The translations under genes and the position numbers were made by a program. Shown in pieces: positions 1-64,000 of a stretch of DNA of 64,000 nt. The first letter of the stretch is position 1, and each line of letters opens with the position of its first letter. Under the pieces are notes generated by a model. That model saw nothing but the letters and a program-made list of their open reading frames with translations. It searched no databases and was not told the DNA's origin. The stretch comes from an uncultured Candidatus Rokubacteria bacterium (GTDB taxonomy: Bacteria; Methylomirabilota; Methylomirabilia; Rokubacteriales; DASRDR01): the NCBI GenBank assembly GCA_963805625.1, contig CAWDVE010000014.1, positions 32,001-96,000 on the forward strand. Direction: 5' to 3'.

Positions 1-490
1 CAGTACGCTGCGTGCTTGGCTGCGGCGACGCTCCCAAGCTGTGAGGCAATGTGGATGATGGAGCCACCGCCAGACTTCGCCATCAGCGGCACGACGAACT
101 TGCTCATTAGAAACGCACCACCCACCATCACGCCATACACGATGTTCCACTGAGCGACGTCATACTCCAGGATGGTGCCTCCTGCCTCTCGGACGGCAGC
201 CCCGTTCACTAACACGTCGATCCGGCCAAGTGCGCGATACGCTGCATCCACCGCAGCCTTGGCCTGCGCCTCTATCGACACGTCACAGTGGATACCGACG
301 GCGGCGCCACCCGCATCCCTAAGGTAATCGCTCCCACCGTGTCTCGCGTGCCGGGCTCATCGAGATCCACACACGCGATGCCCGCGCCGGCGCGAGCCAG
401 CTCAAGTGCGATCGCGCGGCCGATGCCATTCGCGCTGCCCACAACGATCGCGGCCTTCCCGATGAGGCTGTACGGATCCTGTGCGGTCAC
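1..490 (-). pseudogene. SDR family oxidoreductase, frameshifted near 325-335, runs off the window edge
   Basis: AAIVVGSANGIGRAIA (Rossmann motif) in one frame; another frame continues GIHCDVS...GRIDVLVNGA...GGSIIHIAS...HAAY. Confidence 0.8.
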
Positions 491-589
491 GCGACTTCTC
501 GCATTCTTGCCTCGTGTCTCCCGACGATCGAACGGGATCTGAGCCAGTGTAAAGACAGTCATGCCACGGGCATGCCGTTTGTCGTCTCC

Positions 590-743
590 AGCGACGTGTG
601 AGGATGACCTCGAGGAGGTGCGCGCGCTCCTCGGCCATGCTCGGATCGACACGACTCAGATCTATACGCGCATCCGGCCGCCACAGTTCCAGCGCGCGGT
701 CCCGTTCTACGACCAGACTGCACGGCGGATGCTCATCAGCTGA
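590..743 (+). pseudogene. Tyrosine recombinase C-terminal fragment
   Basis: LEEVRALLGHARIDTTQIYT (box II with catalytic Tyr); no N-terminal part present. Confidence 0.8.
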
Positions 744-890
744 TGCACGGTTCAAGGCCCCGTTTGAGCCTCGATGTGCAACGGCTCGAACAGGATTTGA
801 ATGGGCGGAATCCCGTTCGATCGGAATCGGGTTTCAGGACGTTGGCCAAGGCCCTCAAATCGGGGAACGAAACATCCAGAGAACATCGAG

Positions 891-936
891 TGGTGGCTCC
901 AGCGGGATTCGAACCCGCGTTTTGGCCTTGAGAGGG
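891..936 (-). other. 3' half of tRNA-Glu(CTC), att-site remnant
   Basis: Reverse complement CCCTCTCAAGGCCAAAACGCGGGTTCGAATCCCGCTGGAGCCACCA has the anticodon loop, T-arm and CCA; no D-arm or 5' acceptor strand upstream. Confidence 0.85.
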
Positions 937-971
937 TTGTAACCAGGACTGTGGTGACGCGGACTTAGGGC

Positions 972-997
972 GCGGTTGCCACCGGCGGTTGCCACCG
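972..997. repeat. 13-bp perfect tandem repeat GCGGTTGCCACCG x2, candidate integrase arm sites
   Basis: Direct duplication about 35 bp from the tRNA-half junction. Confidence 0.55.
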
Positions 998-1244
998 CGC
1001 CTTCGAGTGCGCAACAGGCTAGCCTGGACACCGCCTCGGCAACAGCCCGAAGTCGTCCGCGGAGAGTGGCCATCCCAAGCCGAACGATGGCGGACGGCCC
1101 CTTGATCTGGTAGGAAGCGGCCGCCACGCCCTACGGGAAGTCGCGTGGGAAACGGGTGGCCGGTCGCTCCGGCGTCAGTCGCTCCCGCCAAGTCCGGAGC
1201 CCGTCGAATGGACGGAGGCGCTGCTGTGACCATCGGCCTTCCCC

Positions 1245-1410
1245 TCAGCGGGCGCCGACGGGCACACCTTTCGCGGCGGCCACGATGAGCGCCGCGACCG
1301 CACCTGGCTGCGACACGTAGATCGCGTGGCTCCCCCGCCCCTCGACTACGGTCGATCCGGCGCGCTTTGCCATAACGCGCTGGGCCGGCGGTGGGATCAT
1401 CCGGTCTTTG
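1245..1410 (-). pseudogene. Alpha/beta hydrolase C-terminal fragment
   Basis: DRMIPPPAQRVMAKRAG...GSHAIYVSQP; 5' part missing. Confidence 0.7.
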
Positions 1411-1419
1411 GACGGATGC

Positions 1420-2667
1420 CTATGGATTGACACGCTGGACGACGAACGCACCCCACGCACAAGCCACCATCAGCACCAGACCCGGCAGGATCTCGACGGC
1501 GTACTGGCGGTCACCGAGTGCCAAGGCGCCGACCATCTTGCCTACGGTGTTGCTGGTGAAGCCCGTCAGGACCCCGAGCGATGCGAGTTCCATGTTCGTC
1601 GAGCTGCCCGCCACGGACACAGCCGAAATAGCCGCGGCGTGCGCATCGGCGAATCCCGCGAAGGCTGAACCGAGCAGCAGCCCGCTGGAGCCGAGCCAGC
1701 GCGTCAGAAGCGTGGAGCCGACCAGGGCACAGCCCAGGATCGCCATGAACAGGAGTGCCGTCCTGGGGTCGAAGGGACGACCGCTGCCGACGTTGTCATC
1801 CTCGGCTTGCCGCACGCTGCGCAGCGTGAAGAACGCGCCATAGACGATCGCGGCGAGTCCCGCTGCCCCCAGCGGCAGCATCAGGCTGCGTAAGGCTGCC
1901 ACGTTGGTGAGACCGATGACGATGGCCAGTTGCAGTACCGTCGCCACCGACGACAGCACCGCCCCGGCCACGGCGCCTTGACGCAGGGTCGGATGTGCTT
2001 TGGCACGAGCCCCCATCGCGGCGATGGTTGCCGTACTCGATACGAATCCGGACATCAACCCGGCCAGCGGTAACCCGAAGCGCGCGCCGAGCGTTCTCAA
2101 GGCTACGTAGCCGAGCGCATTGATCGCCATGAGCAGCACGACCAGCAACCAGAGCTTGCGCACATTGACGACGCCCCAGGGGTCGATCGGCTGATCCGGA
2201 ACCAGAGGCAGAATCACGAGCGCCGCTGCGGCCAGCAGCAGGCCGTCATGGACTTCCGTGTCGGTCAGAACGCTGTGGATGAAAGTATGCAGCCGGGATC
2301 GCGCCGCCAGGATGATTGCCACGATCACCGCAATGCCCGCGGCCATGCCGGGTTGCCGCGTGGCCCAGGCACCGAGCAGAAAAGTGGTCATGAGCGCAAT
2401 CTCAGTGGTCATCCCTGGATCCACAGTCTGCGTACGCTGGTAGCCGACGATGACCAGCAGGCCGACGACGACACTTAAGGAGACCAGGGCCCACTCATCG
2501 ATCGTGAGCGCGATTGCGCCGGTGAGCGAGGTGAGCGCAAACGTGCGGACGCCGGCCACCTGACGGTCCGGCCCCTGGCCCTTGCTGCGCTCGCGTTCGG
2601 TGCCGATCAGCAGGCCGAGTCCGAGGGCCACAGCCAGTCCGATGAGGTGTTCCTCGAGCACATCCAT
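1420..2667 (-). CDS. MgtC/SapB family membrane protein with DUF4010-type domain
   Basis: GLLIGTERE, AGVRTF, GMTTE, GFVSSTA motifs; many TM helices. Confidence 0.88.
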   Translation of the reverse strand: MDVLEEHLIGLAVALGLGLLIGTERERSKGQGPDRQVAGVRTFALTSLTGAIALTIDEWALVSLSVVVGLLVIVGYQRTQTVDPGMTTEIALMTTFLLGAWATRQPGMAAGIAVIVAIILAARSRLHTFIHSVLTDTEVHDGLLLAAAALVILPLVPDQPIDPWGVVNVRKLWLLVVLLMAINALGYVALRTLGARFGLPLAGLMSGFVSSTATIAAMGARAKAHPTLRQGAVAGAVLSSVATVLQLAIVIGLTNVAALRSLMLPLGAAGLAAIVYGAFFTLRSVRQAEDDNVGSGRPFDPRTALLFMAILGCALVGSTLLTRWLGSSGLLLGSAFAGFADAHAAAISAVSVAGSSTNMELASLGVLTGFTSNTVGKMVGALALGDRQYAVEILPGLVLMVACAWGAFVVQRVNP

Positions 2668-3172
2668 GCAGGTATGTTACGTGAGCGGGCCGAGCCGTAG
2701 GGGCGGATCACCGCGCCGGCGGTGTCAACCCACGCGATGGCCGGCATTCCTTTGCAAACCGTGGGATTTCGGGAGATCAGGCAGGCTCCACCGTGACGCG
2801 CTGCGGCCCGAGGTGGCTTCGTGTCACCGCCCTGTGGCCCGCCGCACGTCGCCCTGGCGACCGGAACGGCCGAAGGCATCGTCCGCGCGCTCAAGCGAAA
2901 CGAGCTCTAACGGCCAGCCGAGCCACCGACGGCGCCCCCCGGCGACCGCGACGCCGCGTCCGCTCCGCCGGCACGGATGGAAGCCCGCAACCACTTGCCG
3001 GCCAACTGCGGGCTACTCAACGTCGGTTCGAGAGAGACGTCGCGTGCCGACATATGTCGTCCCGCAGCGTACGAGCATGGTGGCATGCCGAGCACTTCCT
3101 CTGCTCAATCCTTAGTCTTGGCCGGTCCGACTTGCCACCTTCCGTCACCCAACTCTCGATCGGTTCTCGGCC

Positions 3173-4185
3173 TCAGCTCCCACGCTTCATGGTCTTCTCC
3201 CAGAAGCGGATGGCGTCGGCCATCCATCCTTGGGCACTCGTGCCCGTGCCGAGCCCGAAGCCATGGCCGAGATGTCCGAACTTATGATACTCGACCAGCG
3301 TACCGGCCCTGCGAAGGGCCGCGATCCGCTGTTCCATGCTCGATGCCGGCGCAATGCCATCTTGCTCGCCGACGACCACAAAGGTCGGAGGCTCATCGGA
3401 CGAATAGTCTGAATGCGCGGTGTAGGCCATCACGACGGCGGACGGCTTTGGAAGGGAGTCACCTCCAAACCCTGCAACCCCGTCCGAACCGATTGCGGCC
3501 GCCATCCTCGCGCCCGCCCAACTCCCCCACACCGAATAATCCTGGGTGCTGACTCCGAGCGTGCGGGCACCCCTGAAGATGTAGGAGATGGCCGCCGCCA
3601 TGTCCTGGGTAGCCGCCGCACTGCCATGACCGGCCCGGTATTTCAGGACGAAGGCGTGTACCCCCGCCCGCTGATCTCCACGGCATAGGGAAAGCCTTCG
3701 TGGACGGAGCCCACATAGGAGAACCCGCCACCCGGGGCGACAATGGCAAACGGCGCTCCGACCGTACCGCGGAAGAAGAACAACCCGGTCTGTTCTTTCG
3801 ATGGCTCTGCCCGCTTCTGCGCCTCGGTGTAGACATCGAAGAATATGGTCTTGCCGCGGTTCACATCGTCAATCATGTGATTCATGGCGCCCACCACCAC
3901 ATCCGGACTCACATGGGTGTGATACGGCAGCAGCGAGCCGATGTCGCTCAACCGTGTGTCTTCAGCATAGGCGCGATCATCCCAGGGCAGTATCAACCGA
4001 CCATGACCGGCGAACGCCGGATGATGCAGGACGTCCCGGATACTGCTGGCCACGCTCAGGTGGCCGCTAGTCACCGGCTCACTCGCATTGCCACGGGAGA
4101 GGACAGTCTCGCTCTGTCCAGCTTCCGCAAGCGAAGCCATCCAGAGCACCGAGAACGCCAAGCCGGTGGTTCTGAGGACATCCAT
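3173..4185 (-). pseudogene. Secreted alpha/beta hydrolase (esterase-like), frameshifted near 3660
   Basis: Signal peptide and APGGGFSYV in ORF 3643..4242; WGSWAGA, GEQD and GHGFGLG in ORF 3173..3601. Confidence 0.8.
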
Positions 4186-4229
4186 TCCTCTGATTGTGGA
4201 TCCTTGCCACGGCCGCCGCCACCGCGATG

Positions 4230-4257
4230 CGGAACCTGTCAACGAGAGTGAGACAGT
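4230..4257 (-). mobile_element. Probable IS3-family terminal inverted repeat remnant
   Basis: CGGAACCTGTCAACGAGAGTGAGACAG resembles, from recall, the ends of the IS3 subgroup seen at 5996-6665; unverified. Confidence 0.4.
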
Positions 4258-4460
4258 GGGGCCATGAGTTTAGTGGAGGAGTGCCTTTTTGGTTGTCCGG
4301 GGTAGCGGTGGCCCACTTGATCTTGATGCTGCGGGAAGCCTGGCCCGTGGTTTGCTCCCGTGACTGCGGCCAGCCGATGACGTGATCTGCCCGGATCATT
4401 CATCCGCTCGCGCCCGCATCGAGGGCGGAATCGTCACGGCCGGTTTGGTCCTGGGACCTG

Positions 4461-4961
4461 CTAGAAGTGAAATCGCACGACCACCGGCGGCATCCCCTGT
4501 CGCGGAAAGACCAGAAACACATTACTATACTCGTCCCGGCCGATCGGAACGTCTGCTGTGTGTCCCAGCGCCCTGAGCAACACCGGGATGGTTTGCGAAT
4601 GGCTGACGATGAGCACACGATCCTGGGTGTGCTCGACGGCAAGCCGCCTCACCAGTGCCTCGATCTCGCGTCGCGGCACGATCCGGCTGTCGATCGCCAA
4701 CACCTTCGCCAGTGGTTGCGCGGTCTGAATCGTCCGCAGAGTCTCGCTCGTGTAAATGACGCGGATGCCCGCGTCTCTGAGGACGCTGGGTAGCCGTGCA
4801 GCGCGCTGATGGCCGATGTCCGTTAGCGGTGGATCCTCCCCATCGACCGCCTGCTCCGTATGCCGAATGATGAAGACCGCCTCTTGGGCCATGCTTGCGA
4901 GTGGGACCAGGAGGCAGAGGCAGGTGAAGAAGACGATGACAGCAAGTCTCCCGAAAGGCAT
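4461..4961 (-). CDS. Histidine phosphatase / phosphoglycerate mutase family protein, exported
   Basis: IIRHTE, LTDIGHQRA, SETLRTIQTA, LIVSHS motifs; signal peptide. Confidence 0.85.
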   Translation of the reverse strand: MPFGRLAVIVFFTCLCLLVPLASMAQEAVFIIRHTEQAVDGEDPPLTDIGHQRAARLPSVLRDAGIRVIYTSETLRTIQTAQPLAKVLAIDSRIVPRREIEALVRRLAVEHTQDRVLIVSHSQTIPVLLRALGHTADVPIGRDEYSNVFLVFPRQGMPPVVVRFHF

Positions 4962-4982
4962 GCGTGTCGCCCTCCCTTCCTC

Positions 4983-5966
4983 TCACCGGAGCACGTGGTC
5001 GGCCCGAGTGAGGATTGTCGGCGGCAGGATCAGCCCCAGGGCCTTCGCAGTCCTTGCATTCACCACTAGCTCGAACTCAGTCGGCTGCTCGACCGGCAGG
5101 TCGCTCGGCCGAGCTCCCCTTAAGATCTTGGTCACGTAGCCGGCAGCCTGTCGAAACACCTTGGCATGGCTCGGGCCGTATGCCATCAGGCCTCCCGCCT
5201 CGACGAATTCCCGGGATGCGTACATAGCCGGAAGGCGATGCTGGCCCGCCAGCATGACGATCAAACTGCGATGCCGAGCATTCACCGGTGTCTCAGGCGC
5301 ATACAACGCGTCAGTCCGCTCCCGGGAGAACCACGCGAAGACGTCCCGAAACTCCTCTGGTGTGGCCGCTTCCGGCGAGACCAGCAACGCCAACCCTAAC
5401 GCCCGCGCTGCGTCGCGCATCGGGGCCGGATCGACCCGGCTGGCCGAGTCCAGCACGACCCCCACGCGAGTGGCCGCCGGCACGGTCTCTTTCAGCAGCT
5501 GGAGGCGCTTCCCTTCGATCTCACGGCCGGCCGAATCGGACACGCCCGTCACATTGCCGCCGGGATGTGCCAGGCTCGCCACCAACCCGAATCCTACCGG
5601 ATCAGCGGCCCCGGCGAAGACGATTGGAATGGTACTCGTGGCGACCTTGGCGGCGCGTACGGCGGACGCGCCAGAGGCAATGATGACATCCACCTTCAAG
5701 CCCACAAGTTCCGTCGCCAGCTCGGGAAGCCGGTCGGCCCGGCCACCGGCGTATCGGCGCTCGATCGTGATGCTCTTTCCCTCGACCCACCCATCCTCGC
5801 GGAGCCCCTCCAAGAGGGCAGCCTCAATGCGCGGAGGCAACCCGTCGGCGAGTGAGAGGAAGCCGACCCGAGGGACTCTCCCCGCGAGCTGTGCCTCGGC
5901 GGCGAGCGCCGCCACGAGGAACGCGATCGTCAGGATGGCCATGGGAACGCGCCGTGAAACCGTCAT
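4983..5966 (-). CDS. ABC transporter substrate-binding protein (ABC_sub_bind type)
   Basis: [44 protein letters not shown]. Confidence 0.9.
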   Translation of the reverse strand: MTVSRRVPMAILTIAFLVAALAAEAQLAGRVPRVGFLSLADGLPPRIEAALLEGLREDGWVEGKSITIERRYAGGRADRLPELATELVGLKVDVIIASGASAVRAAKVATSTIPIVFAGAADPVGFGLVASLAHPGGNVTGVSDSAGREIEGKRLQLLKETVPAATRVGVVLDSASRVDPAPMRDAARALGLALLVSPEAATPEEFRDVFAWFSRERTDALYAPETPVNARHRSLIVMLAGQHRLPAMYASREFVEAGGLMAYGPSHAKVFRQAAGYVTKILRGARPSDLPVEQPTEFELVVNARTAKALGLILPPTILTRADHVLR

Positions 5967-5995
5967 GTCTCCTCTCCGGCTCGAGATCGTGCGCC

Positions 5996-6665
5996 TCAGC
6001 ATAGCTCCGGTCCTGACCACCCGTCAGGCGCGATTTCGGTGGAGCCGGTCGCGGGAGGATTGATCCAGACTTCCGTCGGACACGCCGGCGGCCGGGGGAG
6101 CCCGCGGGGGAAGCGCTCTGGGCGCGCGGCGTGAGCCGTGGCGAGTACGACCGCTCGCGCTGCCACGCGTTGGTCGGCCAGGCCGTGGTGGACGTCATGG
6201 GGCGTCAGGAGCCCAAGGCCGCTGTGCCGATGCTCCGTGTTGTACCAGGGGAAGAAGGCGTGGCAGTAGGCGCGGGCGTCCTGGATCGAGCCGAACCGCT
6301 TCGGGAAGGCGGGCCGATACTTGAGCGTCTTGAACTGCGCCTCCGAGTAGGGATTGTCATTGGAGACGTGGGGTCGAGCATGGGTCTTGGTGACACCCAG
6401 GTCAGCTAGGAGGAGCGCCACGGGCTTCGAGGTCATCGCGGGTCCGCGATCTGCGTGGATGGTCAGCTGATTGCGTTCGATCCCCTGCCGGACACACGTC
6501 TCGCGGATGAACCGCTCCGCCAGCGTGGCGCTCTCCCGATGCGCCACCATCCAGCCCACCACGTACCGACTGAAGACGTCGAGTAATGTGGAGCTCCACA
6601 TGAGTCGAGCATGACATACAGGTAGAAGTAGGTCCACTTGGCCGGGCCGAGGAGCTTGGTGATGT
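5996..6665 (-). mobile_element. IS3-family transposase C-terminal fragment, with a 26-bp insertion; 5' end cut by the IS at 6666
   Basis: ITKLLGP..WTYFYLYVMLD/VFSRYVVGW, IHADRG, SNDNPYSEAQFKTLK, WYNTEHRHSGL. Confidence 0.88.
6578..6609. repeat. Transposon footprint: 20-bp near-perfect palindrome between 6-bp direct repeats
   Basis: GTCGAG-TAATGTGGAGCTCCACATGA-GTCGAG; removing 26 bp restores the IS3 frame (MLD-VFSRY). Confidence 0.8.
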
Positions 6666-8007
6666 TGTCCTTCGCCAAAACCCCGTCCAGCGGCCAGGCG
6701 GTTGATCTTTCAGCTCGGATCCGGAGACAATGGCCGTCCCATGATCACCACGCTGCTCCACCTGCTTCGCCTCTTCCCGTTCCTCTGCGGCGGCCACCGC
6801 CAGCTCGCTCTCGAGAACCGTGCCTTGCGCCAGCAGCTCGTCGTGTACAAGAGAACGGCGAACCGGCCTCAGCTGCGCCCCCGCGATCGGCTCTTCTGGG
6901 TCGGCTTGTCCAGGGTGTGGACGGGATAGAGAACGGCCCTCGTGATCGTGGCGCCCGACACCGTCCGGCGCTGGCAGCGGCGCCGCTTCCGCCTGCACTG
7001 GTCCAAGCTCTCCGGTCAGCCCACTGGGGGCCGCCCGCCCATCAGCCCCGAGATCAGAGCCCTTGTCACACGAATGGCTGCGGCAAATCCCCTGTGGGGC
7101 GCCCCCAGAATCCATGGCGAACTCCTGAAGCTCGGTATCGACGTGGCCGAGCGCACCGTCTCCCGGCTGATCCCCAAGCGGCGCTCACCGCCCTCTCAGA
7201 CCTGGCGCGCGTTCTTGACCAACCATGTCGCGGACCTCGGTGCCATCGACTTCTTTACCGTACCCACCGCGCACTTGCGCGTGTTCTTCGTCCTCATCGT
7301 GCTCGCCCACCATCGCCGCCGTGTCCTCCACTTCAACGTCACCGAGCATCCCCCCGCCACATGGACCGCCCAGCAGATGGTGGACGCCTTTCCGGAAGAC
7401 TCCGCGCCGTCCTATCTCCTCCGCGACCGCGACAGCGTCTACGGTCACCTCTTTCAGCACCGACTGAGGGGCATGCGCATCCGTGAAGTGCTGACGGCCC
7501 CCCACAGCCCATGGCAGAACCCGGTCGTGGAACGCCTCATCGGCTCGATCCGGCGCGAGTGTCTGGATCATGTCCTCGTCCTGGGCGAGAGCCACCTGCG
7601 CCGCATCTTGACCCGCTACCTCGCGTACTCTCACCGCGCACGCACTCACCTCGCACTCGACAAGGATGCGCCCGACGGGAGGCCCAGCGAACCGCCGGCA
7701 CTGGGCACGATCATGGCGATTCCCGACGTCGGTGGGCTGCATCACCGATACGTCCGCCGGGCGGCATAATCCAGCATCGCTCGGCCGGCCTACCGCTCCC
7801 CAGCGCCACGGCCCTCACGACACGATCCTTCCTTCTGGGGCCAATCCGCCCACGCTGATCGACCGTTTGGGATGGCGGGACCGATGGCCTCAATCTGCCG
7901 ACTGCCCTGCGTCGAACGTCCCACCCACCATTCTTCGAGCGTGTTGGGCCTCTCCCAAGAGCACGGATCGTCGCCAAGCGAATCGGACGCGGTTTTGGCG
8001 AAGGACA
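6666..8007 (+). mobile_element. IS element with integrase-core (rve) transposase and 23-bp TIRs
   Basis: Left end TGTCCTTCGCCAAAACCCCGTCC; right end reverse complement TGTCCTTCGCCAAAACCGCGTCC (22/23 match); no target duplication. Confidence 0.88.
6741..7769 (+). pseudogene. Integrase-core transposase with an internal TAG at 6927-6929
   Basis: ORFs 6702..6929 and 6942..7769 are in the same frame; WGAPRIHGEL, IDFF, LRDRD, SPWQNPVVER. Confidence 0.85.
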
Positions 8008-8438
8008 GGCGTGTGGTGAATCCTCAGCAGTCGCTGGTGGCCGGGGTAGAGCGGGCGTGTCCAGGTCGCCTCGGACTCGAACGTCACGGGCAATCGGCCC
8101 TCTTCGCGCACCACGAACGTGTAGCCCAACAGGAACGCAGGCACCGGGCCGTGCGTCGTAAGGCGGATCTCGAAGCTGTACGTGTCCGCATCCAGGAAGA
8201 AACTCTCATCGGCTAGGAAGTTCGCTTCTACCCATGGCCGATGCGTGGCGTCGAACATCCGCTGCGTGGTCGAGGCCTGCCGCTTAGCCTCACGGGCCAG
8301 GCGCCACGTGAGGGCGGCGTAGACACCGGCTACGACGACGCCCGCGACAGTCGCCAAGCCGGTCAGTCCGCTCAGCGCCGCCTGTTCCTTGCTGAGCCAG
8401 CCCCAAAGGTTGTTCCACCACGAGATCAAACTGTCCAC
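8008..8438 (-). pseudogene. Hypothetical single-TM membrane protein, 3' end truncated by the IS
   Basis: N-terminal hydrophobic helix then soluble domain; the frame runs into the IS TIR at 8007; divergent from the recombinase. Confidence 0.6.
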
Positions 8439-8491
8439 GGCGGCGAGGGTAGCACGCCGGGTCTACAGACCAGTCACGTGAAAGGAGATGC

Positions 8492-10159
8492 TTGATGATC
8501 GCAGCCATCTACGCGCGCAAGAGCAACGAGCAAGGCGTCCCCGATGAGGCGAAGTCCGTAACCCGCCAGGTCGAGCACGCGACGGCGTATACCCAGCGGA
8601 AGGGCTGGACCGTTCACCCGTCTCACGTCTACGTCGACGACGCGATCAGCGGGGCGGAGTTCGTCAACAGACCGGGCTTGGCCAGGCTCCTGACCGCCCT
8701 GTCGTCGCGCCCGTTCCAGGTCGTCGTCATGGCCGAACCCTCACGCCTCGGCCGTGAGCAGATCGAGACCGCGTACACCCTCAAGCGCATCACGGACGCC
8801 GACGTGCGGGTGTTCTACTACCTGAATGACCACGAAGCCCTCATGGACACGGCGCTGGCGAAGGTGATGGCGTCGCTGACCGGGTTCGCCGCAGAGCAGG
8901 AGCGCGAGCAGGCCCGGGTCCGGACGCATGACGCGATGGCCCGCAAGGCGAAGGCCGGCCACGTCACGGGCGGGCTGACCTACGGCTACACCAACGTGCG
9001 CCGGGACGGCCACGTCGCGCGCCAGATCAACGAGCGCGAGGCGGCGGTCGTCAAGCGCATCTTCGCCGACTACGTGCAGGGGATCGGTCCCCGTGCCCTC
9101 GCCGTCGCCCTCGCGGCGGAGGGTGCGATCCCACCCAAGCCACGGCAGCGAGGGGCGGTCCCCGGATGGTCGCGGGCCGCGATCCTGGACATCCTCAAGC
9201 GCGACCTGTACCGGGGCGAGATCGTCTGGAACCGCCTCAAGAAGACGGACCGTGGTGGCCGGACGAAGGTCCGGGTTACCCGGGCCACGACGGACCTGAT
9301 CCGCGTCCAGGACGAATCCCTCCGCATCATCGACGACGTGACGTGGGAGGCGGCGCAGGCACGCCGGCAGAAGATGGCCGGCACTCGACCGGCAGGATCA
9401 TGGACCCGGAGCACGACCCCCTCCACGCCCGCGCTGCTGGCGGGCATCGCGCGCTGCGCGGGCTGCGGCGCGCCCCTGACCCGGCGTGGCCGACCGAACG
9501 GGTCAGGCAAGAATCGGACCCGCATCATGATGTACGTGTGCAGCAGTCGGAACCGGCCCGGGGTCTGCGCCAACGCGGTCGCGCTCAAGGAGTCTATCCT
9601 CGACGACGCCGTCCTCCACGCCCTGGCGGACGCCCTGTCCGCCGACGCGATCGAGGCGGCGGTCAAGCGGGCGATGGCCGAGGCGAAGGCGGAGCTGTCC
9701 GGGAGTGCGGATCGCCGGGTCGAACTCGACCGGGACATCCGGACGGTGGAGACCCGGCTCGCGCGGCTGATGGAAGCCCTCGCGGCGGGCACGATGCCGG
9801 TCGGCGTCATCACCCCGAAGGTGACCGAGGAGGAGGCACGACGGGTCAGCCTGACCCGCGAGCGCGATGCCCTGGCCACGGCCGGCGCCGTGGTCGACTA
9901 CACCAACACGAAGGTCCTAGCCGCGATCAAGGCAGCGGCCGGCGACGTCCGGGCTGCCCTGCTGGAACATCGCACGGAGGCGAAGGACGTCTTGTCCGCG
10001 TTCCTCGACACGATCGTGTTCACCCCGTTCGGCGCAGGCCGTGCGCGGGGCTACGAGTTCAAGGGGACCGGCGACTACGGGTCCCTGATCGGCCAGGCCG
10101 TGAAACCTCTCCTGCGGGTGGTGTCCCCGACGGGATTCGAACCCGTGTTGCCAGATTGA
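8492..10159 (+). CDS. Large serine recombinase (integrase)
   Basis: YARKS catalytic Ser, DDAISG, RPGL, SRLGR, TYGY, recombinase domain, CxxC...C...C zinc ribbon, coiled coil; AAAGGAG RBS. Confidence 0.95.
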   Translation: MMIAAIYARKSNEQGVPDEAKSVTRQVEHATAYTQRKGWTVHPSHVYVDDAISGAEFVNRPGLARLLTALSSRPFQVVVMAEPSRLGREQIETAYTLKRITDADVRVFYYLNDHEALMDTALAKVMASLTGFAAEQEREQARVRTHDAMARKAKAGHVTGGLTYGYTNVRRDGHVARQINEREAAVVKRIFADYVQGIGPRALAVALAAEGAIPPKPRQRGAVPGWSRAAILDILKRDLYRGEIVWNRLKKTDRGGRTKVRVTRATTDLIRVQDESLRIIDDVTWEAAQARRQKMAGTRPAGSWTRSTTPSTPALLAGIARCAGCGAPLTRRGRPNGSGKNRTRIMMYVCSSRNRPGVCANAVALKESILDDAVLHALADALSADAIEAAVKRAMAEAKAELSGSADRRVELDRDIRTVETRLARLMEALAAGTMPVGVITPKVTEEEARRVSLTRERDALATAGAVVDYTNTKVLAAIKAAAGDVRAALLEHRTEAKDVLSAFLDTIVFTPFGAGRARGYEFKGTGDYGSLIGQAVKPLLRVVSPTGFEPVLPD

Positions 10160-10196
10160 AAATCTGGAGTCCTAGGCCTGCCTAGACGACGGGGAC
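10119..10196 (-). tRNA. tRNA-Glu (TTC)
   Basis: GTCCCCG/CGGGGAC acceptor stem, CCAGA-TTTTCAA-TCTGG anticodon arm, GGTTCGAATCC T-arm, encoded CCA. Confidence 0.95.
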
Positions 10197-10221
10197 GCGT
10201 CCTCTAAATGCCCGCCACGCA

Positions 10222-10250
10222 ACGCTATCAAGACCATCAGTCCAATGCAA
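10222..10250 (-). promoter_or_regulatory. Putative sigma70 promoter of tRNA-Glu
   Basis: TTGCAT-N17-TAGCGT on the minus strand about 25 bp upstream of the tRNA. Confidence 0.55.
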
Positions 10251-10383
10251 GCAGCGATCAAGTCTTCGTGTCGCCAGCCGAAAATCTGGAATCAGTGACG
10301 GCCCGGGAGATGGTCTGGATGTGCAAGTCATCGGGAGATTGGAACTTTCATTCGCATCAATCGAACCTCGGCTCAAGGGTCAG

Positions 10384-10405
10384 GAGTGCCACCATGAGTG
10401 CCACC
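10384..10405. repeat. GAGTGCCACC-AT-GAGTGCCACC, 12-bp period direct repeat
   Basis: Near-identical copy at 39300-39320. Confidence 0.65.
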
Positions 10406-10501
10406 GGTACCGGCGGTCGAAGAGCCACGACGGCCAGGCGTACCGCGCGCGATCCCCACTTCAATTGGTTGAGAGGTTCGATCCAGCGAGACTAGACGCA
10501 G

Positions 10502-10740
10502 ACTAGTACCGTGTCAGCCGTGAGATACCCTGCGGACCATGAAGACCAGAGACCACCGTGGGCGCAGCGACTGAGACTCTCGCGTCGCGAGTGCAGGATG
10601 CTCACCGAGCTCCTGCGGGCCGGCCGGACCGGTCTGTGGCGGGCCCTGCGGGCCCGCGCGTCCTGCTCGCGGCCGCCGGCGTGGCCGTCTCGGAGATTGC
10701 CCGGCAGGTTGGGCGCGACCGCAAGTGGGTCCGACACACG
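10502..10740 (+). mobile_element. IS630-like left end and HTH fragment
   Basis: Begins at CTAG/TA; LRLSRRE..LTELLRAG..RARVLLAAAGVAVSEIARQVGRDRKWVR (frameshifted). Confidence 0.55.
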
Positions 10741-13071
10741 CCGTACCTCCCGGTGATCGAGCTGCTCCGCACCTACTTCGGCATCGACGGGCGCGATGAT
10801 CTGCGGAGGATCCGCGAGAAGGTGACCGGCAAGCTCCTGGCGCTGGATCGCGCGCTCGAGCCGGCGCTGCCGGCGTTTCTATGGCGTCCTCGACGTCCCC
10901 GTCGAGGACGCCCAGTGGCAGCGGCTCGACCCGCCGCAGCGCCGACAGCGCGCGCTCGACGGGGTCAGGCGGCTCCTCCTGCGCGAGAGCCTCGGGCAGC
11001 CGGTCCTCGTCCTGTTCGAGGACCTGCACTGGATCGACACCGAGACCCAGGCGCTGCTCGACGGCCTGGTCGAGAGTCTTCCCACCGCGCGCATGCTGCT
11101 CCTCGTCAACTACCGGCCGGAATACCAGCACCGGTGGACGGGCAAGAGCTTCTATCGCCAGCTCCGGATCGATCCCTTGTCCCGGAGAGCGCCGACGATC
11201 TCCTGACGGCGCTCCTCGGGTCGGATACAGCCCTCGCGCTGCTGCGGCGGCTCCTGATCGAGCGCACCGAAGGCAACCCGTTCTTTCTCGAAGAGAGCGT
11301 CCGCGCTCTGCTGGAGACCCAGGTCTTGGTGGGGGAGCGAGGCGCCTACCGCCTTGCGGCGCCGTCCGCGAGCCTCGAGAAGACCCTGCAGATCCCGGCG
11401 ACGGCCCGGGCGATCCTGGCCGCTCGCATCGACCGGCTCGCGCCGGAGGACAAGCGCCTGCTCCACGGCGCCGCCGTCATCGGCAAGGACGTGCCGTTCG
11501 CGCTCCTTCAGACCATCGCCGACGAGCCGGAGGAAACCGTGCGCCGCGGCTTGAGTAGCCTCCAGGCCGCCGAGTTCCTGTACGAGACACGGCTGTTCCC
11601 CGATCTCGAATACACGTTCCGGCACGCCCTGACTCACGAAGTGGCGTACGACGGCGTCCTCCACGACCGCCGACGTACCCTTCACGCCCGGATCGTCGAC
11701 ACCATCGAGGCTGTCTATCCAGGCCGGCTCGCGGAGCACGTCGACCGGCTCGCCCATCATGCCTTTCGTGGCGAGGTCTGGGAGAAGGCAGGTCGGTACC
11801 TCCATCAGGCCGGGACGAAAGCGGCCGGGCGCCTGGCGTTCCGGGACGCGATCGTGCGCTTCGAGCAAGCCCTGGTCGCGCTGGCGCATCTCCCGGACGA
11901 TCCGATGCGGATCGGGCAGGCCATCGATCTCCGGTTCGACATCCGCAATGCCCTCGTGCCCCTCGGCGCCATCGGGGAGACCGCGCTCCATCTTCGCGAG
12001 GTCGAGCCCCTGGTCACAGCCCTCGGCGATCGGCGACGGCTGGCGCGTCTCGCCATCTACCTGACGAGCTACCTCTGGGGGCAGGCCGGCTACGATGGGG
12101 CGATCGAGTGGGCTCAGCGCGCCGTCGCCCTTGCCGCGGAGCTCGGAGATCCCGCGCTCGAGGGCACCGCGCCCTACTATCTCGGACGGATCTACGACGC
12201 GTTGGGCGACTACGGGACGGCGATCCCCCTGCTGGAGCGGAGCGTGGCGTTGCTGGAGCAGCCGGCGACCGCTGAAGGACGGGGCATGATGTCGCACAGC
12301 CTCCCCTCCGTCCTGGCGCGCACCTTCCTGACCTGGTCCCTGGCGGAGCGTGGCGCGTTCCCTCAGGCCGTCGCGTGCGGAGAGGAGGCGGTCCGCCTGG
12401 CCACGGCGGCCGATCACGCGGAGAGCCTGCTCAGCGCGTCCGCGGGACTCGGCGGGGCCTTGAGTCGTAAGGGCGACATCGACCGAGCAATCCCCACGCT
12501 CGAGCGAGCCGTGACCCTGGGGGACGCCATCCAGGTCCCGCTCCTGTTCCCGTTCCTCGCCATGTCCCTCGGAGCCGCGTACATCCTGGCCGGACGGCCG
12601 GCCGAAGCGACGGCGCTCCTGGAAAAGGCCTGGGCGCAGACGGTGGCGATGCCGTTCAAGACCATCCAGTCACCGATGGCCGCGCACCTCGGCGAGGCGT
12701 ATCTCCGGACGGGGCGCATGGGCGAGGCCATGGATTTCGTGACGCGGGCGCTGGAGCTCTCCCGCCAGCACAAGGAGCGGGGGCACGAGGCGTGGAGCCT
12801 CCGCGGGCTCGGGGAGGTCGCGCTCGCCCAGGAGCCTCCCGACGCCGCCCGGGCCGAGGGCGCGTTTCGACAGGCGAGCGCCCTGGCTGGCGAGCTCGGG
12901 ATGCGCCCCTTGGTGGGCCACTGCCACCTGGGCCTGGGTACGCTCTACCGACGAACGAGAGACCGGGCGCGCGCCGAGGAGCACCTGACGCAGGCCCGGG
13001 ATGCGTTCAGCGACATGGCGATGGAGCACTGGGCGGCCCGGGCGCGCACGGAGCTCGACGCCAGCGTCTGA
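10741..13071 (+). pseudogene. AAA-ATPase/TPR part of an adenylate/guanylate cyclase-AAA-TPR protein; 5' truncated and frameshifted
   Basis: PYLPVIELLR, LFEDLHWID (Walker B), EGNPFFLEE, ARIDRL, YTFRHALTHEVAY, TPRs; frameshifts near 10885 and 11175. Confidence 0.85.
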
Positions 13072-13074
13072 CGG

Positions 13075-13295
13075 TGCTGGTCCGAGGCGCCGGCGCGATC
13101 CGGGCCATACGCGCCGGCGCCTCGGGGACGGTCGCCAACGGCCTCGACGGCCATCTCGCCGCAACCGAGTGAGCCGAGCCCCCCGGCATTGCTGACCGCC
13201 GCTGCCAGTTGCGGCGTCGCCGACCCTGCCATGGGCGCCTGGATGATCGGGTGCTCGACACCAAGCAGGTCGCAGAGCTCTCGACGCGGCCACAT
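13075..13295 (-). pseudogene. Nitronate monooxygenase family N-terminal fragment
   Basis: [30 protein letters not shown], then truncated. Confidence 0.8.
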
Positions 13296-13312
13296 GGGAG
13301 CCACCCTCCGAA

Positions 13313-14734
13313 CTAACCCTTGGTCTCGTCGGATGGGGCCTGGCCCGGGACGGCGAGCAGGCCGAGGGTGCGGCCTGAGAAGCGGAGCAGGGTCCCGACC
13401 GGAAGCAGTACAAGGCCGGCCGCGACCGCGACGTAGAGGACCTGCCGGAATCCGGCGAGATCGAGTGTCCCCTCCACGATGACTCCAAGGAGGACGGCTC
13501 CCAGAATCGCGCCCAGGTACCGTCCGGTGGCCCAGATGCCCCCGGCCACGCCGGACATCCCCGCTGGAGCCGACTCCAGCGCGGCGGACTGCTCGGCTCC
13601 CATCTGAAGGCCTACCCCGGCCGCCCCCACGGCCAGAGGTGCGATCAGGCCGAGGAGCGAGGTGTCGGCGTGGGCTTGCAGCAAGAGCCCGGTCCCGGCG
13701 AGCAGGAGCAGCGTCCCGCCGACCACGGGAACGGCAGGCCCCAGCCGGTCGCTGAGGAAGCCTCCCACCGGGGAGAGCGCCGCCATCACACTGGAGTAGA
13801 TCACGAGCACCCCGCCCACCTCCCGGGGTCCGCGGCCCTGCAAGCCGACCATGAAGAGCGGCACGAGGAGGAGCGTCGTGTACATCACCACGTTCGTGAG
13901 GAGGACTGCGACCGAGGCCCCCGCGAATGCCGGGTGACGGAAGAGGCGAAAATCGACGATCGGGTTGGCGTGTAGCCGTTCCCACGCATACAGGACCCCG
14001 CCCAGAGCGACGCCGGCGACGGCCACGGCCAGGACCGCCAGCGCTCCACGGGACAGGCGGGACAGGGCGACCACCCCGGCGGCGAGGGTCAGGCTGAGCA
14101 ACACCGCACCACCGGCGTCGAAGCCGCGATGGCCCTGGCGCACCGTCTCGGGCAGCCGCCGGATTGCGAGGGGGATGACGAAGGCCAAGATGGGGAGGTT
14201 CACCCAGAAGATCGACGCCCAGCCGAACTGGCCGACGAGGAGACCTCCGACAGCCGGACCGATGGCAGCGCCAAAAGTCATGCACGCGGCAAGCCAGCCG
14301 TAGGCGCGGCCTCGCGCGTCCACGACGAACGCGTGCCGGATGATCGCGGCCCCGTTCGGGTTCACCGCGGATGCACACACGCCCTGGAGCGCGCGGAACG
14401 CGATCAGGAGGGGAAACGTCGGAGCCAGCGCGCACGCGATCGAGGCGCCCCCGAGCCCGATGCAGCCGGCCACGAAGAGTCGCCGGTGCCCGTAGGAATC
14501 CCCCAGCCGGCCTGCCACGGGCTGAAGACTGGCCATCGTCACGAGGTATAGGGTCACGATCCAGCTGACCCCGGCCACGCCGACCCCGAACGCCGTCATG
14601 AGTGCCGGCAGCGCCACCGCGATCATCGTCGAGTTGATTGGGGTGAGGAACGTTCCTCCGGCAACGATGGCGAGGAGGAGACGCCCGTGGGCCAATCGCT
14701 CGGGCGCGCGTTCGCTCGTCGCTAAACTGCTCAC
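13313..14734 (-). CDS. MFS transporter (DHA2-like exporter)
   Basis: [22 protein letters not shown] (motif A), [16 protein letters not shown]; GTGA overlap with the upstream gene. Confidence 0.9.
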
Positions 14735-15549
14735 CGTGCGCCTCGAGTGATGGCACGTCGCTGCAGGAGATAGAGCATCTCCTGCGCGAAGGCCCACTCG
14801 AGATCCTGGGTCCCTCCGAACACCTCCTCGCATCGGGTGGCCAGGCCGTGAAGCTGATGAAGGTGCCCGTCCCCGAGGCAGAGCACGCTGGCCCGCTCGG
14901 CGGCGACGTCTTGCTCGATTGTTCCACCCTCGGGCAGCGGGCAGATCGCGACGGATTTCGTCCCCGCCACCCGCTCGATCACCGTGCCCTCGCGACTCAC
15001 CCGATACCGGTCGGGCGTCACCAGCCCCGCGACCACCGCCTCCCCAAGCCCCCAGGCGGCCTCGATGACGCGCTCGTCGGCGCCATCGAGCGGGTTCACC
15101 GTGAACAGGACGCCGGCAACGTCAGGAGCCACGAGCGTCTGCACCACCACCCCGATCTGCGGCTCGACCACGATCCCGAGGCGCCGGCGGTAGGCCAGCG
15201 CCGCGTCCGAGCGCGCCGACTCCCAGACGGCGCGCACGGCCTCGGTCAGGCCACTCCCCGAGCGGACGTTCAGCCGGGTGACATGCTGGCCGGCGAAGCT
15301 CGCGTGCTCGGAGTCCTCGCCGACGGCCGATGAACGAACGGCGAGTGGGCCCACGAGCGCGTGACCAACCCCGGCAAGCAGATCCATGGCGACCACATCA
15401 CCGGCGGCCACGGCCGCGACGAGCCGGGCGGGGAGCGCGGTCCCGTCGGGGACCGGAAGGCCCGCGCGAATCCCGGCGCCGAGTTGCACCGCCTTGCCCC
15501 CGAAGACCCCTTCGTCGGTCGCCTCACGGAGCGCGACCGGTTTCATCAC
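14731..15549 (-). CDS. Stand-alone PEP/pyruvate-binding ATP-grasp (PPDK_N) subunit
   Basis: [40 protein letters not shown]. Confidence 0.9.
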
Positions 15550-17240
15550 ACGATCACGGCATCGCCGGCTCGCCCGTCGACCCGCACTCGCGCCCCGTCC
15601 CGAATCTGACGCGTGGCGTCGGTACAGCCGACAACCGCGGGAATCCCGTACTCTCGCGCCACGATCGCCGCGTGGGAGAGGAGACCCCCACGATCCGTCA
15701 CGATCGCCCCGAGCATCGGCAGCACGATGTTGAATGCGGCGCTCGTCGAGGTCGTGACGAGGACGTCACCGTGACGAATCCGAGCGAAATCGGCCGTGCC
15801 ATGAATGAGGCGGGCCGGTCCTTCGTAGACGCCGGGACTGACTCCCACCCCGCGCACCGACCGCGCCTCCGTGCGCGGGGGCGGCGTCACTAGGATGGCC
15901 TGAATACAGACCCTGATGGCAACCTCCGCGCGCGCGGCCGAGGACGGCAGCCACTCAGCTGGCAGGGGGTCACCCGGTGGCGATCCCAGCATCGCCGGCA
16001 CGTCGGCCCATGTGGTCTGCGCGCGGTAGCGCGCCCGCTGCGCCAGCTCGTCGGCGGTCGGCCCGTCAGCCCCCCGGATGAGCGCCTGCATCTCTTCGTA
16101 GTCAGCCTCGACGAACTCCGCCGCGCGCGCGAGGCGTCCGGTGCGCACGAGCCGCTCGCCGGCCTCGAGCATCGCACGGCGCGCGAGGCCGAACGCCCAG
16201 ATGTCGCAATAGATCCCGCGCTCATCGCGCAGCCGATACACGCTGCGCGCTTCCGCCAGGAGCGCGTCGAACGCCGGACGGTGTGCGCTCGGCACGCCGT
16301 CACGGATCTCCGCCGTAGCCGCCTCTCTCACGTCGGCCGCGGGCTGGGCTACCGCCGGATCCACCACGGAGCGCATGGCCTGGAGCAGCACCTCGGGCAT
16401 CTCCAGGGCGTAGGGTTCGCCCACGTCCAAGCCGTTCGCGAGCCGGTAACCGACGACGTCGATGTACGCGCCCACCGCAGCGCCGACCTCCCCCGGCAAT
16501 GCGCGCAGGGCCGCGAGCACGTCCCGCGGCGCCCCCGACGAGGCGAGTAGATCTCGGGCTCTCCCGTCTGCCGCGACGGCCCGCCGGACCCGCTCGAGCT
16601 CGTCCGCGGCGCCGCGTGAGACCTTGGACGCCCCGCCCAGCAGCGCGAGCAGCTCCGTCGCGGGTCGACCCGTCCACGCCTCGCCTTGGGCGAGAAAGTC
16701 CCCGACGGGCAAGAGCGCCGGCACGTTGAATCGATGATGCACGTAGATGAGACGCTTGGCATGCTCGCGGCAGCGCTCGAGGTGGGCGAACAGCGCGTCG
16801 GCCGAGAGGCTCGCCGGATCCACGGATTGCAGGGCCAGGTGGTCGCGGACCGCGCCTGGCTTGACTTCCCGGTCCCACCACTCGAGATCCTGGCGCCAGA
16901 TCTTCTGCTCCATGGCCACCGCGCTGGACGCGAGCCGCGCGCGAATCTCCGGATGGGACAGCATGAGCTCGTCCCAGACGTGCTTGGGCGGGTGGCCCAC
17001 CGCGTCGGGCGGCGCGCCGACCGGGCGCAGACAGAAGTAGGGGCAGCTTGCCGCGAACCGGTAGTCCAGGTTCTCCAGGAGCAGCCCGTAGCGCTTCAGG
17101 CCCTCCCCGAACCCTCGGGCGAACTGGCCCGGAAAGATCTCCGCGACGAAGCGGGTCACCGGCCGGGTGAAGTGGGTGGCGTCGAGGGCCCACGATCCTG
17201 GCCCCGGCGAGTCAAACCTGAGTCCTGCCTGCACACTCAT
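15546..17240 (-). CDS. Substrate-binding domain plus phospho-His swivel (PEP-utilizers) subunit
   Basis: C-terminal VTDRGGLLSHAAIVAREYGIPAVVG; large helical N-terminal domain; no ATP-grasp domain. Confidence 0.9.
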   Translation of the reverse strand: MSVQAGLRFDSPGPGSWALDATHFTRPVTRFVAEIFPGQFARGFGEGLKRYGLLLENLDYRFAASCPYFCLRPVGAPPDAVGHPPKHVWDELMLSHPEIRARLASSAVAMEQKIWRQDLEWWDREVKPGAVRDHLALQSVDPASLSADALFAHLERCREHAKRLIYVHHRFNVPALLPVGDFLAQGEAWTGRPATELLALLGGASKVSRGAADELERVRRAVAADGRARDLLASSGAPRDVLAALRALPGEVGAAVGAYIDVVGYRLANGLDVGEPYALEMPEVLLQAMRSVVDPAVAQPAADVREAATAEIRDGVPSAHRPAFDALLAEARSVYRLRDERGIYCDIWAFGLARRAMLEAGERLVRTGRLARAAEFVEADYEEMQALIRGADGPTADELAQRARYRAQTTWADVPAMLGSPPGDPLPAEWLPSSAARAEVAIRVCIQAILVTPPPRTEARSVRGVGVSPGVYEGPARLIHGTADFARIRHGDVLVTTSTSAAFNIVLPMLGAIVTDRGGLLSHAAIVAREYGIPAVVGCTDATRQIRDGARVRVDGRAGDAVIV

Positions 17241-17584
17241 CGTTGATTTCTCCCCAGGCAACTGACGTACGGGCGACCGGCGGCGTGATCCTCGCTCCGC
17301 ACCAACCGGAGACATCGGGGGCATGCCGAGATCCCGCTTCGGAACCTCGGCATGGTCGGTATCGGCCCCCGGGTGCCAGCCGACGATACTCCACGCCGAG
17401 GCGCCCCGCCAGAGGGCGCATCGCGGCTGATCCTGGCCCGTGGTACGCGGAAGGCCGTACACCGAGCCTGTGCTGCTCGGATCCAGAGGGAACAGGCGGG
17501 TGCACCAGCGTGAGCCAGGCACGCTTCGCGATTTCCCGGAGCGGGGATGGTATCGTTTCGAGAACGAGAATCTCCTCCTTGGGG

Positions 17585-17735
17585 CGGAGCCGTCTCGTCC
17601 TCTGGGAAGAACACGCCTGATGGGAAGCGATGCTCGGGTCGCACCTTCTTGAGCATCCCGTGAATGGTGCGGAGGTCGCGGTAGATCGTGCTTGGCTTCA
17701 CGCCGGCACGGCCGCGCGCCTGACGGAAGGCGCTG
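17585..17735 (-). pseudogene. Phage-type tyrosine integrase internal fragment
   Basis: GVKPSTIYRDLRTIHGMLKKVRP..FFPEDET resembles an integrase core-binding domain. Confidence 0.5.
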
Positions 17736-17769
17736 TTCAGGAATCGCCCGCGGGGGCGAACTGGCGCGA

Positions 17770-18939
17770 TCAGCCCTTCCGGAGCAGCGCGCTCCCGACC
17801 GTGTACCCCGCGCCGAAGGCGGTCATGCAGGCGATCTCGCCCCGCTGCATCGAGCGCTCTTCCGCCAGGCAGATGCCGACGCCGCAGCTGCTGGTGTTGC
17901 CGAAGCGATCGAGATTGATCGCGATCCGGCCGCGCCCCCCGTCCGATCCCAGGAGGCGCCGCTCGATGCCGTCGAGGATCAGGCGACTGGCCTGGTGAAA
18001 CATGAAGACCCGGACCTCGTCGGTCGAGCACGTGTTGCGCTCGAGAATCTCTTGCGTGAGCTGCACGACGAACGGCACCACCTCTCGGTACACCGCCGGG
18101 CCGTTCTGGTAGAAGTGCCGGTAGGCCGGGCTGCCTGGCTCGACGAACGCCGCCTTGCCATTGCCGAGAGCCACGTCCGCCACCAGCGGCCGGGTCCCGC
18201 CGAGCCCGGTGCGGATGTTGTCGCTCAGGCGCGAGCGGCAGAGGGTATCCACGATCTCGTACCCACCCTTGCCGCGGCCCAGGTCTGGTGTTTCGATCAC
18301 GGCCGCCGCCGCCCCGTCGCCCCAGAAGAACGCGGTCTCCGGATCGCGATAGTCGACTCCGCAGGTGAAATACTCGGCGGCGACCAGCAGGACCCGCCGA
18401 GCGACGGCCGCCGTGAGGAGCCCGCGGGCGATCTCGAGGCCGTAGACGAAGCTCGAGCACGCCGCGAGCAGATCGTAGGCGTGGGCCCGCTCGGCTCCGA
18501 TCCGGTGCTGGATCTCGATCGCCGTCGTCGGATAGACGCGGTCCGGCGAGGAGGTTCCGCAGATCACGACGTCCACCTGGTCGGCACCCACGCCGGCCGC
18601 ATCGAGGGCGCACTGCGCGGCGCGGGCGCCGAGATCCGACGCGAACTGCCCCGAGCTGGACGCTCGGCGCTCGAGGATCGCCGTACGATCGACGACCCGC
18701 CGCGTCCGGATCCCGATGCGCTGCTCGACGTAATCGGCGAACACGCGGCGCTCGAGCGCGCCGGCATCCGTCCCGACCTGGTCTGCCGCCGAGAGCTCGG
18801 CGAGACGCCTCCGGCGCCACTCGTTGCGGGCGACCCACACCGCCAGGCGATCCGGATCGATGACCGAGGCCAAGTCCACATTGGACAGGGAGTCCGCCGG
18901 AACGTGCAGCCCTCGACCGGTGATGATGGGGTACGCCAC
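17770..18939 (-). CDS. 3-oxoacyl-ACP synthase III (FabH-like) family protein
   Basis: Cys-His-Asn triad in AACSSF, FHQAS, GNTSS; WGDGAAA; AFGAG. Confidence 0.9.
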   Translation of the reverse strand: MAYPIITGRGLHVPADSLSNVDLASVIDPDRLAVWVARNEWRRRRLAELSAADQVGTDAGALERRVFADYVEQRIGIRTRRVVDRTAILERRASSSGQFASDLGARAAQCALDAAGVGADQVDVVICGTSSPDRVYPTTAIEIQHRIGAERAHAYDLLAACSSFVYGLEIARGLLTAAVARRVLLVAAEYFTCGVDYRDPETAFFWGDGAAAAVIETPDLGRGKGGYEIVDTLCRSRLSDNIRTGLGGTRPLVADVALGNGKAAFVEPGSPAYRHFYQNGPAVYREVVPFVVQLTQEILERNTCSTDEVRVFMFHQASRLILDGIERRLLGSDGGRGRIAINLDRFGNTSSCGVGICLAEERSMQRGEIACMTAFGAGYTVGSALLRKG

Positions 18940-19116
18940 GGACGCTTGCCTGTCCTTCTGAGCCCCGGCTCCTCACTAAGGGTAGGTCTCGAGCCCCTCG
19001 CGCGCCGCCGACGCAGTGACCGGATGGCCGGCCGCGCGGAACGGTCCTGAACGCCCCGACCACTTTACTAAACGCGCCGGCCGAATGCCCCATTTACGTG
19101 GGGCTGCTCGGGTGAC

Positions 19117-19260
19117 TCACCGCAGGCCGAGCTGGAGCTTCGCAGCCTCCGACATCCCACTGGGATCCCACGGCGGGTCGAACACGATCTCGACCTTGAG
19201 GTCAGTCACCCCCAGAATCGCCCCGACGCACTCTTCGGTCTCGGTGGGGACGAGGCGGGG
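19117..19260 (-). pseudogene. DUF59/FeS assembly domain C-terminal fragment
   Basis: VEIVFDPPWDPSGMSEAAKLQLGL. Confidence 0.7.
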
Positions 19261-19299
19261 CGAGACGAGGAAGAGGGCGGCGATCAGGCCGGCGGCACG

Positions 19300-19912
19300 A
19301 TCATACCCGCTCCGTCAGCCAGCCGAACCAGCTCGGCCACCGAGCCTGCCCGCATCTTCTCCATGACCTGGGCGCGATGTACCTTGATCGTCTTTTCGAC
19401 CACGCCGAGCTCGAAACGCGATCTGCTTGTTCAGCATGCCGGTCACGACGAAGGCGAACACCTCCGTCTCGCGCTGAGTCAGCATCTTGGTGCGCTCATG
19501 GATGCTCGCGAGGCGGGCCTCCGCGGCCCGATCCCGGAGGTCCTTCGCCAGGGCCCGCTGAATGGCTGCCAAAAGCTCCTTGGCATCGACCGGCTTGGTG
19601 AGCAGATCGACCGCCCCGTGCTTCATGGCCCTGACGCTCCCGGGGACGTCGATGTGGCCCGTGACGAACACGATGGACATCCGGCGCCCCGCGCCCGCCA
19701 GCGCGTCCCGCAAGTCGAGCCCGCTCAGGCCGGGCATCCGCACGTCCAGCACCAGGCAGCACGGACCGGCATACCGCTCACGCGCGCCAGGAACTCGCGG
19801 GCGGACGCCAACCCCTCGACCTGTACCCGGCCGATCCGATCAATCGAGCCAAGCTCCTCTGCACGGAGGTGTCATCGTCCACGACGAAAGCCAGCGGCGC
19901 GACCGTGGTCAT
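19300..19912 (-). pseudogene. FixJ/NarL-type response regulator with multiple frameshifts
   Basis: FVVDDD, LDVRMPGLSG, LTKP, LTQRETEV..GMLNKQIA spread across shifted frames. Confidence 0.85.
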
Positions 19913-20175
19913 GACTTGTCCTCGGCGCCCGCTAGCACCGTGAAATGAAAGGTCGCCCCCCCGTGCACGTTGTTGGCGGCGCCCAGGCGGCCGCCATGCG
20001 GGTCGACGATTGTACGCACGATGGTCAGGCCCATGTCCAGTCCCTCGGTCTTGGTGGTGTATCGCGGTTGGAACATACGCTCCAGGTCCTTGTCGTCGAC
20101 GCCAGTCCTGAGTCCTGCACCTCGACCTGGCCGGCGGCCGCGCCCTCCCGGGCCGTCCGGATGACGAGGGTCCGC
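19913..20175 (-). pseudogene. Histidine kinase HATPase C-terminal fragment
   Basis: VQDSG..TTKTEGLDMGLTIVRTIVD..GRL..NNVHGGATFHFT. Confidence 0.7.
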
Positions 20176-20231
20176 TCACCCGCGCCGGCTCTCGCATGGC
20201 CTCGTGGTACAGGATGCCAGAGCTTGCCACG

Positions 20232-20906
20232 TCAGCCGCGTCGTGTTCGACGCGTCCAAAGACGATATCCTCCAAGGAACGCGTGCGCGTTCGATCCCAG
20301 GCGGACTCCGGGCAGCCGGCCGTCGAGTTTCTTGGCGTTCCCGCCACCCACGACGACATCGTCGGCCTGAAACGCCGCTTTGAATCGCATCACGACATCG
20401 ATGACATGGCGTCGCCACTTCTTCTTCCCGAGTCGCTTCCGTCCCGCATCGCCGATGTACTCCTCGTAGGTGCGTCCCTTCCGATACGGAAGGTGCGCAA
20501 GCTCCATCGATTCCAGCACCCCGTCGACGATTAGCGCGGAGCCCAGACCGGTGCCCAAGCCGAGAAACAACATGCGCCCGCCCCGATAGCTGCCCAGCGC
20601 CTGCATGGCCGCGTCGTTGATGATTTTGACCGGACGGCCGAACGCTTTCGTGAAGTTGAAGCCGACCCACCCGGGCCCGAGGTTCTTCGGCTCGGCCACC
20701 GGCTTGCCGTCCACCACCGGTCCGGGGAATCCGATCGACACCGCATCGAACCTCCAGCCCGCGGTGGCCTTGCGCACACGTCGCACCATATCCTTCGCCT
20801 TCATCGCCGGCCCTGACGGAATCTTGACCGGCACGCGGCGCCCCGTCACGAGCGCCTTGACGTGGGATCCACCCACATCAATGACCAAGATGCGCGTCAC
20901 TTTCAC
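20232..20906 (-). CDS. ppgK: Polyphosphate glucokinase, ROK family
   Basis: IDVGGSHVK, SIGFPG, INDAAMQA, LGLGTGLGS, ELAH, VGGGNAKK; lies downstream of ppk1. Confidence 0.8.
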   Translation of the reverse strand: MKVTRILVIDVGGSHVKALVTGRRVPVKIPSGPAMKAKDMVRRVRKATAGWRFDAVSIGFPGPVVDGKPVAEPKNLGPGWVGFNFTKAFGRPVKIINDAAMQALGSYRGGRMLFLGLGTGLGSALIVDGVLESMELAHLPYRKGRTYEEYIGDAGRKRLGKKKWRRHVIDVVMRFKAAFQADDVVVGGGNAKKLDGRLPGVRLGSNAHAFLGGYRLWTRRTRRG

Positions 20907-21237
20907 GTTCGGCTCGCCGCGGCCGGATAATTACGCCGTCCGGCTCGCGTCACGGCATCGTCGCCGTCCCGTCGGACACGTGCTGGCCCGAGATTCCCGC
21001 GCCCTGGGTACCGTGCTCGGCCCCTCGAGGCGCGCAGCACGAGGAGAAGCCGTTGAGCGTGAAGGTCAGCACGCCGGGCATCATGAATCAGACCGGTCGG
21101 ATGTCCTGTTGACACGTCGGATGGTAAGGAGAAACAGGTCAGCCGGGCATTCCTTCACTGAACGAAGAGGGGACGTCTTATCGACGCGTTGGACTCTGAA
21201 CGCGGTTGACAACCGGCCGCGGCGCGCGCGCCGCCCG

Positions 21238-23418
21238 TCACACCGGCTCGCGCCTGGCCGCGTGGCGATGCTCGATCAGCCAGCGCTGGCTCTCCAGGGG
21301 TTCCGTCCCCGGGTCCGGCTTCACCGGCTCATAGGTGCCGTCGGCCCGCAGGCGCCGGGCCTTGGCCGAGTCCGCCAGATAGGTGGCCAGCACATGGTCC
21401 CGCAGGTACCGGACGAGCCGCGAATCTTGGATGGGGAACAGGATCTCCACGCGGCGGTCCAGGTTGCGGGGCATCAGGTCGGCACTGCCCAAGTAGAGCG
21501 CTTCGCTCCCCCCGTTGCGGAAGTAGAAGACGCGGCTGTGCTCCAAGAAGCGGCCCACGATGCTCAGCACCCGGATGTTCTCGCTCAGTCCCGTGACGCC
21601 GGGCCGCAGTCCGCAGATGCCACGCACCAGCAAGTCCACGATCACCCCGGCCTTGGAGGCTTGGTACAGCAACTGGATCATCGGCTGGTCCACGAGGTGG
21701 TTGAGCTTGAAGATCAGGTGCGCGGGCTCACCCCGGCCGGCGCGCTCGATCTCCCGTTCGATCAGGGCCTGCAGGCCGGCCCGAAGGGTGAGCGGCGCCA
21801 CCAGGAACTTCTGATAGTCTCGCTTGGCCGAATAGCCGGTCAGGTAGTTGAACAGATCCGAGGCATCCCTCCCCAGAACCTCGTCGCAGGTCAGCAGGCC
21901 GATGTCCGTGTAGACCTGGGCGGTGATGGGATTGTAGTTGCCGGTGGACAGGTGCACGTACCGGCGGATGCGCTCGTCCTCCCGGCGAACGACCAGCGCG
22001 ATCTTGGAGTGGGTCTTGAGTCCCAACAGCCCGTAGACGACGTGGACCCCCTCGTGCTCCAGGGACCGCGCCCACTCGATGTTGCTCTCTTCGTCGAAGC
22101 GCGCCTTGAGCTCGACCAGCACCGCCACCTGCTTGCCGTTACCCACCGCCTCCAGCAAGGCTTCCACCACGGGTGAGTCGCCGCCCACCCGGTAGAGCGT
22201 CTGCTTGATGGCCAGCACCTCCGGGTCTCGGGCGGCCGCTTGCAGGAAGTCCAGGACCGGGGCGAAGGAATCGTAGGGATGGTGCAGCAGGACGTCCTGG
22301 CGCCGGATGGCGGCAAAGATCCCGCCCTCCCCGTGGAGAAGCGAAGGGATTGCGGGTCGAAAGGGGACATCCTTCAGATCGGGCCGATCCAGCGCGTACA
22401 GCTCTTTGAGGTCGCTCATGCCCAGCGGGGAGGTCACAGTATAGATGTCGGCGGGGCCGACCTCCAGGTTCTCCATGAGGATGTTCCGGCTGGCCGCCGT
22501 CATGGCGGGATCCATGGTGACGCGCACGACACCGCCGAAGCGTCGTTCCCATACGCTCCGCTCGACCGTCTCCAGGAGGTCCTCCGCCTCGAGCTCCTGA
22601 ATGGCCAGCTCGGCATCCCGCGTGACCCGGAAGGGGTGGACTTCGACGATGTCCATTCCGGGGAAGAGGCGATGCACGTTGGCGGCGATGATCTGTTCCA
22701 CCCAGACGAAGAACCGGGGTGGCCTCGTCGGGTTCTCCTCGGACGCCTCGCCCGGCACACTGACGGGCACGAGCCGCGGCAGGGTGGCGGGAGCCTTGAC
22801 GCGAGCAAACCCCTCGTGGCCCAGCGGATCACGGACGCGTACCGCCAGGTTCAGGCTCATGTGGGAGATGTGGGGGAAGGGTCGGCCCGGGTCGTAGGCC
22901 ATCGGCGTCAGGATGGGGAAGATCATCCGCTCGAAATACGTGTCGGCTTGAGCCCGGTGCGGGTCGGTCAACGTCGCGTAGTCGAGAATGTGGATGCCGG
23001 TCTCGGCGAGCAGGGGCAGGAGTTGACTCAGAACCTCCCGCGCGCCCTGCATCAAGTCGGTCGCCACCTGGCGAATGAGCGTCAGTTGCTCGGCCGGAGT
23101 CAGCCCGTCCATGGACCGCTCCACCACCCCGGCCGCCACCTGCTGTTTGAGGCCGGCCACACGCACCATAAAGAATTCGGCGAGGTTCGAGCTGACGATC
23201 GACAGGAACTTGACGCGCTCGAGGAGGGGATTCCGCTCGTCCTGGGCCTCCTCCAGCACGCGACGGAAGAACGCCAGGAGACTCAGCTCTCGGTTCAGGT
23301 ACAGGGCAGCGTCCCGCGGCACGGTGGGGACCGTGCGGCGCTTCGGTGGTCCGGCGGGGTCAGCCACACCTCCGTTCCGTGTGCTCCGGTCTGGAGTGAC
23401 TCTCTTCCGCCTCGGCAT
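21238..23418 (-). CDS. ppk1: Polyphosphate kinase 1
   Basis: NRELS, EFFMVRVA, HHPYDSF, KQTLYR, ELKARFDE, KTHSK, TGNYN, RFLEHSR, SADLM.RNLDRRVE. Confidence 0.97.
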   Translation of the reverse strand: MPRRKRVTPDRSTRNGGVADPAGPPKRRTVPTVPRDAALYLNRELSLLAFFRRVLEEAQDERNPLLERVKFLSIVSSNLAEFFMVRVAGLKQQVAAGVVERSMDGLTPAEQLTLIRQVATDLMQGAREVLSQLLPLLAETGIHILDYATLTDPHRAQADTYFERMIFPILTPMAYDPGRPFPHISHMSLNLAVRVRDPLGHEGFARVKAPATLPRLVPVSVPGEASEENPTRPPRFFVWVEQIIAANVHRLFPGMDIVEVHPFRVTRDAELAIQELEAEDLLETVERSVWERRFGGVVRVTMDPAMTAASRNILMENLEVGPADIYTVTSPLGMSDLKELYALDRPDLKDVPFRPAIPSLLHGEGGIFAAIRRQDVLLHHPYDSFAPVLDFLQAAARDPEVLAIKQTLYRVGGDSPVVEALLEAVGNGKQVAVLVELKARFDEESNIEWARSLEHEGVHVVYGLLGLKTHSKIALVVRREDERIRRYVHLSTGNYNPITAQVYTDIGLLTCDEVLGRDASDLFNYLTGYSAKRDYQKFLVAPLTLRAGLQALIEREIERAGRGEPAHLIFKLNHLVDQPMIQLLYQASKAGVIVDLLVRGICGLRPGVTGLSENIRVLSIVGRFLEHSRVFYFRNGGSEALYLGSADLMPRNLDRRVEILFPIQDSRLVRYLRDHVLATYLADSAKARRLRADGTYEPVKPDPGTEPLESQRWLIEHRHAARREPV

Positions 23419-24135
23419 CTAATCTCCGCTGGGGTCCCCGGTGATCTCCGGGCGGCCCAAAGGGCCCCACCCGTCTGGCGGGAGGCACCTCGCCGCCACG
23501 GTCGTCGTCTAGGATGACAGCACGTTCAAACGCTCGGGCTTTCGGGTTAGCTATAGGGTCTGCCTGGAGGATGACCCTCGACTCTCCGTCCAGGATAGAC
23601 GAGCCGGCGGCGGGCCGCCAAGGGGGGGCGTTGATCAGCCGCTACTCGGCCAGGTCCCGGCCGGAAGGACCGGGCATGTCGGATGGGCCACCGGTCTCGT
23701 CCCTTCAGACGTGGACACGCGAGGAGTTACGTTCACCTGGGAGGCCACTTACCCCCGGCCGGACGGGAAGTTCGAAGCCGCCGCCGACCAGACCTTCGAC
23801 AACGAAGCACCTTTCTGTGTCCATCAAGCGCGCCCGGTGGGCGAATTTCTGGAAAGACTCTTTCGCGGCGCGGACCGGGCCTGCGGCATGCGCTGGTCAA
23901 TGGGCTGGACGGGCGGCGGACCCTCACGCGGGGGTTCTGTTACCCGCGCCGCCGCGCCCTGCGTCGTCACTTCCGGGGTCGTGGTCGCCGCTTTGAGGCC
24001 AGCGTCGGCACCCGGGCCAGAAGGGATCCTCGCGAGTCATGCTGTTGAACTCCGACAACAATCTAACGGTCGAACGGGAAGGGAGGAGATCGCGGCTCGT
24101 ATGGTTGCTCTCGGGAGCTACTCGCGCTGCGACAG

Positions 24136-24585
24136 CTAGTCCGGAATCTCGGCCTCGACGAGCTGCGCCAGAAGGGTGAGCGACTCTTGCCAACCGAGAC
24201 AGCAAGCCTCAGGTGGAATGACGTCCGGGAGCCCTTCTTGCACGATGCTCAACTCGGTTCCGACGGACACCTTCTTCAGGGTGATCGTCGTCTGCATTTC
24301 GCCGGGCAGGGTCGGGTCGTCGAATTTGTCGGTGTGACGAATGCGCTCGTTTGGCACCAGCTCGAGGTATCTTCCGCCAAAGGCGTGTTGGCGGCCGCTG
24401 GTGAAGTTTGTGAACGACATCTTATACGTGCCGCCGACCTTGGCGTCCATGTGGTGCACCTTGCCTGTGAACCCGTTTGGCGGAAGCCACTTAGCCATCG
24501 CGTCCGCGTCGAGGAAGGCGCGGAAGATCTTCTCGGGCGTTGCACGCAGCACACGGTGAAACCGGACGGTGTTTGTCGGCATCAT
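24136..24585 (-). CDS. SRPBCC/AHSA1 family protein
   Basis: FHRVLRATPEKIFRAF..WLPP..GGTYKMSF..GWQESL. Confidence 0.9.
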   Translation of the reverse strand: MMPTNTVRFHRVLRATPEKIFRAFLDADAMAKWLPPNGFTGKVHHMDAKVGGTYKMSFTNFTSGRQHAFGGRYLELVPNERIRHTDKFDDPTLPGEMQTTITLKKVSVGTELSIVQEGLPDVIPPEACCLGWQESLTLLAQLVEAEIPD

Positions 24586-24817
24586 CTGCTCCTTTCGTCG
24601 GGTCGTTGGTCCGTCGACGTCGACCACGGGCGATCCACGCGGGGCACATGGGTGCCTCCTACCACCGCATAGTCGAACGGGCCGGCCCGAGATCGACAGC
24701 CCCGATGGGAGGCGCGGTCCTCGCGGGGTGGAGGGGGTCGGCATCTCGGAGTGGCCGACTGCCCGGCGACGCCGCCACGGACTCGCCGACTTGGTGACGC
24801 GGCCCACTCGCGGCCTG

Positions 24818-25180
24818 CTAGGCCTTCAACCCCTGGACGATCCGGCTGATCGCGCTCTTCGATAAGGCCCGGCCCTGCAGCAGCGGCTTCAGCGCGCCGC
24901 GGATCCGGCGCGTGTTCGCCCCGCACAAGTAGACCTGCAGGACGGCCTCGTTGACCTGCCGCATCCGCCGGGCGTAGGCCGGCAGGACCTGACTCTGCCA
25001 TTCGGTGGCGCCAGCGCCCGCGGCCTGCAGGCGTGCCCGGGGAACCGTCAGGGTCACGGCCCCCACCGGGCTGGTGATCGTGCGCCCCTTCGACCCGTGG
25101 CGATAGCCCACCCGCACTTCGCCCCGCGCGTACCGGGGCCCGAGCACCGCGGCGAGCTCCGCGCCCACGAGGTGCTCAAG
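24818..25180 (-). mobile_element. IS256-family transposase fragment
   Basis: GYRHG..RTI.SPVG..LTVPRAR..YARR..YLCGANTRRI..LSKSAISRI. Confidence 0.8.
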
Positions 25181-25427
25181 TGAGAGAAGAGCGGTCTGGA
25201 CGCCATCGCGAAGCCGCGAAGATCGCGGGTTCCGCAGTGTCGGGCTGAAACGATCCCAGATTCTCAGTCGGCAGAGGTTCGGCGGCTCCGGCAGACGCAT
25301 GGGTCGTGTGACCAGATCCGGGCGCGAAGTGTAGCCTGTCGGTTTGATGGCTGCCCTCGAACGTACGCCACAGGTCATTGCGTCAGCGAACTAGTGCCCT
25401 GAGTACGAGTTCGGAGCAAGCAATCGA

Positions 25428-26291
25428 TCAGCAGGCTGTCGAAACAGGGGATGTCGCTGGCCCTTGATCGCCCCAGGCCAAAGACGCCCACCGCGGTCGC
25501 CGCGCCCGTTCTGATTCCACCACGACCAAGTAGCGCCCCGACCACGGAGTCGGCGTGCGATCCTTCCGCAGCGCCCACAACTGCCCGCCACGCGCAAGCG
25601 CGGCTTCGTAGTCGGCATCCAGCACACCGTACTTGTCGAGAAGCCGATTCAGCGTCGCAGAAATGCGAATGCATCCACTCGATGCGGCGGAGCCGAGTCG
25701 CGGCTCGAGTACATCGGGGTCTGTCGCATGCACTTGTAGCCGCATCGGGCTCAGTCCGCCATCACCCCAGGTGCGTTCGCCCATCACCCAGCCGAAGTCG
25801 AACACCCGCATGCCTTTGACACCATAGCCACGGATGCCGAACTCGTTGCGCGTGCCTTCCGCCCGGAAGTCCAGATGCGCGACGCTGTGCTCAAACACGC
25901 CCAGCGGTGTGAGGAAGTGTTCATAGCTGCCAGGACGTCCGGTGGAGGCAGGCGATGCACCGATGAAGTGCAGCGTGCCTTCACCGTCTCCCCAGTACAC
26001 GAGCGCGGCTTGCACCCTCGGACTACGGTCGACCAGCAGGACGTATTGAGCGGTCGTCTGCACCACGTTCGCCTTCGTCAGCGCCACCCCCAGTAGGCCC
26101 GCGTACGCGGCATGTTCCTTCTCGGGCAGATTCAGTCGTGGCCTGACCTCCCGCGCAAAGATCGGGGCCAGCTCGACACCCGATCGCACTGGCGGGGGCG
26201 TCGGGCTCGGCCCACTCGCCCCTTGTTCAGCGGCGGCTTGCGTGAACAGCAACAGCAATGCCCCAAACACCAAGCGACGCGTCGCGTTCAC
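25428..26291 (-). CDS. L,D-transpeptidase (YkuD-like), exported
   Basis: STGRPG, TPLG, VHATD...SSGCIRI (His/Cys); signal peptide. Confidence 0.8.
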   Translation of the reverse strand: MNATRRLVFGALLLLFTQAAAEQGASGPSPTPPPVRSGVELAPIFAREVRPRLNLPEKEHAAYAGLLGVALTKANVVQTTAQYVLLVDRSPRVQAALVYWGDGEGTLHFIGASPASTGRPGSYEHFLTPLGVFEHSVAHLDFRAEGTRNEFGIRGYGVKGMRVFDFGWVMGERTWGDGGLSPMRLQVHATDPDVLEPRLGSAASSGCIRISATLNRLLDKYGVLDADYEAALARGGQLWALRKDRTPTPWSGRYLVVVESERARRPRWASLAWGDQGPATSPVSTAC

Positions 26292-26448
26292 TCGTCCGGG
26301 GAACCACCGCGGGTCCCAACACAATCGGCTGCGCTCACGCTCGTAGCTGGGTCCATTACGGCAGCATCGAACCGGCCGCACACCACGGGCGGCAATCCGG
26401 CGGATGAGTCATGCGGTGGCGATTATCCAGAAGACTACGATCCCTCGT

Positions 26449-27633
26449 TCACATGGACGAAGATCGCTTGCGTGCATCGGACGGCGGGGCGTCCCCAGCC
26501 CCCGCCGGAACATGGTCGTCAACGCCACGCGCCGTGGAGACCGCCAGGACATGGAGCACGTCCCTCAGGCTCAGGTACCCGACGAGGCGCCCGCTGTCCA
26601 GGACGGCGAGCCGGCCGAGCCCGTTGCGGGAGAGCTTTTCCAGCGCGTCGGGCACAGGATCTCCGGGTCTCGCGGTGAGCGCGTCAACAATCGGTAGCAT
26701 GGCCTCGCGCGCGCGAGTCGCGCGCCATTCCTCGCACGGCCGGTCGCCCAGCCGGTGGATGCCGAGGATCCCCACAAGCCGCTCGCCGTCCACCACCGGA
26801 AAGCTGGTGACGTGATGGTGCCAGAAGTACTCGTCGACGACCCGGTCGAGCGGCAGGTCGGCGGGGACGCTGATGACATCGCGGGTCATAACGTCACGGA
26901 CGGAGAGCGGGGCCAGCGCCCGCCGCCGCAAGAGCTGCTGGTAGCTACCTTCGGCGGCCTGGCGCAGGAACGACCCGATCAGAACGAACCAGAGACCGCC
27001 GAGGAATTCGCCGGTGAGGCCCCGAACGATCCCGAGCCCGATCAGCGCTAGGGCGACGATCGAGCCCGCCCGGCTCGCCACGCGTGTCGCCCACTGGAGG
27101 TTGCCCTTCGCCCGCCACAGCGCGGCGCGAAGCACGCGGCCACCGTCCAACGGAAGGCCGGGCACGAGGTTGAAGGCCCCGACTACTAGGTTTACGAGCC
27201 CAAGATAGCGAAGGATCGCGGCGAGCGTGGCCCGATCCCCGACCAGGGCGACGGTGACAAAGGCGAGACCGCCCAGGGCGAAGCTCGTGAGCGGGCCCAC
27301 AATCGCCATCCGGAACTCGACACCCGGGCTCTCCGGCTCGCGCTCGAGCTCCGACACGCCACCGAACGCATGGAGCGTGATCGCGGCCACTGGGAGCCCG
27401 TGACGCCGAGCCACGATGGAATGGGACAGCTCATGAAGGAACACCGAAACGAACAGGAGGAGCGCGGCAACAAGTCCGCTCACCCAGTATGTACGGGTTG
27501 GGACGTCTGGCAGGACCTGCGGAAAGTACCCAACGGAGAGACTCCAGGCGATCAGGCCGTAGATGGCAAGCCAACTGGCGTGGAGGCGGACCGGAATGCC
27601 AAAGACCCGAAACAGCGTCAGGGCTCCGCCCAT
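26449..27633 (-). CDS. Site-2 protease (M50) with CBS pair
   Basis: HELSH, NLVPGLPLDGG, two CBS domains. Confidence 0.92.
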   Translation of the reverse strand: MGGALTLFRVFGIPVRLHASWLAIYGLIAWSLSVGYFPQVLPDVPTRTYWVSGLVAALLLFVSVFLHELSHSIVARRHGLPVAAITLHAFGGVSELEREPESPGVEFRMAIVGPLTSFALGGLAFVTVALVGDRATLAAILRYLGLVNLVVGAFNLVPGLPLDGGRVLRAALWRAKGNLQWATRVASRAGSIVALALIGLGIVRGLTGEFLGGLWFVLIGSFLRQAAEGSYQQLLRRRALAPLSVRDVMTRDVISVPADLPLDRVVDEYFWHHHVTSFPVVDGERLVGILGIHRLGDRPCEEWRATRAREAMLPIVDALTARPGDPVPDALEKLSRNGLGRLAVLDSGRLVGYLSLRDVLHVLAVSTARGVDDHVPAGAGDAPPSDARKRSSSM

Positions 27634-28345
27634 CGCAGACCCTCCTGGGAGAGTTGATGCGCAGCCCGCAAGGAAGCCGCAGTGCAATGGTACATCGCTC
27701 CGGGTCCTCACGGTAGGACGGCTCGCTCTCACAGCACGCAGGGGCGCGGCCGGTGTCGTGAGGCCAGAACGGCAGCGGACGGCCGCGACCAATGCGAGCT
27801 GATTGAGCACGGAGCAGCGAGACGTGGCGTCGCGTTCCGACCCTGCGGCTCGCCGCGATGGTTCTCGGCACACGGCCCGATCCGAACGTGATGCGCGTCC
27901 ACAGATGGACCGGCTCGAAGTCGGCAACGAGTGCAGCCCCGGTGTCGGACGGGGGAATCCGCAGGAGGAGGTCGCATTTCGCCCACTGGGGCGCACGATG
28001 ACGGAGCCGAGTGAGCAGCGTTTGTCCGTCCCATCCGCGGAGGTCGACGTTCCGCATACGGGGCACGTCGCCGGTTCTCTTCGTCCACAGCCGTCAGTGG
28101 TAACCTCAGCCACGCCCGTCGGCCCTCGCCATTGCCCGTGTGCCCAGCATCGTGCTGCGCCGGCTGGGTGGGGCACCCACGCCTCGGAGTGGCGAGACTG
28201 CCCCACTCAAGAAGACAATCCCGTCGGCCAAGATCCCAGAATCCCTAGCCTGTCATTCTTGGCACCTCCGTTGCTCGGGGAACATCTTGTCGGCGCAAGG
28301 GTCAGAAGCCTTGCAACGGAACCGGAGACAGAGAAGGAGGGTGCC

Positions 28346-28495
28346 ATGCTGTGGACCATTGCCGTGATTCTTCTGGTGCTGTGGGCGCTCGGCCTGGTCA
28401 GTTCGTACACGGCTGGCGGGTTGGTCCACTTACTGCTGGTCATCGCAATCATCGTCGTCGTGTTCCAGTTCATTAGCGGCCGCCGATCCCTCTGA
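28346..28495 (+). CDS. lmo0937/DUF5670 family small membrane protein
   Basis: MLWTIAVILLVLWALGLVSSYTAGGLVHLLLVIAII; AAGGAGG RBS. Confidence 0.9.
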   Translation: MLWTIAVILLVLWALGLVSSYTAGGLVHLLLVIAIIVVVFQFISGRRSL

Positions 28496-28629
28496 CGGCA
28501 TCGAGGCGAGGTGCGCGGTGGGGCTGAGGGCCGGGCGTGAAGTCCGTCAAGAATGACATGCGGCTCAAGTGACGGCAGCTGGAGTCGTCGCGACGGCAGC
28601 GCCCGAGAGCGCGCACGAGGAGGACTGTG

Positions 28630-28920
28630 ATGCGAACCAGTGGGGCCTTTGTCCTGGGAACGGTCATGGGGGCAGCCGTCGTATGGCTATGGGGACGGGA
28701 TATCGAGGAATACGTGGAGGAGAAGGCGCGAAGGGTGCGCTCGAAGGCCGCGAAGAGCGTTCGGGCGGTAGAGGAGAAGGCTGGGAAGGTGCTGGACCGT
28801 GGCGGAGATGCCCTGCGCCGGGTCGACGAGTTCCTGCAGGACACGAGGGAGGATGTCAGCGAGGCTCTCCGGGCAGGGCAGGAAGCGATGCGCTCGACAC
28901 CAGCAGCTAGAAAGGAATGA
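28630..28920 (+). CDS. YtxH-like small membrane-anchored coiled-coil protein
   Basis: GAFVLGTVMGA anchor then a charged helix; GAGGAGG RBS. Confidence 0.65.
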   Translation: MRTSGAFVLGTVMGAAVVWLWGRDIEEYVEEKARRVRSKAAKSVRAVEEKAGKVLDRGGDALRRVDEFLQDTREDVSEALRAGQEAMRSTPAARKE

Positions 28921-28942
28921 CCAGTACGGGAAGGAGAGCGCC

Positions 28943-29293
28943 GTGAAGCTAGAGACTGCAGCGAAGATCAAGTATGGAATCTGGGGTCTCATTTGTGGGG
29001 CCATCATCGCGATGATCATTGGCTTTGCGTGGGGTGGCTGGACAACCTTCAGCACGACGCAAACGAGAACCCAGGAGGCGGTGTTGGCGAGTCAGGCGGC
29101 GATCTGCGTCGCCCAATTCATGAAGGAGCCGAACCATGAAGCGAAGCTCAAAGAACTCTCGGACCTAGGTAGCTGGCAGAGAGCGGAGGCCATCGAAAAG
29201 GGGGGCTGGGATAGGATGCCAGGGCAAGAAAAGGCTGGCTATGCTGTAGCTCGGGCGTGCGCCGATGGGCTTGAGCTTCTCTTCAAGAAATGA
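28943..29293 (+). CDS. Conserved hypothetical membrane protein
   Basis: IIGFAWGGW..ICVAQF..GGW.RMPG..VARACA; AAGGAG RBS. Confidence 0.7.
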   Translation: MKLETAAKIKYGIWGLICGAIIAMIIGFAWGGWTTFSTTQTRTQEAVLASQAAICVAQFMKEPNHEAKLKELSDLGSWQRAEAIEKGGWDRMPGQEKAGYAVARACADGLELLFKK

Positions 29294-29309
29294 GCGCGTC
29301 GCCCGCACC

Positions 29310-29494
29310 TTGCGCCGGCGGTCCCGGATGTCTTCGGCCGAAACCGCCTGGGCTCCCCCGGAAACGCGTACATGCTTCTCCATGTTGGACGGAACGCGTT
29401 GGACGTCTTCGCCCGGGTCTCCGGTCACTGCGATCACGGCCTTGCGGTGGTCAATCCACACACCCACGTCTTTCTGTGGCTGTGGCTGGTCCAC
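29310..29494 (-). pseudogene. eRF1-like (baeRF) domain N-terminal fragment
   Basis: VGVWIDHRKAVI motif, then truncated. Confidence 0.5.
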
Positions 29495-29841
29495 CGGTGG
29501 CGCGCGCCTCCTCCCCGCGGCGCGGTCAGAGCGAGCTCCACACGGGCCACTTCAGAGGAGGGCAGCGCGCCGCGGCTTCGACGCAGACTGGAGACGCTGC
29601 GCCGTCCCGGAATCGATGTCGGGCGTCGAGACCATCGAACCCCAAGCGCCCACGCAGGAGAGATGGCACTGGACAGAATACAGCGACTTAGTTAGTAGCT
29701 CGCGGTCAGACGGAGACGAGTCCGGCGGGCGCAGCCGCCTCCGCCGGCGGTGTGATCGGCTCGTCTTGGCTCTCAGGGCCGTCGTCGCTCATGATACTGG
29801 CCTGCATACACGGATTCGTATCCGCTAGACCTGAGGACGCC

Positions 29842-30489
29842 GTGGGGGCACTTCAAGAGTTCGTCGGCAACTTTACGTACGTTGGCATTTTCCTGGTGCT
29901 CCTGCTCGGGAGCCTGGGAGTGCCAATCCCTGAGGAAATGCCGATCATCGCGGCCGCCGTGTTGAGCCACGAGGGTATCGTCCGGTGGTGGCTTGTGCTG
30001 CCCGTCTGCCTGCTGGGGGTGCTATCCGGCGATATGGTGCTCTACTGGGTCGGCCGGCACTGGGGTGAGCAGGTCCTCAACTGGCGACTGGTTCGGCTGG
30101 TCCTGTCGTCCGCGCGGGAGCAGTGGCTGAAGGCCGCGTATCGACGGCATGCCCTGAAGACCGTCGTCACGGCACGGCACATCATGGGACTGCGCGCCGC
30201 CGCGTTTCTGACCGCAGGCAGTGCGAGCGTTCCGTTCTGGAAGTTCGTGGTGGCGGACGCAGGCGCCGCCTTATTCGGCGTCCCGTTGGCGTTCGGGTTC
30301 GCGTACTTCTTTACGGATCAGATCAAAGCCATCATGGCCGATGTGCACCGGGCAGAGCGCTGGCTCGGTCTCGCTGGCCTCCTGGCGCTAGCGGCGATGC
30401 TGGTTGTCGGCGTGTGGCGATGGCATCGTCGCGTCGGGAAGGAGCGTCTGGACGAGGAACCGGCCGCGGGACATTCGCCGCCGCCATGA
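29842..30489 (+). CDS. DedA family membrane protein
   Basis: GVPIPEE, GDMVLYWVGR, ARHIMGLR, AG..FWKF..D. Confidence 0.9.
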   Translation: MGALQEFVGNFTYVGIFLVLLLGSLGVPIPEEMPIIAAAVLSHEGIVRWWLVLPVCLLGVLSGDMVLYWVGRHWGEQVLNWRLVRLVLSSAREQWLKAAYRRHALKTVVTARHIMGLRAAAFLTAGSASVPFWKFVVADAGAALFGVPLAFGFAYFFTDQIKAIMADVHRAERWLGLAGLLALAAMLVVGVWRWHRRVGKERLDEEPAAGHSPPP

Positions 30490-30567
30490 GCGCTCGGGAT
30501 GGCGACCTATCACCGGTGCGAAGGACGAGCGAATAGTGGCCACCTTCTTCCGTCGCCGTGGGGGTGA

Positions 30568-31362
30568 TTGTGGCCCTACGAGAGTCCCGAGCGGGAGCCG
30601 CTCCTCCAGGCGGGCTATCGCGCGCTCCTGGGCGTGCCGTTGCTCCGGGAGGAGCAGGTGATCGGCGCACTGTCGGTCATCCGCAAGACGCCGGGCGACT
30701 TCGCACCGGAGGTGGTGCGCGTGCTCATGACGTTTGCCACTCAGTCGGCGCTCGCCGTCCAGAATGCGCGCCTCTTCCGGGAGATCGCGGACAAGAGCCG
30801 GCAGCTCGAGGCCACGAGCCGCCACAAGTCGGAGTTCCTCGCCAACATGTCCCACGAGCTGCGGACCCCGCTGAACGCGATCCTCGGCTTCTCGGAGGTG
30901 CTGGCCGAGCGGATGTTCGGCGAGGTGAACGAGAAGCAGGCCGAGTACCTCCAGGACATCCTGTCCTACGAGCACGATTCCCATCGTCACGACTGCGAAG
31001 GGGCATTCGCGGCGATAGCCCGAGAGCGCGCGGGGGCTCTCCTGGTCGTGCCGGACGCGGTGTTTGGTCTCCACCGAGCACAGCTCCAGGACTTCGCCGC
31101 CAAGAGCGGCCTCCCGGCCATGTACGGCTTGAGGGAACATCCAGAGGCCGGTGGCCTCATGAGCTACGCTGTCGATCTGCGTGATAGTTTCCGTCGCTCC
31201 GCGACGTACGTCGACAAGATCCTGAAAGGCGCCCAGCCCGCCGACCTTCCCGTGGAACAGCCCACCAAGTTCGAGCTCGTCATCAACCTGAAGACCGCGA
31301 AGGCGCTCGGCCTCACCATCCCGCCGTCGGTGCTCGCGCGGGTGGACGAGGTGATCCAATAG
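30568..31362 (+). pseudogene. Chimeric ORF: GAF/HisKA fragment fused in frame to an ABC_sub_bind C-terminal fragment
   Basis: [19 protein letters not shown] up to about 30965, then [29 protein letters not shown]. Confidence 0.8.
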
Positions 31363-31529
31363 TGGACAGGCGAGCCTTCATGGCTGGTACCGTTGTCCTC
31401 CTCGCCGCGCCGCCCGCCGCAAGCGGCCTCGATGCCGAAGCCCCGGTGGCTGACCGCTGAAGACCCGGCTCGTGGCGAACCCCCCTCGTGGCGTAGTCGA
31501 GCGACCTGGCCTCGGATCGACACGCGCCG

Positions 31530-31830
31530 CCCCGGGGCCCACCGTCCCCCAGATCTCGTCGAGACCGATGTCGACGAGGAGCCCGCCCCGGTAGTCCAGG
31601 ACGCGCTGCCGCGGGATCACGCACCCGCGTCGGTGGACGGCCTCCTCGAGCCCGAGCCTCCGGAGCGCCCGGACGCCATTGGCCGGAAGAAAGACGCCGG
31701 TGCCGACCTGCTCCTCTTGGCCCGCGCGCTCCACGATCTCGCCGGAGAGCCCCCGCTGCCGAAGCGCTCGCGCCAGCGCCAGCCCGGCGATTCCCCCGCC
31801 GACGATCAGAATTCGCGGAGCCCGGAGCAT
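31530..31830 (-). pseudogene. FAD-dependent monooxygenase N-terminal fragment
   Basis: ILIVGGGIAGL..VER..GTGVFL..NGVRAL, then truncated. Confidence 0.75.
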
Positions 31831-31861
31831 CGCTCTCTGCCGGCACGCCGGCTCGGGGTCG

Positions 31862-33106
31862 TCAAGTGCCGAGTCCGTCACCCGAGCGTGCGCCGGCGGG
31901 CGGGGCCATGCCGAGGATGCGGGCGACGTTCCCCTCCGAGAAGTAGTCGGCTGGCGAAACGACCCCGGCGTACGTACGGGCGAAACCGTCCATCGCCTCC
32001 GGGTCCCCCTGCGCGGCCGCGAGCACCCGCTGGAGCTCCAGCGGTGGAGGCTGGAGGGTCGCGAGCAGTGCGGTGAATTCGTAGATCGGCAGGACGTGCC
32101 GGTCGCGCGTGGACTGGTACCCGCCCATCACGTCCTCGAACGAGCGGGAGTCCGAGAAAGTCTCGTCCAGTGCCATCGCACACAGCTCGGCGTCGCGGAA
32201 GGCGTCGCTGATCCCCTGGGCCGTGATGAAGTCCTTGTTGTAGCCGGCGTCCCCGACCAGTGCCCAGCCGGGACCGTACGGACGCCGGAAATAGTTCGGC
32301 ACCGCCATCCCGGCGAAGCGCTCCTCGCGCCGGGCGGCGCGCACGCGCTCGGCGAAGGCCGGCAGCTGCTCGACCACCGCCAGATAGTTGCCCTCGACGT
32401 CCTTTCGCCTCGCGTCGAACTCCGCGAAGGGCCACCCCACGATTACCAGCGTCAGGTCGTCTTGGGTGGGCCAGGCCGCCATGCCGCAGTTCGGCAGGAT
32501 CCAGTTCACGAGACGTCCGTCCATGGGCAGCCCGCTCCAGTACGTGTAATACGCGGCCACGAGGGGAGGCTTTTCGTTGTATCGCTCCGGTTCCACGGTC
32601 CGAGCGACGACCGACCGTAGGCCGTCGGCGCCGACGACGACGCGGGCGCGCTCGGTGACCGACGACCCCTCCGGGCCGTGGCCGCGGATGCCGACGACCC
32701 GCCCGCCCTCCAGCAGGATCTCGTCGACGGTGAATCCCTGGCGGACCTCGGCGCCGGACTTCCCCGCGGCATCCACGAGGATCTCGTCGAGCGCGGTGCG
32801 CCGCGGGGAGTAGGCGACAGGCTCCTCCTCCGTCCCCGGGGCACCGGTCAGCGTGAACGGCCCGAAGTCGAAGACGTAGGTGTGGATCGGCGGGCAGCCG
32901 GTGGCCACGACGCGATCGAGCAGGCCCCAGCGCCTGAGCGCCGCCACGCCCGGCGGATGGACGAGGTGGGTTGAGATGGTGTCGCTGGGAAAGGTCGCCC
33001 GGTCCACGACGAGAACGTCGTAGCCGCGGCGGGCGAGGAGCATGGCGGTCGGGGAGCCCGCGCAGCGGGCACCCACCACGATGGCGTCGTACCGTCGGGC
33101 GTTCAT
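31862..33106 (-). CDS. NAD(P)/FAD-dependent oxidoreductase (geranylgeranyl reductase/halogenase-like fold)
   Basis: IVVGARCAG, GADG, LVGDAG..DFITAQGISDA. Confidence 0.9.
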   Translation of the reverse strand: MNARRYDAIVVGARCAGSPTAMLLARRGYDVLVVDRATFPSDTISTHLVHPPGVAALRRWGLLDRVVATGCPPIHTYVFDFGPFTLTGAPGTEEEPVAYSPRRTALDEILVDAAGKSGAEVRQGFTVDEILLEGGRVVGIRGHGPEGSSVTERARVVVGADGLRSVVARTVEPERYNEKPPLVAAYYTYWSGLPMDGRLVNWILPNCGMAAWPTQDDLTLVIVGWPFAEFDARRKDVEGNYLAVVEQLPAFAERVRAARREERFAGMAVPNYFRRPYGPGWALVGDAGYNKDFITAQGISDAFRDAELCAMALDETFSDSRSFEDVMGGYQSTRDRHVLPIYEFTALLATLQPPPLELQRVLAAAQGDPEAMDGFARTYAGVVSPADYFSEGNVARILGMAPPAGARSGDGLGT

Positions 33107-34009
33107 TCAGCGGGCTCCGAGGGCGCGTCGCAGGGCAGCCAGGAACGCCGCCGGCTGCTCGATGGGCGGATCGTCCGCCGCGCCTTCGACGACCTCGAGC
33201 GGCCAGCCGTAGCGCGCGCTCGCGGCCTGGGCGACCGCCAGCGGCGTCGCGAGGTCGTGCCGGCCCCAGATCAGGAACGTGGGGACCGCGATCGCCTCGA
33301 GCTCGGCTTCCGGAATGGCCGGCATCCCGAACGCCGCCATGAGGCCCTGCATCGCGGCCCGGGCCATCGGCGCCTTCGCGCGATCCAAGGCGTACGCCCT
33401 GAGGGCACGCCAGCGATCTCCGAGCCGCTCGCGCAGGGCGTCCAGGTCGAACGCGCAGCGCGCCCAGAGCCGATCGAGGGTGCCGGCAGTCGGGCTCTCT
33501 AGGAAGTCGTCGAGCGCCGCCCCGAACTCGGCTGCCGGCTGGAACGCGGACAGGCCGAGTGCGTCGACGAGGACGAGCCGCTCCACTCGCTCGCCGGACC
33601 GCGCGACGAAGCGGGCGGCGATCGCGCCGCCCACGATCTGTCCCACAAGCGCCGGCGGGGCCGGGCATGTCCGCGCGATCAGCTCGCCCAGCCACACGAG
33701 GACCCGCTCGCCGTCGACCAAGTCCCCGCCGCCCGACGCCCCATGACCGGGCAGGTCGGGGGCGATCACTCGATAGGTCGCGACCAGGTCCGGGATCACG
33801 GCGAACCACTTGGCCCCGAACTCGCCCGGACCGTGCAGCAGCACCACGGGCGGACCGGCGCCGCCCTCCAGCACCGCGGTCGGGATCCCTCCCAGCTCGA
33901 TCCGGCGCTCGGTCACCGGCATCGCGTCGATCAGCCGCTGGCGGGCTTCCGGACCGGCGAGCGTCCCCTCGGCAGCACGTCGCAAGCGCCCCTGTCTCGT
34001 CGTTTCCAT
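33107..34009 (-). CDS. Alpha/beta hydrolase fold protein with non-canonical catalytic residues
   Basis: LLHGPG, DLPGHG, GQIVGG (no Ser), WGRHD, AADDP (no His). Confidence 0.85.
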   Translation of the reverse strand: METTRQGRLRRAAEGTLAGPEARQRLIDAMPVTERRIELGGIPTAVLEGGAGPPVVLLHGPGEFGAKWFAVIPDLVATYRVIAPDLPGHGASGGGDLVDGERVLVWLGELIARTCPAPPALVGQIVGGAIAARFVARSGERVERLVLVDALGLSAFQPAAEFGAALDDFLESPTAGTLDRLWARCAFDLDALRERLGDRWRALRAYALDRAKAPMARAAMQGLMAAFGMPAIPEAELEAIAVPTFLIWGRHDLATPLAVAQAASARYGWPLEVVEGAADDPPIEQPAAFLAALRRALGAR

Positions 34010-34047
34010 GCGTCCCTCCTTGAGTCGTCGATCGAATCGACGGCTCC

Positions 34048-34127
34048 AGGCTACGGGGACGGGGGGGTCTCGGCTTCGGGGAGAGCCCCCACTCGCCGGC
34101 AAAGCGTGGAGTGAGGGTTTTCCCTCA
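34048..34127 (-). promoter_or_regulatory. Candidate LuxR operator pair and promoter
   Basis: TGAGGG-N4-CCCTCA (34112-34127), a GGGG-N4-CCCC box near 34078-34089, and -10-like TAGCCT at 34048-34053. Confidence 0.5.
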
Positions 34128-35771
34128 GTCGGCCGGGCGGACCACCTCATTCTCGTAGGCCCAGGCCGTGGCGGCGACCCGGGAGGGGACGTCGAGCTTC
34201 GTCAGGATGTTGCCGACGTGGCGTTCGACTGTCTTGACGCTCAAGGAGAGCGCGTCGGCGACCTCCTTGTTGGACTTCGCGGCAGCCACCAGGCGCAGCA
34301 CCTGGACCTCGCGGGGCGTGAGACCGTGGCGGCCAGCGTCGGGCCGATTGGCCAGGAGCGCGTCGACCCGCGTGACGTCTGGACGGGCGCCCAGGCTCAG
34401 GTAGGCCCGCCGCGCCGCCTCGAGCTCCATCCGCCCCCCTGCCCGATCGCCGAGCGCGCGGCAGGCGAGGCCCAGCACCTCGCGGGCGCGGGCCGCCGCG
34501 TGCGGGATCTCGAGCGCCTGCCACTTCTTCCAGGCAAGCCGTAGCCGGACCAGCGCCTCCCGCGGCTTCCCCGCGGCCAGCTCGACGACGCCCTGGGCCT
34601 GAGCGGCCGTCGCGCGCAGCATGTCGGTGTCGAACCTCGCCGCGATCTCGGCGAGCTCGCCGCAAGCGGCGCGGGCTCCTTCGCGGTCGCGCGCGGCGAG
34701 CAGGATCTCGATCCGGGCCGGCAGGAGCCGCGCCCGCGCGAGCGGTTCACCGGTCTCGTCGAGGGCACGCCCGATCGCGGCGGCCGCCGCGCGCATGCGC
34801 CCCCGCGCGAGCCACAGGAGCGCGAGGCCCGGATGCGGCTCGGCGCCCGCCTGGCTAGCGCTGCGGTAGGCCGTCTCGGCGGCGTCGAACTCCCCCCGCA
34901 GCCGGAGGATCTCGCCCTGCTGGTAGAACGCCGCGCCGGACGGATACTCGTCGATCCCCTCGGCATGCTGCTCCGAGGCCCGGCGCGCCTCGGCGAGCGC
35001 GGCCGCCCACGCGCCCTGGAGCTGCAGAATCTCCGCGCGATGCACCAGGCACGTCGAGGTGAAGATCATCATCTGCCGCTGGTCCTCGCACCAGCGGCCG
35101 AGCGCGGCCGTCCACTCACGAGCGCGGCCGAGCGCGTGGACCTGATGGCAGCATTCGATCACGCTGCAGTAGATCAGACCCGTCATCATCGGGGAGAGCT
35201 CGCCGGACGTGACCTCGACCATCGCCTCGTCGAGCAGCCCGAACCCCTCCTCGACCCGGCCCATCCCCAGGAGCGTCCGCCCCTCCACGTGCCGCGCGGC
35301 GGCGATCAGGTCACGATCGCCGAGACGAGTGCCGACGCCGGTCGCCTCGCGGGCGACGGCGCCAGCGCGCTCCCACTCGCCCGCCCTGAGATGCTGCTCC
35401 GCAGCGGCGAGGAGCAGATACCCCTCCTCCGCGGTCTCTCGGCCTTCCTGATCGAGCAGCCGCTGACCCCGCGCGAACCACCCGCTCGCGGGCCCGGTCT
35501 CGCCGCGCAGGAAGAGGCGGAAGCCGATCCAGAACGCGCAGCGGGTGGCGCCCGGGCGGTCGCCTGCGTCCCGGTACGCCCGGTGAGCGCGCTCCAGCGT
35601 GCGCTCGAACTCACCCTCGCGTCCGACCAGGAACGCCGCGATCGCCAGTCGCTCGAGGTCCGCCGCCCGCAGGGCGATCTCGCGATCGGCCAGGGACAGG
35701 AACTCATGGGCGTCTTTCCACGCGCGGCGGTCGTACGCTCGCCGGCCGCGATCCAGGTGCTTCCGCGGCAT
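34125..35771 (-). CDS. LuxR-family regulator (TPR-like domain plus C-terminal HTH)
   Basis: LTPREVQVLRLVA..SNKEVA..LSVKTVERHVGNILTKL. Confidence 0.92.
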   Translation of the reverse strand: MPRKHLDRGRRAYDRRAWKDAHEFLSLADREIALRAADLERLAIAAFLVGREGEFERTLERAHRAYRDAGDRPGATRCAFWIGFRLFLRGETGPASGWFARGQRLLDQEGRETAEEGYLLLAAAEQHLRAGEWERAGAVAREATGVGTRLGDRDLIAAARHVEGRTLLGMGRVEEGFGLLDEAMVEVTSGELSPMMTGLIYCSVIECCHQVHALGRAREWTAALGRWCEDQRQMMIFTSTCLVHRAEILQLQGAWAAALAEARRASEQHAEGIDEYPSGAAFYQQGEILRLRGEFDAAETAYRSASQAGAEPHPGLALLWLARGRMRAAAAAIGRALDETGEPLARARLLPARIEILLAARDREGARAACGELAEIAARFDTDMLRATAAQAQGVVELAAGKPREALVRLRLAWKKWQALEIPHAAARAREVLGLACRALGDRAGGRMELEAARRAYLSLGARPDVTRVDALLANRPDAGRHGLTPREVQVLRLVAAAKSNKEVADALSLSVKTVERHVGNILTKLDVPSRVAATAWAYENEVVRPAD

Positions 35772-35977
35772 GTAATCAGCATGGACTGAAGCGCGCCGAG
35801 GTCAAGAGGCGGCAATACCGCCCTCTTCGCGGCCCATCGGCCCCTTCGGACGAATCGGGCGATGCGCCGGCGCGAAGCGCACGTCACGCGCAAGGCGCCG
35901 CCGGCAACCCCAGGGAACTTCACCGCCCACCACTATTCCGTGGTGATCCAGCCCTCCGTACGAGCCAGAGATCCCGA

Positions 35978-37315
35978 TCACCGCCATGCCGTGCTCCTCT
36001 GGGCCGCTCCTGGGCTGGGACCGGGCTCGTCCAGCCATCGCCACTCCGTTGGGGGGTACAGGGCCCCCTTCCGGCGCGCGCCCGCCGCGATCTGCGCGTG
36101 AAGCGCGTCGAGAACCGCCGTCGACGGCTCGCTTCGCACCAGGATACGCCGGACCGCTTCGTTCATGGCCTCGGTGACGTCCGCCCAGTAGACCACGTCG
36201 GGACGGCGGACGGCGGCGGCCAGGGCCTTTTGGACCGCGTCGAAGGTCTCGCGTTGCTCTGCCGGCACGCTGCCATACGCGTCGCTCCGGATCGATGGCC
36301 ATGCGTTACGCTCGACCAGCACCTCCTGGGCCTCGCGGGACATCAGAAAGCGGGCCAGGGCCAGGGTGGCCTCCCGGCGCCGGCCTCCGATCCCCTTGGG
36401 GATCCCGAGGACGTCCCCGCCGAGGACATGGGCGGCGCGGACCGGCCCGCGCCATCCCGCGTACACTTCGAAGCGCGAGAGAATGTCTTGCTCGGCAAAC
36501 ACTTTGGAGGTGAACGGCCAGTTGGGAGCCAGCCACGCCGTCTCGCCCTGCAGGTAATCGACCTGCGTGTCGTACTTGGCCAGCAGGCTCTCGCGCGCCA
36601 AGAGACCCTCCGCCCACAGGCTTCGGAGGAACTCGAAGGCCCGCACCGACCCCCCGTCGTTCAGGAGCAGGGGGTTGCCACCGAAGGCCACGATCCACTC
36701 CATGATCGTGACGCCCGCTGCGGCACCCTCGGCCAAGGGGATGGTGACCTTGGGTACGCCGCGAGCCGCCGATTTGAGTGCGCGAGCCACGGTCCGCAGC
36801 TCCTCCACCGTTGTCGGGGCCGTGACCGCCGCCTGCTTGAAGCGAGTCCGATTCACGTACGTGATCTGGACGTTAGGCCGAAACGGCAGGAAGTACTGCT
36901 TGCCCTCGAACCGGTCGGGAACCATCGCGGGGAGCACGCCCTCCGGGATGGCGACATCCGAGAGATCCTCGACCAGGCCCTCGTCGACGAGCACCCGGAG
37001 CGCGAGCGTGTCCTTCGCGAAGAGATCGATCGTGGGTCGACCCGCCCGCACCTCCACCTTGAGCTTCTCCGGCAGGTCCTCCCCGGTCACCGCCGCCACG
37101 GCAACGGAGGCGCCGGTCTCGCGCGTGAACCGGCCCAGCACCTCGCGCACGGCGTCTTTCTCGTCCTCGGCCAGCGAGGTGGCGAAGGTGAGAGCAACGT
37201 CCGCCAACGGCCCGCCCGGCGTCCGCTCGGCCTCGGGCTGCTGGCACCCCGAGGCCACCACCAGGAGGGCAGCCACCAGACCGCCGGCTGTCGCCATCCG
37301 CGTCCATCCAGGCAT
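35978..37315 (-). CDS. Carbohydrate ABC transporter substrate-binding lipoprotein
   Basis: VASGC lipobox; SBP_bac_1-type motifs (PTTVEEL, NWP, LGGDVLGI). Confidence 0.85.
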   Translation of the reverse strand: MPGWTRMATAGGLVAALLVVASGCQQPEAERTPGGPLADVALTFATSLAEDEKDAVREVLGRFTRETGASVAVAAVTGEDLPEKLKVEVRAGRPTIDLFAKDTLALRVLVDEGLVEDLSDVAIPEGVLPAMVPDRFEGKQYFLPFRPNVQITYVNRTRFKQAAVTAPTTVEELRTVARALKSAARGVPKVTIPLAEGAAAGVTIMEWIVAFGGNPLLLNDGGSVRAFEFLRSLWAEGLLARESLLAKYDTQVDYLQGETAWLAPNWPFTSKVFAEQDILSRFEVYAGWRGPVRAAHVLGGDVLGIPKGIGGRRREATLALARFLMSREAQEVLVERNAWPSIRSDAYGSVPAEQRETFDAVQKALAAAVRRPDVVYWADVTEAMNEAVRRILVRSEPSTAVLDALHAQIAAGARRKGALYPPTEWRWLDEPGPSPGAAQRSTAWR

Positions 37316-37344
37316 CGCTCGACCCCCGTGGTCCCCCTGGCCGC

Positions 37345-38160
37345 TCAGCCCTTGATCGCTCCGGCCAGCGCCCCGGGGCGCAGGAAGCGCTGCAGCACGG
37401 CCACGACGAGCAGGATCGGCACGACCAGCACCGTCGCCACCGCCGCCATCTGCTGCTTCGTGCCCCGGTCCACCGCCTGGAAGACCTGGAGCGGCAGCGT
37501 GTACTGGCTCGTGCTCAGGAGGCGCGCGTACACGAACTCGTTCCAAGAGTAGAGCCAGACGAACAGCGCGGCAACGGCGATGCCCGGCGCCGCCGCCGGG
37601 AACACGACTCGCACCAGGGTCCCGACCCGCGAGGCGCCGTCCACGGCCGCCGCCTCCTCGATGTCACGCGGGATGCCCTCGAAGGTGCCGACAAGAATCC
37701 AGGCGATGAACGGCAGCGCCCCAATCAAGTGGGCGAGGGTGAGCCCCGCATAGCTGTCAACGAAACCCAGCTGGGCGAAGCGGGTGGCCACCGAGACTCC
37801 CACCGCGAACTCCGGAAACATCCGCGTAACGAGGAGTCCCACGACGAGCAGGTAGCGCATGCCGGCCGGGAGACGGGCCACGACGTACGCGCCCGGCGCG
37901 GCGATGGCCACGCCGGCCAGCGTCGTCGCGCAGGCCACGGTCACACTCTTGAGCAGGGGGCCCCACAGATCGCCTCGGGACATCACGCGCTGCCAGAATC
38001 GGAAGGTCGGCTCGGTCACGACGAGGGCGGGGCGTTCGCCGAAGATGGCGTCCCCCGGCGCGACCGACACCATCACGAGGAGATAGATCGGGAACAGCAC
38101 CAACAGGAGTGACGCCACCACCTGGGCCCCGAAGGCGAAACGCCGGAGCGCGAGCCTCAC
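37345..38160 (-). CDS. Carbohydrate ABC transporter permease (MalG-like)
   Basis: EAA loop IPRDIEEAAAVDGAS; WNEF. Confidence 0.92.
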   Translation of the reverse strand: MRLALRRFAFGAQVVASLLLVLFPIYLLVMVSVAPGDAIFGERPALVVTEPTFRFWQRVMSRGDLWGPLLKSVTVACATTLAGVAIAAPGAYVVARLPAGMRYLLVVGLLVTRMFPEFAVGVSVATRFAQLGFVDSYAGLTLAHLIGALPFIAWILVGTFEGIPRDIEEAAAVDGASRVGTLVRVVFPAAAPGIAVAALFVWLYSWNEFVYARLLSTSQYTLPLQVFQAVDRGTKQQMAAVATVLVVPILLVVAVLQRFLRPGALAGAIKG

Positions 38161-39101
38161 CGCCCCTGCTCCGCCCGAAAGGCGACCACTCGGAGATAGA
38201 GCGCGATGAACACCATGATCAGCGCGAACAACACGATGGCCGCCGCGGCGGCGGTGAACGGATCGTTGGTCGGCGGGCCGTAGCGGCTCCAGATGAACGT
38301 CCCGAGCACCGGCTCCACGCGGCCGGCCATGACCAGCGCCAGCTCGAAGATGCGGAAGGCGTCGATCGCCCGCAGGATCACCGCCATCGTCACGTAGGGC
38401 GCCAGGAGCGGCAACGTAATCCAAAGGAAGCGCTGCCACGGCGCGGCGCCGTCCACGTCGGCCCCCTCGTAGACATCCTCGGGAATCGACTCGAGTCCGG
38501 CCAGGAAGATCAGGGTCACGGTCGGGAGCACCTTCCACATGTCGGCGATGGCGAGGGTGGCCAGGGTGCGCAAGCCGCCGGCCACCGTCCAGCTCGTCGG
38601 CACGAACTCCCACGCCACGCCCGGGATCACGTTCACGGCGTCGGCGAGCGCGAAGAGTAGGGCGTTGAGGTAGCCCGAGCGGGAGAACACGAGCAGCATG
38701 ACGGCGCCCGCCACGATGGTCGGCACGCCGAGGGGCACCAGCATGACCGTCCGGACCAGGCCCCGCAGCGGAAACGTCTGGTGGAGCATCAGCGCGACGC
38801 CGAGTCCCACCCCGAGCTGGAGCACGAGCGACAGCAGGGCGACTGCGATCGTGTTGATGACGGCGGTGCGAAAGACCGCCGACGCCACGATGGCCTGATA
38901 GTTGGCGAGCGATGGAAACCCGGCTCCGAACGGCGCGGTGAGGGAGAGGCGGACGGTGTCGAGGATCGGTGCGACCGTCAGGAGCAAGACGTAGGAGAAC
39001 AGGGGGAGCGCGAGGGCCACCTCCAGGCGGTGCTGGCGCAGGCAGCCCAGCGGGCCTCGATCGTTGGCTCCCCGGGACGCCCGCGGAATCGCGCTCGTCA
39101 C
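38157..39101 (-). CDS. Carbohydrate ABC transporter permease (MalF-like)
   Basis: LAGLESIPEDVYEGADVDGA..F..ITLPLL. Confidence 0.92.
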   Translation of the reverse strand: MTSAIPRASRGANDRGPLGCLRQHRLEVALALPLFSYVLLLTVAPILDTVRLSLTAPFGAGFPSLANYQAIVASAVFRTAVINTIAVALLSLVLQLGVGLGVALMLHQTFPLRGLVRTVMLVPLGVPTIVAGAVMLLVFSRSGYLNALLFALADAVNVIPGVAWEFVPTSWTVAGGLRTLATLAIADMWKVLPTVTLIFLAGLESIPEDVYEGADVDGAAPWQRFLWITLPLLAPYVTMAVILRAIDAFRIFELALVMAGRVEPVLGTFIWSRYGPPTNDPFTAAAAAIVLFALIMVFIALYLRVVAFRAEQGR

Positions 39102-39299
39102 GCGTGGCCCCGAGGGGTACGAGAGAGGCGGAGCCGACCCGACGGGCTTCGGCGCCCCCACCTCACCGAAGGCTGGCCCCCTGTCGCACGAGCTCCGCCT
39201 GGACATTCACTGGCTGCATCCCGTGATGCTGATACGCCGCAAGTCACCGCCAGACCGGGAGATTTCCAGGGCACAATCACCTTCGGGCCGCCAGCAGAC

Positions 39300-39320
39300 G
39301 AGTGCCACCGTGAGTGCCAC
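39300..39320. repeat. GAGTGCCACC-GT-GAGTGCCAC, 12-bp period direct repeat
   Basis: 20/21 identical to 10384-10404; a related GCCACTG-N5-GCCACTG lies at 39698-39716. Confidence 0.65.
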
Positions 39321-39751
39321 AGCACGGACCTGAGAGATCTGCGCGCTCGTGGGGGAGCCAACGGTCCCCTGCCCCAACCGGTTGGCATATCTGGTATCCG
39401 TGGCCATCCGTCCCTTGCGTCTATTGGGACGGCAACACGACATGGTGGTTCGGCGACTGGCTCGACGTCGACGGACCCAGGGCTCGAAGGCGCAAGCTCA
39501 AACTCAATGAGCGGGTCCCGCGCGTATGTCGAGCGCGCGGTCGCGGTGTTCCGCGACGAGGCGAGCGATAATCTCGGGGCGGCATCACGACACCTCGGTG
39601 AATGGGGTACACCCACTCTCGTTCCGACGCACGGGACAGGTCCCATTGTAGGGATCCCCCTCGAGGCGGCGTTCACCGGTGGCGGATTTTCGCCTTGGCC
39701 ACTGGCTAAGCCACTGACCGACCGGAGGGTGGCTCGTTAAGTGGCCGTATC

Positions 39752-40549
39752 TCAGGAGCCGCTTGCCAGCTTCACACCCAGCCGGGTGAGTTCTGCCTGC
39801 TCCACGTCGGAGACGAGGGCATAGCCGAGCTCGCCGTCACGCCAGAGGATTACGTGGAATCCCCGCGCGGTGGTGGCATACGCTTGCGTGTCGCCCATCG
39901 GCGTGAGGCCGCGCGCGGGCCAGGCAAAGCCGTCGGCAGGGAAGACGAACAGCGTGACGACGTGCAGATGTCGATTGAAGACGAACACGGCCGCCTTGCG
40001 ATCAACAAAGTACCCGACCGCACCCCCCTGGAGCGGGAAGTCGTCATCGCCGCCAAATCGTACGACGGGAGCGAAGTCGAGCCGTCCTGCGAACCAGGGT
40101 TTGACCTGGTGGAGACCGCCGCTCCGGACGTCGACCGGGTTCTGGCTGGAGAGCACCCGGAGATGGTCGTTCACCGCCTCGCTGACCATCCCGCTCGGGC
40201 CGACCTCAGGATGCCGGAGATACGGCTGCAGCGCGGCCACCAGGAGCACGGCGACGGCCGCCGCCGGGACTAAAGATCGGCTCCAGCGGTTCCACCACGA
40301 GGGCATCGCGCTTGGGGTGGGGGGCCACTGGGTCGCCAGCCGCCGCTTGAGGGCGAAGGAGGCGGTGTGCTGGGGAAGCCGCCGCTCGAGTATTTCGGTG
40401 AGCGCTTGCTCCGCCGCTCCCTCGCGGGCGCAGGGTGCGCAGCTCTCCAGGTGGGTAAGGATCTCCCGGTCCGGCTCGGGGTCAAGCTGCCCCCGCTGGT
40501 AGTCCAGGAGTCTCGGCCGCACTTCATTGCAGGTCGGAGATCCCTTCAT
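39752..40549 (-). CDS. Transmembrane zinc-binding anti-sigma factor
   Basis: HLESCAPC (Hx3Cx2C), TM helix, VKPWFAGRLDFAP domain; ATGA overlap with the sigma gene. Confidence 0.9.
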   Translation of the reverse strand: MKGSPTCNEVRPRLLDYQRGQLDPEPDREILTHLESCAPCAREGAAEQALTEILERRLPQHTASFALKRRLATQWPPTPSAMPSWWNRWSRSLVPAAAVAVLLVAALQPYLRHPEVGPSGMVSEAVNDHLRVLSSQNPVDVRSGGLHQVKPWFAGRLDFAPVVRFGGDDDFPLQGGAVGYFVDRKAAVFVFNRHLHVVTLFVFPADGFAWPARGLTPMGDTQAYATTARGFHVILWRDGELGYALVSDVEQAELTRLGVKLASGS

Positions 40550-41115
40550 CGCGCGTAGTCCTTGAGCCGCGACCGCAGCGCCGCCCGCGCCCGCGCGAGC
40601 CGCGACTTCACCGTGCCCACCGCACAACCCATGACGTCCGCGACCTCGACCTCGGTCAGACCCTCGAGATCGAGGAGGATGGCGGACCGGGCGTCCTCCG
40701 AGAGGGTCATGAGCGCTTGCTCGATTTCCACGCCCACCAGTTTGCGCAGTCGGTCGAGTTCGATGTCGTCCCGCAGCCACTCTTCCCGGGCCGCGCCCTG
40801 CGCCGAGGGGTCGACGGTGTCCAGGCCGCCCACTGTCGGGTCGTGACGGTGACGGCGATACAGGCTCACGAACGTGTTCCGAAGGATACGAAAGAGCCAG
40901 GCCTTGAGATTGGTGCCGGACGTGAACTGTCGCGCTCCCTTGAGAGCCCGCGCATACGTCTCCTGGACGAGGTCCTCGGCGTCCGCCTGGTTGCCCGTGA
41001 GGTAGCGGGCGAGGTTATAGAGAGTGTCCGCATAGGCCAGGGCGTCGCGCCCCAGGGCCGCGACCGGGTCCACGCCTGGTGGCTCCATCCCAGGACCATG
41101 GTACGCCGGCCTCAT
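40546..41115 (-). CDS. ECF RNA polymerase sigma factor
   Basis: DAEDLVQET, AWLFRILRN, GTVKSRLARAR. Confidence 0.93.
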   Translation of the reverse strand: MRPAYHGPGMEPPGVDPVAALGRDALAYADTLYNLARYLTGNQADAEDLVQETYARALKGARQFTSGTNLKAWLFRILRNTFVSLYRRHRHDPTVGGLDTVDPSAQGAAREEWLRDDIELDRLRKLVGVEIEQALMTLSEDARSAILLDLEGLTEVEVADVMGCAVGTVKSRLARARAALRSRLKDYAR

Positions 41116-41158
41116 TCGCGATCCACCACCAAGCGTCCAGGCGCCCCTCCTCCATTCG

Positions 41159-41184
41159 TAACGCCGCAGCGCCAGATTCGTTCC
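41159..41184 (-). promoter_or_regulatory. ECF promoter (autoregulatory) GGAACGAAT-N10-GGCGTTA
   Basis: AAC/CGTT ECF-type boxes with 16-bp spacing; identical boxes on the opposite strand at 41199. Confidence 0.8.
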
Positions 41185-41198
41185 CGGCGACGGGCGAC

Positions 41199-41224
41199 GG
41201 AACGAATGAAAGGCCCGGGCGTTA
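41199..41224 (+). promoter_or_regulatory. ECF promoter GGAACGAAT-N10-GGCGTTA driving the propeller-cupredoxin gene
   Basis: 16 positions identical to the divergent promoter. Confidence 0.8.
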
Positions 41225-41264
41225 GCGCAAGTGGATAGAACATGCACCGCAAGGAGGTCATACC

Positions 41265-42698
41265 ATGACAAAACGTCGCATCGCTCTGTTCGGTGCCCTC
41301 GCGCTCGTGCCGCTTGGTTGGCTGGGATACGGGGAGGCTCGAGCCCAGTCCGGACCCCCCACCCCGCCGAAGGTCTATGTCGGGCTTTTCAAGGACAACG
41401 CGGTCGCGGTCGTGGATCCCGCGGGCCACCGCGTTCTCGCTACGATCCCAGTGCCACCCGGGCCCCACGGCCTCGTCATCACTCCAGATGGGCGGAAGGT
41501 CTATGTCAGCAGCGACGGCGCGTCCACGGTGAGCGTTATCGACACGACCGCCGACCGGGTCATCGCGAGCGTCGACGTCGGGGCGAACCCTCACGGGCTC
41601 ACCATGTCACGCGACGGACGTGAGGTCCTCGTGTCGGGCTTCGGCACCAACCAGGCGCTGATCGTGGACACCGGCAGCGACCGCGTGGTCGGACGGGTCC
41701 CGGTGGCACAGCCCCACAACGGCGCCCTCTCCCCAGATGGCCGTACCGCGTTCATCGGCTCGCAGCAGCAGGGGGCGACCGCACTCGTGATCCTCGACCT
41801 CGTCGGCTGGAACGAGATCGGGCGGATTCCGCTCGACCGGACGCCCCGCGCTCTCGACGTGAGTCCCGACGGCAAGTGGCTCTACCTGACGCTGGCCGGC
41901 TCCGACGCTGTCCAGGTGTTCGACGCGTCCACCCGGCAGCTCGTCGGACAGGTCGCGGTGGGTGCTTCTCCACACTTCCCGCTCTTCACGCCGGACGGCG
42001 GCGCCAGCCTCGTGGTGAGCCAGGGACCGGGCGAACTCGCCGTCCTCGACCCGTCGACGAAGTCGGTGAGGGCCGTCGTCACAGTGGGCACGACGCCTCA
42101 CTGGGTGGCCGCCAGTGGCGATGGGCGCACCGCCTACGTCTCCAACGAGGGCTCGAACGACATCTCCATCGTCGATCTTGACGGCCGCACGGTCGTGGCA
42201 ACGGTCACCGTGGGCATGGCGCCGCGCAAGATCGCGGTCCAGCCCGGTTCCGCCGCGAGAGCTGGAGGCCCCGCCGCCGTCGCCGTGACGGCGGCGAAGC
42301 CGTTGAAGCTGGGCAACCTGACCTTCGCCGATCACGGGACGAAGGATGTGAGAGGTCAAGCGGACGTGGAAGTCGAGGCGGACGACTACTATTTCAGCCC
42401 CACCTTCGTGCGGGGCGTACCGGGGCAGAAGCTCAGTGTCGAGGTCGAGAACGAATCCAGCACCCTCCACAACTTCAGTGTCCCGGGTCAGGCGATCGAT
42501 AGGGACGTTCCGCCTAAGGGGACGATGAAGGTGGACGTGGTGTTCCCAGCGTCGGGCGTCGTGGGCTTCCACTGCAAGTTCCACTCTGCCCTCGGCATGA
42601 ACGGGGAGCTGCTCGCGGGCGACGCCGCTCCCCAGCGGCTGTCCCAAAGTCATCACGGGTCCGCGGGTACGGCGCGCAACGCCGTTACGGTCGACTGA
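41265..42698 (+). CDS. Exported YVTN beta-propeller protein with C-terminal cupredoxin domain
   Basis: Signal peptide; repeated PHG..(T/S)PDG..YV blades; HNF...CKFH...M type-1 Cu ligand pattern; AAGGAGG RBS. Confidence 0.88.
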   Translation: MTKRRIALFGALALVPLGWLGYGEARAQSGPPTPPKVYVGLFKDNAVAVVDPAGHRVLATIPVPPGPHGLVITPDGRKVYVSSDGASTVSVIDTTADRVIASVDVGANPHGLTMSRDGREVLVSGFGTNQALIVDTGSDRVVGRVPVAQPHNGALSPDGRTAFIGSQQQGATALVILDLVGWNEIGRIPLDRTPRALDVSPDGKWLYLTLAGSDAVQVFDASTRQLVGQVAVGASPHFPLFTPDGGASLVVSQGPGELAVLDPSTKSVRAVVTVGTTPHWVAASGDGRTAYVSNEGSNDISIVDLDGRTVVATVTVGMAPRKIAVQPGSAARAGGPAAVAVTAAKPLKLGNLTFADHGTKDVRGQADVEVEADDYYFSPTFVRGVPGQKLSVEVENESSTLHNFSVPGQAIDRDVPPKGTMKVDVVFPASGVVGFHCKFHSALGMNGELLAGDAAPQRLSQSHHGSAGTARNAVTVD

Positions 42699-42819
42699 TG
42701 AGGCAGAGCATGCTCGCAGCACCGAGACCTCGCGTGCCTGACGGACGAGCCGGCCCGCGACGTTCAGCGGGTCTGGCCAACGACCAGGTGACCCGGCCGA
42801 TGACGAGGGCGCGTGGCTC

Positions 42820-43170
42820 AGGATAGGACTGGCCTTCCCGCAGGAGCTGTCGCATCTCCGTCGTCAGGGTCCTCAGGCGGTCCTTCACCCGGACCGCTTG
42901 CGCCACCTAGTCAGCGGTCAGAAGAGCCCGCACCTCGCCGGCCACCTTGGCACTTTCCTGCGGCAGCCGCTCGCGCAGCCGGGTGATGCGCTGGAGCAAA
43001 GGCTGTGGATCCGCCGACTGGACGGGGCCCGCAGCAAAGAGCTTGTCGGCCACCTCGTCCTGCGCCTGCCGCAGTTGCTCGGTCAGGCTCTGGATAGCTC
43101 CACGATGGACCGAGAGGACGTCTCGCATCTTGGATTGCTGATCGGGGGTCAGATGCGCCCCTGCAGGAGG
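42820..43170 (-). pseudogene. Spy/CpxP-like (LTXXQ) protein fragment with internal TAG at 42907
   Basis: LTPDQ...ALLTAD*VAQAVRVKDRLR. Confidence 0.6.
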
Positions 43171-43359
43171 AGGGGGGTCGCCCTGTCCGCTGGATCCAGG
43201 CTTGGCTCGCCCCCCGCCTTCCGGCTGAGCGCGCGTGTGTGCCCTCGATAACAGGGGTCGCCAGGCCCTTGAGTCTTCAGGATGCTCCCTCTTGGCGGCC
43301 TGACGTTGCTTCTCGGTCGTCATCGCGTCGTCTCCTTCTGGACCTGGTCGGTCGAGCGG

Positions 43360-43476
43360 CCTCCGGATATCGCGAAGCGGGGCAGGCACAGCCAGTCCAT
43401 GGAGCCGTCCCGTCCCACGAGCGCCGCGGTCTCGCAGTCTTCGACCAGCGCATAGTCCTCGATCCGTCCTGCCATG
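43360..43476 (-). pseudogene. Glycoside hydrolase family 15 N-terminal fragment
   Basis: [30 protein letters not shown]. Confidence 0.75.
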
Positions 43477-43840
43477 ATCGATTGCGGTTCGAACGCGCGC
43501 GCCCCTCAAGTGCGAAGGGCGCATCCCTCCCCGAGCATCCGCGTGCGATGCGGCGCGAATGTCCGAGGAAGGCGCATGGGCCAGGTCGCGGCCGCCGCGC
43601 CGGGAAAGCCTCATCGCCCACCACCACTCCGTGGTGACCCTTCAAGATTGAGGGAGCGAACGCCGGAGCGCATAGAAGGGGGACGTTGCGAGGTAGGCCA
43701 TCGCGGCTGATCCTGGCCGCCCTGGTACGCTGGGGGCTGCAAGCCGAGCTCGTGCCAGCTCGGACTTGCGACGAAGACGTCTCCCCGGACGAGGAACAGT
43801 TCACCTTTGCCACGGATGCCGGCAGCGTGCTCGTGACTCG

Positions 43841-44104
43841 TTACCGCGCGAAACCGAGGGCCATCGCGCGGCGGAGGACCTGGAGGTCGTAGTACATGGA
43901 CGACAGGATGAGCGGGCCCGGCAGACGGACCCCCGCGAGGTCCACGGCGAGCCTGGGGTCGTCCACGGCCAGGGCCCGGAGCGGCGTCAGCGGGAGCGTG
44001 CGGAAGAGCGCCTGACCGACGCGTACCGCGGTGGCCTCGGGGAGCCGCGAGAGGAGGCCGCCGTAGAGGACCCAGTAGAACCGTTCGGCGACGGGGAGGA
44101 GCAT
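43841..44104 (-). pseudogene. Dihydroorotate dehydrogenase-like N-terminal fragment
   Basis: LPEATA..DPRLAVDLAGVRLPGPLILS..LGF, then truncated. Confidence 0.5.
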
Positions 44105-44178
44105 CGAGCCCGGGGAAGGATACAATGGAGGCCGCGGCGTCGCAACGACGACGCCGCGCGATGGGTGACGAGAGCGTA

Positions 44179-44706
44179 ATGGACACCCCACGGTTCGTCG
44201 CCGACGTGATGCTCGGCCGGCTTGCCCGCTGGCTCCGCGCCCTCGGCTACGACACGCTCTACTACCGCGACGCGCCCGATCGACGCCTCCTCGCGCTCGC
44301 CCTCGCCGAGCGGCGCCGGCTCCTGACACGGGATGCCGCCCTCGCCCGCCGCGCGCGGGATGCCGGGCTCCTCGTGCGCGCTGAGGGGCTGGACGCCCAG
44401 ATCGAGGAGGTCGCGCGGGGCTGCGGCCTTACCGGCGGCCGCCCCCTGTCGCGGTGCCTCGAGTGCAACGGCCTCCTCGCGCCGAGCCTGCCCGAGGCGG
44501 TGCGGGACCGCGTCCCGCCGTACACCTTCGCGACCCGGCGGGAGTTCTGGACCTGCGGCGGCTGCGGCCGGGTATTCTGGGCCGGCACGCACGTCGAGGG
44601 GATCCAGCGCCGGCTCAGCCGTATCTTGGAGACAGCTGGGGACAGCGGGCGCGACGCGCGGGGTGCCGCGGAACCGCCGCTTGACGCCCGACCATCTTGC
44701 TTCTAG
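44179..44706 (+). CDS. Mut7-C RNase (PIN-fold) domain protein
   Basis: ADVMLGRLARWLRALGYD, LLTRD, RCLECN, CGGCGRVFWAGTH. Confidence 0.9.
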   Translation: MDTPRFVADVMLGRLARWLRALGYDTLYYRDAPDRRLLALALAERRRLLTRDAALARRARDAGLLVRAEGLDAQIEEVARGCGLTGGRPLSRCLECNGLLAPSLPEAVRDRVPPYTFATRREFWTCGGCGRVFWAGTHVEGIQRRLSRILETAGDSGRDARGAAEPPLDARPSCF

Positions 44707-44834
44707 AGTTGCGGCCGGCGGAAGGCTCGTCTTGCTCAAGGGCGTTCCGCCACCCCACCATTTCCTTCCAATCGGGTCGAAGAGAAGTGTACGGTATTCA
44801 TCCGCCGTTGCCACGAGAGGCTCGGGATCGACCA

Positions 44835-45873
44835 CACGACGCTGATCAAGGTCTTCCCGAGCACGGTCAACCCGTCCTGGATCGCGTTCGATCCGAGCAA
44901 TCGCTTCCTGTACTCGGCGAACGAGATCAGCAACTTCAACGGCACCACGACCGGCTCGGTGTCGGCCTACGCCGTCAACGCGGCGTACGGAGACCTGACC
45001 CTCCTCAATACCGTGACCTCGGGCGGCGCCGGCCCCGCGCACCTGAGCGTGCATCCGTCGGGGCAATGGGTGTTCGTCGCCAACTACTTCGGCGGGAACG
45101 TGGCGGTGCTCCCCGTTCAAGGGGACGGGAGCTTGGCCAATCCGAGCGACGTCGTGAGCGACAACACGGCATGTACGCCCGCCTGCCCGGTGGGACCGAT
45201 TCATGCGGCCAACGCGCCGCCGGGCAGCTTCGCCATCAGCGGCCACGACGCGCCGCACGCGCACATGATCCAGACCGATCCTGCGGGGAACTTCGTGATC
45301 GCCAACGACCTGGGGCTCGATCTCACCATCGTCTGGACGCTGGACAAGGTCAACGGCACACTGACCAACCACCAGACCGTGGCGTCATCGGCGGGCGCGG
45401 GGCCACGCCACTTCGCCTTCCATCCCAACGGGATCTGGTTCTACTCGCTCAACGAAGAGGCCTCCACGATCGCCTTCATGACCTACAACGCCACGACCGG
45501 CAGGTTGACCCCCGTCCAGGAGATCTCGACCCTGCCCGACGAGTTCGTCGGCACCAACTTCACGTCGGAAGTGCTGGTCTCGCAGGACGGCAAGGTCGTC
45601 TACGCGGCCAACCGCCTCCACGACACGATCGCCAGTTTCTCGATCGACCAGACCGGCGCGCTGACGCTGGTCGGGGAGGAATGGACCCGGGGCGATTATC
45701 CGCGCAGCTTCAACATCGATCCTACCGGCCGCTTCATGTACGTCTGCAACCATCGGGGGGACAGCGTCACCGCCTATCGGGTCCATCAGGGATCGAGCAA
45801 GCTGACGTTCACCGACCAGTACACCCCGGTGGGCAGCCCCGCCGTGATCACCTTCCTCACGCTCGGAACGTAG
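44835..45873 (+). pseudogene. Lactonase (6-phosphogluconolactonase-like beta-propeller), 5' truncated
   Basis: NPSW, GPAHLS, ANYFGG, PHAHMI, GPRHFAF, ANRLHD, PRSF; signal peptide and first blade missing. Confidence 0.8.
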
Positions 45874-45874
45874 A

Positions 45875-46124
45875 GTCGTTGACCGCATATTTGAGCCGGT
45901 CAGAGCGCATGACCGTGATGATGTAGTGGCCATTGCTGTCAAAGAAGGCCACGCCTTTTGGATTGGGGCCAAACGTGTGCAACCTGCTGCCATCCGGGCG
46001 CACAATTTCATGGGACACCAGCGTCCAGGTTCCTAGGAGTTGCTCCTTGAGTGACTCTTGCTGACCGACTGCACTACCTGGGAGCTGTAATCGCAGAGAG
46101 ACTGAGAATGCTACACCGATTCAT
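45875..46124 (-). pseudogene. Lipocalin-like domain fragment
   Basis: LKEQLLGTWTLVS..FGPNPKG..FDSNGHY. Confidence 0.6.
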
Positions 46125-46169
46125 TGGCGCCTCCTTGCCTGGGACGTATCCTATTGCTGCGGATTCCAT

Positions 46170-46450
46170 GCTTCAGCTGCCGAATAATTCGGTCCGTGCT
46201 CTCCAGGTCCTCCTTGAGCTGCTGCGGGTTGACGAAGTTCTCGGTGTAGCGGCCTTCCTGGGCACGATGCCGGCGAGCTGGGGCGCCCCCTCTAGATCTC
46301 CGGGTGCGCGGGGAAATACTCGGCCTGCGCCATGATCTGCCGACCTTCGCGGCTGAGCATGAAGTCGGTCAGTAGCATCGCGGCGTGCGGATGCTTGGCG
46401 CCCTTAAGCACCGCCAGCGTGCCGGCGGCGCTTGGCACCGGGTCCATGAG
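46170..46450 (-). pseudogene. Extracellular solute-binding protein C-terminal fragment
   Basis: LKGAKHPHAAMLLTDFMLSREG. Confidence 0.6.
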
Positions 46451-46964
46451 CTGCGAGTGAACGGCGGTCCTAGCCACCTTTCTATTCGGGCTTGGACCCG
46501 TAGAAGATGCGGGCACGCCCCATAGGCGGGCGACGAGCCGGGGCCGGTCGGTGTAGACCGCGAGCGACGCTGCGTCGTGGTACTCGAGGCGCCCATACCG
46601 GCCCGGGATGATCGGCCAGCCCTCATCGTCGAGGCGGACGCGGAAGCGATGTGGGGCGGCGAGTGCCGCGAAGGTTGGGCGGGACGTCATGGACGCGGGG
46701 ACTCCCTCCGTTTCGTTCGTTCGGCCGTCCTTGGATGCACGGGGCCATTGGCGGGGCTTCTGGCCTTCTTCAACAAGCGCTGTCGGCGGGCCTGGATCAG
46801 GGTGGCGACCTGGGGGAGCGCGAAGCCGGCCAGCCCGAAAGGAGCTGGCCGACTCTCACACATCGCTACTCGCTCGCTGCGTTGTTACGCTGCGCCTCCA
46901 TGAACCGCTTCTCATCGGCGGGCGTCTCGCCCAGGAGCTCGGCATGGGAGGCCGAGGCGGAGGA

Positions 46965-47225
46965 TCATTCCCGACGTGAGCCGCGCGGGGCACCCGGGCG
47001 TGGTCGTCCCCCCGCTCCCGGGGCTGGACCTGTCGGGGTCGCCTTCGGCGGGGTCGTCGCCCGCTTAATCGGTGTCTTCTTGGCGCGCCGGTGGGCCGCG
47101 GCGGTAGCGTCCATGACCTTGCACCAGCACTGTAGGTGGTAGCTGCGGCCAACGCGGTCCATCAGGACCGTGCCCCCCTCCACGCCCAAGCGCTTCGAGC
47201 ACGCTGTGCACTTGTTCCGGATCAT
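46965..47225 (-). CDS. Small putative zinc-finger protein
   Basis: CTAC-x17-HLQC followed by a basic tail. Confidence 0.5.
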   Translation of the reverse strand: MIRNKCTACSKRLGVEGGTVLMDRVGRSYHLQCWCKVMDATAAAHRRAKKTPIKRATTPPKATPTGPAPGAGGRPRPGAPRGSRRE

Positions 47226-47794
47226 CGCGGTGTCCGGGAAGCCGCCTCCGCGGGACATAAATCAGGGGGGTGAGCCGTGGTCCGCCGGCGGTTCACTGAA
47301 CGGTCCGGCAGCCGCGCGCGTATCATGAAGGGTCGTCGGGGCCGCGTCGATCCGCCCGCTCGAGCCGCTGCTGGCAGGCCCGATGACCGCACGGCTGCTG
47401 CCCTCGCAGCCCGCCACGAGGCACGCGCCGACACTGAGGCATGGCTGTCCACCGGATCGTCACATCCGTCGTGCCCCCTGTGAAGACTGCCGTCTGGACG
47501 GGGCAAGAAGCATGCCTGGTGAGCGGGGCTTGTGCGCGGGTCCCGACGGCTCCAGGAGATGCGCCGCAGACTCAGCAGGGTGCCGGCGCCGGGCTCGGAT
47601 CAAGTCAACGCAGCGCGGCGTTCTGGTCGGCACGCCCGTGGGCTCTGGTGGCGGTGACGCAGGGGGGCACCAGCTCGCCGAACTTTGGTCGAGGGGCCGC
47701 CCGTGGCCCGCCCGGTCACACCCAGCTCGCCAGCTCCAGAAAGCCCTGGTGGGCCGCCGGCGGTGGCATGTCGTTCGCACAACCTTCCGACGCG

Positions 47795-48184
47795 ATGAGC
47801 ACACTGCTCCTGATCAACGCCGAGCGGGGCCCCGACTCGCCGGAACCCGGGCGGCCCGTGCCGCGGCAGGGCCCGAGCATGCGGGGCGCGCTACAGCGTG
47901 TCGGCTACGAGGTCGTGGAGGTCGGGAACGCCGCGGGCGCCTTCGCGCGCCTCGACGATCGGCCCGACCTCATCGTGGTCTCGAGCGCCGTGCCCGACAT
48001 GGATCTCGTCGCCCTCTGCACCGCGCTCCGGAAGGATCCCGTTGCCGAGAAGGTCCCGTTCGTCCTCGTCGCCGACGCGGCGGCCCAGACCGGCGGCGCC
48101 GCCACCCGCTCGGGCGCGGACCTCGTGTTCCCGGCCAGCCTGGGCGCGGTCGAGGTCGCCGACCGCCTGCGGCGGCTCTTCTAG
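47795..48184 (+). CDS. Atypical single-domain receiver protein
   Basis: GYEV, PDLIVVSSAVPDMD (phospho-Asp position is Ser), GADLV. Confidence 0.65.
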   Translation: MSTLLLINAERGPDSPEPGRPVPRQGPSMRGALQRVGYEVVEVGNAAGAFARLDDRPDLIVVSSAVPDMDLVALCTALRKDPVAEKVPFVLVADAAAQTGGAATRSGADLVFPASLGAVEVADRLRRLF

Positions 48185-48339
48185 AATCGGGCGACCGAAC
48201 TACGCCCGCGTGGCGTCCCGGCGGCGTCGCGCCAGATGGGGGGGTCATGGGCGGGAACCCAGCGTGCGCCCCTGCGGGGGATTCGCGACGTCCCGCGTCC
48301 TCTGCGACCGCTGGCCTGCCCGCGCCGGCGGCAGGCAAG

Positions 48340-48687
48340 CGGGCGTGGTCGCGCCACGCCGGTTGAGCGCCAGCACCAACGAGCGCGAGACGGCGCCGGA
48401 TCGGATCTCGCCACACGACGCGGAGCGTCCGCAGCGCGGCATCCCACTCGGGGTCGCGGACCGACGCGCGCGGGGCACGCCCATTTAGGAGCCAGTCGAC
48501 GGAAACGCCGCCGGCTTCCGCGATCCGTGCCAGGCGCGCGCTCTTCGGCACGCGGCCATTCGCGTTCGTACTCGATCAGTGCGTTCCGGGAAATCCTCGC
48601 GTGACGAGCGAAGGCAACCTGGGAGTGCCCGCGGCGCTGGCGGCGCATGGCAATCCGGCGGCCGGCGTTGGCGGCGTCGTGAGACAC
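48340..48687 (-). pseudogene. XRE-family HTH regulator, frameshifted
   Basis: SQVAFARHARISRNALIEYE / PKSARLARIAEAGGVSVDWLLNG. Confidence 0.7.
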
Positions 48688-48689
48688 GG

Positions 48690-49055
48690 CTAGTCGCTGA
48701 TCTCGCCCCGCACCGTGGGGACGGCGGGCGAATCCGGCCGTACCAGTACGAAGCCGAGCGCCCACCAGGTGTCCGGCATGCGTCGGCGTCGCTCGGCCTG
48801 TCGGCGTTCAGGCATCCGCGACGCAGGCGTCTGGCGACGCTCCATCCGTCTCGCGTCGAGGAACAGGTTCTCGACCTCCGCTCGGCGGCGGTCCACACGT
48901 CGCCACTCCACGGACGCCGCGCGGTCGGGACGCCGCCGATCGCCGATCCGGCGATCCCAGATGAGCTCCACGTCGCGGCCGAACTGGGGGGCCAACGTCT
49001 GGACGAGTTGGAAGGTCTGGCCGGCAGTGCGGCTCACGACAATGAGGATCGCCAT
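48690..49055 (-). CDS. Hypothetical protein with repeated (D/E)RR..(D/E)RR motifs
   Basis: LIVVSR..VELIWDRRIGDRR...ERRQAERRR..WWALGFVLVR. Confidence 0.7.
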   Translation of the reverse strand: MAILIVVSRTAGQTFQLVQTLAPQFGRDVELIWDRRIGDRRRPDRAASVEWRRVDRRRAEVENLFLDARRMERRQTPASRMPERRQAERRRRMPDTWWALGFVLVRPDSPAVPTVRGEISD

Positions 49056-49269
49056 CCCGTCGATCCCGACCCTAACAGAGAGCCGACCCCTGCGCCAGAC
49101 GGGCTCCTCGATCTCTGAAGTCGCTCCGTCCGCCGTCCGCCCGCCGAGTTTTCGGCCCGCCTCCGACGTGAGGTGACGCTGGCGGTGGGCCTGAATCAGG
49201 GCGGCCACCTTCGGGTTGGCCCGGAGGTGGGTCCGGAGGAGATCGGCGAGTCTGGCCCCTCTGAGGATC

Positions 49270-49445
49270 CTGACGTGATCTCGGTGAGCGGGGCCGGCTT
49301 ACCCTGGACTCGAATCTGGGTCCCGTCATCCACCTGCACCGTCGTTCCCAGGAGACCGAAGAGCCCGGTAGAGACCCCCACCGTCTTGCCCATCGCGTCG
49401 ACCTTGCTGACCGTTCCCTCGACCTGTCGCTCCTGGGGCATCATC
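49270..49445 (-). pseudogene. DUF5666-like OB-fold fragment
   Basis: QVEGTVSKVD..TVQVDDGTQIRVQGK..L.EI. Confidence 0.45.
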
Positions 49446-49658
49446 TCAGCTGGGGATATTGGGTCGCGAACGGATACGGCGCCGCCTGGGCGCCCGACCC
49501 CGTCAGGCGGGCATGAAGCGACGACTTGCCCGCATTCGGTGGCCGAAGGTCCAACGGGCCACCGCCACCCGCCCGCTACAGATTCCGGAGCAGAGCGTTC
49601 AATTGTGTCCCCGCTGTTGAGCGGGCCCGTCCGGCTAGACGCCACGATCGCCCCGCAC

Positions 49659-50270
49659 TCATGGCGGCCGGAGCAGCCGGCGGAAGGTCAGGCTAATCCG
49701 TTCGCTCTGAAGCCCGGGCTGGCGCGGCACGCCATGCACGTAGTGACGCTGGCACGTTCCACCCATGATGAGGAGGCTCCCGTGGCCCAGGTCCAGGTCA
49801 TGCCGCTGTCGCATGTCTTTTCGGCGAGGCCGGATGACGAGCCGCCGGGACGTACCGAGCGACACAATCGCCACCACCGGATCCTCGCCGAGCTCGGGCT
49901 CGTCGTCGGCATGAAGCCCCATGCGGTCGTCGCCGCTCCGGTAGCGGTTCGCGAGGACGTGGTTGAAGGGCACTCCGGTCAGCCCGCAGGCGCGCGCGAG
50001 GAGCCCTCGGGCTGCCGGTGTGAACGGCCGCGGCTCGAGCGTCTGCCCCGAGTAGCGATAGCCGACGTCGCCGGCCCAGGCGATCAGGCGAGGCTGGAGG
50101 ATCCTCCGCCCAAAGAGCACGATCTCACGCTGCTCCCAGGGCAGCTCCTCGCGAAGGGCCGCCAAGACGGCATCGGCCTCCCGGGGTGGAAGCCACATCG
50201 GTTCGTGGTCGAGCCAGGCGCCGAATGCGAGCGACATGCGCATGTCGAATGGGCCGCCGTTCGGATACAC
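49659..50270 (-). CDS. AlkB-family (ALKBH2/3-like) 2OG-Fe(II) dioxygenase
   Basis: QPRLIAW, NRYRSG.D.MGLHADDE, HGVP, RISLTFR. Confidence 0.9.
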   Translation of the reverse strand: MYPNGGPFDMRMSLAFGAWLDHEPMWLPPREADAVLAALREELPWEQREIVLFGRRILQPRLIAWAGDVGYRYSGQTLEPRPFTPAARGLLARACGLTGVPFNHVLANRYRSGDDRMGLHADDEPELGEDPVVAIVSLGTSRRLVIRPRRKDMRQRHDLDLGHGSLLIMGGTCQRHYVHGVPRQPGLQSERISLTFRRLLRPP

Positions 50271-50421
50271 GTGGGCAGCTCCACGCCTATCATAGGGTCA
50301 TGAACGGTTGCCTGCCCCTCGTCAGGTTCGCGCCGCTGCTCGATGACAACCCCGCGGTTCGCTCGGGCAAGAGGGTCCCGCCCTACGAGCTGGCGAGATC
50401 AGGACCGCCTTTTCGCCCTGA

Positions 50422-51774
50422 GGGGCCAGGTGCCACACCATCTCGGTCGGTTAGGTGCCAGCGCATCTCGGTCACGGTGATACTGGAGTAAAGCCTGTGA
50501 GCGAGGGGGAGCCATGGCGAAAAGGGGCGGCGACGAGAGGCGACGCGGCGAACGCTGGTGGCGAAGGTCCGGGCCGGGGCCTCTATGCGGGCGGTGGCGC
50601 GCGCCCATGGAGTGAGCCTGTCCACGGTGCAGTGGTGGCACCGCCGGGCCGGGGCGCAGGCCCTGGACGACGTGGACTGGAGCGATCAGCCACGGGTGGC
50701 CAAGCGCATCCACCGGATCCCCGAGGCGGTGGAGCAGCTGGTGATGACCTTGCGGCACGACCTGAGGACGACCAGCGATCTGGGCGAGTATGGCGCCCGG
50801 GCCATCCACCGCGCCTTCGCGGCGCGTCGGCCGGCGACGGCCGTGCCGTCCGTGCGCACCATCGGCCGGATTCTGTACCGCCGGGGGGTCCTGGATCGTG
50901 TTCGCCGGCTGCGTCGGCCCCCGCCCCGCCCCGGCTGGTACCTCCCGGGCACCCCGGGACGGGGGGAGCTCGACAGCTTCGACATTGTAGAGGGCTTGGC
51001 GCTCACCGGGGGGCTGCAGCTGGAGGTCCTGACCGTCGTGTCCTTGTATGGGGGATTGCCCGGGGCCTGGCCGCAGCCGCTCGTGACGGCGAGCACCGCG
51101 GTGGCGGCGCTCGTCGCGCACTGGCGCACATGGGGCCTGCCGGCATACGCCCAATTTGACAATGACAGCATCTTCACCGGGACGCACCGCTGGCCCGATG
51201 CGCTGGGTCGCGTCGTCCGCACGTGCCTGCGCCTGGGCGTCCGCCCGGTCTTCGCCCCACCCCAGGAAAGTGGCTTCCAAGCCGCCATCGAGAACTTCAA
51301 CGGCCGCTGGCAGGCCAAGGTCTGGACCCGATTCCATCACGAATCGCTGGCCGCCCTGCAGGAGCGCTCCGACCGGTACATCCGCGCCTACCATCAGCGG
51401 GCGGCCGCGCGGATCGAGGCCGCCCCGCCGCGCCGCCCGTTCCCCGTCGCCTGGCAGGCCGATCTGCAAGCCCGCCTGCAGGGTGAGGTCTTGTTCCTGC
51501 GACGCACTTCGGACGCGGGGACGGTGCGCCTGCTCAATCGCACCCTGGAGGTCGCGCCCCATTGGCCCCACCGCCTGGTGCGATGCGAGCTGGATCTCAC
51601 CGCCGGGATGCTCCGCTTCTACGCCCTGCGGCGTCGAGCGCCGGATCAGCAGCCTCTCTTGCGTGAGGCGCCCTATGTCTTTCCCCACAAGCCCTTCCAC
51701 GAGTGACCGAGATGCGGTGGCACCTTCCCTCGAGTCGTCTCTTCTCCGACCGAGATGGTGTGGCACCTGGCCCC
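50422..51774 (+). mobile_element. Complete IS with IS481-like DDE transposase, long TIRs and duplicated (CC)TGA(GG) target
   Basis: GGGGCCAGGTGCCACACCATCTCGGTCGG inverted at both ends; second internal copy at each end; CCTGAGG at both junctions. Confidence 0.9.
50558..51706 (+). CDS. Transposase (HTH plus rve DDE, IS481-like)
   Basis: MRAVARAHGVSLSTVQWW, GARAIH, PSVRTIGRIL, DSFD, QFDND, IENFNG. Confidence 0.88.
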   Translation: MAKVRAGASMRAVARAHGVSLSTVQWWHRRAGAQALDDVDWSDQPRVAKRIHRIPEAVEQLVMTLRHDLRTTSDLGEYGARAIHRAFAARRPATAVPSVRTIGRILYRRGVLDRVRRLRRPPPRPGWYLPGTPGRGELDSFDIVEGLALTGGLQLEVLTVVSLYGGLPGAWPQPLVTASTAVAALVAHWRTWGLPAYAQFDNDSIFTGTHRWPDALGRVVRTCLRLGVRPVFAPPQESGFQAAIENFNGRWQAKVWTRFHHESLAALQERSDRYIRAYHQRAAARIEAAPPRRPFPVAWQADLQARLQGEVLFLRRTSDAGTVRLLNRTLEVAPHWPHRLVRCELDLTAGMLRFYALRRRAPDQQPLLREAPYVFPHKPFHE

Positions 51775-51805
51775 TGAGGCCGTGATTCCTGGCTCCACCC
51801 TCATC

Positions 51806-52131
51806 GTGGAGCGGAATCGGATCGAGGAGTTCGAAAGAGGTCGCCGCGCTGATGCCGGAGGATCCCGTCGTCCGGTTCGGCCTGGCGAGCGCTGCCCTGG
51901 ATGCCGGGCAACCGGAGGAGGCTATGCTCGACCAGGAGACCATCCGGCTCAAACCCGACTACTCGGCGGCGCATCGTGGGCTCGGTCGGGCTTTGGAGAA
52001 GGCGGGTCGTCTAGCCGAGGCGGAGGCGACCTACGTGGCGGGCCTTGAGGTCACGGGACGAACCCGACGATCTCCAGACGAAGAAGGAGATCGAGGTCTT
52101 CTTGCGCCGCCTGGAGAAGCGCGGCGGCTGA
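51806..52131 (+). pseudogene. TPR protein, frameshifted
   Basis: PEDPVVRFGLA..KPDYSAAHRGLGRALE..KEIEVFLRRL across shifted frames. Confidence 0.7.
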
Positions 52132-52467
52132 TCAGGCGCAGCCGGATCGGGGCGTGCCCCGCGCTTTCTTGGGCACCAGTGTGCACGCGAACGTGGCGGG
52201 CTGCTGCTGATACTGATCAAGGAGGGCCCGAACCCGCACCAGCGTCCGGTCCCGCTTGGCGAGGCCGATGCCGTAGATCGCCAGATCGTTCACCAGCCGT
52301 ATGTAGAACACATGCTGGTGGTCGCCGGTGTTCCGCATGCAAGGCGTCGGCTTCTGCGCCACGCGCAGGAGGAGCCCGAACGCGCGGACGTACTCGCCGA
52401 GCACCGGTTCGTCACGGAGGTCCGGCGGAACCTCGGGGAAGCGCGCCAGGAACTCATCCACCGTCAT
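52132..52467 (-). CDS. Hypothetical protein
   Basis: Protein-like composition with Cys motifs (KPTPC, FAC, SGC). Confidence 0.6.
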   Translation of the reverse strand: MTVDEFLARFPEVPPDLRDEPVLGEYVRAFGLLLRVAQKPTPCMRNTGDHQHVFYIRLVNDLAIYGIGLAKRDRTLVRVRALLDQYQQQPATFACTLVPKKARGTPRSGCA

Positions 52468-52759
52468 CGGCGTCCGAACGGACCGAGCGCATTCGTCGAG
52501 GTTCGGTGAAAGGCGTATCTGCATGACAGCCCCTCCCGGGCCCATTATAGCTCAGCGCGTCCCGGCTGGTCTTCGTACCGGCGCTTGGCTAGGTGCTGGA
52601 GTGTCTTGGACGGGACAGGCCCGGACGCTCGTCTACCAGTACACCTCGAGACACTTGGCGCGCGTGACACCCGGCCTTCGGCATGCCCGTCAAGCGGTCA
52701 ATCAACTCGGCCGGCTTGGGCTCGCGGACACCGCTCATGCTGCAGGAGGTGGGCGAGGA

Positions 52760-53150
52760 TCTAACCCCAATCGGCGAATGAATCAGGCGGCCAGACGGTC
52801 ACCTCATGCGCCTTGGGGAAGCCCTCCGGGTCCAACACCAAACCGATCGCCACTTTGGTAATCGCGGGAGTAGGCCCCCTGGAGCTTGCGGGTTACGGGG
52901 CACTGCCCCTCGAAGTACGTCGAGGTGAGGTCGTACCGAGGATGCCCCACCGAACACCACGCCCGAGGCCCCGTCAGCCGTGGGGCCTGGGGTGCGGCCC
53001 GGCCCAGGTGGGGCCCCGCCGCGGGGGTTACCGCTGGACCCAGAACGCGGGTGGCCCTAGGCTGCCCCTGTCGAGCTGACCCCGGCTCGGCGGCCGGGCG
53101 CGGCCGTGGGGCGGGCGGTCGCCCCCGAAGCTCAGGGCCGCGAGGAGACG
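52760..53150 (-). mobile_element. Decayed IS1634-family transposase remnant
   Basis: YDLTSTYFEG....GAYSRD on the minus strand near 52860-52940. Confidence 0.7.
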
Positions 53151-53281
53151 GACCGCCGTAAGCTCGTGACAGCGATCCCGCGGCGCCAAACGCCCTGTCA
53201 GTTTCTGGCCTATCTCACCGAATCAACGGCACATTTTGTTCGAGCGTCCCGGAGAGCCTCGGCCTAGCCCATGAATCATTA

Positions 53282-53310
53282 TTGACTTATCCGTATAGTT
53301 TAGATAAGCT
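53282..53310 (+). promoter_or_regulatory. suf operon sigma70 promoter with overlapping inverted repeat
   Basis: TTGACT-N17-TAAGCT; CTTATC-N11-GATAAG at 53286-53308. Confidence 0.75.
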
Positions 53311-53336
53311 TCGCTCGAGGCTACGGAGCGTTCCCG

Positions 53337-54782
<1,446 letters not shown>

Positions 54783-54783
54783 C

Positions 54784-55563
54784 ATGCTTCTGAAAATCAC
54801 GAACCTCCACGCGAATGTCGCTGGCATTGAGATCCTCCGTGGTGTGGATCTCACCGTGAACGCAGGAGAGGTCCACGCGATCATGGGCCCAAATGGCTCG
54901 GGCAAAAGCACGCTGGCGCACGTTCTTGCTGGACGGCCCGGATACGAGGTCACTCAGGGTGAGGTGCTGTACCAGGGGCACGACCTCCTCGCCATGGCGC
55001 CCGAAATGCGCGCCCGAGAAGGCATCTTCCTCGCGTTTCAGTACCCGGTCGAGATCCCGGGTGTCTCAAACCTCTACTTCCTGAAGAATGCGCTGAACGC
55101 GGTCCGCAAGCACCGCGGGCTGTCCGAACTCGACGCGTTCGACTTCCTGTCGCTCGTCAAAGACAAGGCGGCACTCGTGGACATCGACGAGGAGCTCGTC
55201 AAGCGCGCGGTCAACGAGGGATTCTCGGGCGGTGAGAAGAAGCGGAACGAGATCTTCCAGATGGCGATCCTCGACCCGACGCTCGCGATCCTGGACGAGA
55301 CCGACTCGGGGCTCGACATCGACGCCCTGCGGATCGTCGCCTCCAGCGTGAACTCCCTGCGCACCCCAGAGCGCGCCATGATCGTCGTGACGCATTACCA
55401 GAGGTTGCTCAACTACATCGTCCCGGACTTCCTTCACGTGCTGGTTGACGGGCGCATCGCGCTCGAGGGGGGGAAGGATCTCGCGCTCGAGCTCGAAGAG
55501 AAGGGCTACACCTGGCTCGAGAAGGAGCCGTCCGCAAAGACGCAGCCCGTCCCGGTCTCGTGA
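54784..55563 (+). CDS. sufC: Fe-S cluster assembly ATPase SufC
   Basis: GPNGSGKST, FSGGEKKR, LDETDSGLD. Confidence 0.98.
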   Translation: MLLKITNLHANVAGIEILRGVDLTVNAGEVHAIMGPNGSGKSTLAHVLAGRPGYEVTQGEVLYQGHDLLAMAPEMRAREGIFLAFQYPVEIPGVSNLYFLKNALNAVRKHRGLSELDAFDFLSLVKDKAALVDIDEELVKRAVNEGFSGGEKKRNEIFQMAILDPTLAILDETDSGLDIDALRIVASSVNSLRTPERAMIVVTHYQRLLNYIVPDFLHVLVDGRIALEGGKDLALELEEKGYTWLEKEPSAKTQPVPVS

Positions 55564-56915
55564 TGGAAGCCGTCGCGGAAGATACGCGCACGACCGGCCT
55601 CGAGCGCTCGCTCGGCGAGGCCTACCGCGAGAAGCGTGCGCCGGGCGATCCCGGCTGGCTGGCCGAGATTCGCCGGGTCGGCATGGATCGGTTCCGCGAA
55701 ATGGGCTTCCCGACCGTCCACGACGAAGCGTGGAGGGACACGAACGTCACGCCGATCCGGAAGGTGCGGTTCGAGCTGGCGCCCGACCAGGAGTCGCCCG
55801 TTCAACGTCCTCACCCCTCCTCTCTCGCGTGGGGAGAGGGCGTTCAGCTCGTCTTCATCAACGGCCGGTATTCCCGAGCGCTCTCCTCTCCCGGACCTCG
55901 GCCCGCTGGCCTCGAAGTGGCCAGCCTGAAGGCCGTTCTGGCGCAGGATCCGGATTCGGTGGAGCCGCATCTCGCGAAGATCGCGCGTAACGGCAACGCC
56001 TTCGCCGCCGTCAACGCGGCGTTCCTCGAAGACGGCGCGTTCGTCCGGATCCCGGCTCGGACGGCCGTCGCGCACCCGATTCACCTCGTCTTTCTGTCGG
56101 AGCCGGTCTTCGGTCCCACGATCTCCCACCCCCGCAACCTCGTGATCGCGGAGGCGGGCAGCGAGGCTCATATCGTCGAGACGTACATCGGGACCGCCGG
56201 GGAGCTCTACTTCACGAACGCCGTCACCGAAGTCGTCCTGGGCGAAGGCGCGGTCCTCGACTTCTCCAAGCTCGAGCGCGAGAGCGGTGCGGCCTTCCAC
56301 GTCGCGACCACCGAGGTGAGCCAGGGGCGCGACAGTAGCTTCACCTCGCACTCGATCTTGCTCGGCGGCGCCCTGGCCCGCAACGACCTCAACGTCCGGC
56401 TCGACGCGGTGGGCGCCGGATGCACACTGAACGGCCTCTTCATCGGATCCGGCACGCAGCACCTCGACAACCACACCCTGATCGATCACGCAAAGCCGCA
56501 TGGCACGAGCCGTGAGCTCTACAAGGGCATCATGAACGGACAGTCGCGGGGGGTCTTCAACGGCAAGATCATTGTGCGGCCGGCCGCGCAGAAGACCGAC
56601 GCGATGCAGACGAACAAGAACCTGCTCCTTTCGAAGGACGCGCTGGTCAACTCGAAGCCGGCGCTCGAGATCTTCGCCGACGACGTCAAGTGTCGGCACG
56701 GCTCGACGATCGGGCAGCTCGACGACGCCGCGATGTTCTACCTGCGCTCGCGCGGGATCGGAGAAACGGAGGCCCGCGACCTCCTGGTCTACGCCTTCGC
56801 GAGCGACGTCGCCTCGAGGATCCGCGTCGCGCCGCTCCGCGCGTTCGTGGAAGCGCAACTCGGCCTGCGGCTGTCCCGGGGCGACGCCGAACCGATCCGG
56901 GGGGCGCGCCCATGA
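55563..56915 (+). CDS. sufD: Fe-S cluster assembly protein SufD
   Basis: FNGKI, AQKTDA, KPALEIFADDVKCRHG, FYLRSRGI. Confidence 0.97.
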   Translation: MEAVAEDTRTTGLERSLGEAYREKRAPGDPGWLAEIRRVGMDRFREMGFPTVHDEAWRDTNVTPIRKVRFELAPDQESPVQRPHPSSLAWGEGVQLVFINGRYSRALSSPGPRPAGLEVASLKAVLAQDPDSVEPHLAKIARNGNAFAAVNAAFLEDGAFVRIPARTAVAHPIHLVFLSEPVFGPTISHPRNLVIAEAGSEAHIVETYIGTAGELYFTNAVTEVVLGEGAVLDFSKLERESGAAFHVATTEVSQGRDSSFTSHSILLGGALARNDLNVRLDAVGAGCTLNGLFIGSGTQHLDNHTLIDHAKPHGTSRELYKGIMNGQSRGVFNGKIIVRPAAQKTDAMQTNKNLLLSKDALVNSKPALEIFADDVKCRHGSTIGQLDDAAMFYLRSRGIGETEARDLLVYAFASDVASRIRVAPLRAFVEAQLGLRLSRGDAEPIRGARP

Positions 56916-58177
56916 GCACCGTCCTCCCGAGTCGCGCACCCGCCGAGGGGGACCGCCCGCCCCTCGACGTCGAGGCCCTCCGCCGCGGCTTCCCGATCCT
57001 CGCCCGCAAGATTCACGGCCACCCGCTCGTCTACCTCGACAACGCGGCGACGACTCAGAAGCCGGAGTCCGTCATCGAGGCGGTGGCCGACATGTACCGA
57101 CGGTCCTACGGGAACATCCACCGCGGGGTGCACACGCTCTCAGTCGAGGCGACCGACGCCTACGACCAGGCCCGCGAGAAGGTCCGCGCGTTCGTCAACG
57201 CCGCCGAAACCCGCGAGATCGTGTTCGTCCGCGGGACGACCGAGGCCATCAACCTCGTGGCCCAGACCTTCGGCCGGCAGTCCGTCGGCGAAGGGGACGA
57301 GATCGTCGTGACCGCGCTCGAGCATCATTCGAACATCGTGCCGTGGCAGCTCCTCTGTGACGAGAAGAAGGCGCGCCTGAAGGTCCTGCCAATCGACCGG
57401 ACCGGCGAGGTCTGTGTGGAGGAGCTCGAGCGCCTGCTCACGCCGCGAAGCCGCGTCGTCTCGATCGCGCACGTCTCGAACGCCCTCGGGACGCTCGTTC
57501 CCGTGCGGCGGATCGTCGAGATCGCCCACGCGCGCGGCGTCCCGGTCCTCGTGGATGGCGCGCAGGCGGTCCCGAGGCTCGCCGTGGACGTTCGCGAGCT
57601 CGGCTGCGACTTTTATGCCTTTTCCGCACACAAGATGTATGCCGAGACGGGGGTGGGCGTCCTCTACGGGCGGGCGGAGCTGCTCGACGCCATGCCGCCC
57701 TACCAGGGCGGCGGCGACATGATCAGCTCGGTCACGTTCGAGAAAACGACGTGGAACGTGCTCCCATACAAGTTCGAGGCGGGCACACCGAACATCGCCG
57801 GCGCGATCGGTCTCGGAGCCGCGATCGACTATCTCGCGAAGATCGGGATCGAGAACATCACGGCTCACGAGAAGGACCTGCTGGATTACGCGACCCCCTT
57901 GCTGACCGCTCTCCCCGGTCTGAACGTGATCGGAACGGCACGGGAAAAGATCGGCGTCCTCTCGTTCACCCTCGACGGCATCCACCCGCACGACATCGGG
58001 ACGGTTCTCGATCAGGAGGGGATCGCGATCCGGACCGGCCATCACTGTGCCCAGCCGGTCATGGAGTTCTTCGGCATCCCGGCGACCGCGCGCGCGTCGC
58101 TCGCGCTCTACAACACGCGCCGGGACATCGACGCGCTGGTTGAAGGGATCCGGAAGGTCCAGAGAATGTTCCGCTGA
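56912..58177 (+). CDS. sufS: Cysteine desulfurase SufS
   Basis: YLDNAATTQKP, DGAQ, SAHKM, EAGTP, RTGHHCA. Confidence 0.97.
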   Translation: MSTVLPSRAPAEGDRPPLDVEALRRGFPILARKIHGHPLVYLDNAATTQKPESVIEAVADMYRRSYGNIHRGVHTLSVEATDAYDQAREKVRAFVNAAETREIVFVRGTTEAINLVAQTFGRQSVGEGDEIVVTALEHHSNIVPWQLLCDEKKARLKVLPIDRTGEVCVEELERLLTPRSRVVSIAHVSNALGTLVPVRRIVEIAHARGVPVLVDGAQAVPRLAVDVRELGCDFYAFSAHKMYAETGVGVLYGRAELLDAMPPYQGGGDMISSVTFEKTTWNVLPYKFEAGTPNIAGAIGLGAAIDYLAKIGIENITAHEKDLLDYATPLLTALPGLNVIGTAREKIGVLSFTLDGIHPHDIGTVLDQEGIAIRTGHHCAQPVMEFFGIPATARASLALYNTRRDIDALVEGIRKVQRMFR

Positions 58178-58668
58178 TGGGCGAGCTCCGGGATCTGTAC
58201 CAGGAAGTGATCCTGGACCATAGCAAGGGGCCGAGGAACTTCGGCGAGTTGGCTGGCGCGAACCGGAGAGCGGAGGGCTACAACCCGCTCTGCGGCGACC
58301 GGGAGACGGTGTTCGTCCGGCTTGAGGACGACGTGCTGAAGGAGGTCGGCTTCCGGGGGGCAGGCTGCGCGATCTCGACGGCGTCCGCCTCGATGATGAC
58401 CGAGAGCCTGAAGGGGAAGACGCGCGCAGAAGCAGAGGCCCTCTTCGACCGCTTCCACGACCTGATCACGGGGAAAGACGGCGAGAACAAGCCGGGCGCG
58501 CCCGAGCTCGGGAAGCTCGCGGTCTTCTCCGGAGTGCGCGAGTTTCCCGTGCGCGTCAAGTGCGCGACGCTACCGTGGCACACGCTGAAGGCGGCGCTCG
58601 CCGGAGAAGATCGCACGGTCTCGACCGAGTTGACCGAAGGGCCGAAGGCCGAGAGCGGAGGGGCCTGA
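58177..58668 (+). CDS. sufU: SUF system NifU-family protein SufU
   Basis: LYQEVILDH, NPLCGD, GCAIS, RVKCATL. Confidence 0.95.
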   Translation: MGELRDLYQEVILDHSKGPRNFGELAGANRRAEGYNPLCGDRETVFVRLEDDVLKEVGFRGAGCAISTASASMMTESLKGKTRAEAEALFDRFHDLITGKDGENKPGAPELGKLAVFSGVREFPVRVKCATLPWHTLKAALAGEDRTVSTELTEGPKAESGGA

Positions 58669-58669
58669 C

Positions 58670-59215
58670 ATGTGGGCGCAGAAAGAGACGACGACGACCC
58701 GCGACGTCGTGGCGAGCGAGATCCCGGCCGGGACGAAGTTCACGATCCCGGCGGGGGCGCGCCTGCAGATCACGCAGTCGCTTGGAGGGTCGTACACCGT
58801 CATGGTGCCGATGGGATACCTCGCGCGGATCGACGGCAGGGATGCCGACGCGATCGGGGAAGAGCCGGAGCAGAAGCCGACGGCCAAGGCAACGGCGGAG
58901 AAGCCCGTCGAGGACCTCTGCTGGGACCAGCTCCGCACGTGCTACGACCCGGAGATCCCGGTGAACATCGTGGACCTTGGGCTCGTCTACAGCGTCCAAT
59001 TGACGGCGCTCCCGGAAGGGGGCAACAAGGTCGAGGTCACGTTCACGCTCACCGCTCCAGGCTGCGGCATGGGGGACGTCCTGCGCGAGGACATCCGCCA
59101 GAAGCTGCTCACGGTCCCGGGTATCCACGAGGCGGACGTCCACGTCCTCTTCGACCCGCCCTGGAGCAGGAGCATGATGTCGGACGCGGCCAAACTGCAG
59201 CTCGGGATGATGTGA
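58670..59215 (+). CDS. sufT: Fe-S assembly protein SufT (DUF59)
   Basis: ITQSLGGSYTV, DPEIPVNIVDLGL, TAPGC, FDPPW. Confidence 0.93.
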   Translation: MWAQKETTTTRDVVASEIPAGTKFTIPAGARLQITQSLGGSYTVMVPMGYLARIDGRDADAIGEEPEQKPTAKATAEKPVEDLCWDQLRTCYDPEIPVNIVDLGLVYSVQLTALPEGGNKVEVTFTLTAPGCGMGDVLREDIRQKLLTVPGIHEADVHVLFDPPWSRSMMSDAAKLQLGMM

Positions 59216-59240
59216 AGCGAACGCGCGGGGACGAGCAGCG

Positions 59241-59720
59241 ATGAAGCTCAGTTCGCAGGAAGAGTACGGGCTGCGGTGTCTCCTCCGGGTCGGGCGCGAA
59301 GGCACCTCCGGGCGCGTCACGATCTCCGAGCTGTCACGAGCCGAGGGGATCTCGGAACCGAACGCCGCGAAGATGATGCGGATCCTGCGTGAAGGCGGGT
59401 TCGTCACCTCCACCCGCGGACAGTCGGGAGGCTATGCGCTCTCCCGGCCGGCGGAGCAGATCAACGTCGGCGAGGTCCTCGCGGCGCTGGGCGGCCGGCT
59501 GTACGAGCCCTCCTTCTGCGACACGCACGCGGGCGTCGAGCGATTCTGCTCGAACATGCCAGATTGCTCGATCCGTTCCGTATGGCGCATGCTCCAGAAC
59601 GCCGTAGACCAGGTGCTTGGCAAGATCACGTTGAAGGACCTTCTGGTCTCCGAGCGGGAGATGAACGCGTTCCCCTCGGCGGCCAGGTCGGCGCTTCCGA
59701 CGTACGCGCAGCACGCCTGA
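59241..59720 (+). CDS. Rrf2-family Fe-S transcriptional regulator
   Basis: EEYGLRCL, STRGQSGGYAL, three C-terminal Cys. Confidence 0.93.
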   Translation: MKLSSQEEYGLRCLLRVGREGTSGRVTISELSRAEGISEPNAAKMMRILREGGFVTSTRGQSGGYALSRPAEQINVGEVLAALGGRLYEPSFCDTHAGVERFCSNMPDCSIRSVWRMLQNAVDQVLGKITLKDLLVSEREMNAFPSAARSALPTYAQHA

Positions 59721-59874
59721 CCGAAGGCAGCGGCATGATCACGCCGCCGGATCCCCAGCGCGGGGAAGGACAAGGCAGCGTGATGCGGTTCTTGCGCCCT
59801 ACAGGGCTGTGGCGGCACTACCATCGGGGCGCCTGGCCGACATCCTAAGCGGCATCTGATAAGATCGCAGATTG

Positions 59875-60903
59875 ATGGCGCATCTCAGCGCTAAGGCACG
59901 CGCGCGCCTGCCGAATACCGCCTTCGCCTACGTGGACTCGAAGGGTCAGCGACGCCTGCCGATCCACGACGAGCCCCACGTCCGGAACGCGCTCGCTCGC
60001 TTCAACCAGATCAAGTTCGAGGACGACGCGGCACGCGAGCGGGCGCGCAAGAGACTGCTGACCGCGGGCAAGAAGCACGGGATCGTGCCGATCGGCTTCA
60101 TCACCGGGCAGCTCGCGACCGAGCGTCTGGAGGGCGAGTCCAGGGCACGCGCCACCGTCGCGCGCGACCTGCCGACGGGCCGGGTCACCTTCCTCCTGAC
60201 CGATATCGAGGATTCCACCGGCCTCCTGCGCCGGCTGGGCGACGGGTACGCCGACCTGCTCAGCGGTGTGCGCCGCCTCCTTCGCCGGGCCGTGCAACGG
60301 TCGGGCGGCAGCGAGGTCGACGTTCGCGCCGACGAGCTCTTCGCCGTCTTCAAGCGGCCGGCCGGTGCGCTCGGTGCGGCACTGGCGATCCAGCGGAGCC
60401 TCGGGTCACGGGCATGGCCGGACGGGGCCCGTGTGCGGGTCAGGATCGGCATCCACACTGGCCGTCCCACGCTGACCGATAGCGGCTACGTCGGTCTGGC
60501 CGTGCACGCGGCCGCCCGCATCTGCGCCGCCGGCCATGGCGGCCAGATCCTTCTCTCGCACACCACCGTACAAGCTGTCGAGGCATCCGTTCCGGTCGGT
60601 GTCAGCTTCCGCGCGTTGGGCAATCACCGGCTCCGTGGACTGCCGGAGCCGGAGGCTCTCTTCCAGCTGGAGGCGCCTGACCTTCCGGCGAGGTTCCCGC
60701 GACCTCGAACCGCCGCCCGGTCATTCGCCCATCGACCGCCCGGACCCGAAGCCTCGCGGCTGACGCCCGTCCCCCGCGCGAGCGCACCCCCTTCTGGCAG
60801 ACGATCCGGAAGAGGACGTAGAGCGCGTGGGCGTCCTACGAAAGCTGGTGGGCGGCGGCGTCGATCTCATGCTGGACACCCATCAGAAGTCGACGGCCGA
60901 TGA
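59875..60903 (+). CDS. DUF6582-like domain fused to a class III nucleotidyl cyclase domain
   Basis: LP..AFAY..RRLPIHDE.HVRNALARFNQ; TDIEDST, ADE, RIGIHTG, GLAVHAAARI, GGQILLS. Confidence 0.85.
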   Translation: MAHLSAKARARLPNTAFAYVDSKGQRRLPIHDEPHVRNALARFNQIKFEDDAARERARKRLLTAGKKHGIVPIGFITGQLATERLEGESRARATVARDLPTGRVTFLLTDIEDSTGLLRRLGDGYADLLSGVRRLLRRAVQRSGGSEVDVRADELFAVFKRPAGALGAALAIQRSLGSRAWPDGARVRVRIGIHTGRPTLTDSGYVGLAVHAAARICAAGHGGQILLSHTTVQAVEASVPVGVSFRALGNHRLRGLPEPEALFQLEAPDLPARFPRPRTAARSFAHRPPGPEASRLTPVPRASAPPSGRRSGRGRRARGRPTKAGGRRRRSHAGHPSEVDGR

Positions 60904-60994
60904 GGCCGTTCGGGCGTGCGGTCCAGCTTTCGCTCTCGATGTCGTCGGCTGCGCAGCGAAGGCGCCTGGAGTTGCGTACAATCCCGGTTAACCC

Positions 60995-63900
60995 GTGTAC
61001 TTCGACTCGCGGCTCTGGGCGCTCACCGCAGGCGTGCGCGGTCGCATCGCGGCCTCCGTCCTCGTCGGACTGGCCGCGGTCGCGGCCGGCATCGCGCGGC
61101 TCGCGCTCCTCGGATGGCTCCTCGCGCGCGTCCTGGCTGGAGAGTCCCTCCCTTCGCTTCTCCCCGCCATTGCGCTCACGGCAGTCGCCCTCGGGATCCG
61201 GAGCGTGTTGGACTACGCGCGCACGATGGTGGCACATCACACCGCGATGCAGGTGCAGACCCGTCTACGGCAGACCTTGTATACCCACGTGGCGGACCTC
61301 GGGCCCGCCCACTTCGCCCGCGCTCGTACCGGCGACGTGCTGCTCTCCCTCGTCGAGGGCGTGCAGCAGCTCGAAGTCTATTTTGGTCAGTATCTGCCGC
61401 AGCTGTTCGTCGCCGCCCTGACACCGCTCCTCATCTTCGCATTCGTCGTCTTCATGGACCTCCCGGTCGCCCTTGTGCTGCTGGTGGCGGCGGTGATCAT
61501 TCTGCTCGCGCCGACGCTCTGGCACCGCTGGGATCGTGAGGCCAGTCTCGCCCGCAACCGAGCCTACGCGGCTTACGGAGCCGACTTCCTGGACGCGGTC
61601 CAGGGCCTCGCCACCCTCAAGGCGTTCGGCCAGAGCACCGCCCGCGCCCGCCAGCTCGACGAGCGCGCCCGCGATCTCTTCCAGAGCACGATGTGGGTCC
61701 TCGGGACCAACACGCTCGCGCGCGGGATCACCGACACCGGGATCGCCGTGGGAGCGGCGGCCGCCCTCGGACTCGGGGCCTGGCGGGTCAGCACCGGCGC
61801 CATGTCTCTGCCGTCCCTGCTCGTGATCCTAATGCTCGGCGTGGAGGTGTTCCGGCCGCTGCGCGAGCTGCGTGTCCTCCTGCACCAGGGCATGCTGGGG
61901 TTGGCCGCCGCCCGCGGGATCTTCGCCCTTCTCGATGCCAGGCCGGCCGTCCGCGACCGCGTGCCCGGGCCGGAACCGATTGACGCCAGCGTGGCCTTCG
62001 AGGACGTGACGTTCGCCTACCCGGGTGGTCGGCGCCCTGCCCACATTGGGCTGAGCTTCTCGGTGAGACCGGGTGAGCGGGTCGGGATCGTGGGCCCGAG
62101 CGGATCCGGCAAATCCACCGTGGTTCGGCTCCTCCTCCGGTTTCACGACCCGGATCTCGGGCGTGTCACCGTCGGCGGTCGCGATCTGCGTGAGCTGAGC
62201 CTCGACCAGATCCGCGGCCGCATCGCGGTCGTCAACCAGGACACGTGGCTCTTCCACGGGACTATCGAGGAGAACATCAGGATGGGGAGGCCAATCGCCC
62301 GTCCCGATGAGCTTCGTGACGCGGCTCGTGCCGCCAATGCCGAGGCGTTCATCGTTCGACTCCCCCATGGCTATGCGACGGTCGTCGGCGAACGCGGCGT
62401 GAGGCTGTCGGGCGGTCAGCGCCAGCGCATCGCGATCGCCCGGGCGCTGCTGCGCGATGCCCCGATCCTGCTGCTCGACGAGGCGCTCTCGTCGGTCGAC
62501 GCGGAGAGCGAGGCTCTCATCCAGGCCGCGCTCGGCCGACTGATGGCGGGGCGCACCACGCTCGTGTTCGCCCACCGGCTGTCCAGCGTGATCGGCGCCG
62601 ATCGGATTCTCGTCCTGGACGAGGGACACCTGGCGGAACAGGGCACGCACACGGGGCTGCTGGCGCGTGGCGGCGTGTATGCGCGCCTCATGGCTGGCCA
62701 GGCGCGCGACGCGGCGGCGCCGGGAAATCACGGGGCCGGACCGGGCGCGGGGAACGACGCCGCGCCGACGGGAGGCCTCGCGATCGATGGCGCGCCGCCC
62801 GTCTCGGAGGACGATGCCACGCCGACGGCGGCGGGCGATCACGCGACCCAACCCGCGCTGGGGGCGTTGGAGACGATCGTCAGTGGCGATGTCGGCTGGC
62901 ACGCCGTTCTCCAGACGCTGCTTGCTAAGACGCGCGGCTACCGTAGCCGACTGGGGCTGACCTTCGTGCTTGGCGTGGCGCGCGTGACCGCGCTGATCGG
63001 GGTCGGCGTGCTCAGCGCGCTCGCCGTCCGTGCCGTCAAGCACGGCGAGCCGACCGGGATGCTGCTGGCCGGCCTCTTCGTGGTGGCGCCGTTGGCCGGC
63101 GTCCTCCACTGGGTGGAGTCCTGGCTCGCCCACGACGTCGCGTACCGGCTCCTGGCCGACATGCGGCGTGCCGTCTTCCGCAAGCTGGACGCACTCGCAC
63201 CCGCTTACCTCACGGGCCGGCGCACGGGGGACTTGGCCGCCGTCGCGACCCACGATGTCGAGCTGATCGAGTACTTCTTCGCGCACACGGTGACCCCGGC
63301 CCTCGTGGCCATCCTCGTCCCCGCCGCCGTCCTTGCGGCGCTCGCCACGTTCGCTTGGGAGCTGGCGCTCATGCTCGTGCCCTTTCTGCTCTACACCGCG
63401 CTCGTGCCCATTCTCGGCCGCGCCCAGATCGATCGGCTCGGCTCCCGCGCCCGGGAGGCGTCCGGCGACCTCGGGGCGCACGTGGTGGACACCGTGCAGG
63501 GGATCGCCGAGATCGTCGCCTACGGCCGTGTTCGCGCCTGGGGCGAGGCACTCGGCGCCAAGGCTCGGCGCTTCTTCGAGCTGCGGCGACCTTTCCTTCG
63601 CGACCTTGCCTTGCAGAGCTCGCTCCAGGAGACGACAACGGGTTTCGGCGGGCTGGCCGTGATCGCGGTCGGCGCCTGGCTCGTTCAGCAGGGACGTCTC
63701 GATCCCGGTGTGCTCCCCCTGCTCACTCTGCTCTCGCTGTCCGCCTTCGTCCCGCTGTGGGAGGTCGCGCAGGTGGGCCGCCAGCTCGCCGATACTCTTG
63801 GCGCCGCGCGCCGCCTCCACGCGGTCGAGACGGAGCCGGTGCCAGTGACCGATGGCCCGAGTGTGCAGGGTGTCGCCTCACGCGGCGACGGAATCGCCGT

Positions 63901-64000
63901 CGAGCTGGAGGACGTGCACTTCACCTATCCCGGCCGCGCCCGGCTCGCTCTCGACGGCGTTTCGCTCCGCGTGACTGCCGGCAGCACCGTCGCCTTGGTC
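60995..64000 (+). CDS. Fused full-length ABC exporter (TMD-NBD-TMD-NBD, CydDC/IrtAB-like), runs off the window
   Basis: GTG start; GPSGSGKST, LSGGQRQR, LLLDE; an Ala/Gly/Pro linker continues in frame into a second TMD and the start of a second NBD. Confidence 0.9.
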   Translation, partial: MYFDSRLWALTAGVRGRIAASVLVGLAAVAAGIARLALLGWLLARVLAGESLPSLLPAIALTAVALGIRSVLDYARTMVAHHTAMQVQTRLRQTLYTHVADLGPAHFARARTGDVLLSLVEGVQQLEVYFGQYLPQLFVAALTPLLIFAFVVFMDLPVALVLLVAAVIILLAPTLWHRWDREASLARNRAYAAYGADFLDAVQGLATLKAFGQSTARARQLDERARDLFQSTMWVLGTNTLARGITDTGIAVGAAAALGLGAWRVSTGAMSLPSLLVILMLGVEVFRPLRELRVLLHQGMLGLAAARGIFALLDARPAVRDRVPGPEPIDASVAFEDVTFAYPGGRRPAHIGLSFSVRPGERVGIVGPSGSGKSTVVRLLLRFHDPDLGRVTVGGRDLRELSLDQIRGRIAVVNQDTWLFHGTIEENIRMGRPIARPDELRDAARAANAEAFIVRLPHGYATVVGERGVRLSGGQRQRIAIARALLRDAPILLLDEALSSVDAESEALIQAALGRLMAGRTTLVFAHRLSSVIGADRILVLDEGHLAEQGTHTGLLARGGVYARLMAGQARDAAAPGNHGAGPGAGNDAAPTGGLAIDGAPPVSEDDATPTAAGDHATQPALGALETIVSGDVGWHAVLQTLLAKTRGYRSRLGLTFVLGVARVTALIGVGVLSALAVRAVKHGEPTGMLLAGLFVVAPLAGVLHWVESWLAHDVAYRLLADMRRAVFRKLDALAPAYLTGRRTGDLAAVATHDVELIEYFFAHTVTPALVAILVPAAVLAALATFAWELALMLVPFLLYTALVPILGRAQIDRLGSRAREASGDLGAHVVDTVQGIAEIVAYGRVRAWGEALGAKARRFFELRRPFLRDLALQSSLQETTTGFGGLAVIAVGAWLVQQGRLDPGVLPLLTLLSLSAFVPLWEVAQVGRQLADTLGAARRLHAVETEPVPVTDGPSVQGVASRGDGIAVELEDVHFTYPGRARLALDGVSLRVTAGSTVALV

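Follow-up and report, generated by a model that had tools for sequence, protein, structure and literature searches.

The question raised by this locus is why an intact gene for a large serine recombinase (LSR) ends inside the tRNA gene on which it converges, and what this means for the C-terminus of the enzyme. The reading preferred here, to which a probability of roughly 60% is given, is that the att site lies within the 3' end of the LSR gene, that integration would swap the tail of the protein and that the swap would act as a degron switch. The window, the whole stretch of 64,000 nt that was analysed, corresponds to C14:32001-96000, on contig C14 of genome G000. The features concerned are as follows.

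1..8438, no strand: in-window island cargo, from profile searches of scanned ORFs
8481..8488, plus strand: ribosome-binding site of the LSR, from sequence, with 7 nt between the end of AGGAG and ATG 8495
8495..10159, plus strand: intact LSR in its integrated form, 554 aa (555 from TTG 8492)
10119..10139, no strand: 21-bp block at the tRNA 3' end, with an exact same-orientation copy (likely attR) at C14:19581-19601
10119..10196, minus strand: tRNA-Glu(TTC), the probable integration target and likely attL (ARAGORN; Rfam 58.5 bits)
10133..10134, no strand: putative crossover dinucleotide (GG), from fragment lengths in kin
10139..10159, plus strand: six tRNA-derived codons and the stop, integrated state only; the circle would carry a 15-residue tail ending IA instead

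The LSR ORF at 8492-10159 on the plus strand encodes 555 aa when started at TTG 8492. ATG 8495 is the better match to the AGGAG site and gives a product of 554 aa. The Pfam domains Resolvase, Recombinase and Zn_ribbon_recom each scored over their cut-offs, and Ser10, the SRLGR motif and Cys 321, 324, 349 and 358 were all found. The protein has the parts of the LSR class, namely an N-terminal catalytic domain with a Ser near residue 10 and SRLGR-type arginines, a recombinase domain, a zinc ribbon and a coiled coil, together with a final beta-hairpin at 504-526. These results bear out the first-pass annotation of a 555-aa LSR with intact catalytic and zinc-ribbon motifs. Domain order and fold are the same as in Bxb1, phiC31, the 9y66/9dxh integrase and CcrB. 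Comparison to solved LSRs gave a Foldseek E of 2e-21, and the VIA alignment gave a Z of 18.6 over 482 aligned residues with an rmsd of 34 owing to domain motion. The closest NCBIfam model was CcrB of SCCmec (100 bits, with the cut-off at 900). No close relative was found in cultured phages, where the top-ranked proteins had 26-32% identity and 312/312 were below 60%. Titled relatives were mostly records of Rokubacteria/Methylomirabilota, Nitrospirota and Acidobacteriota. The first-pass annotation had also called this the only intact recombinase. That stands for contig C14 as searched (one family-profile hit and no match to the tyrosine integrase domain PF00589, with the Pfam scan of window ORFs covering the first 11 kb) and fails genome-wide, as a second full-length family member (L002) with ~40% identity lies at C10:1953714-1975293 in the host genome. 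L002 terminates in a tRNA-Glu(CTC) fragment and not in a whole tRNA, and its candidate attR, 21.5 kb off, is of the CTC type with the tail ...GILP*.

The tRNA-Glu(TTC) at 10119-10196 is the sole Glu(TTC) gene among the 63 tRNA calls of the genome. It overlaps the LSR by 41 bp (10119-10159), and the LSR stop, TGA at 10157-10159, is the TCA of the anticodon loop read on the opposite strand. The convergent layout, the length of the overlap and the antisense origin of the stop had all been claimed earlier and were reproduced. The overlap is a trait of the family. A convergent tRNA or tmRNA was present no more than 300 nt from the LSR stop in 48 of 80 related genome loci. In 47 of these 48 the LSR ends inside the RNA gene or past it and not before it, with a few of the 47 overlapping ORFs frameshifted upstream; the lone exception is a truncated LSR that stops short. 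The overlap is therefore not due to chance. Targets of the 47 were Glu(TTC) (26), Ala (8), tmRNA (4), Glu(CTC) (3), Arg (3), Ser (2) and Lys (1), and the layout occurs in three named phyla with eight types of target.

The overlaps ranged from 17 to 247 nt and were divided 23/20/4 among the three frames. The tails of 120 homologs enter a tRNA antisense, also in all three frames. In the model of the integrated LSR pLDDT was <50 at residues 541-547 and 551-554. Because all three frames are used and the tail is disordered in the model, the tRNA-written tail is regarded as filler. Its residues had earlier been treated as a meaningful tail, and this has been corrected. Closely spaced repeats of copies resembling the tRNA-Glu 3' end were seen in metagenome loci L163, L185, L193, L198, L205, L210 and L236.

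The copy of the 21-bp block at C14:19581-19601 lies outside the window, to the left and 12.4 kb from its start, and bounds an island of ~22.5 kb. It is probably the attR of this LSR itself. Three further near-copies of the same arm lie on C10, so it is position and frame that favour pairing with C14:19581. The boundary of the repeat falls inside the tRNA and not outside it. Together with the family overlap, the repeat supports the original proposal of a tRNA-targeting LSR with att inside its own 3' end, and the in-frame tail beyond the far repeat supports the further proposal that the C-terminus would change with integration state. An att site inside the LSR gene, with a tail swap, is considered very probable. 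Five more TTC-type fragments elsewhere in the genome have short frames like this one, with IA, VA or AA at the end. An empty site, with the tRNA joined to its presumed native flank, was found in 0/183 genomes of the order. The full tRNA-Glu(TTC) genes of nine relatives each have a different sequence straight after CCA, so the site appears to be a hotspot. No excision junction was found among the matches listed in contigs of six DNA runs, whose coverage was partial. One contig of run X1, which is possibly the source sample, crosses attR.

A tRNA-Glu(CTC) fragment at window 891-936 was tried as attR and rejected for its wrong acceptor stem. Such CTC 3' fragments start at the anticodon loop, have a conserved arm beyond and occur in many scattered copies, at window 891-936 (minus strand), in the C14:19690 region and at C10:1942363, C10:1975261, C11:22927, C16:579966, C17:161695 and C19:5282. 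They look like att scars of a tyrosine integrase. A CTC fragment lies ~110 bp from the TTC-type scar both at C14:19581 and at C10:1942234.

The island cargo consists overall of metabolic genes and IS remnants. The genes identified were IS remnants, an ABC substrate-binding protein, a His-phosphatase, hydrolase pieces and MgtC/DUF4010. No directionality factor (RDF) or phage genes were found among the island ORFs scanned in window 1..8438, and no phage or RDF families in 22 further island ORFs (18 short ones, chosen by codon bias). The matches in those 22 were a weak integrase remnant (window 561-740, E 5e-4) and a FabG-like hit. A 182-aa membrane-anchored ORF at window 7890-8438 (minus strand) is divergent from the LSR. 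It had no Pfam, NCBIfam or PHROG family and its ESM Atlas matches, at 0.94-0.95, were clusters of proteins without a name.

The crossover was placed at GG 10133-10134 because of the fragment lengths in kin. This dinucleotide is nt 15-16 from the tRNA 3' end, at the first pairs of the T-stem 3' strand. In a count that required 16 nt of tRNA end, kin fragments retained 16 nt (7 sites), 17 nt (9) or 18-21 nt (7). No breaks at nt 15 or 16 were found in 15 genomes of the genus. Elsewhere 69 sites with such breaks were found in 251 genomes, and a tail was present in 0 of the 30 examined. The present repeat extends to the T-loop centre; the kin fragments of down to 16 nt indicate the 3' edge of the loop. 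A crossover at the T-loop centre was dropped, as the breaks in kin come after nt 16 or 17. The crossover is taken to lie at nt 15-16 from the tRNA end, and the element would restore the tRNA 3' end. In L064 and L087 the tRNA-like end is only 12 nt long, and the tail looks helical and has AA or VA at its end, which suggests that other subclades cut elsewhere.

When the LSR frame was joined to the arm beyond the far repeat, a 564-aa protein ending ...GLIRIA* resulted, in which the six tRNA-derived residues are replaced by fifteen. A survey of att sites in 140 metagenome and viral loci, among the matches listed, gave 153 sites, of which 116 were distinct and which formed 99 clusters. Among the matches listed, a frame of 14-38 codons ending AA* was present in 28/99 tRNA-end sites, under a rule for length and ending that was chosen after the examples in this genome and with kin sites that are not independent. 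Shuffles (200) gave 1.2±1.1 such frames with a maximum of 5. The opposite flank had AA* frames in 4/91 sites (matches listed). With [VILT]A endings included, 35 of the sites listed were counted against 3.8±1.9 in shuffles. Homologs reaching the C-terminus numbered 249, and a motif filter split them into 150 with tRNA-antisense tails, two of which end AA (P0167 misfiled), and 99 with other tails, 30 of which end AA. The host baseline for an AA ending was 28/1736 long ORFs. The AA ending was absent from 71/99 sites and 69/99 non-tRNA tails, many of which are tRNA variants, repeats, frameshifts or decay.

A same-orientation fragment was found for eight LSRs, and the own-frame tail ends in A in six of them. 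The endings are ...VVAA in L047 and L050, ...GIAA in L057, ...PRTA in L045, ...LRAA in L096 (the nearest) and ...IRIA in the present LSR. The failing pairs end ...VEP (G013) and ...ILP (G000 C10). Three different frames are represented among the frame-matched pairs. No fragment was found for 10/17 LSRs within the DNA examined. On a FastTree tree of 107 proteins (31 AA-tail and 76 tRNA-tail, with two misfiled rows and most close homologs excluded) the tail types were interleaved, with 22 changes where shuffling gave 27 on average. This is the pattern expected of a state and not of a subfamily. The sister of the present LSR on the tree ends ...LTAA. The tails differ greatly in sequence and length and are most constant in their last two residues. 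On the sequences compared, conservation lies in the tail across att and not in the tRNA-written one. A second class of att arms was seen in kin genomes (L307, L313, L321, L334-L337), with conserved hydrophobic tails of ~30-40 residues, and is probably from another LSR subfamily on the same tRNA.

The host tmRNA tag is ADNELALAA, ending LAA, and clpX is also present in the genome. A C-terminal AA is recognised by ClpX. A tag within an att-split gene that integration could remove is found in sequence at the level of the family, and the present copy ends IA. The repressor and integrase of phage BPs have ssrA-like tags, according to the accessible text of a review (PMC9262239). On balance, the 15-residue circle-side tail would be mainly an ssrA-like degron. 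The island (22.5 kb) was likely integrated by the LSR at the tRNA-Glu 3' end, with the gene overlap as its likely left border. Excision would swap the six tRNA-derived last residues for the 15-residue tail. An incoming or excised circle would give a tagged, short-lived integrase, and host ClpXP would thereby limit (re)integration. Integration would strip the tag and give an untagged enzyme, which would excise only with a directionality factor. The alignment of solved LSRs, over their length, takes up residues 1-538 of the model, which lie ahead of att, so the integrated form would keep the whole canonical fold.

An unlikely but substantial alternative is that the circle-side tail is a structural or activating beta-strand, with full activity from the circle only and the enzyme turned down by integration. 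In the model of a natural AA-tail homolog the tail forms an ordered strand (558-564, pLDDT about 67-73) and a short helix, and the tRNA tail is disordered. The pTM values of the two tail forms (0.70 vs 0.50) come from models built on different alignments and are an uncontrolled comparison. The tails repeatedly show alternating hydrophobics and often an F-x-G pattern, and the idea was raised for DsiB and is similar to Mx8. However, the canonical LSR fold is already complete before att, and it is the final two residues that stay constant in tails of highly variable sequence and length. Degron and structural roles of the tail may both hold.

It is less probable still that the tail swap is real yet incidental, with the AA tag common in LSRs, the att site in the gene end by coincidence and the integrated gene silent or its tail state irrelevant. 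The distant viral LSRs L137, L140, L141, L144 and L146, close to which no tRNA was found, also end AA, so the tag may be general among LSRs. No selection was seen on the integrated tail with its three frames, a candidate directionality factor exists separately in the family, and no promoter consensus was found at 8200-10500. The layout has nevertheless been kept over the three phyla and eight targets, though a stop before att is easily gained, and just 1/48 convergent loci stops short, in a truncated gene. Main control of the integrated LSR gene by convergent tRNA transcription, through antisense RNA or collision, had been raised in the first-pass annotation and is very improbable: the two genes do meet head-on with an overlap, and between LSR and tRNA-Glu, as in the rest of 8200-10500, a search for intrinsic terminators found none, but such control leaves the conserved AA tails unexplained. 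Mere loss of a stop codon beside a tRNA used by a tyrosine integrase is hardly credible, even with tyrosine integrases as the classic tRNA users (PMC4383910, accessible text) and the weak integrase remnant in the window, as it is largely refuted by the family overlap (47/48), the AA-frame enrichment and the frame-matched tails at far borders, and PF00589 is without a match on C14.

For the degron switch, which remains the preferred reading, a candidate directionality factor was found in the family. A one-helix ORF lies directly upstream of the LSR in 41/125 family loci, of which 22 built the ORF profile and a few are duplicates. It is coupled to the LSR start, for example at L055:5655-5852. 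No NCBIfam family was found for the L108 copy and no PHROG family for the L055 copy. The predicted complex of the L055 factor with its own LSR scored 0.74, a mark attained by 116/157 solved pairs and 2/215 mismatched pairs, and the best control scored 0.02. Its runs share at least 64% of contacts and the partner pLDDT was at least 51. In the predicted complex the factor contacts the coiled-coil base of the LSR, which is described as a hotspot for directionality-factor binding (10.1101/2024.08.21.608926, accessible part). The upstream one-helix protein is a predicted candidate for a new RDF family, and the pass of the L055 complex may reflect likeness to solved integrase-RDF structures. No significant copy of the factor was found in G000 (best E 0.21), and the gap between the LSR and the divergent gene is 56 bp only, so the island probably cannot excise alone and is probably locked in place. 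The initial statement that no RDF was evident holds for the present island, but the family has this upstream candidate. A ribbon-helix-helix-like ORF of 65-73 aa was present near the LSR in 12/81 loci, mostly of Acidobacteriota (L052, L068, L073, L098 and L111 among others).

The locus was compared to known systems. DsiB of the Dehalococcoides ssrA islands (McMurdie et al. 2011, PMC3146451, text available in part) is an LSR of ~540 aa that, as here, is convergent on an essential t-type RNA gene. Its gene always overlaps attL with the stop past the site, the layout also found here, and it has a ~20-bp direct repeat near the T-loop. The islands are tandem and the C-terminus of the enzyme is variable, similar to the present family. 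DsiB targets tmRNA, whereas the present LSR targets tRNA-Glu and its family Glu, Ala, Arg, Ser, Lys and tmRNA (4/47). The six-gene DsiB module (DsiA, ParB-like, Mom-like) was not found among the island ORFs scanned, and no second serine recombinase was found on C14. The likeness described here is one of layout, and no conserved circle-side tail or AA ending is described in the available part of that report. Its authors suggested that function may depend on the circle and left open the meaning of the split end.

In phage BPs integration removes a tag from a split repressor, whereas here it would be removed from the serine integrase itself (PMC9262239, partial text). The BPs integrase is a tyrosine enzyme with a constant tag and no RDF evident in that text, whereas the present family has a candidate RDF. 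The split gene of BPs is a repressor beside a tyrosine integrase; the split gene here is a serine integrase. Mx8 Int is a tyrosine recombinase, and its listing in Islander agrees. In Mx8 attP lies within int, the 3' end of which is replaced on integration with a change in activity, as may be the case here; the accessible text does not mention a degron, unlike the present proposal (PMC6070905, PMC4383910). The solved LSR chains compared had no counterpart of the circle-side tail. By their defining features the LSR appears to fall outside both the DsiB module and the BPs system, and would work like a blend of both. Serine integrases were without known tRNA-gene targets in the 2015 Islander work (PMC4383910, accessible text), and the accessible portions of two later papers describe no such tRNA-targeting clade. 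A literature search, in which subscription papers were sparsely covered, found no description of serine integrases that target tRNAs and have a degron encoded by att. Such islands could already be among those of the TIGER tables.

The present locus contributes an enzyme that is intact, the two borders of its island, pairs matched in frame, an estimate of the crossover point and a candidate for the factor. At the DNA level it is established that the gene overlaps the tRNA, that the 21-bp block is repeated, that an in-frame tail follows the repeat and that AA tails are enriched in the family; a self-tail switch built into the integrase is likely to be family-wide. Database entries mostly carry the tRNA filler tail (150/249), so those who mine for tools should try both tails. 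As the sequence gives attB, attP, both protein forms and a candidate for the directionality factor, a test of the switch is direct. The family extends the targets of serine integrases to tRNAs on a broad scale, and it gives a testable answer to the question left by DsiB on the role of an att-split C-terminus. There is an even chance that a large uncharacterised clade of serine integrases hits tRNA 3' ends and strips or restores its own degron by recombination, with the one-helix factor as a second layer. If so, the circle would give an unstable enzyme and the integrated island a stable one, in a two-layer switch. In tandem arrays the older integrase would inherit the tail of its newer neighbour.
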